A stretch of 64,000 bases of DNA from contig NW_003314302.1 of assembly GCF_000143415.4 (NCBI RefSeq), positions 18,065 to 82,064 on the forward strand. The letters run 5' to 3'. Position numbers and translations under genes: made by a program. This DNA is from Selaginella moellendorffii (taxonomy: Eukaryota; Plantae; Lycopodiophyta). Position 1 is the first letter of the stretch. Each line of letters begins with the position of its first letter. The notes under the pieces are model-generated. The model was not told the DNA's origin. It was given only the letters and a program-made list of their open reading frames with translations, and made no database searches. Below are positions 1-64,000 of this stretch, in pieces.

Positions 1-539
1 AAAAATGCAAGTGCTCCTCAAAATAAAATGGTTATATAAACCATAACCTTACAACTTTGTTTATCAACTCTACGCTGGTAATGAAAACTCTGTACTTAAG
101 TTAACCAATTTCTATTAGATTGACATCAAAGGTTAGAATGTCTATGAAACGTGGATGACTTGGTTTTGAACTGGAATGAACCTGCTTCAAAACAAATTCG
201 GACCAAGCTTGCAAGTTTAATCCCACACTACCTTTGTTACGTGGCTTCAATGTTGATATCATTAACAAACTCCAATCATGGGCTTATAGGAATTGTGGTG
301 GTCAGTCTCTGCCCATTACTTACTCGCCCTAACTTACCTTCTTGATACTAAGTTTTCTTTTGATGACAAAATGAAAACGAATTCCCCTTGATGAACACTG
401 GAAAAGATCTCTTGTATTTTATTTATATTTTTTAACAGAGGAAAGGAGGTGACACTGCACTTTTTGAATCCTCAAATGAAATGGACATGTACCAAGAAGA
501 AGTAGAGCAATTCAGTATGCTCGCTCTTTGTAGTAAGCC

Positions 540-1085
540 ACGATGACAAATCCACAGCCTGAGCTGCCAAAGATCAGCAAATTGGTCCAGAATTATAGCT
601 GACATACCGGTCTTGTGTTTCCTACATTCCATGTACCCAAGAAAACACTGATATCATGCTCGGGTTCAGCTATTCTTGCATCTAAGTCCATTAAAACCTG
701 CAAATACATGACAACAACGAACATTTTTAAAAGTCAAGCAAACAGACTGATCACCTTCCCCGGCATTAATCTCTTCCCAGAAAGATCATACCACTTGGTT
801 TTTCCATCTTGACCACCTGAAATGAAACAGAGCAATAAGGTGGCACAAGGAGAAAAGACACCTTCCTCAGACCTCCCTTTTTATCGAGAAGATCAACAAC
901 ACGAACTTCCGTAGAAATCCCAAGCGAGTCTTCTCCTCCAAAACGTGTCTTAGAAACAATGTGTAACAGCAGAACTGCATTCTGCCCAACCACCCAAACT
1001 CGTCAGTAGAAAAAAACTTGCAAAGCTGCAAAAATTGTCCTTGATGTCAAAAGTGAAGCTCTGATTAACTCTAACGGATCCATTT
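540..1085 (-). pseudogene. Fragment of an inositol polyphosphate 5-phosphatase gene (N-terminal region plus start of catalytic domain)
   Basis: Spliceable exon ~608-697 reads VLMDLDARIAEPEHDISVFLGTWNVGNTRP, and the next exon reads AVDLSSWL. These match the 5-phosphatase GTWNV...DL..WL motif. An upstream exon has an in-frame TGA at 1003-1005. I could not find further catalytic exons. Confidence 0.55.
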
Positions 1086-1429
1086 TGCTCGATCGCTCCG
1101 ACCCGAATCTGGGAGCAGCCCAAAACAGAGAAGCAGTCAGGTAGCAGAGGAAAGAAAAAATAGGAATGTTGCACGTGAATGTGGGGACAAGACCTGTTTC
1201 TCTTGCCTGACCGCACCTGGCAATCCACTCTAGCATAGCAACCTAGCAGTCTTTCATTTGCATGTAAAAACCTCTGAAAACATAACGGAAGAAGTAGAAA
1301 TCTATCGTTTATAAAGTTAATTTGTAGTTTATAATTTTATCAACTGACTTTGAAAAGGTAGAACTCACCCAGCCAGCATATAATTCCCTTCACTTCCAAC
1401 TCCCACTGCTCAAAAAGCCACTGCAGATG

Positions 1430-4400
1430 CCCATCAAAAGTCAGCATGATTGGCTCTTAAGAAAATAAGATTTCCATTTTACCTAGGCAGTTGAAAGCCT
1501 AAGTGAGGTTTCTGGCTGCACATTCTTTTTGACAATGTTCCCAGTTTTGGAAAGCAGGAAATTACGATGGTTCTAACGCACAAACAATGCCAGGTCCTTG
1601 CTCATTATGACTGCTTTTTAAGGAAGTAACTCATTACGTGGTTTTGTAGCTGGAATGGACCACATACGAATGCATCCCAAATTCCTTCATTCTAACGCAA
1701 GAAGCCACAAGTGGGCTTTTGGTGGTAATTCAAATAGGCATATCACTGTTCCTCTTTTCTTTCTAATGCATGATCTTACACTTTTTGCAGCAATAGCAGA
1801 GCTGCTTGATAATGCACTCGACCAGACAACAAATGGAGTGACATTTGCCAACATAGATGTTCTCAAGAATCCAGTTAATGGCACGCCAATGCTTCTGTTT
1901 GAAGGTTTGTAAGACATTTTTTTTCCTTTTTTCTTTCTTTATGCAAGTAACATTGTATTTGTTAATTTAGACAATGGTGGTGGAATGACTCTTGATCATT
2001 TGCGACAATGTATGTCCTTTGGGTATTCTGTAAATGACACAGCCAGTAGAACAATTGGACAATGTAAGTGCCATCTTTTTTTTTACATTTTTTAATATTA
2101 TTTATACTACCAAATGGAAATGGTTTCAAGACAAGTACAACGCGCCTTGGTGCAGATGTCATTGTATTTTCAAAATCAAACACTGCAGTAGGTGACAGGT
2201 ATAAGAGTTGACTGCCATATTTTTCGCCACTTTATTTAACATTGTGTACAGATTTATTCAAAGTGTGGGATTACTCTCTTATAGCTTTCTCCGTGATACA
2301 GTGCAGCAAGATATTATAGTTCCAATGGTTTTGAGTGGATAAATTCTCTTAGATGTGTATTCATCACATTGTTCATATTTGCAGCTGAATTATGAAGGAT
2401 ATGGGCTTGAGTTAAAAGAGATCCATAAATGTACACATCAAGATTGGAAAATCATATGGACGTAATCACTAAATGGAGTCCTTATCAAAATGAAGAATCT
2501 ATTCATAGCCAAGTAAGTACTCTAGATCAATAATCTTAAGTTATGTGTCTCTACTATTCAAGTTCAAGAAAATTAATGACCAAGGGACAAGAATAATTAT
2601 CTATAATCTTTGGGAGAATGACGAGCAACAAATTGAACTAGACTTCAAATCTGATCCTCATGTATGTTTTATATTTTAAAAGTTTACTTTTCTGACACCC
2701 ATCAAGGATATCCGAATTAGAAACGGTCAACATGACATACAATGTGAAATGGCAAACAAATATTCCAGTATTAAACACTTTTTCCTGTACAAAAGTTCTC
2801 TACGGGTAAGAAAAAATTTAAAATACACTTTCTCATCCACTCAGGTTTGCAGGTATATATTTCAATGTTGTATTTGCATTTACCAGAAAACTTCAAGATC
2901 ACTCTTCGAAATCAAGAAGTTGAACACTCTGACATAAGGAGTGATGCAATGCATATAGAGCAATTTAATTTCAAGTTTCAAAATGATTTAAAAGTAGTTG
3001 TCCCCATTATTAAAATTTTCTTTGATATTTATTCAACTTTGAATGTAGATGTCTGCAAAAGTACACTTTTGGTACACACAACAAATAGATATACAAGGAT
3101 TTAATGTCTACCACAAAAACCGACTTATTAAGGTAACCAATCATTTAAAAAGATCATTTTTCTCATTTAATATATGACAGCCCTTTTGGAAAATATGGAA
3201 TTCATCACGAAAACAAGGGTGAGGTGTCTATGGCAAGTTTTACTATTCTACTATTAGTCTTTGATACATTCTTTAAGGTTATTTAGGAGTTTTGGAAGCA
3301 AACTTTGTGGAGCCCACTCATGATAAACAAGGATTTGAAAGAACACCTATTGTTCAACAATTAGAGTATCAACTGCAAATCATGCAGAAAAGATTATGGT
3401 TGGCTTGCTTGTTTATACCTTTTTATTAAGTTCTTTTTCTATACAGGAAGGACTTTCAGAAAAAGCAGACCGATAGACCAGTTGCTGATGTTGCTTTTGC
3501 TACCGAGAAAAAAAACATGATGCATAAAGAAAAAACTTTATACCAGTTTCAGAATGAACAACAAATAGAACATCTTCACGGTAGAACCTTTTAACACAAG
3601 AATGATGTTTCTTTGCTAAAATATATTCACAATGCTAATCATTGTCCTTAGATTGCGAGGACACAGAACATTTTCAAAGAAAAGCAAAGAAGGGATCGGA
3701 ATCTCACTTTGCTAATGAAATAGATAAGGTATTTGGTGTAAATTTGTGAGAAACATAACTTAAATTTAAGCTAACTCAAAATCTGATGATTTCCAGAATG
3801 AAAAATTACAAATGGCAGAGTATCTATTTAGAAAAAAAACAGACACTGAGATCACCTCCACATTGAAAGATGCTCAGCCAATACAGAACTTCCCTAAACT
3901 AGCTACATTGAGGGAACTATCACTGAAGTATGTATGAATTGTATCTATTACTGACTTTAAATTTCCATTTCAGAGCGGAGGCACATCTAAACATGGCAGT
4001 TGCTGAAAACCCAAAAGAATGTACTTGATCTTCCTCTAATCCCTCTCAGATGATTTTGTATTTTTTGAGCTGTATTTGTTATTATTACAGATTCAACAGC
4101 TGAACGGAATGATAAGTCTTATCAAGCGGTTGGCTATTCAATGAGCATGACAAATATTAAAATGAGATTGAGAAAAAGGAAAAACATTGTGTCTTACAGA
4201 TATTAAAAAATAGATTGAGAAAAAAAGTTTTAATCTATACTATGGTCCTCTCATCATTAATTAGAATGATGGTATAAAACAAATTCCAAATTGTCAGAAA
4301 ATAAACTAAATAAATCCAAATAATACAGCTCATCCAGCCAAACCAGATAGCAGCCCCCATGGAAGAGGAAGTCCATGTACGTATGGACGAGCTCCACCTG

Positions 4401-4968
4401 TGTAACAGACCACATGACATAGTTCCTCTCCTCAGGTGAGTGTGAAGGGTTTGGATTTGGCACACCAGCTTCTGCTTTAAAGGCAAAACCCAGCAGCAAA
4501 CTTTGTTGAAAGGGAACCAATTTCTTAGCTTTGACAAAGTAACACTGGCTTTTGCACCGTAATTTTTAAATATTACAGCTCTTCAATGATGGTTTGCAAA
4601 AGTTCCCATTACTCTACTTGGTAGATAGAAATATTGCTCTGCTGAATTACAATCATTTGGAACCTGCATAAAAAAAGGCTTACACTTGACTTTTGTGTTT
4701 CTGGATTACACAACATCAACTTCTAGCATACAAGACATGGAAACAAGCATTCTTTGTGCAAAAAAATCATCCAGCACAAGACCATTATCACAGTCATACA
4801 CTAGAAACCATGAGGAAACCAGGAGGAAGAGCGATACAGTATGGAAGAAAATGCGAGATAATTGACACAGTTCAAGCAGTGTACATGGATGAGAGCGGAA
4901 GAGGTGCAGCAGTACAAGGACTACCGTCCACAACAAGCCATATAGTTAGCAACAGCAATTTTGCATGA
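1430..4968 (+). pseudogene. MORC: MORC-family GHKL ATPase (multi-exon, disabled)
   Basis: Exons give FWKAGNY, HPKFLHSNARSHKWAFG, AIAELLDNA, DNGGGM, GNGFKTST.RLGADVIVFS, WSPY, GTRIIIYNLW, GFNVYHKNRLI, PFW and GVLEANFVEPTHDKQGFERT. Lesions: acceptor CAG>CAA (~2112), 1-nt frameshift (~2448-2451) and in-frame TGA (3220-3222). The 5' end and C-terminal exons after ~3400 are uncertain. Confidence 0.85.
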
Positions 4969-6295
4969 TTGTTTATGTCTGGTGCTGCTACAGGTCGAGC
5001 ATTTGACTCGGGGTACCAGGGTAGTGGAGTAGACTTGCTTTATGATGCCCGACTGAATTTTCACGTACCGTTTGTCTCTTCCAGCTTAACGGCTGGGGTA
5101 GGACGAGGGTGGTTCGAGAGTTACATCGGAATCAGGTGTGGATCTTTTACTTGTCGCTGGGTTCTAACACCTGTTATCTTCAGCCTTTAGATTTTTGAAA
5201 AGGTTTCCTTAACCGTGCAAGACAAGCACCGGGAAATGGAGATTACACAGGTCATCTCACATGCATGCCCTACTGTCTGGCTTATTGGATCGCATGCTTT
5301 GAGCAGCTGGTTGGAGCTGGTTGGATTCGTCTGATTTTCAGACAAAGAATCAGATAAAAAAAGAAAGAAAAGGAAAGTGTTTTTCCTGGGAGTTGTTTCC
5401 CTTCGCACACACTTGCCATATAAAAGCTTAAGAATGCATCAAGTACAAATAAACGAAGATCAAACTGTTTCGCTATGGATCAAAATGGTGTTCAGTAGTT
5501 GCGTTCATAACCAGCAAGTGTAGCTGGAATTCGAGTGTTGGAAGATGCATCAGACACAATTCTGTGCTTATCTGGACGCAATCCGTTTCCGTGGGCGTTG
5601 TAATCCTCTTTGGTCCTTATAACCTTGGTAACAAAAGGGAAAGACCTAGAAAAACGCCTGTGACTAGATATGACCATACTGTGTCGGTTCTCTGTGATTT
5701 TCAAGTCATGGAACTCCATCATCAGCGATTCATCCTTTTGCCGCCGGCAGAATCAGAATAGTAAAGCAAAGATTCCTTGCGTGTTATGACTACCTTCTTG
5801 GATGTGACGCGCTGCGCCTGGGATCCATTATGGGCGAACCACTTTGAGAAGTTTACAAAACCTTCACAGAACGTTTATGTCTCTGCTTCTGCAGGTGGCT
5901 TGGGATGAATCGACAAGGCCATGATTCATTTAAGTTTTCTAGAGCACTTGCTGGTGGGAAAGAGGAGCCGTGTATTGCCACAGTTGTTATTAAACATGAA
6001 GATCGGTAGATCGTGGAAGGGGCTTTTGGCCGGTAGTGTAGAATCAGATTTTTTTTTTTAAAAATGAACAAAAACTTAAGTTTCTCGAGAAGATAAACTA
6101 CTTTTGCCACTAACTCTTCTGGAGAGGGAGGAGGAAGATAAAGTCGTAATCTTTTTTCCCCACTAATACAAGAATAAATTTTATTATTTCAACCAATGCA
6201 TATGCATCAAGGCAGTGATAACAACGTTGCCAACGGTTTGATAAATGTGAACATTATATAGCAGATATCACAGAGAAACCCTATCGTGAACAATC

Positions 6296-8114
6296 ATGAA
6301 GTGCACAGATGATGGGATCAGAAGGGTCAAAGAAAATTCGAAAGAGGAACTCGTGTTGCGTGTGACGAATATAGATTCAAAGCCTGGTGCTCTGACCAAG
6401 AAGTTCTCTGTCACGGATGACAGAGAAATACTCGAGGCAATTGCATCACACCGAGTTTCAAGTTTAATAGATTCATGTGGTGCCCGTCTGAATTCGTTTG
6501 TAAAATTCCTAGACTACGCGTTCCTTGAGACAAATGGAAAACAGTAAGTGTATTTTCCTTTTGACAGAGCATTTTAAACACCAAAATATTCTGTAGGTCA
6601 TTGATTGTTTCGGATGCATGCTTCCTGGATGGTGGAGTATGGAAGCGCACACGCTCAAACCCTATCCTTCAAGATATGAAAGTGGTAAATCCTTTCTTTG
6701 GTTTTAATTCTAAAATAACTGCTACAATTGAACTTGCCAGGGACAAAAACGAGCCCAGGAGTCCATGGAAAAGGTATTTCACGACTAAACCAGTTTATTC
6801 AATTTGTTCCCTTTGATACAGGGAGAGAGCTCAAAAAAGGCCGTCATAAAAGAGGTGTTCATCAAAGAAATCAGTGACCGTTCTTACAGGTGGTCCTTCC
6901 GTGCAAGAGTCACACACAAGAACAAGTTGATACATTTCAACACGAAAAGATCTGGATGCATAATGTCATTTGACGTTGTCGATGTCCAGGGAACAGAGAT
7001 TAGAATTATTGGCTCCGACGATTGTGCCTTGGTTTTGTCAGATAAGATTGTACAGGGTATAGTGTATTCATTTTCTGGTAGTGGTGGAATACGACGTTCC
7101 AATCAGGCATACACACCATTTGAAGTGACATGGGAGATTCAGGCTAACAAAGGTATGGAGTTTACAGCTTTGGATGAGGATGCAACGTTCCCAAGAATTG
7201 TCTTGGCAAAAACAAGCATATTAAGTGCGTGTCAGAAGGAAAGGGACTCTTTTGTCGATGTGGTTGGTATTGTAATATGGATCGGTACAATTACAGTAAC
7301 ATCTCGTGACAGTGGAACTTTTGTGAAGAAGAGAACATTGTGTCTAGGTGATGATTCAGGCCACAGTGTTGATCTATGTCTCTGGGATTTAAAAGCAGAA
7401 GAAGAGGGCTCATATATACAGGAGCGGATAGACAGTGGAGTTCAGCCAATAATATGTGTCAAGGGTGGAAAGGTATCGGACTACAATGGTAAATCACTTT
7501 CAGCAATTGGTGTGAGCACCATTCTTATTGAACCGGAAATGGAAGCAGTGGCTGATTTGAGAGAATGGATGACATTGTACTACAATGTCACTAACTTCAT
7601 ACATTTGAGCACTTCATCATCCAGACAGACTGTTAGCTGCACCACTACTTTATCAGAGATATCAAACATGCAGTTAAAGGTGTTAGAGAGTTCCCCTATC
7701 TATAGAGTGATAGCTACTGTGAAGGAAATGAAGACAGATGAGTTTTACTATAATGCATGCATCAATGTCGTGAATGCACGGCAATGTGGCAAAAAAACTA
7801 CCCGAACAGCAGATGGTTGGTTCTGCAGTTATTGCAATATTGAGTCTGCCAACATGGAGTTCAAGTATGCTCTAAAGATGTGCATCGAGGATAGCAGTCA
7901 TGTGTGGGCCATTGCATTTCAAGAGGCTGCACAGGAAATAGTGGGAATGTCAGCAAAGGAACTAGCTACAATGCGAGATGAGAACTACCCTGCATTCTCA
8001 CTACTTATCGATGGTATCCGCTCAAAGATTTACAAATTCAAAATCTGGAGCAAGCTTGAAAAATACCAAGACATGGAGAAGCTAAGGTTCTATATACTTG
8101 GACTTGACACCTAA
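6296..8114 (+). CDS. RPA70/RPA1-like ssDNA-binding protein (Helitron-associated type), ~553 aa
   Basis: Exons 6296-6543, 6597-6684, 6741-6773 and 6822-8114 join in frame with GT-AG introns. OB-fold motifs WSFRARVTHK, VDVVGIV, L.DDSG.SV.L.LW and KVSDYNGKSLS are present, plus the C4 zinc ribbon YYNAC...QCGKK...WFCSYC. Confidence 0.88.
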
Positions 8115-8885
8115 GGTATGCAGATTCCATTCTAATCTTTTACATGTTGATATATTTATCTGTGTTTTGTTTTGTAGTTACATGGAACTTGCAAAAACAA
8201 ATAAAATAAAACACACCTCCTAGCAAACATCAGCTCTGTTTGATGGTTATCTGTAGCAAGAAAGGAATGTCAAGATACAAAAACTAAAAAAGGGAAAGAA
8301 CAACAAAAAATGATTCTCAAGTGGACAATAAATGACAAATGCATCAACTGTATCAGAATTTAGCATGTTATAATGAACAAACACATAGTCCACCAGAAAA
8401 TACAGTCATTTATACTTCAATACACATCACTTGCTTGCAGATGCAAAACCAGCAATTCTATACCAAAAATCCCTTTACCATACCATCCCATTAACTGCTC
8501 TTACCTCTGGAATGCCCAAATAATATACCAAATTGAGGAATATGATTGAGCCACCTCTTCATGTGTTGAATAATTCTTTTAAGCTTTGAGTCCAAGCTTG
8601 TATTATTCTATTCCAGTTAAACATTTAAGAAATAGTGTTTGGTTGCAATCACTAAGTAAAAACTAAATAAACCAAGTGCTTGTTACATATTGAACTTAAG
8701 TAAGTTTTAATAAATTGTTCTCTTTTTAGAATTAACATCTAACTATCCCAGCGGAGCTGGGTTCCCTGCTAGTAGTATCTACCATAAGTAAAATTGAATA
8801 TTCTAAAAATGGAATATGTGACACCGATGCCAAAATAGCAACTTTAAATAAAGAGTTTGATGATGATAGTCACATTCAGAATAAC

Positions 8886-8959
8886 TGGCCTATGCAGGTC
8901 TCGAACCTGCGACCTTGGCGTTATTAGCACCACGCTCTGACCAACTGAGCTAATAGGCC
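8886..8959 (-). tRNA. trnI-AAT: tRNA-Ile (anticodon AAT)
   Basis: Reverse complement is GGCCTATTAGCTCAGTTGGTCAGAGCGTGGTGCTAATAACGCCAAGGTCGCAGGTTCGAGACCTGCATAGGCCA: full cloverleaf with A and B boxes. Confidence 0.97.
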
Positions 8960-9461
8960 TTAGGCATTGATTAAACTCCTGTAATGTGGCATCTAAGTTT
9001 TTTCTAGAGTTAAAAAAATGAACGCTAGCTCCATTGTCTCTCCTCTTTTCGTGTTTGTGCCCTCCAGTCAATCGCTCAATCCTGAAACTCTGGCTGATTA
9101 GCTGTGCAAACAAAAGCGAATATTGAAAGAATGTTTCCTTCCAGCATTTTGACCGCTGAACAACAGATGCTGCACCAACTAATCAAACGTCCCAAAACCA
9201 TAATGGACATTACATTTTACCTTGAATGAGGGGAATGCACAATTATGTAATTAATCTTTTGCTTGATTTTGTTTATTAAAATGTTTTCTCCCCAATTATA
9301 ATTTAAGTCTGATGTAAATTTCTCCATGAAACAATGGGTTTGGCCGAAAAGGCTTTCATTCAATTAACCTTGATCTTTTCTTGAGTGGCGGCGGGCCACG
9401 TGGAAAAGTCTTAAAATTATTGATGTTGGTGTGACCTTGAGTTGTGCTGCAGGAGGCGACT

Positions 9462-10732
9462 ATGGCGGATTCTCAATACAAGCACATCCTTGTATTTTCA
9501 CATCCACTGCTTGGCCACGTAATTCCCATGCTCCTCATCAACCAGGACTGCTTGGAGTCGGTGACCAAGATCCACGAAGAGCTTGTAAGCAAAGGAGACT
9601 TCTCCAAAGAGGTTGGATCACATCAAGGCCATGTTTGAGGCTTGGCAAAACTCAGGCAAGCTTGCCGAGCAAGCCGGACAGAGCTCTCGAATCCAATCGC
9701 GTTCCAATCTCGTTTGTGCTGGCCGACTTTACGCTGAAGCGGAGCCAAGCTGTCGCGGACAAGCTCAAAGTTCCCAGAATTGCTTTGGCGATAATTGGTT
9801 CCCAGGAGCTTGCTTCATCTCTCAGGGTATTTACAATCCTCTCTCAGGTAAGAACTTCCAGGTTCTCGTCAAGAACTTCACTTTGATCCTTCTTTAGAGA
9901 TCGAGGACGACGATTTGGACAAGGCGATCGATCTCCGAGGGCCGAGGCTTTCCAAAGTTGAAGGTCTCCGACTGTCTTCCACGCATCTCACAGTTTCCAC
10001 TGGAAGCTCTCCTGCAGGCCATGGAGGTGGCAAAGATGGCCAAGATTCCTCCTTGTAAACTCTTGCTAGGAGCTGGAGGGCGAGGCATACAAATCCACGC
10101 TCGAAACACACAAGCTTTCAATCCATTTCGCGGGGCCGCTGCTTGCCTCGCCGGTGCTGGGATTGGATCACTACTGTTTGCAGTGGCTAGACACCACGCT
10201 CGGTGCTCTTCGCCTCGTTCGGATCCCACCTATAGTTTCCAGCGTCCGAGCTCGAGAATATCCTCCTGGGCATCGAAACCAGCGGGAAGAAATTCCTACT
10301 AGCCTTCCCGGACGGATGCAATTGCGGGCGATTTCTCTCCATGGCTGCTCTCCTTCTTCGATCGATACAAGAGCGACTCAAGTGATCTCGAGCACCGGCA
10401 GGGATTGATCGTTCCATGGGCTCCACAGCGAGCGGTTCTATTGCACCCATCCATTGGTGGGTAGTTTTTCACTCACTATGGATGGAATTCCATGCTAGAG
10501 AGCATCGCTGGAGGTGTTCCAGTGATTGGAGAAGCCAATCCTTGGAGATCAGTTTGGAGTGAGGAGGCTTGCATTGGATTGCTGGAGAATTGGATTCGAG
10601 ATTGAGGAGGACAAGAACAAGATCTTGAGCAAGGACGCCGTAGAAAGAGCAGTTAACGGCTTGTTTGGCAGTCAGCATCTTTATGTTAATGCCGCAGAGC
10701 TCAAACAATCACTAGAAAAGGTAGTCCAGTAG
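9462..10732 (+). pseudogene. UDP-glycosyltransferase (family 1) pseudogene
   Basis: N-terminus HILVFSHPLLGHVIPML. PSPG box [36 protein letters not shown] contains an in-frame TAG and frameshifts before KPILGDQF. Several further frameshifts. Confidence 0.85.
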
Positions 10733-10836
10733 TGCCCAGATTAATAAGGATTTCAAACATCTATAACAATAATGAATGTTTTGGCCCGGCTGGTTTTACA
10801 AATTAGAATGTTTATAAACAAGTGAAGCTTGACGGC

Positions 10837-13326
10837 TTAAATACGAGTCGAATCTCTTCCAAAAACAAACCGCTTTGTCCAATCGAAAAGAACAACAAAT
10901 CTAGTCCTCCAGCTGACTTGCTTGCTGTTTTCCACAAATTTCACACGAGAAAGAATGAGAAACGAGAAGATTTCGGGTGCGTAGGAAACGAAGTACCTGA
11001 GATACACCGAGTACCAAAGCCACATACTGCTTCGACCGATTGAAACCCAATCCCCTGGCAACTCCGCCGCTGCTTCTTCGCCACCAAGAGGTGCAAACAT
11101 CCCGAAATGCTTGTATCTGTTGTAAGGCGCGCGCGCGCGCGCGAGGAAGAGAGGGTGAGTCTAAAACAAAACGAAACAAGGAGAACTGTGGTACCTGAAT
11201 GGCTGAAATCTGTGACGCCCAGACGCTCGGACGCGAACTGGTCCCTCCGGGTGCTCCTCGCAGTAATCCATGTCGTTGAAACAGCGCGCCAAGTAAGTCC
11301 CTTGTTGTGCTGCAACCTGTGCATATACCACGATTCAACTCTTGGAAAAGCACAAAGAAAGAAAAACACAAATTGGTACCTGAGCAGTGGCGGGAAGGAG
11401 TTTTGTCTCGGAATCGACTTGAGCAAGTGCCTGCTTAAACTTCTCAATGTCGAGCTCCACTTCAGATTCCTGACCGAGCTGCTTTGCCTCGTGCAGTAGG
11501 CTCATAGTGTTGGCGAGGTGGTGGCTCTTGAGGTACATATCTATTTGAGGATATCTTCCCCTTATGGTTTCCATTGCTTCTTTGAACTCCTTTAGTGACA
11601 GGATGCCGTTTTGATCTTTGTCAGCCAGTTTAAATATGTACGTTATGTCTTCCTGCAAAGCTCACAAGGTAGTTTCAGCAAACGCCTTAGCGAAGAAACA
11701 AAACTTAAAGCATCATACCATGATCTTTCGCTGCTCAATGGTAGCACAGTCTCCTACTGCAACACTCCTTCGCAACCTCTTACTCTAAGCCACTCGTCGG
11801 TAGCCAAAACCCGCCTGTTCTTCTGTAAATTTATCAAAATGCAACAACAATCAAACCGGCGAAGAATTAAAACTTCTTATACCTGTCCAACTTGCTCCAT
11901 AAACTTCCTGATCAATGGTCGTGTTCCAATCCCCGTCGACCAAACAGCCAAGCTGAAAGGAATCATAACAGTTTGTCCGGATTTCTTTTCACTCGTCTCT
12001 ACTTCATTTTCCTTTACTGCATTAACGTGGCAGTTTGTTTGAACGTTTATTCCATCTCGTTTAAACTTGTCTTCCGCATATTTACTAATGCGTTCATCGA
12101 ACCTGTCGCAAGGTAGACAATAAAGGAGTTAAAGATGCAACATCAACAGAATGCAAAGAACTTACATGTTTAGTATGTGATCTCCCGACTGTATCAGAGT
12201 TATAGAGACTGCATCACGAGTAACAGGGTAAAGGTCCACCAAATCCTCGTACACAAGGTCATACAACTCCGCTGCAAACTCCACGCCAGTCGGGCCCCCT
12301 CCAACAACAACAAAGTTGAGCCGCGCTCGACGCTCGGCGTCCGACAGAGTGGGAATGCTGGCACTTTCAAAGCAATCCACCACGTTTTGATGTATTCTCT
12401 CGGCATCCTCAACCTCCTGCAAAGTATTTGAAGCGTCAATTCCAAAAACTATCCAGGTCCATACCTTCAAGAAATGGCAGTTCTCGGCAACTCCAGGCGT
12501 CCCAAAGGTGTTCGTCTGGCAGCCCACCGCAATGACCAGATAGTCGTAGTCTATCTTAAACTCAACGTGAGGCCTCGGCGGTTTCGTTTCAGCACAATCT
12601 ACGCACGTTACAGTCTTTGTGACGTGGTCGATGTTCGTGCATTCTGCTTCACAATACATAACATTTCGGTGTGCCTGTACGTAACGCAGCCAAGAAGAAA
12701 ATGATAAGGCCAAGAAAAAAGAAAAGAAACATAAGAAACAAGGCCAGTATACTCACAACTATTCTTCGAACAGGCTCCGTAATGCTCCGTGGTTCCAAAG
12801 TTCCAGCAGTGACGCTAGGCAGCAAGGGCGTGAAAACAAAATAGTTCCTGGGCGAGATGACAACCACGTCGTATTGCTTGTCATCCAAATCTTTCAAGAG
12901 ACTGACACCTGCCCAGCCAGTGCCAAGTATCACGATCTTCTTCTTTTTACCAGTACTTTTGTCTTGAGCCACAGCCAGCGGCGGATTCCACACATCGTCA
13001 CTGATCGCAATCGCAAGGCCTACAGCACTGGCAAGAAAATCCTTGTGAGACTTCTAAAATGAAGCACACAGAGGGAGAGATAGATCTTACCTTACTGCGA
13101 CGAGCGCCGCGGCAGCAAAACTCCACGATCTATGGCGCTCCTGCTGCCAGTACGATCTAAGCCTACTGCCGTGCAATAATCCTCGATCGGCGCCCGAGCA
13201 GAAAGATCGAATGCGATGCGAATTCTCTGCTACAAGATACCAAGGCGGCGAGTAACTTCCCGATCCAGCCCTACTCCATGTCCTGGAATGCAATGCCGAG
13301 CGCTGGAGGCGTCGTAGCGCGCGCAT
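10837..13326 (-). CDS. NDB: External alternative NAD(P)H:ubiquinone oxidoreductase, NDB type with EF-hand (multi-exon)
   Basis: KKIVILGTGWAG, SPRNYFVFTPLLPSVT.GT.E, VVVGGGPTGVEFAAEL, EF-hand ADKDQNGILSLKEF and C-terminal WTKRFVFGRDSTRI*. Confidence 0.93.
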
Positions 13327-13460
13327 TGTGGACCAGACTCCTCACATTCCCATCGTCAATGCCAAGAGCCCTAAATAAACCTAGCCTGACTAGATCTTAC
13401 ATCGACGGTGGAACTTATGCCCGCGAAGCACTAGCATATTCTACGAATATTTACAAACTT

Positions 13461-14831
13461 TTAAAGCTTGCCCATTTGGGCGGTATTGAAGTAGAAGTGG
13501 GAGAGTTTTCGCTGGAAGCCCGTGCTCATCGCTCGCGAGCCAAAGCCACTGTATTGTTTCTCTTTGCTCGCGATGCAAACTTCCAGGATCTTCTTGAGCA
13601 TGCTCCGGCTCTGGAAGAAATCCTGGGCTCCAAATTCTGACAATGACATCCACTGCAGATCGATCACTTATGTTAGATCATTTCTTTCTGGAGTAGAGAT
13701 TTATGATCTTACCTTGGCATCCTCGATTTCCGAGTCTTGCTTGGTTATCTCCGACGAGAGAGGTCTAAGAACGCACACGAAGAACAAGTCCGACTTCTCG
13801 AAGGCTACGTGATGACCCTGCCTAAAACCCACGACTTCTACGAACTCCGTGTCGATCTGGAAGATTTGTCAGGAAATACCAAAGAAAAAGCCGTGTCATT
13901 CACGAGTATGACTGTAATTTCAAAGCATTACCCCAGTTTCTTCTTTGACTTCTCGTATAGCACCCGCAAAAATGTCCTCGGCCTGTAATTAAACAAGACG
14001 GAAAACGTTTACTTTCTAATAGAGACCAAAAGACTAGTTTTCTACACCTGGTTGATCAATCCTGTAGGCATTTTCCAAATCCCTGTGCCTTTCAGCGGTC
14101 CATTTTTCTCCTGGACCGCGAGAACCTGCGAGAACACCGATGAGTATTGCTGACCCTTTCTAAAAAGGCGAGTTCTTACCTCGTCTCTGTCGTTCACGAC
14201 GAATGCTCCAATTCCAACTTGGTGTGAGGCATTCGCTGGCAGCGTGCAGGGAGAATCGGCAAGCCAGTGCGTGAGCATCAAATACGTTGGCTCCGCATGG
14301 TGGTATCTAAATCCTGCCTGTCCAGCCTCTAAGAAAAAATAGAACAATGTTTAAGAAGCAAAAGTACCTCAATCGCGTGTGGAACGAGAATGGATTTCTC
14401 TATGGGCAACTTGAGCCAAACACCTCTTTTTTGCTGAAAAATTCAAGCGTGAGATAGCTAGACAAACACTAAACAAAGAATGTAAACCAGACCTTCTCTC
14501 GCCAAGATGCAAGAGACCTCTCCAATCGATAAACGAAAGTTGGAACATCGGCTGGTAGGCTGTCGGGATCAACGATGACTCCATTGTACCTATCCTCGTG
14601 GACGCGAAAAACAATGGAGTCGGACGATCCTTGGTTTGATTTCAAGACGTCGTCCTGTGTGGAAACCTCGTCTTCGATCGGCAGAGGCGCCACTCCCAGA
14701 GAAGAATGCTCCGCGAGCGGCATTGCCGAGCTCGTCACACACAGCGTCCGATGCGTGCTCTCTTTCGGTGCTGTGTGACGCGTTCTTGGAAGCAACACTC
14801 GATTCGCTGCAAGATTTCGCCATCGATTCAA
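13461..14831 (-). CDS. Nudix hydrolase, plant NUDT2/NUDT8-like subfamily, with likely organellar transit peptide
   Basis: EDRYNGVIV, GVWLKLP, GFRYHHAEPTYLMLTHWL, LPANASHQVGIGAFVVND, WKMPTG and AIREVKEETG (Nudix box). Confidence 0.9.
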
Positions 14832-15220
14832 TCAGGAACAAGAAATTCACGAGAATCGGGCAATATTTCAGGAGAAACGATCCGGAGAACGATATCGAGA
14901 TAGAGATTTCTACCTGGAGGCGAGCTGACGATGGCGAACAGCGCGATGCGCGATAGATCTAATCGAGAGGGAGGCCGCGCTCCGCTCACCAGCATCATCC
15001 AAGACGCATTGCGCTCTAGCCCTCCCCAACGAGGGTTTTAAAAAAGCACGTTCTAGTACTTGACAAAAGGCATGATACTCGTGCTTATAAATTCGAATCT
15101 TTTGTACGCCTCTTTGTGAAGCATGACAAAGATATAGCGACCTCTTCTACTCAATTTCTAGCACAAGAACACAATCTCTCGGGAGTAAATTCATCACAGG
15201 GATATAGACACCATTGTCAG

Positions 15221-17342
15221 TTAGCTTTCGCTGGAGATTTGCGAAAATCCAAATCCAGCAAACGTTTCCTGTCAAGGCAAGATAAACACTCTTGAGCGAA
15301 CAGTGAACAAAACAGGGAATGCTGCTTACATTCTCATCGATGATCCCGTAAGCAACACAGTAGTGCTCCTGCAGTGGAATTGAGAAACTAGAATTCACAG
15401 GAGAAAAACTCTTTTACCTGCATGATATGCCATTCCTCAAACTCGTCAAAGATCTCCAGCCTCTCGATCCTGACAAAACGAAAAGCTCAAAGTTGGAAGC
15501 GCATAAAAAACTGAAAAACAGTGAGTTGATTACCTTCTCCTCTCGACAGGATCGATGTGACGATTGTAGATTTCGTCCATATCCACCGCCACTGCCCTCT
15601 GTCGGCGTTGAAAGAATTATTTAGTACTTCACAATTGGAACAAGGACGATTCACCTTCCATCCTGTTTCTAAGAACCGGTTCATCTTGGACTCGAGCGTA
15701 GATGTATCGTGAATTCCCAGTAAAGGACATCCACGGCTCTATGAATGTAAGATAGTTCATCAGTGAAAACGTTGCATCTCAGAACAAAGTTTTACCTCGA
15801 GATTTCGTATCATTTGTTGCCCAAAGGCGTCCTCTCCATGGATCTGTGGCTGAATTAGACGACGCAAAAACTGATAGCAAAGAGCTCACTTGTTCATATG
15901 CTACAAATACTGCATTTGAGAACTTGCTCGCGGCCCATCTTAAAAGTGCACGACTAGCCTCTGGATCCATGTATATCAAAACACATTCCGCAAGAATCAG
16001 GGTCGGTAGACTGCAGTTAAAAAAAAAAAAGACGTCAGCACGAGAAACAAGGCTCATCTTTGGGTCGAGAGAATTACCTTAAGTCCAAGTTCGCCTTTTC
16101 GCAGACAGCATCCAGCCTTGCGGTGTCTGTTAGATCACAAGCAAAGAGCTTGTAGTGCTCACTGCTTATTTCCCCTTTTTCTGCAATCCTATCCATTCAA
16201 TCGTAAACAAGATAAGAAAAAAAACCTGGCACAAAGTCAGCACAGAAACGCACCGGGGGCGAAGACTGGCGAATCAAGGTGTCTTGCCGTCTCTTTGCAC
16301 GCCGCAACGATCATAGCCTTTTTACTTGTCACCTCCAAGAAATCCACCTCCATAAAAACATCTGGAGCATTTTCTTCCTCCTGTTAATAGCGTGAGCTGA
16401 ACTTTCATAGCAATGAAAAAAAGCTCACCTTGAGTTGAAAGAACGTTGTATCAAAACCAGCTCCCAGAGAAACTATCTGCTTCCTTTTCGAACTGGGTTG
16501 AGAAAGGAACTGCATCAAGAGCGCCCGTATAGCAGCCCATCGAGCAAAGTATCCTGAAGAACAAAGTTATTGAAAATCGCAAAGAACCATCATACGCATA
16601 CCTCTGTTGATCAAGGGTGACCTCTTAACAGGTCTTCTCACGAAATACTGAACGTAGTTGTCTGTCATGTAGCCTTTCCTTACACAGGATCTAAAGTTGA
16701 ATCAAGTTAGCTCAGAAGGAACAGATAGTGGCTCTCATACGATTGAAACTTCAGCATCAAAAACTCAGCATAGCGTATACACAAACAAATCATAGAGCCA
16801 GAATGCTATCATCAGGTACAGGTTCACTCGCATTCATGGCCAGGCCATGTAGGAAGGTGTCCTAAGATGCTATTTTCTGTATCATCACTTGATAAAAAGG
16901 GGCTAATGCCGATGAAATGCTCGTCAGCTCAGGTCTCCAAAGTTTTCTACACGCTCTCTCGAGCGATCAGTAGAAAGCATCAAAAGGTTTTCATCAATCG
17001 AGCCTTATAAGAAAATGAAGAAGCTTTTCTCTGATTCAGAATTGCAGAAAGCCATCACAGACAAATCAGTCCAAGTGTTGGATGTGAAATCTGATTCATC
17101 ATCATCATCTCAAACAAGAAAGGAAAATCCACTCTTTCACTCTTCAGCACCAAATCTCTTCTCTACAAACACCATTCTGGTGTTCAGTAGAACGAAAGTT
17201 GTAGATTTTGATGCTCATCACGAGAGAAAATGACAGGGGGAGGGAGAGAGAAGAGATTTACTCACAGCTTGCTCGCGGAGGCATCGTCATTGGTCGCCTG
17301 GACCGCTGCGCGGCTACTGCTCGCGCGAGGAGGAGCCGCCAT
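15221..17342 (-). CDS. LCMT1: Leucine carboxyl methyltransferase 1 (PP2A methyltransferase)
   Basis: AVQATNDDASASKL, SCVRKGY, RRSPLINRGYFAR, QIVSLGAGFDTTFF, PTLILAECVLIYM, DAFGQQM and EHYCVAYG. The last exon reads ETFAGFGFSQISSES*. Confidence 0.92.
16701..16893 (-). ncRNA. Atypical long (~190 nt) box C/D RNA candidate
   Basis: C box GTGATGA (16888-16882), terminal D CTGA (16715-16712), flanking 7-bp inverted repeat ATCAAGT/ACTTGAT, 15-nt complement to 25S AGGTGTCCTAAGATG (16855-16869) and an internal hairpin. Confidence 0.6.
16919..17004 (-). ncRNA. Box C/D snoRNA, U55-like (25S guide)
   Basis: C box TTGATGA (16997-16991), D' CTGA (16970-16967), D CTGA (16932-16929) and terminal stem GCTCG/CGAGC. 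The D guide ACTTTGGAGAC pairs with 25S GTCTCCAAGGT with one G.U. Confidence 0.8.
17031..17110 (-). ncRNA. Box C/D snoRNA, dual guide (5.8S and 25S)
   Basis: C box ATGATGA, D' CTGA (17069-17066), C'-like TGATGG and D CTGA (17039-17036). The D guide pairs with 5.8S AATTGCAGAA and the D' guide with 25S CCAAGTGTTGGAT. Confidence 0.85.
17140..17225 (-). ncRNA. Box C/D snoRNA, U59/snR54-like (18S guide)
   Basis: C box GTGATGA (17221-17215), D' CTGA (17187-17184) and D CTGA (17147-17144). The D' guide is complementary to 18S AGAACGAAAGTTG (13 nt). Confidence 0.85.
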
Positions 17343-17564
17343 GGAGCACAAGCCCTAACCAAAAACCCTAGCTCAATCCTAGTTTAATACTATTATCTTA
17401 TCGATTAGAAGGAAATTTGGAAATAGAATAGGCTGCACAGAAATCATGATCCAGGGGAAATTATCATAGCTAGCTAGGGTTCTTCGCAACATTCGCTACT
17501 CGATCGCCGTGGCTAGCAGCTCAGCTTAGCGATTAGCTCTTGCATTGAGTGCGATCCAGCGGCG
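17343..17564. promoter_or_regulatory. Short bidirectional promoter LCMT1/IBR3 with telo-box-like motifs
   Basis: Head-to-head ATGs are 222 bp apart. AAACCCTAG at ~17363 and CTAGGGTT at ~17474. Confidence 0.6.
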
Positions 17565-20500
17565 ATGGCGTCGATGACATCCGACATGATCGAATCGGTG
17601 CAAGAAGCTCACAGATTGGATGAGATTTCGTTGCTGGATTATCTCCACCGATCTGTGGAAGGATTTCCACCGCGGCCGGTGAAGCTCACAGTCTCCCAGG
17701 TAAAAATCACTGAATTTCTTCTTCCTGGTGTGGTGATCGTTTTTTTAGTTTGGACACGGGCAATCCAATCCTACTTATCGGTTAAAAGCCGAGGGTGGCA
17801 ATGCTGTGAAGTTCTATGTTCTTCGCAAAAAGCCTCCTGGGAAATTGCTCCAGTCGGCACACGCTGTGGAGCGCGAATACCAGGTGCCTGTTCATAGCTA
17901 GTTCATGGTTTCTATCTTTGATTTTCTCTTCGTCTCGAAGGTTTTGGCTGCTCTTGGAAAAGAAGGAACTGTGCCAGTTCCCAGAGTTTTTTGCCTTTGC
18001 AACGATCCGAGTGTCATTGGCACGCCATTCTACGTTATGGACTATGTCGAAGGCCGCGTTTTCCTTGATCCTGGACTGAAGGTAAAATCTATATCTTGGA
18101 CTGACTACCACTTCGTGTTGGATCATCCAGAGCGTCAAGCCTGAAGAACGAAAGGAAGTTTACCAGGCCATGGGCAAAACGCTTGCTGCTATTCACAAAG
18201 TTGACGTCGATCGTGTCGGCTTGGGAAAGTTTGGGCGTCGCGAAAACTACTGTAAGCGACAGGTATGGCTTTGGTTTTGTTCTTCGTCGTTCCAATTCGA
18301 AATTTCTACTCGTCATGTAGATTGAGAGGTGGGCATCGCAATATGCTGCGTCCACGGCTGAAGGAAAGCCACCCGCGGAACCTTCCATGCTGAAACTTAC
18401 AATGTGGCTGAGAAGTAACGTGCCAGCTGAGGATGCTCGGAGAGACTGTGCGGGAATAGTTCACGGCGATTATAAAATCGACAATCTAGTTTTCCATCCA
18501 ACTGAGGTTTGTTCATCACTCTGTTTTATGTTCGTCGTTCATCGTGAATACTTCAGGCCCGCGTCCTGGCGGTTTTAGACTGGGAACTTTCGACTCTCGG
18601 AAACAGAATGTCCGATGTTGCTTATAATTGTATGGTACGTTTTTGCTGATTGTTACTAGTTGGATCACTGAAAAAATCGGTGCAGCAGCCATATGTTATA
18701 GACAACGGCAAGAGCGGCGGTCCGGGCTACTATGGCTTTGACAAAGGGGCTCCCTCCGATGGTCTACCCACACAAGAGGAGTTTGTTGCTACCTATTGTG
18801 CCCAAGGAGTAAGTCATATCTTTGTTTTGTTTTGGTCTAATGGTTGTTTAAAACTCAGGGAGCATCATGGCCTGGGCCTAACTGGAAGTTTTATCTAGCT
18901 TTGTCTCTTTTCAGGCTTGCTGCAATTTCTGCAGGCGTGTATAATCGGTTTTTGCTTGTGAGTTCTTTCAAATTTGTTTCAAAAAACCGACTTCGGGTTG
19001 ATTATTGTTGAAGGGAAATGCTTCGGGAGGGAAACGTGCAGAATCTAGTGGCAAGTTTGCTTGTTATCTAGCGTCATGTGCACTTCAGTTGATCAATGGT
19101 GGACCTATTATTTCTGATGTTCCACCTTCATTTGCGAAAATTGGTTAGTCGTCTTTTCTATTTCTTACTTCCTATCTTCTTAAGAGCCTGTTTTTGTATG
19201 ACAGGGAACAAGCATCCAGGTCTGTCTCCGTCGTCCAGAGTTTTACGGCTTAAAGAACAACTTGCGACTTTCATGGAAAAATACATTTACCCAAACGAGG
19301 AACTTCTATCCGCTCATGCGAAGACGGAAAAGAGGTGGACAGTCCACCCGCTGCAAGAAGAGCTAAAACATCGTGCTCAAGCCGAGGGCCTTTGGAATCT
19401 GTGGATCCCAGTAAGTGTGGCGTTTTTTATTTTCCTTTGCAATGTTTCTTACGGATTTTCCAGGCCGACAGTGCAGCAATGGCCTCCAAAATCTTGTTTG
19501 ACACGGACGACGCTCAAAACTTTGACAGGCTAGTTGGCGCGGGCCTCAGCAACCTCGAGTATGGACACCTCTGCGAAATAATGGGACGCTCGGTATGGGC
19601 TCCTGAAGTCTTCAATTGCAGCGCTCCCGACACTGGGAATATGGAGGTGACTAGCAATCTTAAATTCCAACAGAGAGAAACGTGACCGAGGTTTTTGCAG
19701 GTTTTGTTACGATACGGCAGTCCAGAGCAGCAAAAGGCATGGCTAAAACCTCTTCTCAAGGGAGAAATACGGTCAGCTTTTGCCATGACGGAGCCTAATG
19801 TTGCTTCTTCGGACGCGACGAATATCGAGTGCAAAATAACAAGGTTCTTTTTCTGAAGTTGCATGTTTTGTTTTATACTTGAACCATTAAACTCCAGGGA
19901 TGGAGAACATTATATCATCAATGGACGAAAGTGGTGGACAAGCGGAGCTATGGATCCTAGATGTCGCATTTTGATAGTCATGGTTAGTACGACCTTCATT
20001 TTGGTAGTCTTAAGTTTTCTGTGCTTTCTTCTGTTAACAGGGAAAGACTGATGTCAATGCGCCCTTGCACAAACAACAGTCTATGATCCTCGTTGACATC
20101 AAAACTCCTGGCGTAGAAATCATACGACCGCTAACTGTCTTTGGCTACGACGATGCCCCGCATGGACATGCCGAGGTGCTTTTCAAAGACGTGAAAGTTC
20201 CTGCGACGAACATCCTATGGGCCGAAGGACGTGGTTTCGAGATTGCCCAAGTATTGATTCCTTCTAAGAAGTTTATTCATGTCTAAAAACATTTATCCTC
20301 GCAGGGAAGACTTGGGCCGGGACGACTCCACCATTGCATGCGCTTGATCGGATCCGCTGAGCGAGCTTTGGAGCTGATGGTTCACAGAGCATTGCAACGA
20401 AAGGTGTTTGGAAAGCTCATTGCTCAACAAGGAGCGTTCTCTTCGGAGGTTTCCCAGGTAAGCTTTTCACGTCGTTTTTTTCCAGACTGAGCTCTCTTGT

Positions 20501-20858
20501 GAGCAGTGTCGCCTGGAGATCACACAAACGAGACTGCTAGTCCTTCACGCGGCCAACGAGCTTGACAATCACGGAGCAAAGGTTGCACGGGGCGCTCTTG
20601 CAATGGCAAAAGTAAGGCCGTGTTGATAAGATCATAGCTTCCGGACTGATGAAATGTGTGTTTCAGGTCGCTGCTCCCAGAGTTGCTCTCAAAGTTCTGG
20701 ACTCCGCCATCCAAGTTCACGGTGGAGCTGGAGTAAGCTCAGACACGGTGCTTGCGCACTTGTGGGCAGCAGCAAGAACGCTGAGAATCGCGGACGGTCC
20801 AGACGATGTCCATCTCCAAACCATCGCCCGGTTGGAGCTCAAACGAGCAAGAATCTGA
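17565..20858 (+). CDS. IBR3: Acyl-CoA dehydrogenase IBR3/ACAD10-11 type (APH kinase-like plus ACAD domains), peroxisomal
   Basis: [84 protein letters not shown] and [12 protein letters not shown]. Ends in a PTS1-like ARI*. Confidence 0.94.
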
Positions 20859-20966
20859 GTTTGTTGTAATTACAACCGTTAGATTGGAGATATTCTAGAA
20901 TATAATATTTTAGGAATCTTCTGCTTCAAATAAAAAGCCCGATGACTAAACCCTAACCAAAGCCCT

Positions 20967-23078
20967 ATGGCATCACTGGCGCATGCGGCGTCTTGGAATG
21001 CGGCAATGCTGCCGCTCACCCGCGGCATTTCTAGAATCTCCTTCCTCAAGGATCTCGGCGGCTGCGATTCCAGCGATCTCTCATGGAGCGCGAGCAATCG
21101 CAGCAGACTTTGCATCGCTCGGTGCGGCGCTGCCTCGCGAGTCATCGAGCCATCGGCGGCGGCGCAAATTCCCAACGCGCCTCCTCCGAGAGCTCCTCCT
21201 CTGTAAGAATGATCTTCTCTTCTCTGGAAATTTCAATTTCTTCTATTTTTTTTTTCCTTACATGCTAAGGATCCAACGCTACACCATATCAGTGTTTGTG
21301 GGCGACGAGAGTGGAATGATCAATCGAATCGCTGGAGTTTTCTCACGTCGGGGATACAATATAGAGTCTCTGGCAGTGGGACTTAACCGCGACAAGGCAC
21401 TCTTTACGATCGTTGTCTCTGGGACCGATCGTGTTCTACAGCAAGTGATGAAGCAGCTATACAAGCTTGTTAATGTCCGAAAGGTGCCATCTCTTTCCTG
21501 TTTTCTCTTTTTTTCTTTGTGTGTTTCAAGGTTGGGCTTTCTTTCAGGTTGAGGACTTGTCGAAGAAACCAAGAGTAGAACGAGAACTCATGTTGTTAAA
21601 AGTAAACGTTCCTGCTGCTCAAAGAACTGAGGTACGCATTTTTCTTCCTCCTTTTATTTTATTTTTTTGCTTCTATGTTTATACACTTTAAAAATGAAAA
21701 GTTTTAGGTGCTTGGTCTTGTCGATATCTTCCGAGCGCGAGTAGTAGATGTGGCCGAGGATTCTCTAACTCTGGAGGTTTTTTTCGTTTGTAGCATTGTG
21801 AAAATCTCTCTTACGGCATGTGTCTAGGTGACAGGGGATGCTGGCAAGCTAGCCTCTCTAGAACGAAGAATGACCAAGTTTGGGATCAAAGAGCTCGCAA
21901 GAACTGGAAAGGTAATGGAGATTGGTTCTTCATTTTAGCTATCGGTTTTTTATCCCAGATATCTTTGCTCCGAGACAAGTCGGAAGAGGTGGTGGCACCC
22001 CCAATTCTACCGCAAGCGACGAGTGTGAGCTCGCTTACCAAAGTGTCCGATTTGGAAAAGCGGGCATCTGAGAAAGTTGTGACAGACATTCCCATGACAA
22101 GCTCAAGCGCAGAGGTAGGCTCTGTGTACTTCTTCCGCAGGCAGTAATGTTTTCTTTTGGTTTTGTGCTTTCAAAGGGTGATGTTTACGCTGTGGAGTCT
22201 GATGACGAGGGCGTTTGGTCTCACCAAGTTTTAGATCCTGATTGGGGAGACGTTGAAGCGGCAGAAGTATTATGTTTTTCTCTTGGTTTTCATTTAAACC
22301 GCTTTCTTTCTCATTGCAGCCGAATGGTTATATGTCGCACACGTTATCAATGGTGGTGAACGATGCTCCTGGAGTTTTGAATCGTGTGACTGGTGTGTTT
22401 GCCAGACGGGGTTATAACATCCAGGTACTCCTTTCGTGTTTTTTCTTAGCTATGAACTTCGCTCTTGGTTTTTATGATCTTGTAGAGCCTGGCTGTTGGC
22501 TTGTCCGAAAGGCAAGGCATCTCGCGCATCACGACCGTGGTACCTGGCACAGACGAGTCGATTCGAAAGCTTCTTCATCAACTTTCCAAGCTCATCGACG
22601 TTGTTCAGGTAAGTAGCAAAAGCAAATTTTTTTTGGGATCATCCAGTCTTAAAACGCGAACAGGTCCAAGACATCACGCATTTACCATTCGCACAACGAG
22701 AGCTAATGCTGATAAAAATCTCGGCTTTGCCATCCGCGCGGCGCGATATACTCGACATAGCCAACGTTTTCCGTGCCAAAACAGTGGATTTATCGAATCG
22801 AAGCATCACACTGGAGGTACTCGCTCGCTTACCTTCTGTGCACGTAGAAGCTAAAACTTGCACTCTAGTTGACGGGAGATCTCGAGAAAATGGCTGCTCT
22901 TCAGCACTTGCTAGAGCCTTATGGAATCCTCGAGGTATTAACAGTGTTTCTAGAGAACATTAGTTCTAAGTTTTCTCGTCCACAGGTTGCGAGAACTGGT
23001 CGATTAGCTCTGGTTCGTGACTCTGGAGTCGACAGTAAACTCTTGGGACAATTGCAACCATTGCAAGCTTCGTATTGA
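20967..23078 (+). CDS. AHASS: Acetolactate synthase small (regulatory) subunit with tandem ACT domains and plastid transit peptide
   Basis: [43 protein letters not shown], second repeat [34 protein letters not shown] and [16 protein letters not shown]. Confidence 0.94.
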
Positions 23079-23127
23079 TTTTCCAAGTCGGTTTCCAAAA
23101 TTTGCGTACCACTCTTTCGAGTCAGGA

Positions 23128-23786
23128 CTAGCTTTCCATCGCTTTGGATTCCTGCTCCACGGAGACTTTCACCTTCATCTTCTCCTTGGGGAGAGTCAAG
23201 CTTGGCTCCTCTAGCAGCGCTGTTGGAGCCTTGACGAGGTGAATTCCTTGCTGGAGCTCAGCTAGATCTTCCCTGCGTTGTTGGGTCTTCTTGCCTCTCA
23301 TCCTGTTAGCGAGAGTTCTTAGTCCTGGATGATGAGAAAAAGAAAGAAAACAAACCTGTTCTTCCAGAACTGAGCTTCTCGTTCCTCTCTCGTCTCACTG
23401 ATCTTCTTCATTGCCTTGACAGTATCCTCCACAACGTTTCGATCGTATCGTTCCGGCCTATTTCTTTTCCTCTCAAGCTCAAATGTAGTGTCCTATTAAA
23501 CCATGTGAGAAGTGACGAAAGGAAAACAGACAATACCTGTGGCAATTCCTTGCCGTGGAGCTTGCGATAGATCTTCGTCCACTTCACCTTGCGAGGATTT
23601 CTCTTCATCTTGAAATTCTTGTGGCACTTGGAGCGGCAGAATCGAAAGATCTAAGAGCCAGCGATTTTATATTTCGCGAGAAATCTGTGATCGAAGCGCT
23701 CATACCTTGGCATCGTTGCGCACATACATCATGCCGTGGCCTGGATAGATCGTGGAGGAGCAAAACCAGCATTTCTCGAGCCTCAT
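23128..23786 (-). CDS. RLP24: Ribosome biogenesis protein RLP24 (RPL24-like)
   Basis: [53 protein letters not shown] and [18 protein letters not shown]; four exons. Confidence 0.93.
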
Positions 23787-23978
23787 GGCGCCGAGACGCC
23801 GATAAACCCTAAACGCACGGACGAGTGGAATATACCCTCCTCTCGAGCCCTAAGTTTTTGGCTTGGAGAGATGGGGGATTGCGAGCATTGGAGCGCGCAT
23901 TCGCGGATCTGCTAGATTTCTGGGATCTGGAGTGATTTCTCAATGCAAATGCGCGCGGAGGAGTGTTCTTGACAAAGA
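23787..23978. promoter_or_regulatory. Bidirectional promoter RLP24/MON2 with telo-box
   Basis: Divergent ATGs are 192 bp apart. AAACCCTAA telo-box at ~23804-23812, typical of plant ribosome-biogenesis genes. Confidence 0.6.
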
Positions 23979-26900
23979 ATGGCGCTGGCAGCTGCCTTGG
24001 AGGCGGATTTGCGAGCTCTCTCGGCGGAAGCTCGACGCAAGTACCCGGCAGTGAAGGATGCAGCTGAGCACGCAATTCTTAAGGTGAGTGATGGCAAATT
24101 CTTGCGTTTGATCCGTGCGTATGCGATATTTCCAGCTGCGAACGATCACTGATCCCAGCCAAATCTCTCGAAACGATGATGTTCTCCGGCTCTACATGCT
24201 TGCCTGTGATACCAGGAACGTCAAGCTCAGCATTTTGGGACTCTCGTGCCTACAAAAGCTCTTGGCTCACGACGCGGTACCTCCTTTGGCGTTCCCACAA
24301 ATTCTTGAGACCTTGCAAGAGGTAGATTGGCCGTTTTTCATTCCTTTAGTGTAGTTCTAACGAGACGTTTGTGTTTTTTATTTCTCTTCTTCTTCTTTTG
24401 CCTTTGCAGCATTGTGAGATAAATGATGAAATTCTCCAGCTGAAAACTTTGCAAACAATTCTCACTATCCTTCAATCGAAGCTCCATCCAGGAGACGAGG
24501 TAAGTACGTATCCTCCTGTTTAACTTACAGTTTTTGCTTTGCTTTTGTAGAATAGTATGTCAATCCTTCTTGGTCTTTGCCTCGGCTTACTTGGTAAGAG
24601 TCGCAATCCTGATTCCGTCCAAAGGTAAGCGTGAGACTCTCTCAGTCGTAACCGAAGTGTTTTTTTTCACTCTTTCTCAGTACTGCGGCTGCGACTCTAC
24701 GTCAGGCTATAGCACTGATATTTGAACGTGTGGTTTATGCGGAAGATTTGCCTGCGCAGAAGGGTACGTCAAGCAGGCGGCCATCACGCTCGAACTCGGT
24801 TTCCGGAGATGTTAGTCGCAGCATGATGACAGCCAAGTAAGTACCTCAAATCTAGTTTGCTCACATAATGGAAGGAATGAACGCGTACTATCCACAATAA
24901 CGTAGGACTGAGGAAACTGCTCCTGGTTCCAGCTCGGAATCCAGAGTTTTTATGACGCAAGAAGGCCGGCTTGGGCTCAAGCTTTTTGAAGATCTAACGT
25001 CACTTGCGGCTGGTGGCCAGGTAGTGCTTTTGTTTTATACTGAACTTTATAAGAGATTGACTGGTGTCTTTTTTTACTCCAGGCAAAGTGGCTTTCTTTT
25101 CACTCCCTTCAACGAACATTCGCTTTTGACATGCTTGAGTGAGTATGATTGTTTTATTTAAATTGAGATTTTAACCAATTTGTCCCTCCTCAGCTATGTT
25201 CTTTCCAACTACATCTCGCTTTTCAAAAATATCCGACCCTATCAAGAGGTGGGATTTTCTGTTGTCAAACACGCAATTAATTGAAATTCTGCAGGTTCTT
25301 CGCAACCAAGTCTGCTCATTGCTAGCTACGTCTTTGAGAACGACAACAGGGGTTAGTGTTTCTATTGAAGTCCAAATGTTTTGACACTTGAATTGTAGGC
25401 TGAAGGTGAACCGCACTTTCGGCGAATCATATTGAGAGCTGTTGCTAATGTCATTAGACTATACAGTTCAATTGTGTTGGCGGAATGTGAGGTGCACTTC
25501 AATTGCCTTGGTTGTCTTCGTGTTGATTTTAAACTCGCAGGTTTTTGTGAGCTTTCTTGTGAAGAGTACGGATGCAAGTTTACCGTCATGGCATCGAATT
25601 ATGGTGCTTGAGATCTTACGTGTATGTCTCGCATTTGATTTTCTTTCACAATAACAGTCTGTCTCCTTTTTTTTTCTTCTTCTTTTTTGAGCAGGGGTTT
25701 TGCATTGAAGCAAGAATTTTGTGCTTTCTCTTCGAAACTTTTGATATGTACGTAGATTTCTTACTTCCTTACTGTTGTTTAACACTTCTTTGTGCAGGCA
25801 GCCTGAAAACTCGAATGTTGTTGGGGCCATGGTGAAGGCGCTATCGCGCATTGTCATCAGCATGCAGGTTTGTTATGCAGGCGCCTCTTATATGAATAAC
25901 GTTTCCATTTGCAATAGGCACATGATAACGAAGAAAGCTGGGCTGCCGTGTCGGGTATGTTCAACAGCAAAGCTAAAGGTAATGCGGTGTGACTTTCAAA
26001 TTTATGTCTAATTTGTTTTACATTAGGTGTTGAGTGGTCTTTGGATAACGATGTGAGTGGAGCTGCTATAGCAATTGTCAGTGAAGCGCATGCGATCACT
26101 TTAGCTGTCGAAGGTCTTCTAGGAGTTGTTTTTACGGTAGCCACGCTGACGGATGAAGCATCGGAGTCAGGAGAGGTACAAATTGCTGAGTTCTTAAATA
26201 CTTTATCGCATGTTGTTTCAGGTTGCCAGTCCAAGATGTGAAAATCCAAACTCTTCTGTTATAGTAATACGTGGAGGTCCATATGCGACGCTCTGCATTG
26301 CAATGGTGAACGCACTGTGGCGTACGCTTCTAGAAGCTCTATCCCTGGTTCTTTCTAGGTCTGTTTCATTGCTCTATTGAGGCAAGCTTCTACTTATTTC
26401 TGCTAATAATTATCAGGTGCCAGGGAGAGGCTTTAGTGCTGGAAATTTTAAAGGCCTACCAAGCGTTTACGCAGGTTTGAAATCAGTTGGCCATTGCATT
26501 TTTTGGACTTCACTTTTCCTAGGCATGTGGAGTGCTTCGCATCGTTGAACCTCGAGATGCTTTCCTTTCTTCTCTATGCAAGTTCACTATCGCACAACCA
26601 GTTGAACTAGAAAAAGCTACGAGGTAATGGATGGGTGGCTGCAGGCACAACGCAAATTGATTGGTTCTTGCTATGTGTTTATTAGTGGAGGACATCTCAT
26701 TCCGTTGATTCCTCTGACACCCGCTGCCTTAAAACGCTCCGAACCACCTGCAGAACCGCGAGAGAGTGTAGTTTTGACACCGAAAAACGTCCAAGTAAGT
26801 TTCTAAGTTCCTGGCCTCCGCCACGATTCCTAACGCTTTTTGCAGGCTTTGAGAACGCTTTTTAATGTCGCGCATCGGCTTGACAATGTTCTTGATTCGT

Positions 26901-29900
26901 CTTGGATACTGGTATTGCTCTATCCAAAGTCTACGTCGTAAGGACGTGGAATTATTATTATTATTTTTGCAGGTTTTGGAAACTTTAGCGGCCCTGGACC
27001 GTGTCATTCACTCCCCACATGCAACAACACAGGTCCGTGTGAATTTAAAAACAGAATACGTATGCGTTATGCGAACATGCTTACGGCAACTTTAGGAAAT
27101 TTCAACTGTCGTTCCTCGGATTACTCGTGATCAAGGAAGTCAGTCAAGTGATTTCAACATTTTATCAACTCTAGATGCTCAGGTACGCGAAGCATTGATA
27201 AAAGGACTAATAAGTTGTCTCTCTTGTTAGCTTTTTGAAAGCTCCGGCATTATGAGTACTCCCGCCGTCCGTTCGCTACTTGCGGGACTTATGGAAGTCT
27301 CAAGCAATGGAGTTCAGGGGTTAACAACAGGCCTTGGCCTTGCTGGCACCAGTTCTGGTCCGAGAACTCCAGGGGCACAAGGACAGCAAACAGGATCAAA
27401 AATGTTTGCAGTTGAACGCATGATAACAGTACTTATGAACAATGTGCACAGTAAGCTCGGTTTTTAATTTGGACTCGTTTCTTAACTGGTATTCAGGGGC
27501 GCACGTGTTTTGGGAGGAACTGACTGACCACTTTATCAAGGTCCGTCTTTGGCATGTTTTTGCCTATCTCATTTTGTCTATACGCAGCTGGCAGAGCACG
27601 AAAGTTCTCAAGTTCGTACTGTGGCTCTGGATGCGCTCGATAGATCAATATGTGCTGTATTGGCGTGTGATCAAGTGCGTCAAGACGCAGCTGATGATCC
27701 CTCGACACTGAGAAAAGACGCTTTTGAATGTGCGGTCATACTACCGATCAAGACTTTATTCGATAATTGTCAAAAGGATGAAGTTCAGTCAAGTTCCTTG
27801 AAGATCTTGCTGCATCTTTTGGAGGTACATGTTTCCTCACCTCTGTGTTTATTGATTTAAAGTTGTGCAGAGGCATGGTGAAAAGCTGCATCACAGCTGG
27901 CCTGATATATTGGACCTGTTAAGGTGAGCATTTATGGCGCCAATCAGCTAAGCTCGTGGTGTTATTCTTACCAGATCAGTAGCCAATACTTGTGACAAGG
28001 AGTTAGTGCCACTTGGTTTCCAGGTTTGTGACTGAACCACTTGATCGTTTATGTTCCTAATATTGTTGTGGCAGAGTTTGCAAGTTATCCTGAATGACTG
28101 TCTCATGTCAATACCTTCGACTGCTATGGACATGTACGGCTTTGTCTCACAGTTTTCAGTGTTTGAAGTAAAATCTCATCGCAGGTGTGTGGACGTTGCT
28201 GCCGCATATGGAGCACAGAAGACGGATATTAATATTAGTCTGACTTCTGTAGGTCTCTTATGGGCAACATCAGATTTTTTTGCGAGAGGTGTCAACCATG
28301 AAATTCAAGAAACAGAAGATCGGAACGTAGGATCAGCTACATCCGGAAGAAAGGACCTGGATTGTGATACGCTGCTTCTCGCAGTGCTTGGTGTTATACA
28401 AAAGCTTGGGACAGATGATAGGCCGGAGGTAATTCTTTCAGGAGGTTTTTGTTTAACACTTGAGCATATTGTGTAGGTCCGGAATTCAGCAATCCGCACT
28501 CTTTTTCAATCTGTGAGCAGTCATGGCCACAGGTTCTCAGGGGATTTGTGGGACAATTGTTTGTGGATTTTGATCTTTCCACTGGTAGAAACAGTTCGAC
28601 ACCTAGTAAGCGTTTTTGCTAGCCATGTTTTTTGTGATTTCATTCATGTTTTCATACGGTCAGGCGGCAAACTCTTCAAAGGAAGAGTCGGTTGGAAAGG
28701 AGTTGGGAATGCATGGTGGCAAACCAGTTCACATGCTCGTACATCACAGGTATTGGCATCTACCTGTGAACTTGTCAGACGATGCGGATTTTTGAAACAG
28801 TCGAAATACCGCTCAAAAGCAATGGGATGAGAGCTTGGTGCTTGTTTTAAATGGACTAGGACGCCTACTAAAACCTTTTCTACATTTGTTCCAAACTCTA
28901 GATCAATTTGGAGAAGGTATGATATAAACAGCTTGTGATTTCACTCATCATCTTTGTCTTCTTTTCAGCATGGACGACGATATTACTATTTGGACAGGAA
29001 AGTATCGTTAATGGCAGCAAGGAAGTAGCCCTTGCAGCAATTAGTACGTTACAAACAATTGTCGTGGCTTATGCATCTAAGGTATTATTCTGTTCTTAGT
29101 AATCAAATATTGCAAGTCGCCTCTTGTTTCCTACAGGGAAGCGTGGGCATGGACTATTTCAAGACTGCATTCAACACCTACGAAAAGATTGTTTATAATG
29201 TGTGCCATTCAAGCAGCAAGGTTATGGCCAAGGCAAAACAAGAGCTACTTCAAAGTCTTGGTACGCAATCGTTTGTTCGATGTTATAAAAAACTGTTTTC
29301 TTTTTCTTTCTCTCAGCCGAAGTTTATGTGCAAGGATATAAAATGTTTGATCAGTCTACATATTTACGCCTTCTAGCTCTAACAGACCTGCTATCACGTA
29401 ATCCCGTGAATTCAAGCGATGGTTCTGCCGCTGGTCGAGTAAGCATCCTTTTGTGATAAGATGTAAAGGTTTTGTGCTTATGGTACTCATGATCAGGGCG
29501 GAATTCCTCAAGTTCAGAGGACATCTCTTGAAGTTCTCCCCACTATAAAACCACTCGATGCGACCCTTGCACCAATGTGGCCATCGTATTTCCAGCAACT
29601 CGTATCATATTTACCAGGTGGTGAACAATGCGAACACTGTAAGCTGGGTGAAGAGATTTATACAAAACAGCAAACTTTGGAGTCCGCTCTCAGCAAGCTT
29701 CCTAGCTCCAAGTGTAGCACAACGAACGGGCAGCAAGAAAACATCTCACAAGGATTTTCAGAAAAAGTTGCGGATATCCTCGTCGATCTGTACAAACTTA
29801 TGCCATCTGATAGTAAGGAACTTGTTCTTCCTGACATTATTGGGGGGCTTGGAAGGTACGTCCTCGTCTGTTTTCAACAGTGTAGTTTGCTAATATATTT

Positions 29901-31037
29901 TCAGGTGTATGGCAATGAGGCGAGACTTTCCAGACGCCGGTATATGGAGAACAGCCGTCAAAGCTTACAATCGGATCCTACAGGACGAGTTCAGCCCCGA
30001 GGCCTCTGGAAAGGACAGGATAAGTACTGTCAGAGCTCACGTATGGAAGGAGTTGATCGAGACATACGAGAACTTTTTAGTAGGCACCTGCGGTCGAGCA
30101 GTTGTGCTTCCCTCTGGCGAACCTGCGGCAGAAGCTCTGAAAGCGGACGAAAGCTTAGAGGCTTGCATGCTCGACGTTTTGTCTGAGAAAGTTTTTGCGT
30201 GTTGCGAAGATGCTCCGGAAGATGTCATCTCGAGATTCATCGATCTCATTGATCGCTGCGCTGCTCGAACGTGTGCATTATCTCTGGAGAGTGCTGCTCT
30301 TCTGCCTCACAATTGCGGGAGGTTTTCCTTGTTGTGTCTTCAAAAGCTCTTTCACATATGCAGGTATTGTAGCTATTATACTTGGATTGGCCGACGATGG
30401 TTTTTCCCCCCTTTTTTTGTTGTGCAGCTGTGGCGATGAAGGTCTAGTGAATCCTTCAAGGATCGCTGTGAGTAGGATGGCTCTTCCAGTTTTGATGGGA
30501 CGATGCAACGTAATCATCCGCCAGTTTTCGTTCGACGAGAAACTTAATGGTAAGTTGATTTTCATTTACCTGGTATGAAGTTCTTTTTGATACTGATTGT
30601 GTGATTTAGAAGGGGCTTTGTTACCAAGCGTGCGAAAAGAGGAGATGTACTGCGTGCTCGAGGAACTCTCGAGATTAGTACTTCATCCACTGACCGCGAC
30701 TACTCTCAAGCCATCTAGGAATCAGCTGGCGGGAACAACACAAAAGCGAAAGCTGTCCACCATTAGAGACTCTTTATCTGTTTCCAATGGCTCCGAGCAA
30801 GGAGCTTCTGAGCGTGCTCACTTGCTGTTACTCTATTCACCTCTTTGTGATCTGGTAACTTCAAGGTAAGGATTTACTTCTGTTTTTTCTTTGCAGCATC
30901 TAATCCTGGGAAGAAATCATTTTAGAGACGACAAAATCCGGGAGTCTCTCCAAGTGCTGCTCCGGCTTGTTGGCCGTGAGTTTGGCGTTATCCAGGATGA
31001 TCAAACTCAAAGCGACCTGCAACACAAAGATACGTGA
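23979..31037 (+). CDS. MON2: MON2 homolog (large ARF-GEF-like ARM-repeat protein), many short introns
   Basis: MALAAALEADLRALSAEARRKYPAVKDAAEHAILK, LSCLQKL, QLKTLQTILTI, TAAATLRQA, LTPKNVQALR, DINISLTSVGLLW, DDRPEVRNSAIRTLFQ and HHSRNTAQKQWDE. Ends ...QHKDT*. Confidence 0.93.
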
Positions 31038-31151
31038 ATCTTAAAAGCAGTTTTGGTAGTTCATTTAACGTCTCGAGAAGGAAATTCAGATAAGCTGATT
31101 GAACGAGCGCATTTTCCATGGTGGATCATGCGAAATGTGTTTCCTCGGTGC

Positions 31152-31184
31152 CACGTGTGAAGTGAACGGCGAGTACTTATTTAA
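31152..31184 (+). promoter_or_regulatory. G-box (CACGTG) and TATA-like TATTTAA of the Pin-II gene
   Basis: CACGTG at 31152-31157 and TATTTAA at 31178-31184, about 30 nt before the ATG. Confidence 0.5.
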
Positions 31185-31214
31185 GCGGTGCCTTTGATCA
31201 TGCTTCTCCAGAAG

Positions 31215-31599
31215 ATGGGACTCCAGACGGCCTCTTTGATCGTTTTCCTCTTGGTGGTTTCAGTGGGTATGCATCCTTCTGTGTTTTCCTCGTTTGTTTA
31301 GTTCCTTTGCCCATTCTGCTGATCTTTGCTCTGCTTGTTTCAGCGTGCTCGGGACACTCCCTGCGAGTTGAAAATGCCGGTAAGCAAGGGCTTCTTTTTC
31401 AGGATTTTCATTCCAAGACGAGCCTCAAGTTTAGATTCTTCTTGCAGGAAGTAGCAAAGTGTGTCCGCTGTTTTGCAACCTCGACTTGAAAGTAGTGTGC
31501 GGCAACAAAGAACTCGACGGTGCGTGTTACAATTGCTGCAACTTACCAGATGGATGCCGCTTCGTCAATCCAAATGGCACCACTGCCGCCTGCTCGTAG
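31215..31599 (+). CDS. Secreted single-domain potato type II (Pin-II) serine protease inhibitor, ~79 aa, 3 exons
   Basis: Spliced product MGLQTASLIVFLLVVSVACSGHSLRVENAGSSKVCPLFCNLDLKVVCGNKELDGACYNCCNLPDGCRFVNPNGTTAACS*. It has a signal peptide and the 8-Cys CPxxC...C...CxNCC...GC...C Pin-II pattern. A G-box and TATA-like motif lie upstream. Confidence 0.85.
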
Positions 31600-31781
31600 C
31601 TTCTAGCGGTCTCTAACAAAAGAAAATCAAGAGAAGAACAAGTTTTGAAGCCTTGATCTTTGATAAGGAGGAGCTCCATTTTCCTCCTCTTTCAAAGTCA
31701 ATAAAGCTGCCTTTGGAAGGAGTGTAGTCTAAATTCTAAGCTGTGTGTATGAGTGCAATGAAGCAGAGTTGACCGCTCCGC

Positions 31782-31809
31782 TTTTTAATCGACATATGTC
31801 GATTAAAAA
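31782..31809. repeat. Perfect 28-bp palindrome
   Basis: TTTTTAATCGACAT|ATGTCGATTAAAAA. Confidence 0.95.
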
Positions 31810-33341
31810 CTGAGTTAGCAGCCAAGTGGTGTAAATAATGTGATGATATGTACATTATTAGATTTTGTGTGCTCGATAAGATACTTGCTGTCTTTCTTGA
31901 AGTATTCTAGCATTTATCAATGCAAGAATTTGAATAAATAAATACAATGCTCTATCCATGAAATTTCCTTCTTTTCTTCGTCGGCTGAAGGTGGCGCAAG
32001 CATTCAGAGCAGGAGTAAAGTCGAGGCATTCACTGATCCATTCGAACATAGCTTTGCTTTGAAACGTGTTCTTGACATATCGCCTCCAGGACACAAGGCT
32101 GTGAAAGCACATCCTGTCGAAAGTCCACTTTGCTGGGTACTTGGGTTTTTTCTTCTTCTTTTTTCACGATCTTCCTCCCATGGCGCCGTCCAATTGGCAA
32201 TGCCCAATGTGGTGGAGATCTCGCCCTTCCGGAGCTTCCACACGGCGGCGCAGCAATCCATTCCCTCCATCCCTGGGGGACATTCGCAATCGCTGGGCCA
32301 CAATCCAGCGGCCAACTGCTTCGCCCAACAGGTTCTCCAGGCTGGGGATCCACTGCTGAGCAAGCGTGCCGTGGAGGTCTCCCTGGATGCGATTGGGAGC
32401 TGCGCGATCGAGAGGGTGATCAAGATTTGGTTGCGGCATGAGGAATTTGGGAGCGTTGGCCCCGTGAGCTCCTCAAATCAGTCACGCGCTCCAGGTAACG
32501 AAAAATTCGCGTTTTGGGGCAAATTGGTGTTCGTCTAGATCATTGTTCTTGAGGATCAAGCCTTCATGGTTCGTGAAAAACTCCTCTCTCTTTCTCTCGC
32601 TCGCATTAAATTCCCATCTTAAATCCAAAGCTGGTAGTGACCCATCTGGAGACATTGCTGCCGAGTTGAGTGAAAGAACAAACGGAAATTGTCATTTAGA
32701 AAGTTTACCTTCACATTCATTTGATCAACAATCAGATTGTAGTGAGCAATAAAGACTAAATTGGAGAAAATATCTTTGTGAAATTAATTAATGGCAAAAG
32801 AAGCAATATAAATCTTCTTGTTTAAAGAATATTAAACTCTTCCCAAACAAGAGATCTCCAATACAACTACACATTCTATAAATATGTTGATTACTTAATT
32901 TGCATTACTATAGAAGAGTTATTTAATACTAAAGTAGATAAATTCCCAAATGTTTATTTGCAATTTTCGTGTCTACTATTTAGTTGGAAAATATATAAAT
33001 TTATTTTTTTATAGATACAATTCCACCCCACTATAACTCGTTAAAAAAAAAGAAATTATTTATCTTGAAGATACAACATTACTCTGTCGTGGAATCGTAA
33101 AAACCATATAATCAGTCCAACAGATATACATAGCTTGTTGATGAAATATAAAAGAATTTTATGATGAGAAAAAAATGGTTAACTAGGAATTTCTTACTAA
33201 AACACTAAATGAATTGTTAATCTTAAACACCCTTCCACCATCTGTTGCTTAGGTCTTGGAAATTATACTTCTATATATGATATTTAGACACTGTATACAT
33301 ATAATTTTATTAGTGTAAATGAGATGTAAAGGCTTATGGAT

Positions 33342-33478
33342 GATATATGTATATAATATATATACATAAATACATACATACATATATATACACATACATA
33401 TACATATGTATACATCTCATTTACACTAATAAAATTATATATATACAGTGTTTATATATATGTGTGTGTATGTGTGAA
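33342..33478. repeat. Degenerate (TA)n/(TACA)n/(TG)n microsatellite
   Basis: Direct reading of low-complexity TA, TACA and TG runs. Confidence 0.85.
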
Positions 33479-33713
33479 TATGGAAATGGAATAAAGAAAT
33501 GTATATATCAATTAGTCCAAAACCCCTAGATTATACATAGAAGTAAATGGTTCAAATTAAAATCAATCCAACAGCTATCAAAATCCCATTATATTAATAT
33601 TAGTATATGGCATTGTAGCCATACACTTAGACTACATATCATTTCTTCTCAGAATGATAGAAAACAATTAAGGTTTTCTCATGGATGGGCTGGGATCAAA
33701 AAAAACAACTATA

Positions 33714-34249
33714 GAATTCTAAAAGTGAAAGGAAAATATTATTATTTTATTTTTTTATTATTGGCTGGAGAAGGAGTGCAAAATGTCTTGGTGAGCTAGA
33801 GGGAGGAGCTTACTGAGAGCTAGGTGACATTACACCATAGAAATCTAAAACTATAACTTGCAGTGTACATGTTTAAAAGATTATAGTGAGCTATATCTAT
33901 AGAAGGAAAAAGGAAAAGTCCCTTGTAGATTGATCAAACAGATCATTAAAAAGTATTAACTTAGGTGCATCTCCACTGTAGTCATGCAATCAAATTTTGT
34001 GGAAGGGAAGATATATATTTGATTTGCTCCAGCACACAAACAGCACAAACATGCCATTGACCTTACCAATTCGATCATATATACCAAGCAATCACACACA
34101 ATGTTGTGCCATTGAATTCTCGATGACCCTGCCAGCATATACAAGCCTTCCTCACCATTTGAACAAGAAAGACGCTAGACAACAAGCTAGAAATAGTGAA
34201 TGAGAATGAACTTTTAAACGCATTTTATTATAGTCGTAACTACATCACA
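33714..34249 (+). repeat. Block A, copy 1 (other copies ~40232-40765 and ~56157-56691)
   Basis: Near-identical sequence; the same spurious ORFs (MWKGRYIFD...) occur at 33997, 40513 and 56439. Confidence 0.9.
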
Positions 34250-37200
34250 TGCCTGGGGTATTATGTTCATATTGGCCAAGTATATAACTCAATGACATGA
34301 GTTTAGCGTTTGGATCTTGTGAAGGTAAGTTGAAAGAATGATTGTTGGTTGCTTGGCAACTAGTGATTGCTTGTAAACTTTGTCGAGAATTATTAGACAC
34401 TTGCTGTGCTCGATGAAGATTTAGCAGTGATGGGCTTGCTTTACCGGATGGTGTTGCGGAGGATCATGTCATTAGGCTTGCATGGTTTTTCTATATTGGC
34501 ATGTCGATTCCTTTGTCAATATCATTTAGTTATGTTTGGTCTATAGTATTGGATTTTATTGAGTCTTGGATGTGGTGAATCACTCTTTGATGATGTGTTA
34601 TCTGAAATTGAGTATTTTTGAAGGATTAGTCTCAAATACTAACTAAGGTATTATAAACAACCAAAGGGAACGATTCAAGAGACGGTCCTAGGGTTCAAAT
34701 ATAGAAGGAAAGTGCCCATGAATAAGAGTGCACCCCCTTTTTCAATCAGTTAATAGTCTTGGGATATTTGGGGTTAAACATCCTTGGGTTTGAATAGTAT
34801 TGGGTTGGGTGACCTCTCGGAAAGTCCAAACTCAGAAGCTTACAGATATCTTCGTGTTTGGTTAGTTTGGTTGCTAAAGAGCTTTGAGTGGTGATTCACT
34901 CTTGCTTTCTATTTTTCTGTAGGATTGATATTGAGTTTCATTAGTCTCAATGCAAAGTGTTAATGTTTGGGCTGTAGCTTTGTGTTTTTGGCATTTGGTG
35001 CATTTGCTAATTAAAAATTGTATTGACATTCAAATAAGCTGAGTGGCAAATTGAGTTAGTTGTGTTTTAGACGAGATTGTTTAGTAAAGGTTGAGCTTTA
35101 GCTTTTCCTTGAAAAGTGATATAGTCGTGGACTATACTAGCTTTACGAAAGGATGAGTTAGTGATCGATATTGAATATTTGAGTCTTTATTTGATTTCTA
35201 TTGGGATATATCGATCATTGATGATTCTTCTTTTGCTTGTTGTGAAGTGAGTTACATGCTGCTATAGATGGATTTATGGAGGATCGATTAGATAATCACT
35301 TGTTGAGCATAGCTTTGTTATGGTTAACTTTTGGATTGATGCAAACATGCTTTTCATTAGCTTCACATTATGAAGTTTAGCTTATGGATGTGTTGAGAAG
35401 GATATTGTGGGTTGTACCATGATTTCTTCTTTAGCATTGAAATTAGTTCATATGAGACTCATGATCATTGTTATACAAGACTTGGCTATAAACTTCTTTG
35501 AGTTTTTGGTTCTTTGAGTTTTCATGCTTGTGGTCCATTTGTTTGAAGTTGTTCGGGAAAACATTTTTTTAGCTCATTAGCTTCAATGTTGAAATTAGTA
35601 TTTGCATCTGGCAATCATTGGTAATGATTGACTATAATTTAGGATAGTTGATTATTCTTGTCAAAAAGTTTTGCTTGGTTATTGTTGATTTAGAATGATT
35701 TGCTATTCTTCGGGATGGTAGATTCCTTCTTCGACAGTGATCATGCATCTTTTCAATGATAAGATGATTGATAATCTTTTATGATAGTTATTTTCTTTGA
35801 TGGCTTTTGGCTTTTCGCATTACCACATGTTCTTTGTGGTTTGCTCTGGATTGGTCTTTTAGGTTTGAAACATCGGTAGGATGTTGCTAACACTTGCTGA
35901 GCAACTCTGGTTCTTTGGTATTATTGACTAGGATCTATTCAAATTAGTTAGTGTGATAGTTGGCATGAATGAGGGTTTGTTTTCTTTGCAATATTCATTC
36001 TATTTTGTTGACTATTATTACTATCACTTCTGATAGGTTGGATGTTATCTCTTTCGGATGATACATTTGTAAACATTTTTCTTACCAGTCAATGATACTT
36101 TGTATTCTTTGCATTATCTTTTGTAAGTTATTTAGCATTCTGTCTACAATCTTTGATAGTTATGTTTTGTCATTGAGTGTCCTTGATGATACACTAGCTA
36201 TTGAATTTTGTTGGATGGTGAAATCTTTAGTCATGGGGTAGCTACAGTCGGCTGGTCACATAACCCGCCTCTTTGTCGATGTTCCTTATTCTGTTGAAAG
36301 GGCTTGACCGTGTAAACAACTCTAACTACCTGTTTATAGTAGTCTATTTAAACCTTACTAACGGGTTTGGTTTCTTTGCTCAAGAGGGTTGGGGCCTCTA
36401 GCTTCTCTCTCTATGTCCCTGTAGGCAGAGGCGTATCACACTTTTGTAAGTTTGGTGACACCTATAGCAGCAAGGGTGGCTAACTCTATTGGTCATTTCC
36501 TTGTTAGTGACGGCCGGAAGGTATCTGAGCTAGTAGCGCATTTGCATTAGTCAAAGAGGTTACTTTCACTCATTTAAGTTGGTGCATTTCTCACATAGTG
36601 TGATCACCATGAATTTTTTCTAGAGTTGTTTCCTTGCCAGTGGTCTAGACTCGAGTATGCATCAATGAGGATATCAATTCTTCCCTAGGGGGGGAGAGTG
36701 TCGCGAATGTGAATTCGGATATTGAAAGTTATCTGTCGGCTAGTACTTTCAGATATTCTTTCCTTACTGCCACGACGGCAGGAGGTTAATATTGCTAGAC
36801 CTGTTATTAGTTCCCACTTGAGCTAGTTGAAAAACTGGTTATTGACCATACACTTAAATTGGATAAACATAAGGTAGGAACCCTATGTGTTTGTTACTGA
36901 GAATATTTGGCCTAGTTTGAGAAACTCCTTTTATTGGCTTGTACTTACTACTATCAAGAATCCCTGTGATATTGAAATTAGTCCCTCAATATTCACTAAA
37001 TGATAACTTACTATGTCTGCCAAACACCCTCACTATCATGCCCTTTGTGTTAGTTTCATTTTGATCCCAAATACTATTTATGGAAAGTGTTTAAATTTAC
37101 TCATTTGGCATATTTACGGAATGTAAAGATTATCCTGAATATAATGGTGTTCGTCCCGTATCCAAATTTGCAATCTAAAGACATTTCATATTTAATGAGT

Positions 37201-37274
37201 TTCAAGCTTGTCCTAGAGACTAACTCCTAATACTAAGGGAAGCTTGGGGTGAAAGCCTAAAGCATGTGTTCCTC

Positions 37275-37876
37275 AAAGGGGGACGGGGGAATGTAGGGGG
37301 TTCTAAATGTATAGTAGGGATAGTGGGTAGGTTGGGTATGGCCGACTAATTTGAGGCATAGTCTAACTCCCACTTACGTGTCTGTCCTTATTTTACATCT
37401 AGTTTGGGTCTAAGCCCAAGTTCCATTTCATGCTAGTTGGTGAAGTACCCATGTCCTCGCGTTAGGCCACCAGTATGCCAAAATAGTGCGAAACTCTGTT
37501 TAGCTCCGTTTTGCATACTGGTCTTGGCATTGGGATACTAGTTGCTCTAGAACTAATCCAAGTTGCTCCATGCTCCTGTCCCTTCGCTCCTTAGGCTATA
37601 TGCTTAGGAGTCATTCCGTGCTCTAGTGCCATTGTTCTTTGGCTCTATGCTTGGGGGTTTGGCACCGTTCCTTCATTCAGTGGCCCAAGGCTCTAAAACT
37701 TGGATTCCACACTACTATCCTTTGGACATATGGCAAGTGACATATGGCTTATAAAGGGTTTAGGTTCCGCTTTGTAGTGTTATTCTATGGTAAATCACCA
37801 TAGGATAAAGGTTAAAAACCACATGTGCTACATAAATAGGGGTGAGTTTAACTGTTTGACACACCTAAGTGTTACA
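37275..37876 (+). mobile_element. Polypurine tract plus 585-bp LTR (TGTA...TACA); mirror copy 50059-50643 (-)
   Basis: AAAGGGGGACGGGGGAA then TGTAGG at 37292, ending GTTACA at 37876, with internal TATAAA. Homologous to the sequence after the chromo-integrase at ~62960-63200 and to fragments at ~39660-39875 (-) and ~61720-61800. Confidence 0.65.
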
Positions 37877-37879
37877 TGC

Positions 37880-38920
37880 CCTTCTAATTGTGGGAAAGAT
37901 TGTTGATTGTGATTTTAAGATCACATTAACAAAGAAGATGTGCACAATCATAGACATGAAAAAAAATGGGGGAGAAGATATGCTAGTCTTTATCAACTTA
38001 ATGCCAAGATGGTGTAGCCAGTGAAAGCTCTCCTCGCTGGGATAAAGAACTCTAAACATGGCACAGAAGACTTAACCGAACTAGTGGCAAAAGAAATGGT
38101 AAAAAGTTTAAGTATCACCTCATCATGTGCAATGAATTTTTGCAAATTGTATGCAATCAGTAAATTCCACCAACTCCCTTGTCCATAAACAACCATCAAT
38201 TGTGCTAAAGAAATTCTAGCACCAATTCATTCGATTTTTTAGGAATATGCCCACATTTTCTAGAGACAAGAAGTTATACTTCGTGACCTTCATAAATGAC
38301 TTCTCATAAATCATAGCAGTGACTCCTCAACTCAAGTCAGAAGCCTTCAAGAAATTCAAGGAATACAAGTGGAGTTGTGGACAGGAAAGAAAATCAAAAT
38401 GCTAAAAAGTGATGGAGGCAAGGAGTATACATCCAAAGAATTCCTCAACTGTGATGGTTGTTTATAAAAATTGTAATTCTTCAAAATATAATGGCAATTC
38501 TCAATCCTATTATATAATAGCAGAATGGTGTAGTAGTGCAAATGAATCACACATTCCAAGAGGCAACACAAAATCTTTTGCAAAACTTCAGCTTACTGAA
38601 CTCATTATAGTGTAAAGTCATTGCAATAATAATTGCCAATTTAAAACAGCTGTATCAGAGAAGACTCCATATGAAGTGTGGTATGGTGTAAAACCAAACA
38701 TGAGCCATCTATGTGTTTTTGAAAGCATTTGCTATGTGCATGTGTTGAAAAAGCACAAAGCACTAGCCAACTTGAGCACTAGCCAAAAGTGTGTCCTTGT
38801 TGGATATGTAGACACAATGAAAGGCTATAAGCTCTTTAACCTCGAGACTCAAAAAATGATCATGAGTAGGGACATCATCTTTGATGAGTTTAGGATGTAC
38901 ACAACAAAAGATCTTTAATC
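37880..38920 (+). mobile_element. Ty1/Copia integrase remnant (GAG-pre-integrase, rve, SH3); mirror copy ~48980-50055 (-)
   Basis: YFVTFINDFS, KSEAFKKFKEY, KIKMLKSDGGKEYTSKEF, KTPYEVWYGVKPNMSHLCVF and CVLVGY...KGYKLFN...SRDIIFDE, with many stops and frameshifts. Confidence 0.88.
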
Positions 38921-40842
38921 ATTGCCACAGTTTTCTCTAATAGAAGTAGCTAAGGACAACTAAAAAGACGAATTTTCAATTAGAGCATATGGAATAACGA
39001 AAGGAGCTAGTGATGCGTAGAGAAGTGGCAATTATGACAATCTAGGTGGCAATGAGGATAATACAATGAGCATGGATAGCACTAAAGTTGATCCTAATGG
39101 AAGTGAGGACTTACCCTATAGAGCAAAAGACTTGCCACTCAATACAAGAGGTGTTGGGACTGATGGGAGTGCTCAGAACACAAACCCAGTGGGAAGCAAG
39201 GTTGCAATAGTAGACTAAGGTTATGACTGCATTATTGGCAAGTTGAAATTAGTGATGGCATTTTGAGATGTTTCAGTTCAACACAGACTCATAGATGTTG
39301 GCATCAATATAGAGAATACTTAAATCTATAAGCAACTAAGTGAGCTTCTTGATAAGAAGTAAAGGTTGCTAAAGATTGATGAGCGATACCACCAATTCCT
39401 AAAGCCTTCTATGATTTAGATTTTTATTTTACTAACTCTGATATAGAGGAAGAAGAAAACATGATGACTCCTAGCTTCTACTTCTCTTTAGCCATAGCAT
39501 TTGTCCTAAAGACCATGGAAGCAACTCTTGCCGGACGTAATGCAAATTAACTTGTTTTCGCTTGCGGCTCAAGATAGGACTCTAAGCTTGTTGTGCTATA
39601 AAACAAGGGTCTAATACACACTCAACTTCCCCTACAAACATTAGCTATTTGTATTTAACTCCTATATGCAAAATAATGTTAAATGGTATATGGCATAATT
39701 TTAGCATACCAATGTCCTAATGTGAGGATGTGGGTACCCCACCAATTAAAACAGTATGGAACTTAGGCTTAGGCCTAAATTGAACACAGAATAAGGAGTG
39801 ATATAGCGTAATAGGTTCCAAACTAGTGTTTCAAATGGTCGCTTGTGCTTCGAACTATTATCACTACCATATATTTAAAACATACCACATAGATAGTCAA
39901 ATGGACTCCAAATCTTCCTTTTCATTCCAAATCCAATGAGAGGTGCTGAAACTATATTTTATTATCTCCCAGTGTTCATGGTTTTGTGGTTATAATATAT
40001 ATTCTTCTACTATATAGGGTTGCTAGGTTCAATTCCCAATCCGCCTCATCCTTTCAGGTAGGGACAGTACGGTCTTAGAGTTGCCTCTTGAACATGGATG
40101 CTATTTTATTCTTTTCCTTTCTTATTATTATTACTTTATTTGTTATTATTGGCTGGAGAAAGAGCACAAAATGTCTTGGTGAGCTAGAGAGAGGAGCTTA
40201 TTGAGAGCTGGGCATGACATTACACTGTAGGAATCTAAAAGTGAAAGGAAACTATTATTATTTTATTTTTTTATTATTGGCTAGAGAAAGAGTGCAAAAT
40301 GTCTTGGTGAGCTAGAGGGAGGAGCTTACTGAGAGCTGGGTGACATTACACCATAGAAATCTAAAAGTGTAACTTGCAATGTATATGTTTAAAAGACTAT
40401 AGTGAGCTATATTTGTAGAAGGAAAAAGGAAAAGTCCCTTGTAGATTGATCAAACAGATCATTAAAAAGTATTAACTTAGGTGCATCTCCACTGTAGTCA
40501 TGCAATCAAATTTTGTGGAAGGGAAGATATATATTTGATTTGCTCCAGCACACAAACAGCACAAACATGCCATTGACCTTACCAATTCGATCATATATAC
40601 CAAACAATCACACACAATGTTGTGCCATTGAATTCTTGATGACCCTGCCAGCATATGCAAGCCTTCCTCACCATTTGAACAAGAAAGACACTAGCCAACA
40701 AGCTAGAAATAGTGAATGAGAATGAACTTTTAAACGCATTTTATTATAGTCGTAACTACATCACAGCCGTTGGATTAAAGGATATCTTAGAATATACCAT
40801 CCAAACCGTTAGATTTTAGTGCGGCTAGGGTTTCGCGTGGCT

Positions 40843-41908
40843 ATGGACTTCCGGGGGCGAGGTGAGAGAGACTCGGGTATTCGTCTTCCTCTGTGCAGCG
40901 GAAAGCTGCCATCTCTGGATGTTTGGGTGGCTTGAATCCCTCGGAGCTCTCCATCCGGTTGCACCCAGACGAAGGCAACGTTTTCCATCCCCCCTCTCTC
41001 AACTCCTGGTCCAGGAGCTCAGCTGCATCTATTCTGACGCAATTTCTTCGCTCCCTGACGCATCCCTTCCCGACGCCAAGACGTGGCAAAATGCGGCGAT
41101 CATCCAAGGCATCCAGCCGCCCAAGGACGAAAGGGAGCCGGCTTGGATGTCGGAGCTGTCCGAGATTTGCAGAGGTAGGATCGACGTGGACTTGCTTTTG
41201 TGCCACAAATTTCATGCTCGCCTTTCGCTACCATCTGGACGTGAACGATCCAAACGGCGTCTCCATCGACAAGGAACAAGATTGCCAGGACCTGATCACG
41301 CAAGAAGAAGAAGAGCTCTACATTGATCGTCACCTCCCTCGAGCTCAAGCTGACGAGATTGTGTGCGAGATCTGTCAAGTTTTGCCACAGTCGTACCGGA
41401 GGTTTTCCGCGTGATCAACTGGGACGTGGAGGTGAGGAGCAAAAGCTCGGCCGTTCTTGCGCATGGAAGCGACGCTGTTCTTGGGATCGAAGTCGTCAGT
41501 GGGCTGAGCCGGCAGGGATTGAACAGATGCGAGATGGAATTCTACCTGTGGGCGAGCTCGTCCAAGCTCCCGTTTTTGCAGCTGGTGACTGATTTCAAGA
41601 GTGCCGCTGTCTTTTACTATCGGTTTCCGCGGACAGGATCCATCGCCACCTTGAGGAAGCTCGTGAAGTTGATCGCGTCGAGATTGCCCCCGGACTGCAA
41701 TTGTCCAGAGTCTGAAATGGCTTGGTCGATTCTGGGCTGGAAACGCTTCGGAAGCGATCATGTTGGAGAGGTATCGATTCGGCCAGTAGCTGCTCTCCAG
41801 GATCCGCGCGTGGATCCTCCAAATCTCTGGCCTCGCAGCCCCTGGATGTCGTCCACGTGGACAGTCGGAAAATCTTCCTTTGCATTCAAATCCAATGACA
41901 GGTGGTGA
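40843..41908 (+). pseudogene. GC-rich orphan gene or pseudogene, amplified (copies 56769-57831 +, 47600-48390 - partial, ~60354-60500 + decayed)
   Basis: GC/CpG-rich island with overlapping 154-181 aa frames that are not joined in one frame. Promoter-like motifs lie upstream. No family recognised. Confidence 0.45.
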
Positions 41909-41930
41909 AACTATATTTTATTATCTCCCA

Positions 41931-42090
41931 GTGTTCATGGCTTTGTGGTTATAGCATGCATGCTGTAATGTTCTATTGTGTAGGGTTGCTGGGTTCGATT
42001 CCCATCCGCCTCAACTTCCAATTAAGAACAATACGGTCTTAGGGTCGCCCCCTAAACATGAATACTATTTTATTATTTTATTATTAGATT
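41931..42090 (+). mobile_element. tRNA-derived SINE-like element or degenerate tRNA (six copies in window)
   Basis: A-box TGGCTTTGTGG (41938-41948), B-box GGTTCGATTCC (41992-42002), D- and T-stems pair, acceptor stem does not, (TTAT)-rich tail. Other copies at ~39972, ~47495 (-), ~55889, ~57854 and ~60541. Confidence 0.55.
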
Positions 42091-43313
42091 AATTGCAAGC
42101 ATGAACACTATTTTATTTTACTAGTGAGAGTCAAAATCTCACCTAAGATTAACTGTGTTGAGTTTCTGGGTGTTAAGTTGGTACTAGATTATAGTAAAAA
42201 AGTAGAACCAAACTTGTAATCAATGGAATCCATTCTTACAGACTTGTCTTGGAAGTGGCATTGATACTTCTCCTAGTGAATTTGGACAAGGCACACTTAC
42301 TGTAAAGGGGCAGAGTGAAGTAAACAACTGGTTTGCATACTCAGTCATCCTGTCCATGCATTGCAATGCATGGTGAATTATTGGTGGATCCTGATTCTTG
42401 ACAGAAAAGGACACAAAGAATTGAAATAGATTTCAAGTGAAAGCTTTTAAAAAGCAAGCAAACCATACATAGCCTACCAGTATGTTGTCAAGTCTAAATT
42501 GAAAGTCAATAGGAAAAGGTTATTCATCCACAATTTGTATATATAGGCAATTATTGTTATTGTAAATATTGTTCTTTCTATATATAAAATTGGGCATTAG
42601 CTTAGAACTCAAGTGAAAACTTAATACTCAATGACGAGCTCGTTTCTGCTCGACCATTTCCACTTGTGAAAATTGCTCAAACATCTGTTTTTCCAATTAG
42701 AGCTTCCTCCTGGATACTGTCAGGAATCCCCCAATTCTTGCCACATTCCTTACTCTCGCCAAATTCTTGACCCGCAGATTACATTCCTAACTCTCAAGAC
42801 ACTTCCCTATTCCTAGCTTTCTGATTTCCCGTATGATTCCTGATTCTCAAACCACATTCTTGATGATGATGTGACACCTTCTTGACCTCAGCTATATTTA
42901 GGTTGTCCTCGATCCAAGAGTGGTGGAGCTTCATCAACCTATAATATATATACATGAGCCTTGTTCCATTTCTCCACAATCTGAATCAATGCCAATCTAA
43001 GGCCTCTTCTCCATCTCCTCTAGCTTTTCTATTTGTCTTCTGTATTTTCCAATCCTGATCTTGTTGAGGGTCTTGACAATTTGATTTAGATTGTGGTTTT
43101 TGCTTTTGCTTTAGCTCGTTTTGGTTGTTTGATTGCCTTTGCCTTTTTCCCCCTTTTCTTTCTTCTTTGCCAATAAAGTCTCCAAGCCATCCTGATTCCT
43201 TCGCCAAAGTCCTTGCAAAAATCCAGTCTAAGAATACCAAGTTGAAGGCAGCCCTTCTTCACATGCAACAGGAGCTTGCTTCACTTTCGGCTCAAGGATT
43301 AAGTAGAGTTCTT

Positions 43314-45171
43314 TGTGAGACACAAAATCCCTAGGCCCCAAAGTGGAGCCGGAAGGGCGCCACATGGTAGTGGCCGAAGCGAGAGCCAAACGAGCGTAAC
43401 ACGTTTGGACCAAAAGCTCCGACTTGAAAAGTCAAGAGCGGGAGTGGAACTCCCAACGAAGTGCTCGAGGAACGAGCACGAAGCGAGCAAAAGGCAAGGC
43501 TCCAAAAAGGGACCCAAAAGGACCAACACATGACACGTGGGAGTGTCCGAGATGGACCCGAGATGGAGTCCGAGATGGAGTCCGAGATGGAGTCCGAGGT
43601 GGACCCGAGATGGACCCGAGTTGGAGTCCAAAGTGGAGTCCGAGATGGACCCGAGATGGAGTCCGAGATGGAGTCCGAGATGGAGTCCGAGGTGGACCCG
43701 AGATGGACCCGAAATGGAGTCCGAGATGGAGTCTGAGATAGACCCGAGATGGAGTCCGAGATGGAGTCCGAGATGGAGTCCGAGGTGGACCCGAGATGGA
43801 CCCGAAATGGAGTCCGAGATGGAGTCCGAGATGGACCCGAGGTGGAGTCCGAGATGGAGTCCGAGATGGACCCGAGATGGACCCGAGATGGAGTCCGAGA
43901 TGGAGTCCGAGATGGAGTCCGAGATGGAGTCCGAAGTCGAGACCGAGACCGGAACCGAGACCGGGACCGAGACCGAGACCGAGACCGAGATCAGGACCGA
44001 GACCGAGACCGGAACCGAGACCGGGACCGAGACCGAGACCGAGACCGAGATCAGGACCGAGACCGAGACCGAGGCCGAGGCCAAGACCGAGCCCGAGCCC
44101 GAGTCCGAGTCCGAATCCGAGTCCGAGTCCGAGTCCGAGTCCGAGTCCGAGTCCGAGTCCGAGTCCGGAGCCTGAGAGGGTGAAAGCCCAAAGCGTTCGT
44201 CTCCCAGACCCTGGGGGGTTTGGTGAGCTCCAAAAGTATAGTAGGGGGAGGACTGCAGTGGAGCCAGTTTGGCCAGGAAAGGCCAGTTTGGCCCAGGAAG
44301 GCCAGACCCAGTGTTGGGTGATGAACTGACCACTGGGAAGTCCAAGACTAGAGTGAATACGGACCGACAAGCGGGGTAGCTTGGTGAAGTGTTCAAGAGC
44401 CGGCTCTAGTTCCCCCGGGAGATTGACTGGCCGATGCTCCCAGTCCAAGTGTGGATGGCACTACCTACTTGGATACCAAGCGTGGCTCAATGGAACCTCG
44501 CTCTAAGCCCATGGCTAGAGCACCTAAAGGCGATAGGTGGGGAGAGTACCCAGGTGGCTCGCGTAAGGCCACAGTGTTCCGAAATGTTGTCCCAAAGGCC
44601 CAGACTGTGGAAAGGAAGAGGAGCAGTCCTCTGGGGTAGTGACCAAGGACACAGTCATGTGGTGAGGAAGTCCCAGACGACCGTGGGACTTAGTGGTCGG
44701 GCCTGTGGGCCTCGATCCAGTGGCAGTGTTGGCAAACACGGCCAGGGGCAGAAAGGGACTTGGTAGGAACTGACAAAGGGACTTTGGGGAAGGCAATTCC
44801 CCAGGTCTGTGGGCATCCTAAGGATGCTAAGGAGTGGATCTAGGATGACCACTCGTGGACACATGGCCCAGTCTTGGAGAGACGAGGTGGTGATGCAAGT
44901 GGTGTTGAACCACTAGTGCAGCAAAGGTGAATGGGCATTGCCTTAGCGTAACGGGCCGAGACGTCAGTGGTACCTTTGGGTGTCGGTCTCAGGACCGGAC
45001 ACGTGGAGCACTTGGACCAGGTGCAGGTGTGGAGTGGCATGGATGCCATTCTTGGGGCTAGCAAGTCCCAAGTCCTGAATTGGACTGATGGAGGTTGTGA
45101 ATGAGACTCCTCCAAGTGGTCGGAGGTGTGGTTAAGTGACTAAAGTAGAATGGAAAATCTAGTCGCTTACA
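43314..45171. mobile_element. Nested solo LTR (1858 bp) with 5-bp TSD TTCTT
   Basis: TGTGAG...CTTACA termini with TTCTT at 43309-43313 and 45172-45176. Excision restores the gag frame SRVL|ELKVSFP. Confidence 0.88.
43540..44170. repeat. Compound mini/microsatellite (GAGTCCGAGATG, GACCCGAGATG, GAGACC, GAGTCC units)
   Basis: Direct reading; it explains the low-complexity six-frame ORFs at 43299-44448. Confidence 0.95.
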
Positions 45172-47075
45172 TTCTTGAACTGAAGGTGAGTTTCCCAGCG
45201 AAGTTCTCAAGCAAGCGTTTGGAACTTCGCGAATTCCTAAACTAGATGGAGCTGATCTTTGCACTTCAACATCAGCGGTACCCCACTCCCGAGTCTCACA
45301 TCAGCGCAATCGGGACATTGCTCAAAGGTGCAACTTTGTCATGGTTTTCTTCTCTCCTGGAGAAGAGCATGAAAGGGGTTGTGGTTCTGGAGCTGATGGA
45401 TCTTCAGTTGTTCAAAGACATGTTTTGGCGAGATAGATTGAGTTTGGGCTGCCACCACAAAGATGAGATGTCTCTCTCAAGGGTCTCATCCTGCGTCGAT
45501 CTATGCTGCGGAGTTCTAACTCCTTGCCTTGGACACTTAGTGGGATGAGCAGCCCCTAATTGATTAATTTCGTTTCGGCCTCAACAACAGTATCAAGGAT
45601 TTGTTGCTCACCATGGAGGATCTCACGGACCTATCGGACGCCATCAACAAAACTATTCGATGTGACAATCATCTCTTTGAATGTCATCAGGAAAGTCGCC
45701 GCACCGCCGTTTTCTCGTCCCAGACTAAGGAATCCCAGCTTGAGTCTTTAGGGCATACTCTTGAACCTACTGCTCCGGTCCCAATGGATATTTTTGGTAC
45801 TCCCCGACTCATCAAAGGGAAGCTGAGTCCTGCTGAGAAGCAATATTAAGTATCTTAGAATCTTTGCCTCTACTATGCTGATCTTAATCACAAAGCGGCT
45901 ATCTGTCCCAAGAAGCCTCCCCGACTACTGGAGTTCACTTTGCCTCAACGTCCACCTTTGTTGCCATCGGGAAACGACCCTGTCCAAACAGAGTAGGAGC
46001 TGTCTGTTTGGACTCCTCAAATAAAAATCACTTTTCTTCTTTATCAAACTCCTCACGACCTTTCATCAAAGCCAACACCAATTCTTGCAACTTCTGCATC
46101 CCTTGTCTCCTTTCTTTCACTGGACAATCAGGACTCAAGGCTCTGGCGCTATTGGACTCGGGTGCAACTTTCAACTTCATGGACATGAACTTTGCTACCC
46201 GACATCACGTTCCTGTTTCTCCTACCATACAGGATCTGAGGGTTGAAGGCATCAACGGGCATTTTTTGTCTCCATCTTCTAGACTTAGGGAACCATTGCC
46301 CATTCGAGTACACATCGGGTCCACCGTCACTGATATTACCTTCAACATCATCAACAACAAGTCCTCCTTTGTGGTCCTTGGCCTTCCTTGGTTCCAATTG
46401 CACCAGCCTTAAATCTATTGGAAGGAATTATAGGTCGTCTCTCCCACGTCACCATCTCCCACATCTTCCCCTGTTATTCATCGAGTCCAAATCAGAAAAA
46501 GTTCCCTAAGCTCAAATTAGGGTTCTATTCCCAATTCTATGAAGTTTTCACCGTCTTTGCTCCCTATCCCTCAATCTTCTTTTCCCTCTTTTCAATCTTA
46601 CACTAGACAGTATCCTTGTCCCATCATTCCATTTAGTTGTACGCCTCCTCCTATCTCCACAATTACTTTGAATGAACTCCTTCACAAAGAACATGTTTTC
46701 CTTTTTGCTTTGCATATTTCTCCTGTCAATCTTCCTGAGAAGTATCATGATTTTAGGGATGTGTTTGACAAGATAAAAGCTAGTGTACTACCTATTCATT
46801 GGCCTTACAACTGTCCCATTGATTTATAGGAAGGAGTGTCACCTCCATAGGGGCTTATCTACGGGTTATCTGCGTCCGAGCTTAAGGCCCTTAAAGAGTA
46901 TGTGGACGAGAACCTTGCATCGGGGTACATTTAGCATTTGCAGTCTCTGGCTGGAGCACTTGTCTACTTTGTCAAGAAGAAGGATGGGAGTTTGCAGTTA
47001 GTCATCAACTACCGAGGTTTGAACAAGGTGATTGTTCGGAATCGTTATTTGCTGCCCCTGATCTCGGACCTGTTG

Positions 47076-50000
47076 AATCTATTTCAATTCTTTGTGTCCT
47101 TTTCTGTCAAGAATCAGGATCCACCAATAATTCACCATGCATTGCAATGCATGGACGGGATGACTGAGTATGCAAACCAGTTGTTTACTTCACTCTGCCC
47201 CTTTACAGTAAGTGTGCCTTGTCCAAATTCACTAGGAGAAGTATCAATGCCACTTCCAAGACAAGTCTGTAAGAATGGATTCCATTGATTACAAGTTTGG
47301 TTCTACTTCTTTACTATGATCTAGTACCAACTTAACACCCAGAAACTCAACACAGTTAATCTTAGGTGAGATTTTGACTCTCACTAGTAAAATAAAATAG
47401 TGTTCATGCTTGCAATTAATCTAATAATAAAATAATAAAATAGTATTCATGTTTAGGGGGCGACCCTAAGACCGTATTGTTCTTAATTGGAAGTTGAGGC
47501 GGATGGGAATCGAACCCAGCAACCCTACACAATAGAACATTACAGCATGCATGCTATAACCACAAAGCCATGAACACTGGGAGATAATAAAATATAGTTT
47601 CACCACCTGTCATTGGATTTGAATGCAAAGGAAGATTTTCCGACTGTCCACGTGGACGACATCCAGGGGCTGCGAGGCCAGAGATTTGGAGGATCCACGT
47701 GCGGATCCTGGAGAGCAGCTACTGGCCGAATCGATACCTCTCCAACATGATCGCTTCCGAAGCGTTTCCAGCCCAGAATCGACCAAGCCATTTCAGACTC
47801 TGGACAATTGCAGTCTGGGGGCAATCTCGACGCGATCAACTTCACGAGCTTCCTCAAGGTGGCGATGGATCCTGTCCGCGGAAACCGATAGTAAAAGACA
47901 GCGGCACTCTTGAAATCAGTCACCAGCTGCAAAAACGGGAGCTTGGACGAGCTTGCCCACAGGTAGAATTCCATCTCGCATCTGTTCAATCCCTGCCGGC
48001 TCAGCCCACTGACGACTTCGATCCCAAGAACAGCGTCGCTTCCATGTGCAAGAACGGCCGAGCTTTTGCTCCTCACCTCCACGTCCCAGTTGATCACGCA
48101 GAAAACCTCCGGTACGACTGTGGCAAAACTTGACAGATCTCACACACAATCTCGTCAGCTTGAGCTCGAGGGACGTGACGATCAATGTAGAGCTCTTCTT
48201 CTTCTTGCGTGATCAGGTCCTGGCAATCTTGGCAATTTTGCCGCGTCTTGGCGTCGGGAAGGGATGCGTCAGGGAGCGAAGCAATTGTGTCAGAATAGAT
48301 GCAGCTGAGCTCCTGGACCAGGAGTTGAGAGAGAGGAGATGGAAAACGTCGCCTTCGTCTGGGTGCAACCGGATGGAGAGCTCCGAGGGAGAATGCTATG
48401 GCTAAAGAGAAGTAGAAGCTAGGAGTCATCATGTTTTCTTCTTCCTCTATATCAGAGTTAGTAAAATAAAAATCTAAATCATAGAAGGCTTTAGGAATTG
48501 GTGGTATCGCTCATCAATCTTTAGCAACCTTTGCTTCTTGTCAAGAAGCTCACTTAGTTGCTTATAGATTTAAGTACTCTCTATATTGATACCAACATCT
48601 ATAAGTTTGTGCTGAATCGAAACATCTCAAAATGCCATCACTAATTTCAACTCTAGTCTTGCCAATAATGCAGTCATAACCTTAGTCTACTATTGCAACC
48701 TTGCTTCCCACTGGGTTTGTGTTCTGAACACTCCCACCAATCCCAATACCTCTTGTATTGAGTGGCAAGTCTTTTGCTCTATAGGGTAAGTCCTCACTTC
48801 CATTAGAATCAACTTTAGTGCCATCCATGCTCATTGTATTATCCTCATTGCCACCTAGATTGTCATAATTGCCACTTCTCTACGCATCACTAGCTCCTTT
48901 CGTTATTCCATATGCTCTAATTGAAAATTCGTCTTTTTAGTTGTCCTTAGCTACTTCTATTAGAGAAAACTGTGGCAATGATTAAAGATCTTTTGTTGTG
49001 TACATCCTAAACTCATCAAAGATGATGTCCCTACTCATGATCATTTTTTGAGTCTCGAGGTTAAAGAGCTTATAGCCTTTCATTGTGTCTACATATCCAA
49101 CAAGGACACACTTTTGGCTAGTGCTCAAGTTGGCTAGTGCTTTGTGCTTTTTCAACACATGCACATAGCAAATGCTTTCAAAAACACATAGATGGCTCAT
49201 GTTTGGTTTTACACCATACCACACTTCATATGGAGTCTTCTCTGATACAACTGTTTTAAATTGGCAATTACACTATTGCGATGATTTCACACTATAATGA
49301 GTTTGGTAAGCTGAAGTCTTGCAAAAGATTTTGTGTTGCCTCTTGGAATGTGTGATTCATTTGCACTACTACACCATTCTGCTATTATATAATAGGATTG
49401 AGAATTGCTATTATATTTTGAGGAATTACAATTTTTATAAACAACCATCACAGTTGAGGAATTCTTTGGATGTATACTCTTTGCCTCCATCACTTTTTAG
49501 CATTTTGATTTTCTTTCCTGTCCACAACTCCACTTGTATTCCTTGAATTTCTTGAAGGCTTCTGACTTGAGTTGAGGAGTCATTGCTATGATTTATGAGA
49601 AGTCGTTTATGAAGGTCACGAAGTATAACTTCTTGTCTCTAGAAAATGTGGGCATATTCCTAAAAAAATCGAATGAGTTGGTGCTAGAATTTCTTTAGCA
49701 CAATTCATGGTTGTTTATAGACAAGGGAGTTGGTGGAATTTACTGATTGCACACAATTTGCAAAATTCATTGCACATGATAAGGTGATATTCAAACTTTT
49801 TACCATTTCTTTTGCCACTAGTTCTTTAATGTTTTGTAGGTTTATGTGGTTAAGTCTTCTGTGCCATGTTTAGAGTTCTTTATCCCAGCGAGGAGAGCTT
49901 TCACTGGCTACACCATCTTGGCATTAAGTTGATAAAGACTAGCATGTCTTCTCCTACAAGTTATTCCATTTTTTTTCATGTCTATGATTGTGCACATCCT

Positions 50001-53000
50001 CTTTGTTAATGTGATCTTGAAATCACAATCAACAATCTTTCCCACAATTAGAAGAGCATGTAACACCTAGGTGTGTCAAATAGTTAAACTCACCCCTATT
50101 TGTGTAGCACATGTGGTTTTTAGCCTTTATCCTATGGTGATTTACCATAGAATAACACCACAAAGTGGAACTTAAACCCTTCATAAGCCACATGTCACTT
50201 GCCATGTGTCCAAAGGATAATGGTGTGGAATCCGAGTTTTAGGGCCTTGGGCCACTGAATGAAGGAACAGTGCCAAACCCCCAAGCATGGAGCCAAAGAG
50301 CAATGGCATTAGAGCACAGAATGACTCCCGAGCATATAACCCAAGGAGCAAAAGGACAGGAGCATGGAGCAACTTGGATTAGTTCTAGAGCAACTAGCAT
50401 CTCAATGCCAGGACCAGTATGCAAAACGGAGCCAAACAAAGTTTGGCGCTATTTTGGCATACCGGTGGCCTAACGCGAAGACATGGGTACTCCACCAGCT
50501 AGCATGGAATGGAATTTGGGTTTAGACCCAAGCCAGATGTAAAACAAGGATAAACACATAAGTGGGAACTAGACTATACCTCAAATTAGTTGGCCATACC
50601 CAACCTACCCACTATCCCTACTATACATTTAGAACCCCTTACATTCCCCCGCCCCCCCCCCTTGAGGAACACATGCTTTAGGATTTCACCCCAAGCTTCC
50701 CTTAGTATCAGGAGTTAGTCTCTAGGACAAGCTCAAAACTCATTAAATATGAAATGTCCTTAGATTGCAAATTTGGACACGGGACAAACACCATTATATT
50801 CAGGACAATCTTTACATTCCGTAAATATGCCAAATGAGTAAATTTAAACACTTTCCATAAATAGTATTTGGGACCAAAATGAAATTAACACAAAGGGCAT
50901 GATAATGAGGGTGTTTGGCAGACACAGTAAGTTATCATTTAGTGAATATTGAGGGACTAATTTCAATATTGCAGGGGTTCTTGATAGTAGTAAGTGCAAG
51001 CCAATAAAAGGAGTTTCTCAAACTGGGCCGAATATTCTCAGTAACAAACACATAGGGTTCCTACCTTATATTTATCCGATTTAAGTGCACAGTCAATAAC
51101 CAGTTTTTCAACTAGCTCAAGTGGGAACTAATAATGGGTCTAGAATTATTGACCTCCTGCCATCGTGGCAGTAAGGAAAGAATATCCGAAAGGACTAGCC
51201 GACAAGTAACTTTCGATATCCGAATTCACATTCGCGACACTCTCCCCCCCTAGGGAAGAATTGATATCCTCATCGATGCATACTTGAGTCTAGACCACTG
51301 GCAAGGAAACAACTCTAGAAAAAATTCATGGTGATCACACTATGTGAGAAATGCACCAACTTAAATGAGTGAAAGTAACCTCTTTGACTAACGCAAATGC
51401 GCTACTAGCTCAGACACCTTCTGCCCGTCACCAACAAGGAAATGACCAACAGAGTTAGCCACCCTTGCTGCTCTGGGTGTCACCAAACTTACAAAAGTGT
51501 GATACGCCTCTGCCTACAAGGACATAGAGAGAGAAGCTAGAGGCCCCAACCCTCTTGAGCAAAGAAACTAAACCCATTAGTAAGGTTTAAATAGACTACT
51601 GTAAACAGGTAGTTAGAGTTGTTTACACGGTCAAGCCCTTTCAACAGAATAAGGAACATTGACAAAGAGGCAGGTTATGTGACCAGCCGACTGTAGCTAC
51701 CCCATGACTAAAGATTTCACCATCTAACAAAATTCAATAACTAGTGTATCATCAAGGACACTCAATGACAAAACATAACTATCAAAGATTATAGACAAAA
51801 TGCCAAATAACTTACAAAAGATAATGCAAAGAATACAAAGTATCATCGACTGGTAAGAAAAATGTTTACAAATGTATCATCCGAAGGAGATAACATCCAA
51901 CCTATCAGAAGTAATGGTAATAATAGTCAACAGAGTAGAATGAATATTGCAAAGAAAACAAACCCTCATTCATGCCAACCATCACACTAACTAATTTGAA
52001 TAGATCCTAGTCAATAATACCAAAGAACCAGAGTTGCTCAGCAAGTGTTAGCAACATCCTACCGATATTTCAAACCTAAAAGATCAATCCAGAGCAAACC
52101 ACAAAGAACATGTGGTAATGCGAAAAGCCAAAAGCCATCAAAGAAAATAACTATCATAAAAGATTATCAATCATCTTATCATTGAAAAGATGCATGATCA
52201 CTGTCGAAGAAGGAATCCACCATCCCGAAGAATAGCAAATCATTCTAGATCAACAATAACCAAGCAAAACTTTTTGACAAGAATAATCAACTATCCTAAA
52301 TTATAGTCAATCATTACCAATGATTGCCAGATGTAAATACTAACTTCAACATTGAAGCTAATGAGCTAAAAAAATGCTTTCCCCAACAACTTCAAACAAA
52401 TGAACCACAAGCATGAAAACTCAAAGAACCAAAAACTCAAAGAAGTTTATAGCCAAGTCTTGTATAACAATGATCATGAGTCGCACATGAACTAATTTCA
52501 ATACTAAAGAAGAAATCATGGTACAACCCACAACATCTTTCTCAACACATCCATAAGCTAAACTTCATAATGTGAAGCTAATGAAAAGCATGTTTACATC
52601 AATCCAAAAGTTAACCATAACAAAGCTATGTTCAACAAGTGATCATCTAATCGATCCTCCATAAATCCATCTATAGCAACACATAACTCACTTCACAACA
52701 AGCAGAAGAAGAATCATCAATGATCGATATATCCCAATTGAAATCCAATAAAGACTCAAATATTCAATATCGATCACTAATTCATCCTCTCATAAAGTTA
52801 GTATAGTCCACGACTATATCACTTTTCAAGGAAAAGCTAAAGCTCAACCTTTATTAAACAATCTCGTCTAAAACACAATTAACTCAATTTGCCACTCAGC
52901 TCATTTAAACGTCAATACAGTTGCTAATTAGAAAATGCACCAAATGCCAATAACACAAAGCTATAGCCCAAACATTAACACTTTGCATTGAGACTAATGA

Positions 53001-53691
53001 AACTCAATATTAATCCTACAGAAAAATAGAAAGCAAGAGTGAATCACCACTCAAAGCTCTTTAGCAACCAAGCTAACTAAACATGAAGATACCTGTAAGC
53101 TCCTGAGTTTAGACTTCCGGAGAGGTCACCCAACCCAATACTATTCAAACCCAAGGACGTTTAACCCCAAATATCCCAAAACCATTAATTGATTGAAAAA
53201 GGGGGTACACTCTTATTCATGGGCACTTTCCCTCTATATTTGAACCCCATAGACCGTCTCTTGAGTCGTTCCCTTTGGTTGTTTATAATACCTTAGTTAG
53301 TATCTAAGACTAATCCTTCAACAATACTCAGTTTCAAATAACACATCATCAAAGAGTGATTCACCACATCCAAAACTCAATAAAATCCAATACTATAGAC
53401 CAAACATAACTAAATGATATCGACAAAGGAATCAACATGCCAACATGGAAAAACCATGCAAGTCTAATGACACGATCCTCCGCAACACCATCTGGTAAAG
53501 CAAGCCCATCAATGCTAAATCTTCATCGAGCGCAACAAGTGTCTAACAATTCTCGACAAAGTCTACAAGCAATCACTAGTTGCCAAGCAACCAATAATCA
53601 TTCTTTCAACTTACCTTCACAAGATCCAAACACTAAACTCATGTTATTGAGTTATATACTTGGCCAATATGAACATAATACCCCAGGCATG
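47076..53691 (-). repeat. Right arm of large inverted duplication (lacks ~39502-40936 and ~41091-41276 of the left arm)
   Basis: Mirror ORFs 38676+/48982- and 41363+/47600-; junctions read directly. Confidence 0.92.
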
Positions 53692-55100
53692 AGATAAAAG
53701 TTTATGGACAATCACAAACTAAATGACAACTTGAATCTAACTCAACCGCAATAAGCTCATCAACACGTTTAGCCAATAGCTCTGAGCATGCCTTGAAGAG
53801 GCTAGCTATACATGATCAACACTCAATCAAAACTAAAGTGAAGACCATGAGATGCACTCATATTGGTACACAACCTCTTCTTAGATAAAGCTATAATACG
53901 GGTACCAACATCTTAAACTCAATAACTAAGTTGGACATCACCATCCTCAGCCAAGGTGCAAAGCTACCAAGACCAAGTCAAGATCAATAAGAGCTCACTA
54001 CTCTCATAGAGTGTAACAAAATGCAAGGTGCAACCTGCCACTAAATAAAACGCTATAGAAGAAAGGCATAAGGGTCACCCTTCTTAGAAAAGTGCAACGG
54101 CCACTTTTCTATACCAACTCCAGACTCTATCCAACTCAATTGCCTTAGCCCCAAAAGTCATCATTTCTTTCAAGCTGCATCATACAAACTACTTACTAAG
54201 GTCTAAGCCAACCAAAGTCAACTCTAACCCTTTCACTAGTTTGTACTGACTTACGAAAATGGAATGGTTTTCAGGCAAAGTGATCAATAGATCAGTTATT
54301 GGAAAAGTCTAAGAAAATTTGTGGAAAATTTTCCATCCTAGAGAAAGAATGACTCTCAATCTAGGAATATAAACTTTCAAAACTTAACCAACTTCCTCCT
54401 GCTAACAATTTCATATAGTTTCATCTCAACACAAATTCTCATGACCCATAGTATGCTTAAGCCTTGAACACCATTGAAAATTTAGTCAAAGCTACTTCAA
54501 TGCTACTATATGCAAGTAGACTAGCTTCACTATCAACCACTTTGGGATTGATCATCGTTTAACCAAGCAACTTCATAAACACATTGCTCACTATCACATG
54601 GATATGATATAGAAATCACAAAGACTTGATCATTAATTGAGCAACACCACAAGAACTGCTAATGTCATTACTTTTAAGGTTTATGTGAATATCAAATGTC
54701 AACTCGATTCGATAAAATATAACATAAATGCCACATTCCACCGATAGAGATTTACAACACCCAACACCACTAATTTTTATTCACAACACGAACAAACTCA
54801 TGCCATTCTCTATCTGACCAAACTCAAAACTAATCTAACACCAAGCTACTCAAGGAGCAATAACAAGGTTCCCTAGAAAAGAATTAAGCATTGTAACCCA
54901 AATCTTCAATAACAAGCCTAAATAAAATGGTTTAGTGCTTCACCGCTATCCATCCCATAACTTGCCACTTGTAAAACTATCATTTCCAATGGACCAATAG
55001 ACTAATCCCTGTAACCTTGATTGGTTCATTTATAATCATGCCTAAGAAGGATCCACTAGTGCCATGCTAAACAACTACAAACCAGATATTTGCCACTCAT
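51240..55100 (-). mobile_element. Highly degenerate LTR retrotransposon internal region (partial mirror 34248-36698)
   Basis: PPT AGGGGGGGAGAG followed by TGT at 36687-36701 and its mirror at ~51240, plus strong strand compositional skew. Only faint gag-like traces. Confidence 0.4.
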
Positions 55101-55702
55101 AGCAAACCTAAGGAAGGTTTACTTTCCCCCATGGTACATAGAACAACTCATAGAACCATTGGAACAACTTATGGAACCACTAATAAGCTAACATTAATCC
55201 TGCCAACTCAAAGTGTAACTTTGAGTTGCTAATGTGCCTCACTTATGAGCCCAAGTGCAAACTCGTGCAAATGGAACAACTCAATCCCTCTTATGAGCCC
55301 AAGAGCAAGCTCACATTATTACGGTACAGAAAGGTAACCAAATCCATACCTAAGGAACGATTGTAGGTGGTTTCTATACTATTATATTGGTTTATTGGAT
55401 GATAACTTACTTGGATTACTTTTGTGTTCTAATCTAAGCTTTATTCACTGATAATTAAAACTCTAAGATATCATTGTTTATGATTTTAATATTGTTCAAT
55501 TATTGATCTTTGAGTTTGGGCCAGTATAGGCAGACTAGCTTCGACACTTTGTGTGCATAGTGAAATCTTTTTATTTACACGATCATGCCCTTTCAACAGA
55601 ATAAAGAACATCAACAGAGAGGAGGGTTATGTGACCAGTCAACAGTAGCTACCCCACTTTAACTACCTATTTACAGTAATCTATCTTGATGGGTTTGATT
55701 TC

Positions 55703-55731
55703 TTTGGGGTTTAGGGTTTAGGGTTTTAGGG
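55703..55731 (+). repeat. Interstitial plant telomeric repeat (TTTAGGG)n
   Basis: TTTGGGG-TTTAGGG-TTTAGGG-TTTTAGGG. Confidence 0.85.
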
Positions 55732-58700
55732 TAAAAACCTTAGTGTTTCAGATGGTCACTTGTGCTTCAAACTACTATCACTACCATACATTTAAAACGT
55801 GCCACATAAATAGTCAAATGGACTCCAAATCTTCCTTTGCATTCCAAATCTAATAAGAGGCATTGAAACTATATTTTATTATCTCCCAGTGTTCAAGGTT
55901 TTGTCGTTATAGCATAAGTTCTTCTACTATATAGGGTTGCTAGGTTCAATTCCCAATCCGCCTCATCCTTTCAAGTAGGGACAGTACAGTCTTAGAGTTG
56001 CCTCCTGAACATGGATGCTATTTTATTATTTTCCTTTTTTATTATTATTATTTTATTATTTTATTTTATTTTTATTGGCTGGAGAAAGAGCGCAAAATGT
56101 CTTGGTGAGCTAGAGAGAGGAGCTTATTGAGAGCTGGGCATGACATTACACTGTAGGAATCTAAAAGTGAAAGGAAAATATTATTATTTTATTTTTTTAT
56201 TATTGGCTGGAGAAGGAGTGCAAAATGTCTTGGTGAGCTAGAGGGAGGAGCTTACTGAGAGCTGGGTGACATTACACCATAGAAATCTAAAACTATAACT
56301 TGCAGTGTACATGTTTAAAAAATTATAGTGAGCTATATCTATAGAAGGAAAAGGGAAAAGTCCCTTGTAGATTGATCAAACAGATCATTAAAAAGTATTA
56401 ACTTAGGTGCATCTCCACTGTAGTCATGCAATCAAATTTTGTGGAAGGGAAGATATATATTTGATTTGCTCCAGCACACAAACAGCACAAACATGCCATT
56501 GACCTTACCAATTCGATCATATATACCAAACAATCACACACAATGTTGTGCCATTGAATTCTTGATGACCCTGCCAGCATATGCAAGCCTTCCTCACCAT
56601 TTGAACAAGAAAGACACTAGCCAACAAGCTAGAAATAGTGAATGAGAATGAACTTTTAAACGCATTTTATTATAGTCGTAACTACATCACAGCCGTTGGA
56701 TTAAAGGATATCTTAGAATATACCATCCAAACCGTTAGATTTTAGTGCGGCTAGGGTTTCGCGTGGCTATGGACTTCCGGGGGCGAGGTGAGAGAGACTC
56801 GGGTATTCGTCTTCCTCTGTGCAGCGGAAAGCTGCCATCTCTGGATGTTTGGGTGGCTTGAATCCCTCGGAGCTCTCCATCCGGTTGCACCCAGACGAAG
56901 GCAACGTTTTCCATCCCCCCTCTCTCAACTCCTGGTCCAGGAGCTCAGCTGCATCTATTCTGACGCAATTTCTTCGCTCCCTGACGCATCCCTTCCCGAC
57001 GCCAAGACGTGGCAAAATGCGGCGATCATCCAAGGCATCCAGCCGCCCAAGGACGAAAGGGAGCCGGCTTGGATGTCGGAGCTGTCCGAGATTTGCAGAG
57101 GTAGGATCGACGTGGACTTGCTTTTGTGCCACAAATTTCATGCTCGCCTTTCGCTACCATCTGGACGTGAACGATCCAAACGGCGTCTCCATCGACAAGG
57201 AACAAGATTGCCAGGACCTGATCACGCAAGAAGAAGAAGAGCTCTACATTGATCGTCACCTCCCTCGAGCTCAAGCTGACGAGATTGTGTGCGAGATCTG
57301 TCAAGTTTTGCCACAGTCGTACCGGAGGTTTTCCGCGTGATCAACTGGGACGTGGAGGTGAGGAGCAAAAGCTCGGCCGTTCTTGCGCATGGAAGCGACG
57401 CTGTTCTTGGGATCGAAGAAATCAGTGGGCTGAGCCGGCAGGGATTGAACAGATGCGAGATGGAATTCTACCTGTGGGCGAGCTCGTCCAAGCTCCCGTT
57501 TTTGCAGCTGGTGACTGATTTCAAGAGTGCCGCTGTCTTTTACTATCGGTTTCCGCGGACAGGATCCATCGCCACCTTGAGGAAGCTCGTGAAGTTGATC
57601 GCGTCGAGATTGCCCCCGGACTGCAATTGTCCAGAGTCTGAAATGGCTTGGTCGATTCTGGGCTGGAAACGCTTCGGAAGCGATCATGTTGGAGAGGTAT
57701 CGATTCGGCCAGTAGCTGCTCTCCAGGATCCGCGCGTGGATCCTCCAAATCTCTGGCCTCATTCGTCCACGTGGACAGTCAGATGGATTCCAAATCTTCT
57801 TTTGCATTCCAAATCCAATAAGAGGTGCTGAAACTATATTTTATTATCTCCCAGTGTTCATGGCTTTGTGGTTATGGCATGCACGCTGTAATGTTCTATT
57901 GTGTAGGGTTGCTGGGTTCGATTCCCATCCTCCTCAACTTCCAATTAAGAACAATACGGTCTTAGGGTCGCCCCCTAAACATGAATACTATTTTATTATT
58001 TTATTATTAGATTAATTGCAAGCATGAACACTATTTTATTTTACTAGTGAGAGTCAAAATCTCACCTAAGATTAACTGTGTTGAGTTTCTGGGTGTTAAG
58101 TTGGTATTAGATCATAGTAAAGAAGCAGAACCAAACTTGTAATCAATGGAATCCATTCTTACAGACTTGTCTTGGAAGTGGCATTGATACTTCTCCTAGT
58201 GAATTTGGACAAGGCACACTTACTGTAAAGGGGCAGAGTGAAGTAAACAACTAGTTTGCATACTCAGTCATCCCGTCCATGCATTGCAATGCATGGTGAA
58301 TTATTGGTGGATCCTGATTCTTGACAGAAAAGGACACAAAGAATTGAAATAGATTTCAAGTGAAAGCTTTTAAAAAGCAAGCAAACCATACATAGCCTAA
58401 CACTATGTTGTCAAGTCTAAATTGAAAATCAATAGGAAAAGGTTATTCATCCACAATTTGTATATATTAGCAATATATAATATTGGGCATTAGCTCAGAA
58501 CTCAAGTGAAAACCTAATACTCAATAACAAGCTCATTACTATTTGACCACTTTCACTTGTAAAAACCGCTTGAATATCCAGTTTTCCAATCGAAGCTTCA
58601 ACAAGTGTGAGTGATGGGAGAATCCACCAAATGGAAAGAACCATTTACCTGGATGGGCTTCAAGAGACCCTCCCTTGTCATCTACCAATTTATATATGAC

Positions 58701-61700
58701 TTTGTACAAGACCTTCACTGTCACACCTTCAGCTGCGTGCGTACATTGAAAGAAGATTGCTCCACTCTCAATTGCCAAATCTACACAAGCATATGAAGAG
58801 CGAAGAAAAACAATGCCAATACCAAGCACAACTTTTGAGAACAATGTTTAGCTGGTATGGCTCAACACTAGAGTCCTCTCCAAATGCTATAGTGCTTGCA
58901 AGATTTGCAAGCATCACCTTCCTTTGCTAGCTTGAGAGGTTAGACGACAATCATGCATGCATCCTTTCTAGACACCTAAAATACTAATGGCATTCTTGTC
59001 ACGAGCAACGGTTCTGTGCTTAACTCCATCCATCAAACCCTATTCACTTGAAAATTTTGAAGTGTATAATGAAAGATTGCACCTTTTATTTCAATTACGA
59101 GGCATGGGTTTGGTTTTTGGATTGCACTCCATATATCTCCTTGAACCTCCTAAGTTTTATCCTTAAGCTTACCATCTGAAATTTCTAAATATTTATAATG
59201 AGGAGTTGCTAAACTTTCTGGGCTGCCAAATTCAGCTAATGGTAGCCATCCGATAGGGGGATAATTGTCTTTAACCACATCTTTGCAAATAATCGTTCTA
59301 ATGTTTGCTTTCAACCAATAGGAGGTGGCTAATTGCCTTGGCAAGAGAGGAAGGTGCTATGACACAAATGTGTTGACCAGTATTAATGCTTAACCTTTTG
59401 CAGTGGAAATTTATTGGGTCATTTGGATTTTATTATTCACTCTATGGAGTTTGATAATTTTCTTTTGAGGAAACATATTTATAGCTACTTCCTCAATTTT
59501 TCTTTGAAAGTGGAATATAATATTTGTTGTTTTGATACTATTCCAATTTAATTTTCAATATAACTAATCAAAACAATGCTTAATGGATATTCTGGTTCCC
59601 TCTTAGGTATATTCAGTTCTTATTAGTTAATACCTCAGAAGATTTCTTAGGTGCAATTTTACTTTATAGAGCATGGTTAAGAGTAGAATCAAGCCAAAAG
59701 ATGATGTGAATAAAAAAAAGGGACACCAAGAATAACAAAGTGTTAGAGATGAGGCCTCAAAAAGAAATATCAAAACTACTTACAATCTCTTGCTTCGTAT
59801 GTTATTTTGTTGCAAGTGTTGCAACAATCATTCTTCTTTTTCTTCTGAACTTGTCCAACTTGCTACTATTGCCCTGATCATTTGTTAGTCCTAGTTTCCT
59901 ACATTGTGACAAATCATTTCCTCTTTTTTAGGAAGGGTGCCAATTCTTTCTCATTCAAGCTCTTACTTGAGAAAACCCTCCAAAACTGTGAAATCGGCTA
60001 TGATCTAGCCAAAAGTGTTGCTAGAACTCAAATGATGTAACCTTACAAGTTGCATTGGTCCACTAAACCCCTTGAAGAAAGTTGTGATTAACTTGTCATC
60101 ATCAAACTCTTTTATTTGAATTGCATTCATCTTCTTAGCAATATCTATGAGAAATTAATTATGGATTCTATCTCACTCTGTTTGCAACTGTTCAACTATA
60201 ATTTGAGTTCCAAAAATTTTACTCTGCTTGTTATACCAAGGATCATACATAGAGCATCCTAATTTTCCTTTGCTAATTAGTCAATATTGGTCTTTTTACC
60301 TTAGCATTTCAAGCCTTGGCATTGCCCAAGCTCCCACATTTGCCATACATGTAAGCAATCATGTTGGTGAGGTATCAATTCGGCCAATATTTACTCCCTA
60401 GGATCTGCACATGGATTCTCCAAATCTCTAGCCTCATAGCCCTTGGATGTTGTCCATGTGGACAGTCAAATGGATTCTAAATTTTCTTTTGCATTCTAAA
60501 TCCAATGAGAGGTGCTGAAACTATATTTTATATTTTCCCAGTGTTCATGGCTTTGTGGTTATAGCATGCATGCCGTAATGTTCTGTTGTGTAAGGTTGTT
60601 GGGTTTGATTCCTATTTGCCTCATCTTTTAATTAAGGACTGTATTTATTCATAGGAAATAAATGAAAAAACATTGGTACACTACTGTCAATTCTATTGCT
60701 CAACTGAGCGTCTAGATACTCTTAAGCATATGAAAAAAGGAGATCAAAGCAAAGGTTAATTTTGTGATAGTTGGCAAACATACATCCAAACCATTAATTA
60801 ATTTAGCTATTTTGCCTTATATAAATCCTAAGAAAATGCTCATCTTGCCATACATGGCAATGGTTATGGATATTATGTCATTGCTAAAGTTGGAAGAGGA
60901 TAGAATTTCTCCAGCAAGTTCGATAGATGTTAGCTATTTGATTATATTTATCATTTTTATGTATTATTTTCTCACTCACAACTTTTATTCTATAGATTTG
61001 GGGTGCTAAAAGTGGGAATGTTGTTTTGAGCTTCTAAATGAAGCTTTATGAATATGAAACTCAATTAATGCTCCCTCTCTGGTAAAAAACAAATTCACTG
61101 CACTTTGACACTCATAAAACTAGTGCTATTATTAGATATAGAAGTTGAGTTTAGCATTAAGATTGATAATTTAGTTAGTAGATTTCTTAGTTTTCTCTTT
61201 TTCCATAGTTTTTAGCTATTGTCTTCATTTCATATCCAAAACAAAGATCACAATGAGAATAACTATTAACATATATCAATACCTCTTCCAAAAGTGACTA
61301 TCACAGTTGTGGTGGAATAATTTTCTTCTGTTAATACAAGTTCTTCCACTTTGCATATTCTTGGACTTGGAAAACATGAGTTAGAGGTAGACTTGTATGT
61401 TGCTTTTGGTCTTATTTGCTTTTTAAAAACTTGGATTTTCTCTAGCTTTAATCTAGGTCTTTCTATCGAGATAATTTGCCTAAAACTTTAGAAGTTCTAG
61501 TAGGGGTAATAATAAAAGAACTTGACGTGAAGCTAGTTTTCCTATTAGAATACACCTCAAGCCATAAGAACAACTCACTATACATTACAATGCATGGATA
61601 GGGATGATAATAGTGACAACAATGGTGCATCATCAAATACCTAAAGCAATAAAGCCTTGCATTTAAAAGATTATGTTAGAGCAAGAATATATGTTAAGCT

Positions 61701-61799
61701 ATATCACTCTTTGTTTTGCATTCAACTTAGGCCTAATCTCAAGTTCCATGCTACTCTAGTTGGTGGGGTACCCACTTCCTCACATTAAGCCACCAAGTT

Positions 61800-63200
61800 T
61801 ATGAACCTCCCAAAGAGATTATCTCAAATAAAAATTTGAGATTTATGGAGAAGTTTTGGGGTATATTGTTTTAATTGTTATCAAGTTGAAGTTTAGTACA
61901 ATTTATCATTCTCAAACAAATGGGTGAACTAAATGGCACAGGTTAAGGATTATTTATGGTACTATGTCATGGTAGACCAATGTAACTAAATTGAGCATTT
62001 GAACAAAGCAAAAATCTGTAATAATAACATATTTCACAATGCTATTAATTTTTCTCTATAGGAGATGTTACAAGGGAATGCTCATAAAGTTCCTTAACAA
62101 ATCATTGAGTCCTTAAACTTATGTAGAGTAATTATGCCAAGATTGGTCTAAGGTTACTAAGGCAATGGGCAAAGCTCAAAATAGGTAACAATATGATAAA
62201 GATAAGCATTATTGGGATGTACTGTATCAAGTGGGAGACCAAGTTTGGTTATCTTTATGAAATTTGAATATTAAAGGATCTTTAGTTTTTACTAAAATAT
62301 GCTAGTCCCTATTAGGTACTCAAGCAAATAGATGATATATTTTATTAGTCAAATCTTCTAAAAGAGACAAGTTTACATGATATGTTTCATGTTAGTTTAT
62401 TAGCCCTATATCATGAGAATTCTAACTACTCTATAGAAGTTTGTCTAGCACCACAAGTTTATGATAGTGAATTTGAGTATGAGGTTGAAGCAATTCTTTT
62501 ATCTTGCAAAACATGTGATAGTTGAATCAAAGAATATTCAGTTAAGTGGAAAGTTTACCCAACTTGGGAACCTATTAGGAATTTTATATATGCTTATAGA
62601 GTATGAAAATTATAATAAAAAGTAGTTTTTATAAACCTTTATAATAAATCTTGCAAATCAATAAAGTAACACATTTCTTTCAATCCAAAGTTTATTTAGT
62701 TTATCATATTTGCCAAACACCCTCACTATCATGCCTCATTTGTTAATCTTGTTTTGGTTTATGTGTTATTTATTGCAAGTTCCTAAATCTTCTAATGAGG
62801 CATATCTACAAAATGTAGAGAGTGTCCTAGACCATATGATGATGTTCCCACATCCTAATTCATAATCTATTCACCATTCCATATTCATTAAGTTTTTAAA
62901 TTTGTTATAGAGATTAACTCTTGGGATTGGAGTGAAAGCTCAAAGCAAGAGTTCCTCTAAAGGGGTGAGGGGGCTCCAAATGTATGGTAATGATAATAGT
63001 TGGAAGCACAAGCAACTATTTGAGACACTAGTTTGGAAATTATTAGGCTATATCATTCCTTATTTTGTATTCGATTTAAGCCTAAGCCTAAATTCCATAC
63101 TACTTTAATTGGTGGGGTACCCACCTCCTCAAATTAGGCCATTGGTATGCCAAAATTATGCCAAACACTGTCCGACACTATTTTGCATATAGGAATTAAT
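61800..63200 (+). mobile_element. Gypsy chromovirus 3' remnant: integrase C-terminus, chromodomain, PPT and LTR piece
   Basis: YQVGDQVWLS, LHDMFHVSLL, chromodomain EYEVEAIL...EYSVKWKVYPTWEP (~62200-62580) and a purine tract at ~62959. Confidence 0.8.
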
Positions 63201-63604
63201 TATAGAAAGCTAATGCTTGTAGGGGAATTTAAGTGTATACTAGACCCATGTTTTATAGCACAACAAGCTTAAAGTTTGACTTCAAATTCAGATGCATTAC
63301 ATTTATAGTTTGTGTCTCCATCAAATCCTATCTTGAGCTGTAATTGAAAACAAATTAATCTACATTAGGTTCGGCAAGAATTGCTTCCATAGTCTTTATG
63401 ACAAATGCCATGGCTAAAGAGAAATAAAAGCTAAGACTCATCATATTCTCTTCTTCCTCTATATCAGAATTGGCAAAATAAAAATCTAAATCATAGAAGG
63501 CTTTAAGAATTGGTAGTATCACTCATCAATCTTTAGCAATCTATGCTTCTTGTTGATAAGCCCATTAAGTTGCTTATAAATCTAAATACTCTTTATATTG
63601 ATGC
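62978..63604 (-). repeat. Diverged inverted copy of ~39300-39875
   Basis: For example, 63480-63540 AAAATCTAAATCATAGAAGGCTTT... matches the reverse complement of 39365-39425. Confidence 0.8.
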
Positions 63605-64000
63605 CTAGCCTCTTTTTATATTTGTTAGATTGTCTAGAATAAGATTTCAAACTTCAAACCTTTACTAATCAATTTGAACTCATAAACTAACTAGTTGAAT
63701 CTTCTATATTAATCCTAGATCGAGTCTTTAAACCAATCAATCACAGTTATAACCTTTGGTTTCTAGGTATTACAACTTTTTTTTTTTCATTAAAAAGTTC
63801 GATACTAGCCTTGAGTTCCCTCGAGGTCTAAGAATTGTATCCTTGGCAGCGTCGTGGGGCTGGGTTTTGCTTCGCCCTGGGCGCGATGATAGCCAGGAAG
63901 TCAAAGCTCTCGCAAACTCCGATTGACAGGATTTCTCATCGCAGTGTAGTCTCTTGGACTCGGGCTACTCACAGCTGGTTGGCCTTGGATCTCTTAGTCT

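What the first reader, a model, noticed from the sequence alone, without database searches (positions are those of the whole stretch)
1..8772. Helitron apparently carrying a near full-length MORC silencing-ATPase gene next to its RPA70
Seen: a hairpin plus CTAG|T Helitron 3' end 0.65 kb downstream of an intact RPA70-like gene, and an intron-retaining MORC copy upstream on the same strand. Established: plant Helitrons encode RPA70-like proteins and capture genes at DNA level, and MORC GHKL ATPases are TE-silencing and chromatin-compaction factors. Inference: a Helitron family has acquired a silencing factor. Intact siblings could use it as an anti-silencing decoy or a self-regulation module. 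I know of no described MORC-bearing Helitron but cannot search.
Basis: partly seen in the sequence, partly recalled or inferred. Interest (0 to 1): 0.85.

Follow-up and report, generated by a model that had tools for sequence, protein, structure and literature searches.

The report
Helitron carrying a captured MORC gene
The first 8.8 kb of this spikemoss (Selaginella moellendorffii) window are the tail of a large rolling-circle transposon family that carries, beside its own RPA70-like gene, an intron-containing copy of the plant's transposon-silencing gene MORC7. The copy in this window is broken, but the family seems to have kept the gene readable for a long time.

Summary
Window 1-8772 is the 3' part of a multi-copy Helitron of Selaginella moellendorffii. 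A 6-bp hairpin (8747-8761) and CTAG|T (8769-8773) mark the exact point where four copies at unrelated loci stop being alike.

A sibling copy (L006) has a decayed Rep/PIF1 helicase and a SUKH/F-box gene upstream of the same cassette.

The MORC cargo has 14 exons with short introns retained, which shows capture at the DNA level. Its closest relative is host MORC7 (65.6% identity, sister in a tree).

All five copies examined are broken. The window copy has a 940-bp 5' deletion, a lost splice acceptor, a 1-nt deletion and a TGA stop. The consensus of the four young copies is nevertheless an open 523-codon frame with every GHKL ATPase motif. Its changes also avoid sites conserved across plant MORCs. 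Past purifying selection is therefore likely, but it is inferred and not proven.

The window's RPA70 gene is intact. Three RNA-seq runs show almost no expression. No intact sibling was found, and the anti-silencing decoy idea is untested.

This scan had already noted the same family on other DNA of this genome. I found no paper describing it.

The parts
1..8772 (+). 3' part of a large Helitron copy. It continues to the left across a 1431-N assembly gap that abuts window position 1.
   Evidence: The window equals L001 from position 3039 at 100% identity, and the gap is L001 1608-3038. L004 is colinear from window 1 to 8772 and bridges the gap. L006 is colinear from window 1 to the 3' end, and L002 from 1254 to 8772.
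432..1228 (-). Unknown cargo gene on the minus strand (annotated product 152 aa). It is conserved in copies L004 and L006.
   Evidence: Gene calls at L001 3470-4121, L006 8553-9204 and L004 2370-3704. Its ORF pieces gave no Pfam match.
1254..1254 (+). Point where the 5'-truncated copy L002 begins (TCATTTGCATG...). It is not preceded by A in L002, so it is probably a truncation and not a true 5' end.
   Evidence: Boundary alignment. L004 and L006 continue upstream of this point.
1531..1532 (+). Junction of a ~940-bp deletion private to the window copy. It removes the MORC upstream region, the start codon and about 70 codons of exon 1.
   Evidence: L002 3625-4570 and L004 3409-4351 hold the extra segment. 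That segment encodes MGGDEELTARG...KKPKI.CMPADFLEFFP, which is homologous to the MORC7 N-terminus.
1531..3580 (+). MORC7-derived cargo gene, exons 1-14: 1531-1593 (remnant), 1650-1724, 1791-1904, 1971-2063, 2114-2198, 2252-2327, 2385-2512, 2563-2661, 2707-2805, 2853-2993, 3049-3132, 3181-3223, 3278-3398, 3447-3580. It covers the GHKL ATPase and S5 domains. In this copy it is a pseudogene.
   Evidence: Spliced alignment to P0020 with GT..AG introns of 45-70 bp. Lesions in the window: acceptor AA instead of AG at 2112-2113, a 1-nt deletion at 2452, and TGA at 3220-3222.
3652..4028 (+). Putative tail exons of the cargo MORC (3652-3728, 3797-3927, 3974-4028, ending in TGA). This is my own model and has only weak similarity to MORC7.
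   Evidence: The frames stay open across canonical splice sites in the consensus. The only similarity is a tblastn match of E 8.8 to MORC7 residues 561-584.
4130..4230 (+). Possible decayed remnant of the MORC7 coiled-coil exon. It contains a stop codon in all young copies.
   Evidence: tblastn match to P0020 698-731 at 38% identity, E 1.4, in K/E-rich sequence. This is weak evidence.
4231..6295 (.). Spacer between the MORC and RPA70 genes. It is conserved among copies and no recognisable gene was found in it.
   Evidence: No Pfam matches for its ORFs, no usable Atlas hit, and no gene calls there.
6296..8114 (+). Helitron RPA70-like gene, apparently intact: exon 1 at 6296-6543, a small middle exon near 6600-6684 (boundaries uncertain), and the main exon at 6810-8114.
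   Evidence: Pfam REPA_OB_2 and Rep_fac-A_C. Eight relatives of 93-99% identity on other S. moellendorffii scaffolds. Gene models mapped by tblastn. The main exon is intact only in the window; L002, L004, L006 and L003 each carry one private stop.
8747..8761 (+). Helitron 3' subterminal hairpin (6-bp stem, 3-nt loop).
   Evidence: DNA fold of -6.1 kcal/mol. Conserved in L002, with one stem mismatch in L004 and partly deleted in L006.
8769..8773 (+). Helitron 3' end CTAG followed by the host T.
   Evidence: Similarity to L002, L004 and L006 ends exactly here, and the flanks beyond are unrelated.
8886..8959 (-). Host tRNA-Ile(AAT) gene in the flank, 114 bp beyond the element.
   Evidence: ARAGORN and Rfam tRNA at 66.8 bits.

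Best explanation
Shown: window 1-8772 is the 3' portion of one copy of a recently active, large Helitron family of Selaginella moellendorffii. The family's cargo, in 5'-to-3' order, is a RepHel, a SUKH/F-box gene, a second OB/zinc-ribbon gene, a small minus-strand gene, a MORC gene and an RPA70-like gene. It ends in a hairpin plus CTAG inserted before a T.

Shown: the MORC gene was captured as genomic DNA, introns included, from the lineage of the host gene MORC7. It has since travelled with the element. In this window it is dead (5' deletion, lost acceptor, frameshift, stop), while the RPA70-like gene is still open.

Inferred, about 60%: along the element's master lineage the MORC frame was kept open by selection while its sequence evolved fast and its C-terminal coiled coil was lost. 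Individual insertions then decayed neutrally, mostly through C-to-T changes typical of methylated DNA.

Speculative, about 15-20%: a product with the ATPase head but no coiled coil could bind host MORC heads and blunt silencing. Alternatively it could act on the element's own chromatin.

The confidence given (0.8) is for the two parts marked as shown.
For: Mobility as a unit:
- L002, L004 and L006 are 96-98.5% identical to the window through MORC, spacer, RPA70 and terminus.
- All of them end at CTAG|T with unrelated flanks.
- RPA70 relatives of 93-99% identity lie on at least eight scaffolds.

Helitron identity:
- The 3' end is canonical.
- L006 has one reading frame holding the Rep C-terminal part and a PIF1 helicase (Pfam 7.9e-37) about 8 kb upstream of the cassette, followed by a SUKH-domain gene.

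Capture from MORC7:
- The gene has 14 exons with 45-70-bp GT..AG introns.
- The consensus is 65.6% identical to MORC7 over 520 aa, including the poorly conserved N-terminus, against 50-54% to other plants' MORCs.
- In a maximum-likelihood tree it is sister to Smo MORC7 (support 92/81) on a long branch.

Past selection:
- The consensus of the four young copies is an open 523-codon frame with the ELLDNALD, DNGGGM and GQYGNGFKTS motifs intact.
- By contrast the old copy L005, at only 7% exon divergence, already has 8 stops, 6 frame-breaking indels and 3 splice-site losses.
- The cargo differs from MORC7 at 14% of sites that are at least 95% conserved in 60 plant MORCs, against 32-64% at other sites (Fisher p 1.8e-13).

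Neutral decay after insertion: each copy has mostly private lesions.
Against: - Every one of the five MORC copies examined is broken.
- Among the young copies, MORC exons diverge no more slowly than introns (1.4-3.4% against 1.2-1.9%).
- Between L005 and the young consensus, exons (7.1%) are no better conserved than introns (5.6%). The dN/dS of 0.46 there is ambiguous, given the transition bias and the exclusion of stop codons.
- The long tree branch shows strongly relaxed constraint.
- Changes at 14% of near-invariant sites are many for a working ATPase.
- Two lesions (acceptor AA and the TGA/TAA at codon 438) are shared by the window and L006. Copies defective in MORC may therefore still have transposed.
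- Three RNA-seq runs gave 12 reads out of about 27.6 million records read, and no splice joints were reported.
- I could not obtain host MORC7 DNA, so no codon-level test against the parent gene was possible.
- RepHel in the window's own copy lies beyond an assembly gap and was not seen by me. In L006 the link between RepHel and the cassette crosses two N gaps.
Confidence: 0.8

Rival explanations
1. The MORC is a passive passenger. It was picked up like the thousands of gene fragments in maize Helitrons and never had a function for the element. The open consensus frame would reflect a fairly recent capture from a diverged host paralogue that is not annotated, has been lost, or sits in an assembly gap.
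For: - All five copies are broken.
- There is no exon-versus-intron conservation among the Helitron copies.
- RNA reads are negligible.
- The branch is long.
- Another MORC7-like fragment, P0019, exists elsewhere in the genome, so MORC7-derived pieces do get copied around.
Against: - The MORC7 search, which could see proteins of 417-1326 aa, listed no other S. moellendorffii protein among its best 120 hits, and the best foreign hit was only 55% identical.
- The search for shorter models found only Helitron-borne ones.
- The cargo was already in Helitrons before the split of L005 from the young copies.
- At 34% amino-acid divergence from MORC7, an unselected frame should carry many stops and indels, judged against L005. 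The consensus has at most one, at a CpG-type CGA/TGA site.
- Substitutions avoid conserved sites.
Confidence: 0.3
2. MORC plus RPA70 (window 1254-8772) is a separate non-autonomous Helitron lying head-to-tail behind a different, RepHel-bearing Helitron. On this view it is not the tail of one giant element.
For: L002 starts exactly at window 1254 with TC (TCATTTGC...) and ends at the same CTAG, with nothing of the upstream cassette.
Against: - The base before the L002 start is G, not the A expected at a Helitron 5' junction.
- No hairpin-plus-CTRR 3' end lies immediately before 1254 in the window (reading).
- L004 and L006 are colinear with the window across 1254, far upstream and at different loci. 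The upstream genes therefore move together with the cassette.
Confidence: 0.08
3. This is a host MORC locus that merely lies beside a Helitron remnant, single-copy and syntenic.
For: None after testing. Introns and host-like exon structure alone would have allowed it.
Against: The same MORC, spacer, RPA70 and terminus occur at four or more loci with unrelated flanks. The true host gene MORC7 sits on other scaffolds.
Confidence: 0.01

Closest known systems
Plant Helitrons encoding RepHel plus RPA70-like proteins (Kapitonov and Jurka type; summarised in PMC9033089)
   Same: 3' hairpin about 11 nt before a CTRR end, insertion before T, a PIF1-type helicase in a sibling copy, and an element-borne RPA70-like gene with the DBD-B and DBD-C domains.
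   Different: The cargo is much larger: F-box/SUKH gene, second OB gene, small unknown gene and MORC. The 5' end and Rep domain of this copy were not seen.
Helitron gene capture at the DNA level (maize and other plants; reviewed in PMC13317346)
   Same: Host gene sequence with its introns sits inside the element and is amplified with it.
   Different: Typical captures are fragments or chimeras that decay at once. Here 14 consecutive exons (about 70% of the protein) were taken, and the family consensus still reads as one open frame despite 34% divergence from the parent. That review mentions neither MORC nor Selaginella.
Host MORC GHKL ATPases (Arabidopsis MORC1/6/7; S. moellendorffii MORC7, XP_024528529.1)
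   Same: GHKL ATPase and S5 fold, all ATP-binding motifs present in the consensus, and the same exon structure as expected from a DNA copy.
   Different: No recognisable C-terminal coiled coil, a fast-evolving sequence, location inside a transposon, and every sampled copy broken.
Transposon counter-silencing devices: VANC of VANDAL/Mu elements (PMC5735166) and TART-A's captured nxf2 fragment in Drosophila (PMC7785250)
   Same: A mobile element carries something aimed at the host's silencing machinery. TART-A likewise captured part of a host silencing-pathway gene.
   Different: No anti-silencing activity has been shown here. VANC is not derived from a silencing gene. TART-A acts through antisense small RNAs from a fragment and not through a maintained protein frame.

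Membership tests
Helitron (rolling-circle transposon) | 3' terminus: short GC-rich hairpin about 10-12 nt upstream of a CTRR end | tested here: met
   Hairpin at 8747-8761 and CTAG at 8769-8772. The same end is present in L002 and L004 and, with a 12-nt deletion, in L006.
Helitron (rolling-circle transposon) | Several copies at unrelated loci sharing exact ends, inserted before a T of an AT site | tested here: met
   Four loci end at CTAG followed by T and then unrelated sequence. The A on the 5' side could not be seen.
Helitron (rolling-circle transposon) | RepHel protein (HUH Rep plus PIF1-like helicase) encoded in autonomous members | tested here: inconclusive
   Not in the window, because an assembly gap lies to the left. 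Sibling L006 has a Rep C-terminal part plus PIF1 helicase frame (Pfam PF05970, 7.9e-37) with 5 in-frame stops upstream of the same cassette, across N gaps. An earlier scan note reports an intact RepHel 3.3-13 kb left of this window; I did not verify it.
Helitron (rolling-circle transposon) | 5' terminus TC after a host A | not testable with these tools
   The 5' end lies outside the window and the fetched loci. The L002 start (G|TCATTTGC) looks like a truncation.
MORC GHKL ATPase | GHKL ATPase domain plus MORC S5 domain | tested here: met
   Precomputed Pfam HATPase_c_3 and Morc6_S5 on the L002, L004 and L006 gene models. Exon-by-exon alignment to MORC7.
MORC GHKL ATPase | ATP-binding motifs (N box ExxxNxxD, DxGxG, GxxGxG) retained | tested here: met
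   ELLDNALD, DNGGGM and GQYGNGFKTS are present in the family consensus and in the window's exons.
MORC GHKL ATPase | Uninterrupted coding sequence (a functional gene) in this window | tested here: not met
   A 940-bp 5' deletion, acceptor AA at 2112-2113, a 1-nt deletion at 2452, and TGA at 3220.
MORC GHKL ATPase | C-terminal coiled coil used for constitutive dimerisation | tested here: inconclusive
   There is no significant match to MORC7 residues 525-758. The only candidate is a K/E-rich match of E 1.4 that contains a stop. No coiled-coil prediction was run.
RPA70-like ssDNA-binding protein | OB-fold DBD-B and the zinc-ribbon-containing DBD-C | tested here: met
   PF16900 at residues 145-242 and PF08646 at residues 301-432 of the 436-aa ORF.
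RPA70-like ssDNA-binding protein | N-terminal DBD-F and DBD-A of cellular RPA70 | tested here: not met
   No Pfam match for exon 1 (6296-6547) or for residues 1-140 of the main ORF. This is typical of element-borne RPA70-like proteins, but they may simply be too diverged to detect.

The most novel reading that the evidence does not exclude
Master copies of this Helitron family express, or recently expressed, a fast-evolving MORC that keeps the ATPase head but lacks the coiled coil. Such a protein could heterodimerise with host MORC7-type proteins and weaken heterochromatin compaction at the element. That would make it a transposon-encoded anti-silencing factor built from the host's own silencing gene.
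Probability: 0.15. Interest if true: 0.9.

Novelty: new variant of a known kind. Interest (0 to 1): 0.6.

Why it matters
Helitron gene capture is well known, but captured pieces are normally dead on arrival. This case differs in two ways: the captured gene is a core transposon-silencing factor, and the family consensus keeps a 523-codon spliced frame despite deep divergence from the parent gene.

If that reflects selection, it would be a rare case of a DNA transposon domesticating a host defence gene. It would also give a concrete, testable system for transposon counter-defence in an early-diverging vascular plant.

There is a practical point too. Published counts of MORC genes in S. moellendorffii (six in PMC6048995) may include Helitron-borne pseudogenes.

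Tried and rejected
- Self-comparison of 1-9300 against the whole window found no second copy in the window.
- Exact-protein look-ups failed for P0001, P0004, P0006, P0008, P0292 and the MORC7 partial model P0346. I therefore could not extend the window's own locus to the left, and I could not obtain host MORC7 DNA. No codon-level dN/dS against the parent gene and no intron comparison for dating the capture were possible.
- Pfam on ten ORF pieces (eight from the window's upstream minus-strand gene and spacer, two from L004's second OB gene) gave nothing. An Atlas search of one spacer ORF gave nothing.
- The look-alike search in the scan's notes came back blank.
- dN/dS between the old copy L005 and the young consensus was 0.46, but exons were no better conserved than introns. 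I judged this uninformative, because L005 itself decayed neutrally.
- I considered that the TC at 1254 might be a true 5' end. I rejected this because the flank is G in L002 and other copies run colinear across it.
- I did not predict a structure.
Full report
**Where the window is.** The RPA70-like ORF finds eight relatives of 93-99% identity, all from Selaginella moellendorffii. Locus L001 (GL377606.1:15027-36287) is 100% identical to window 1-18223, with an offset of 3038. A 1431-N assembly gap (L001 1608-3038) ends exactly at window position 1.

**The observation.**
- The ORF at 6804-8114 carries Pfam REPA_OB_2 and Rep_fac-A_C. tblastn of annotated models adds an upstream exon at 6296-6543, which is also conserved (48%) in a 51%-identical RPA of another Helitron family.
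- The terminus is as described: hairpin at 8747-8761, CTAG at 8769-8772 and T at 8773.
- The MORC copy is real. With host MORC7 (P0020, XP_024528529.1, 758 aa) as guide, tblastn and a junction search give 14 exons at 1531-3580, separated by GT..AG introns of 45-70 bp.

**Is it one mobile unit?** Yes.
- L002 (GL377711.1) matches window 1254-8772 at 98.5%.
- L004 (GL377565.1) matches window 1-8772 at about 97% and also bridges the gap.
- L006 (GL377600.1) matches window 1 to the 3' end at 97-99%.
- L003 holds a partial copy. L005 (GL377615.1) holds an older copy of about 90% identity.
- In L002, L004 and L006 the similarity stops at CTAG|T and the flanks are unrelated. L006 has a 12-nt deletion inside the terminal region.

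**Is it a Helitron?**
- The 3' end is canonical.
- L006 carries, about 8 kb upstream of its MORC and on the same strand, one long frame holding the end of Rep and a PIF1 helicase (Pfam 7.9e-37). It has Walker A and B motifs and five in-frame stops.
- A SUKH-domain gene follows on the opposite strand, then a second OB/zinc-ribbon gene, the small minus-strand gene, MORC and RPA70.
- This matches an earlier scan note (s1-339338) of an intact RepHel with F-box and B3 genes 3.3-13 kb left of my window.
- The 5' end was not seen. L002 begins at 1254 with TC but after a G, and other copies run straight across that point. I read L002 as 5'-truncated.

**State of the MORC.**
- I aligned five copies and took the majority of the four young ones. 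The result is an open 523-codon frame, except for one CGA/TGA site that differs among copies. All splice sites are canonical, and the ELLDNALD, DNGGGM and GQYGNGFKTS motifs are intact.
- Every real copy is broken:
  - Window: 940-bp deletion of the 5' region and about 70 codons, acceptor AA at 2112-2113, 1-nt deletion at 2452, TGA at 3220.
  - L002: one stop.
  - L004: four stops, a donor change and a 2-nt deletion.
  - L006: three stops, the same acceptor change, and a 20-nt deletion that removes the exon 14 acceptor.
  - L005: eight stops, six frame-breaking indels and three splice-site losses.
- Nearly all the stops are CAA, CAG or CGA turned into TAA, TAG or TGA. That is the signature of deamination of methylated cytosines.
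- After exon 14 the frame can be continued through three putative exons to a stop at 4028. Similarity to MORC7 is lost there. The coiled-coil region has at best a decayed remnant near 4130-4230.

**Origin of the MORC.**
- The consensus is 65.6% identical to MORC7 over 520 aa, including the non-conserved N-terminus. It is 50-54% identical to MORCs of other plants.
- In a maximum-likelihood tree it is sister to Smo MORC7 (92/81) inside a Selaginella clade (96/95). Its branch is very long (1.43, against 0.13 for MORC7).
- A search with MORC7 listed no other S. moellendorffii protein of comparable length among its best 120 hits. A search with a Helitron MORC model found only Helitron-borne models.

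**Was it kept by selection?** The evidence is mixed.
- Against: young copies show no exon conservation (exons 1.4-3.4%, introns 1.2-1.9%). The same is true between L005 and the young consensus (7.1% against 5.6%; dN/dS 0.46, ambiguous).
- For: L005 shows what 7% of unselected change does to this gene, namely 17 disabling lesions. The young consensus is 34% diverged in protein from MORC7, with most of that on its own branch, yet it has none or one.
- For: differences from MORC7 fall on 14% of sites that are at least 95% conserved in 60 plant MORCs, against 32-64% at other sites (p 1.8e-13).
- I conclude that the frame was under relaxed purifying selection for much of its history. My tests cannot tell whether that selection acted inside the element or in an unsampled host paralogue before a later capture. 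L005 does show that the gene was already Helitron-borne before a 7% split.

**RPA70.** The main exon is open only in the window. L002, L004, L006 and L003 each have one private stop. RPA exons diverge somewhat less than the rest (0.4-2.3%).

**Expression.** Three RNA-seq runs carrying the species label gave 2, 6 and 4 reads on 1532-7500. About 9.2 million records were read per run, roughly 12% of each run, and no splice joints were reported. The element is close to silent in those samples. This does not exclude expression elsewhere.

**Literature.**
- Full-text searches for Helitron with MORC, and for Helitron with Selaginella, found no description of a MORC-bearing Helitron.
- A 2026 review of gene capture in plants mentions neither MORC nor Selaginella.
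- The plant MORC family survey counts six MORC genes in S. moellendorffii without noting transposons.
- Within this scan, the same family had already been noted on other pieces of this genome (s1-341403, s1-355750, s1-418582). One follow-up there reached the same reading: broken copy, long kept readable.

**Verdict.** The observation and the core interpretation stand. This copy is a decayed member, the functional idea is untested, and the family-level phenomenon is unusual and worth a proper genome-wide and codon-level analysis.

Noticed in passing
window 8886-8959 (-): A tRNA-Ile(AAT) gene lies 114 bp beyond the Helitron 3' end, so the element inserted close to a tRNA gene.
   Followed up: no
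window 16730-16799 (-): Rfam U54 box C/D snoRNA match (43.3 bits, gathering score 40) inside what the annotation calls an LCM (LCMT1-like) gene. The scan has already noted this separately (s1-430308).
   Followed up: no
L004 784-1835 and L006 6986-8103 (+); in the window's own copy this region mostly falls in the N gap left of position 1: A second OB/zinc-ribbon gene (CxxC...CxxC, no Pfam match) sits upstream of the MORC in the same element. It may be a second, highly diverged RPA-like cargo gene.
   Followed up: partly
P0019 (XP_024521937.1, 'MORC4', 160 aa, a 342-kb scaffold): A chimeric MORC7-like model. It is 86% identical to MORC7 residues 100-184 and 62% identical to residues 397-461, with the middle missing. 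It may be a second, independent MORC7-derived fragment elsewhere in the genome.
   Followed up: partly
L005 8912-9753 and 13740-21756: In the older copy (about 90% identity), two ORFs whose sequence looked to me (from memory) like the N-terminal part of Helitron RepHel proteins lie directly upstream of the MORC; Pfam gave them no match. If they are RepHel remnants, this copy would be an internal-deletion derivative. The element is also split by an ~8-kb insert encoding reverse-transcriptase-like and integrase-like ORFs (my reading of the translations), probably an LTR retrotransposon.
   Followed up: partly
L003 10001-18819: The annotation fuses a decayed RPA70 copy of this family with DUF1823 and fumarase-like pieces into one 982-aa 'protein' (P0014). 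This is an annotation artefact caused by the transposon.
   Followed up: no
MORC exons of all copies: About 15 of 17 premature stops are C-to-T changes (CAA, CAG or CGA to TAA, TAG or TGA). Two sites (consensus codons 319 and 438) look like recurrent CpG decay in several copies. This is consistent with heavy cytosine methylation of the family.
   Followed up: partly
run X1 (organism A), contigs on window 1532-7500: A run with a different organism label holds contigs 95-99% identical to parts of the cassette. They include C instead of T at 3220, which is the unbroken CGA codon. The family may therefore exist in another accession or species.
   Followed up: no

What the first reader, a model, noticed from the sequence alone, without database searches (positions are those of the whole stretch)
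16691..17265. Polycistronic box C/D snoRNA cluster hidden in intron 1 of LCMT1
This intron is 575 bp, about 10 times the neighbouring introns, and is tiled by four C...D units on the host strand. By the D+5 rule the guides target 18S AAGA(Am)CGAAAG (U59/snR54 site), 5.8S AAUU(Gm)CAG, 25S CCA(Am)GUG and 25S GUCU(Cm)CAAG (U55 site). Intronic polycistrons are known in some plants. A PP2A methyltransferase host and this guide combination are unexpected and probably unannotated.
Basis: partly seen in the sequence, partly recalled or inferred. Interest (0 to 1): 0.75.

Follow-up and report, generated by a model that had tools for sequence, protein, structure and literature searches.

The report
Five-snoRNA cluster in spikemoss LCMT1 intron
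The unusually long first intron of the spikemoss (Selaginella moellendorffii) LCMT1 gene holds five, not four, tandem box C/D guide RNAs aimed at six rRNA methylation sites already known from Arabidopsis; this is a real but ordinary kind of plant snoRNA cluster, sitting in a host gene that six other land plants do not use.

Summary
Intron 1 (window 16691-17265, minus strand, 575 nt) of the annotated S. moellendorffii LCMT1 homologue is about ten times longer than the other ten introns (46-73 nt). It is tiled on the host strand by box C/D units.

Rfam finds five units, not four: snR54/U59-like, snoR31/SNORD96-like, Z159/U59-like, RF00353 (snoR10-type guide) and U54. Only U54 passes its gathering score. 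All five have C and D boxes and a terminal stem.

Six guides place the fifth nucleotide upstream of D or D' on positions that RiboMeth-seq maps as methylated in Arabidopsis: 18S A978, 18S G599, 5.8S G79, and 25S G1855, U2651 and A2912.

The "U55-site Cm" reading uses a CUGA that is part of the guide. The D box next to the terminal stem gives the snoR59 site (G1855) instead.

Units 1 and 3 look like a duplicated and subfunctionalised snoR59.

The same intron position exists in Marchantia, Ceratodon, Diphasiastrum, maize, grapevine and Turnera, but none of them carries snoRNAs there. The hosting therefore looks specific to the Selaginella lineage.

Verdict: a new member of a known kind, of modest interest. 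The scan earlier noted other intron-1 snoRNAs in this genome, in NHP2 and ALG3.

The parts
16691..17265 (-). Intron 1 of the LCMT1 homologue (575 nt, GT..AG), host of the cluster
   Evidence: The exon junction ...ASKL|SCVRKGY matches NCBI protein P0307.
17140..17226 (-). Unit 1, snR54/U59/snoR59-type. C box 17220-17215, D' 17187-17184, D 17147-17144, 4-bp stem CUCU/AGAG. The D' guide (17201-17188) targets 18S Am (Arabidopsis A978). The D guide is decayed.
   Evidence: Rfam RF00473 33.4 bits, E 0.016 in 951 nt. 13-bp Watson-Crick duplex with SSU of L036, 2/300 shuffles. Site mapping. Fold z -3.3.
17030..17108 (-). Unit 2, snoR31 / SNORD96-like. C box 17101-17096, D' 17069-17066, C' 17057-17052, D 17039-17036. 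The D' guide targets 25S Am (Arabidopsis A2912). The D guide targets 5.8S Gm (Arabidopsis G79).
   Evidence: RF01288 30.8 bits and RF00055 26.4 bits. 10-bp duplex with 5.8S. The 25S site lies next to the A loop and has one mismatch in the algal proxy.
16918..17004 (-). Unit 3, Z159/U59/snoR59-type. C box 16996-16991, D' 16970-16967, D 16927-16924, 5-bp stem GCUCG/CGAGC. The D guide (16943-16928) targets 25S Gm (Arabidopsis G1855). The CTGA at 16932-16929 is part of the guide. The D' guide is decayed.
   Evidence: RF00160 33.8 bits, E 2e-4. 15-bp duplex (14 Watson-Crick plus 1 GU) with LSU, 0/300 shuffles. Mapping.
16805..16896 (-). Unit 4, RF00353 (snoR31_Z110_Z27) with a snoR10-type guide. 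C box 16887-16882, degenerate D' CCUA 16853-16850, D 16815-16812, 5-bp stem UAUCA/UGAUA. The D' guide (16869-16854) targets 25S Um (Arabidopsis U2651).
   Evidence: RF00353 31.7 bits. 15-bp perfect duplex with LSU, 0/300 shuffles. Mapping to U2651.
16730..16799 (-). Unit 5, U54. Variant C box AUGAUUU 16793-16787, D' 16768-16765, C' 16759-16754, variant D box AUGA 16738-16735, 5-bp stem GGCUC/GAGCC. The D' guide targets 18S Gm (Arabidopsis G599).
   Evidence: RF00206 43.3 bits, above the gathering score of 40. 11-bp duplex with SSU. Mapping.
17266..17342 (-). Exon 1 of LCMT1 (ATG 17342-17340; 26 codons)
16600..16690 (-). Exon 2 of LCMT1
17363..17370 (+). Telo box AAACCCTA, 21 nt upstream of the host ATG, in the 225-bp bidirectional intergenic region
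   Evidence: There are 10 telo boxes in the window on both strands, so roughly a 3-4% chance of one falling here. No site II motif lies nearby. Motif association as described in PMC3022908.

Best explanation
Intron 1 of the S. moellendorffii LCMT1 gene is a polycistronic host for five box C/D snoRNAs. They are transcribed with the host pre-mRNA by RNA polymerase II and released from the intron or pre-mRNA by endonucleolytic and exonucleolytic trimming down to the snoRNP-protected C/D cores. Assembled with fibrillarin, NOP56/58 and the 15.5K/L7Ae protein, they guide 2'-O-methylation of six conserved rRNA positions. In Arabidopsis numbering these are 18S A978 (unit 1), 25S A2912 and 5.8S G79 (unit 2), 25S G1855 (unit 3), 25S U2651 (unit 4) and 18S G599 (unit 5). 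Units 1 and 3 are paralogues descended from a double-guide snoR59/Z159-type RNA, and each has kept one working guide. The cluster was gained in the Selaginella lineage, inside an intron whose position is shared by all land plants examined. What is shown: the sequence anatomy, the family matches, the guide complementarity, the coincidence with mapped Nm sites, and the absence of the cluster from orthologous introns. What is inferred: expression, the processing route and the actual methylation in Selaginella.
For: There are five full-length Rfam C/D matches, tiled on the host strand only. Motif enrichment beats 2000 of 2000 shuffles and is unique within the window. Every unit has a terminal stem and boxes. 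Guide duplexes of 10-15 bp form with eukaryotic rRNA (L036, annotated by Rfam), and three of them are reached by at most 2 of 300 shuffles. All six predicted nucleotides fall on Arabidopsis RiboMeth-seq sites (PMC8053127 Table 1). The mapping was checked by the base identity of neighbouring Nm sites: 22 of 23 agree. The host gene and splice junction are confirmed by NCBI protein P0307 and 100% identity to GL377606.1. PDB LCMT1 matches one exon at E 3e-13. The unit 1 / unit 3 alignment has z 3.1, and both units match the same Rfam clan.
Against: Four of the five units score below their Rfam gathering thresholds. No expression or methylation data for Selaginella were available. Selaginella's own rRNA was not available, so a green-algal metagenome rDNA served as proxy, and in it the unit 2 D' guide has one mismatch. 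The 5.8S duplex is only 10 bp (45/300 shuffles). Unit 4 has a degenerate D' box (CCUA) and unit 2 a 3-bp terminal stem. Four guide regions (unit 1 D, unit 3 D', unit 4 D, unit 5 D) have no rRNA target.
Confidence: 0.9

Rival explanations
1. One reading: four units, with unit 3 using the first CUGA (16932-16929) as its D box and guiding the U55-site Cm (Arabidopsis 25S C1860) instead of G1855.
For: An 11-bp duplex also fits that register. C1860 is a genuine Nm site in Arabidopsis, 5 nt from G1855. A weak SNORD55/39 Rfam match of 22.3 bits exists.
Against: The first CUGA pairs with UCAG of the rRNA inside a 15-bp duplex. The terminal stem abuts the second CUGA. The plant Z159 consensus has the same double CUGA with the stem after the second. 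Arabidopsis SnoR59 is assigned 18S A978 plus 25S G1855. Units 4 and 5 clearly exist.
Confidence: 0.08
2. The cluster has its own promoter and is transcribed as an independent polycistron, as most Arabidopsis clusters are. It merely overlaps the intron, and processing does not depend on LCMT1 transcription.
For: Independent polycistrons are the commonest plant arrangement (PMC3022908). The cluster is absent from orthologous introns, so it arrived from elsewhere.
Against: Unit 1 starts only about 40 nt after the 5' splice site, leaving no room for a promoter inside the intron. The only telo box lies upstream of the host ATG. All units are on the host strand.
Confidence: 0.1
3. The units are decaying relics (pseudo-snoRNAs) that are no longer expressed or functional, and active copies lie elsewhere in the genome.
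For: Four units fall below Rfam gathering scores. Four guide regions have no target. The D' box of unit 4 is degenerate.
Against: All C and D boxes and terminal stems are intact. Six guides keep 10-15 bp of uninterrupted complementarity at exactly the known sites. Decay is confined to complementary halves of the unit 1 / unit 3 pair, which is the pattern expected of subfunctionalisation and not of random decay.
Confidence: 0.05
4. The motifs are a chance clustering of short C and D box strings in a T-rich intron.
For: None beyond the shortness of the motifs.
Against: 0 of 2000 shuffles reach the counts. The strand asymmetry is 7/11 against 0/2. There are five full-length covariance-model matches. 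Six of six targets fall on known Nm sites.
Confidence: 0.005

Closest known systems
Rice intronic snoRNA gene clusters (Liang et al. 2002, Chen et al. 2003, as summarised in PMC3022908)
   Same: Several heterologous box C/D snoRNAs lie in one intron of a protein-coding gene, on the host strand, with a telo box in the host promoter. Non-ribosomal host genes occur there as well.
   Different: The host (LCMT1) and the composition differ. In rice, snoR31 and snoR10 sit in the snoR29-30-31-10-77Y-U49-snoR2-U14 cluster, U54 forms its own intronic cluster, and U59 sits with snoR41Y. The species here is a lycophyte with 50-nt introns.
Arabidopsis SnoR59 / Rfam snoZ159-U59 (RF00160), yeast snR54 (RF00473), human SNORD59
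   Same: The conserved guide for the 18S AAGAA*CGAAAG site is present. The plant form carries a second guide for 25S G1855 and an internal D'/C' stem.
   Different: Here the two guides are split between two paralogous units, 1 and 3. Each unit has lost the other guide, and both score below the gathering thresholds.
Arabidopsis SnoR31 (RF01288) and human SNORD96 (RF00055)
   Same: The unit 2 D' guide equals the snoR31 guide for 25S A2912. The unit 2 D guide equals the SNORD96-type guide for the 5.8S Gm site.
   Different: The two guides are combined in a single RNA. In Arabidopsis, 5.8S G79 is guided by SnoR39BY and SnoR31's second target is U2 snRNA A31.
U54 / SNORD54 (RF00206) and Arabidopsis SnoR10 / RF00353
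   Same: Unit 5 passes the U54 gathering score and shares that family's unusual C and D box variants. Unit 4 has the RF00353 guide aimed at the U2651 site that Arabidopsis assigns to SnoR10.
   Different: Unit 4 scores 31.7 against a gathering score of 45, and its D' box is CCUA.

Membership tests
Box C/D snoRNA (general) | C box (RUGAUGA) near the 5' end and D box (CUGA) near the 3' end, brought together by a terminal stem; length about 70-100 nt | tested here: met
   All five units meet it. Unit 5 uses the U54-family variants AUGAUUU and AUGA. Stems are 3-5 bp.
Box C/D snoRNA (general) | Guide of at least 10 nt complementary to rRNA, ending next to D or D', with the fifth nucleotide on a methylated position | tested here: met
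   Six guides form 10-15 bp duplexes. All six positions coincide with Arabidopsis Nm sites. Selaginella's own rRNA was not available.
Box C/D snoRNA (general) | Stable expressed RNA bound by fibrillarin and NOP56/58 | not testable with these tools
   No expression data could be reached.
U54 (RF00206) | Covariance-model score at or above the gathering threshold | tested here: met
   43.3 bits against 40.
snoZ159/U59 (RF00160) and snR54 (RF00473), clan CL00065 | Score at or above the gathering threshold | tested here: not met
   Unit 3 scores 33.8 against 39 and unit 1 scores 33.4 against 50. The guide elements and internal stem are conserved, so these units work like the family and are probably divergent members.
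snoR31 (RF01288) / SNORD96 (RF00055) | Score at or above the gathering threshold | tested here: not met
   30.8 against 44 and 26.4 against 43. Each family's guide is conserved in one half of unit 2.
snoR31_Z110_Z27 (RF00353) | Score at or above the gathering threshold | tested here: not met
   31.7 against 45. The 17-nt guide block is conserved with the consensus.
Plant intronic polycistronic snoRNA cluster | Two or more snoRNA genes within one spliceosomal intron of a protein-coding gene, on the host strand | tested here: met
   Five units lie between the GT at 17265 and the AG at 16691 of an annotated gene.
Plant intronic polycistronic snoRNA cluster | Co-transcription with the host and processing from the intron | not testable with these tools
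   Inferred only from position, strand and the lack of room for a promoter.
LCMT1 (host gene; PF04072 LCM) | Sequence match to the LCM domain and to solved LCMT1 structures | tested here: met
   Exon-level Pfam hits. Human LCMT1 3o7w matches at E 3e-13. NCBI names it 'leucine carboxyl methyltransferase 1 homolog'.

The most novel reading that the evidence does not exclude
Unit 3 carries two CUGA motifs exactly 5 nt apart. Its single 15-bp guide spans two rRNA positions, also 5 nt apart, that are both methylated in Arabidopsis (25S G1855 and C1860). One RNA could use either CUGA as its D box and so specify both marks, which would replace a separate U55/snoR15-type guide in the compact Selaginella genome.
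Probability: 0.08. Interest if true: 0.55.

Novelty: new member of a known kind. Interest (0 to 1): 0.33.

Why it matters
This adds a well-supported five-gene snoRNA cluster to a lycophyte genome. Only one of the five units (U54) would pass routine Rfam annotation.

Intronic polycistronic snoRNA organisation was described mainly in rice. This locus places it in an early-diverging vascular plant.

The locus also gives three concrete evolutionary cases:
- A whole cluster was gained inside an ancient, otherwise short intron. It is absent at the same intron in a liverwort, a moss, a clubmoss and three angiosperms.
- A double-guide snoRNA (snoR59) was duplicated and split into two single-guide copies.
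- Guides are combined differently from Arabidopsis, with the 25S A2912 and 5.8S G79 guides in one RNA.

None of this changes the understanding of how snoRNAs work.

Tried and rejected
- Papers not held: the rice and Arabidopsis cluster papers (PMC156054, PMC1370220, PMC135747) are not in the library. I used the supplement of PMC3022908 instead.
- Literature searches: queries for snoRNA with Selaginella or LCMT1 gave nothing relevant.
- First homologue search: the search with an angiosperm query listed only angiosperms. A second search with a Mesotaenium fragment was needed to reach non-seed plants.
- Loci I could not fetch: Ceratopteris, Sphagnum and the shorter Diphasiastrum isoform were not on record, and the Adiantum gene was too long.
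- An initial mapping of the unit 4 target to Arabidopsis G2620 failed the neighbour-site test and was replaced by U2651.
- A guess from memory that the unit 2 D' site was the U29 site (A2947) was rejected in favour of A2912.
- Guide regions with no significant rRNA match: unit 1 D, unit 3 D', unit 4 D and unit 5 D. snRNA and tRNA targets could not be tested.
- A 13-nt rRNA complement on the antisense strand of Vitis intron 1 has no C box and was treated as chance.
- Joined step left out: the spliced LCMT1 model was searched exon by exon by reference only. The full-length protein used later is NCBI's own model, returned by a search.

Full report
**Where the window comes from, and the host gene**

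Window 12221-20342 is 100% identical to S. moellendorffii scaffold GL377606.1 (GCA_000143415.2). The gene on the minus strand is annotated by NCBI as "leucine carboxyl methyltransferase 1 homolog" (P0307, 325 aa).

I first checked the host exon by exon, by reference:
- Two exons hit Pfam LCM.
- One exon matches human LCMT1 (3o7w) at E 3e-13.
- Exon 2 matches the N-terminal part of LCMT1 weakly.

The full-length protein used later is the database's own.

Mapping P0307 on the locus gives 12 exons. The ATG is at 17342-17340. Intron 1 runs from 17265 (GTGAGT) to 16691 (TTTAG) and is 575 nt long. The other ten introns are 46-73 nt.

**Is the tiling real?**

- The sense strand of the intron holds 7 TGATGA and 11 CTGA; the antisense strand holds 0 and 2.
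- Shuffles give means of 0.21 and 2.06, and none of 2000 reaches the observed counts. No other 600-nt stretch of the 64-kb window comes near.
- Rfam at gathering thresholds finds U54 at 16799-16730 (43.3 bits against 40).
- A focused scan of 951 nt adds four more full-length, non-overlapping box C/D matches, all on the host strand:
  - snR54 at 17225-17142 (33.4 bits)
  - snoR31 (30.8 bits) and SNORD96 (26.4 bits) at 17108-17030
  - snoZ159/U59 at 17004-16918 (33.8 bits, E 2e-4)
  - snoR31_Z110_Z27 at 16896-16805 (31.7 bits)

There are thus five units, not four. The spacers before units 1 to 5 are 40, 33, 25, 21 and 5 nt, and the tail to the 3' splice site is 39 nt. Every unit has C and D boxes flanked by a 3-5 bp terminal stem. 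Unit 5 has the box variants typical of the U54 family.

**Guides and targets**

No rRNA lies in the window, so I fetched eukaryotic rDNA from metagenome contigs using a 5.8S pattern. One of these contigs comes from a gut-metagenome assembly but carries green-plant-type rDNA; I took none of them for human. L036 holds a complete 18S-5.8S-LSU unit, apparently from a green alga rich in group I introns, and I used it as a proxy.

| Unit and guide | Duplex with L036 rRNA | Shuffles reaching it |
|---|---|---|
| Unit 1 D' | 13 bp Watson-Crick with SSU | 2/300 |
| Unit 2 D | 10 bp with 5.8S | 45/300 |
| Unit 3 D | 15 bp (one GU) with LSU | 0/300 |
| Unit 4 D' (box CCUA) | 15 bp perfect with LSU | 0/300 |
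| Unit 5 D' | 11 bp with SSU | 34/300 |

The unit 2 D' guide matches the stretch just upstream of the LSU A loop, with one mismatch in the alga. The Rfam snoR31 consensus carries the same base as Selaginella there. I therefore infer that land-plant 25S has the complementary U, but I could not test this.

I mapped the positions to Arabidopsis numbering by requiring that neighbouring RiboMeth-seq sites (Table 1 of PMC8053127) fall on the right bases in L036. This agreed for 22 of 23 neighbours. The fifth-nucleotide rule then gives:

| Guide | Predicted site (Arabidopsis numbering) | Arabidopsis guide |
|---|---|---|
| Unit 1 D' | 18S A978 | SnoR59 |
| Unit 2 D' | 25S A2912 | SnoR31 |
| Unit 2 D | 5.8S G79 | SnoR39BY |
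| Unit 3 D | 25S G1855 | SnoR59 |
| Unit 4 D' | 25S U2651 | SnoR10 |
| Unit 5 D' | 18S G599 | U54 |

About 2% of rRNA positions are methylated. Six hits out of six is therefore strong evidence of function.

Unit 3 has two CTGA motifs five bases apart. The first (16932-16929) pairs with UCAG of the rRNA inside the 15-bp duplex. The second (16927-16924) abuts the 5-bp terminal stem, as in the plant Z159 consensus.

The canonical reading is therefore Gm at the G1855 equivalent, not Cm at the U55 site. The C1860 equivalent lies exactly five nucleotides away and is also methylated in Arabidopsis. A dual use of the two motifs cannot be excluded, but I consider it unlikely.

**Evolution**

Units 1 and 3 both match clan CL00065. 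They share the D'/C' internal stem and align better than any other pair (z 3.1, 2/300 shuffles). Arabidopsis SnoR59 carries both guides, for 18S A978 and 25S G1855. Here unit 1 keeps only the first and unit 3 only the second. The decayed halves are still faintly recognisable: the unit 1 D guide gives an 11-bp duplex with three GU pairs at the G1855 region. This is the pattern of duplication followed by subfunctionalisation.

The composition of the cluster differs from the rice clusters that hold the same families.

The intron position (ASKL|SC) is conserved across land plants. I obtained orthologous loci through an exon query to the representative library, two word searches and contig look-ups.

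| Species | Intron 1 length |
|---|---|
| Turnera | about 112 nt |
| Marchantia | about 122 nt |
| Diphasiastrum | about 269 nt |
| Maize | about 711 nt |
| Ceratodon | about 826 nt |
| Grapevine | about 3.6 kb |

None of these shows C or D box enrichment, any of the six guide cores, or an Rfam snoRNA hit. The large Rfam scans are insensitive below about 33 bits, so the motif and guide-core scans and the focused Diphasiastrum scan carry most of the weight. The most parsimonious reading is a gain in the Selaginella lineage after its split from Lycopodiales.

**Mechanism and expression (inferred)**

Unit 1 begins about 40 nt after the 5' splice site, which leaves no room for an internal promoter. 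A telo box lies 21 nt upstream of the host ATG, in a 225-bp bidirectional intergenic region. This motif is typical of plant snoRNA hosts and ribosome-biogenesis genes (PMC3022908). It is a weak signal here, with roughly a 3-4% chance expectation and no site II partner.

Co-transcription with LCMT1, followed by nuclease trimming to the snoRNP cores, is the likeliest route. No expression data were available.

**Novelty**

Intronic polycistronic clusters, including ones in non-ribosomal host genes, are well known in rice. All five RNAs belong to known families, or work like them. The host, the species, the split snoR59 pair and the guide combination in unit 2 are new details. I found no literature on them.

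Earlier notes of this scan report other intron-1 snoRNAs in this genome, in NHP2 and ALG3. I did not test those; they suggest this arrangement is common in Selaginella.

Verdict: real, partly re-interpreted, a new member of a known kind, of modest interest.

Noticed in passing
window 8886-8959 (-): A tRNA gene (Rfam tRNA, 66.8 bits). The anticodon loop reads CUAAUAA, so it is probably tRNA-Ile(AAU).
   Followed up: no
window 17566 onward (+); L077 1-2778: The divergent neighbour of LCMT1 encodes an APH plus acyl-CoA dehydrogenase fusion protein (811 aa, IBR3/ACAD10-like). It shares the 225-bp intergenic region that holds the telo box.
   Followed up: partly
window about 13461-14998 (-); L077 5345-6882: A NUDIX hydrolase gene (355 aa) lies about 220 nt downstream of LCMT1, which illustrates the very compact gene spacing.
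   Followed up: no
L036 and L034 (metagenome contigs Ga0194130_10006354 and Ga0209442_1002515): These are green-alga-like rDNA units packed with group I introns: at least 7 Rfam hits in L036 and 9 in L034. L036 also has a linked 5S gene downstream of the LSU.
   Followed up: no
L080 (Diphasiastrum complanatum CM055114.1): The LCMT1 orthologue spans 51 kb, against 2.1 kb in Selaginella. A Ty3-type integrase/chromodomain ORF sits inside one of its introns (25691-26317).
   Followed up: no
window 16816-16827 (-), D-guide region of unit 4: The reverse complement of this guide stretch (GCAGGTTCAC) occurs in 49 of the 73 fetched rDNA loci, but on the strand opposite to their 5.8S match. The guide is therefore same-sense with the rDNA there, not complementary. 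No target was found for this guide.
   Followed up: partly
L076 (Vitis vinifera QGNW01001722.1) 6525-11966: The grapevine LCMT1 gene is annotated as two separate gene models (138 aa and 182 aa), and exon 1 lies a further 3.6 kb upstream. This is probably an annotation split.
   Followed up: no
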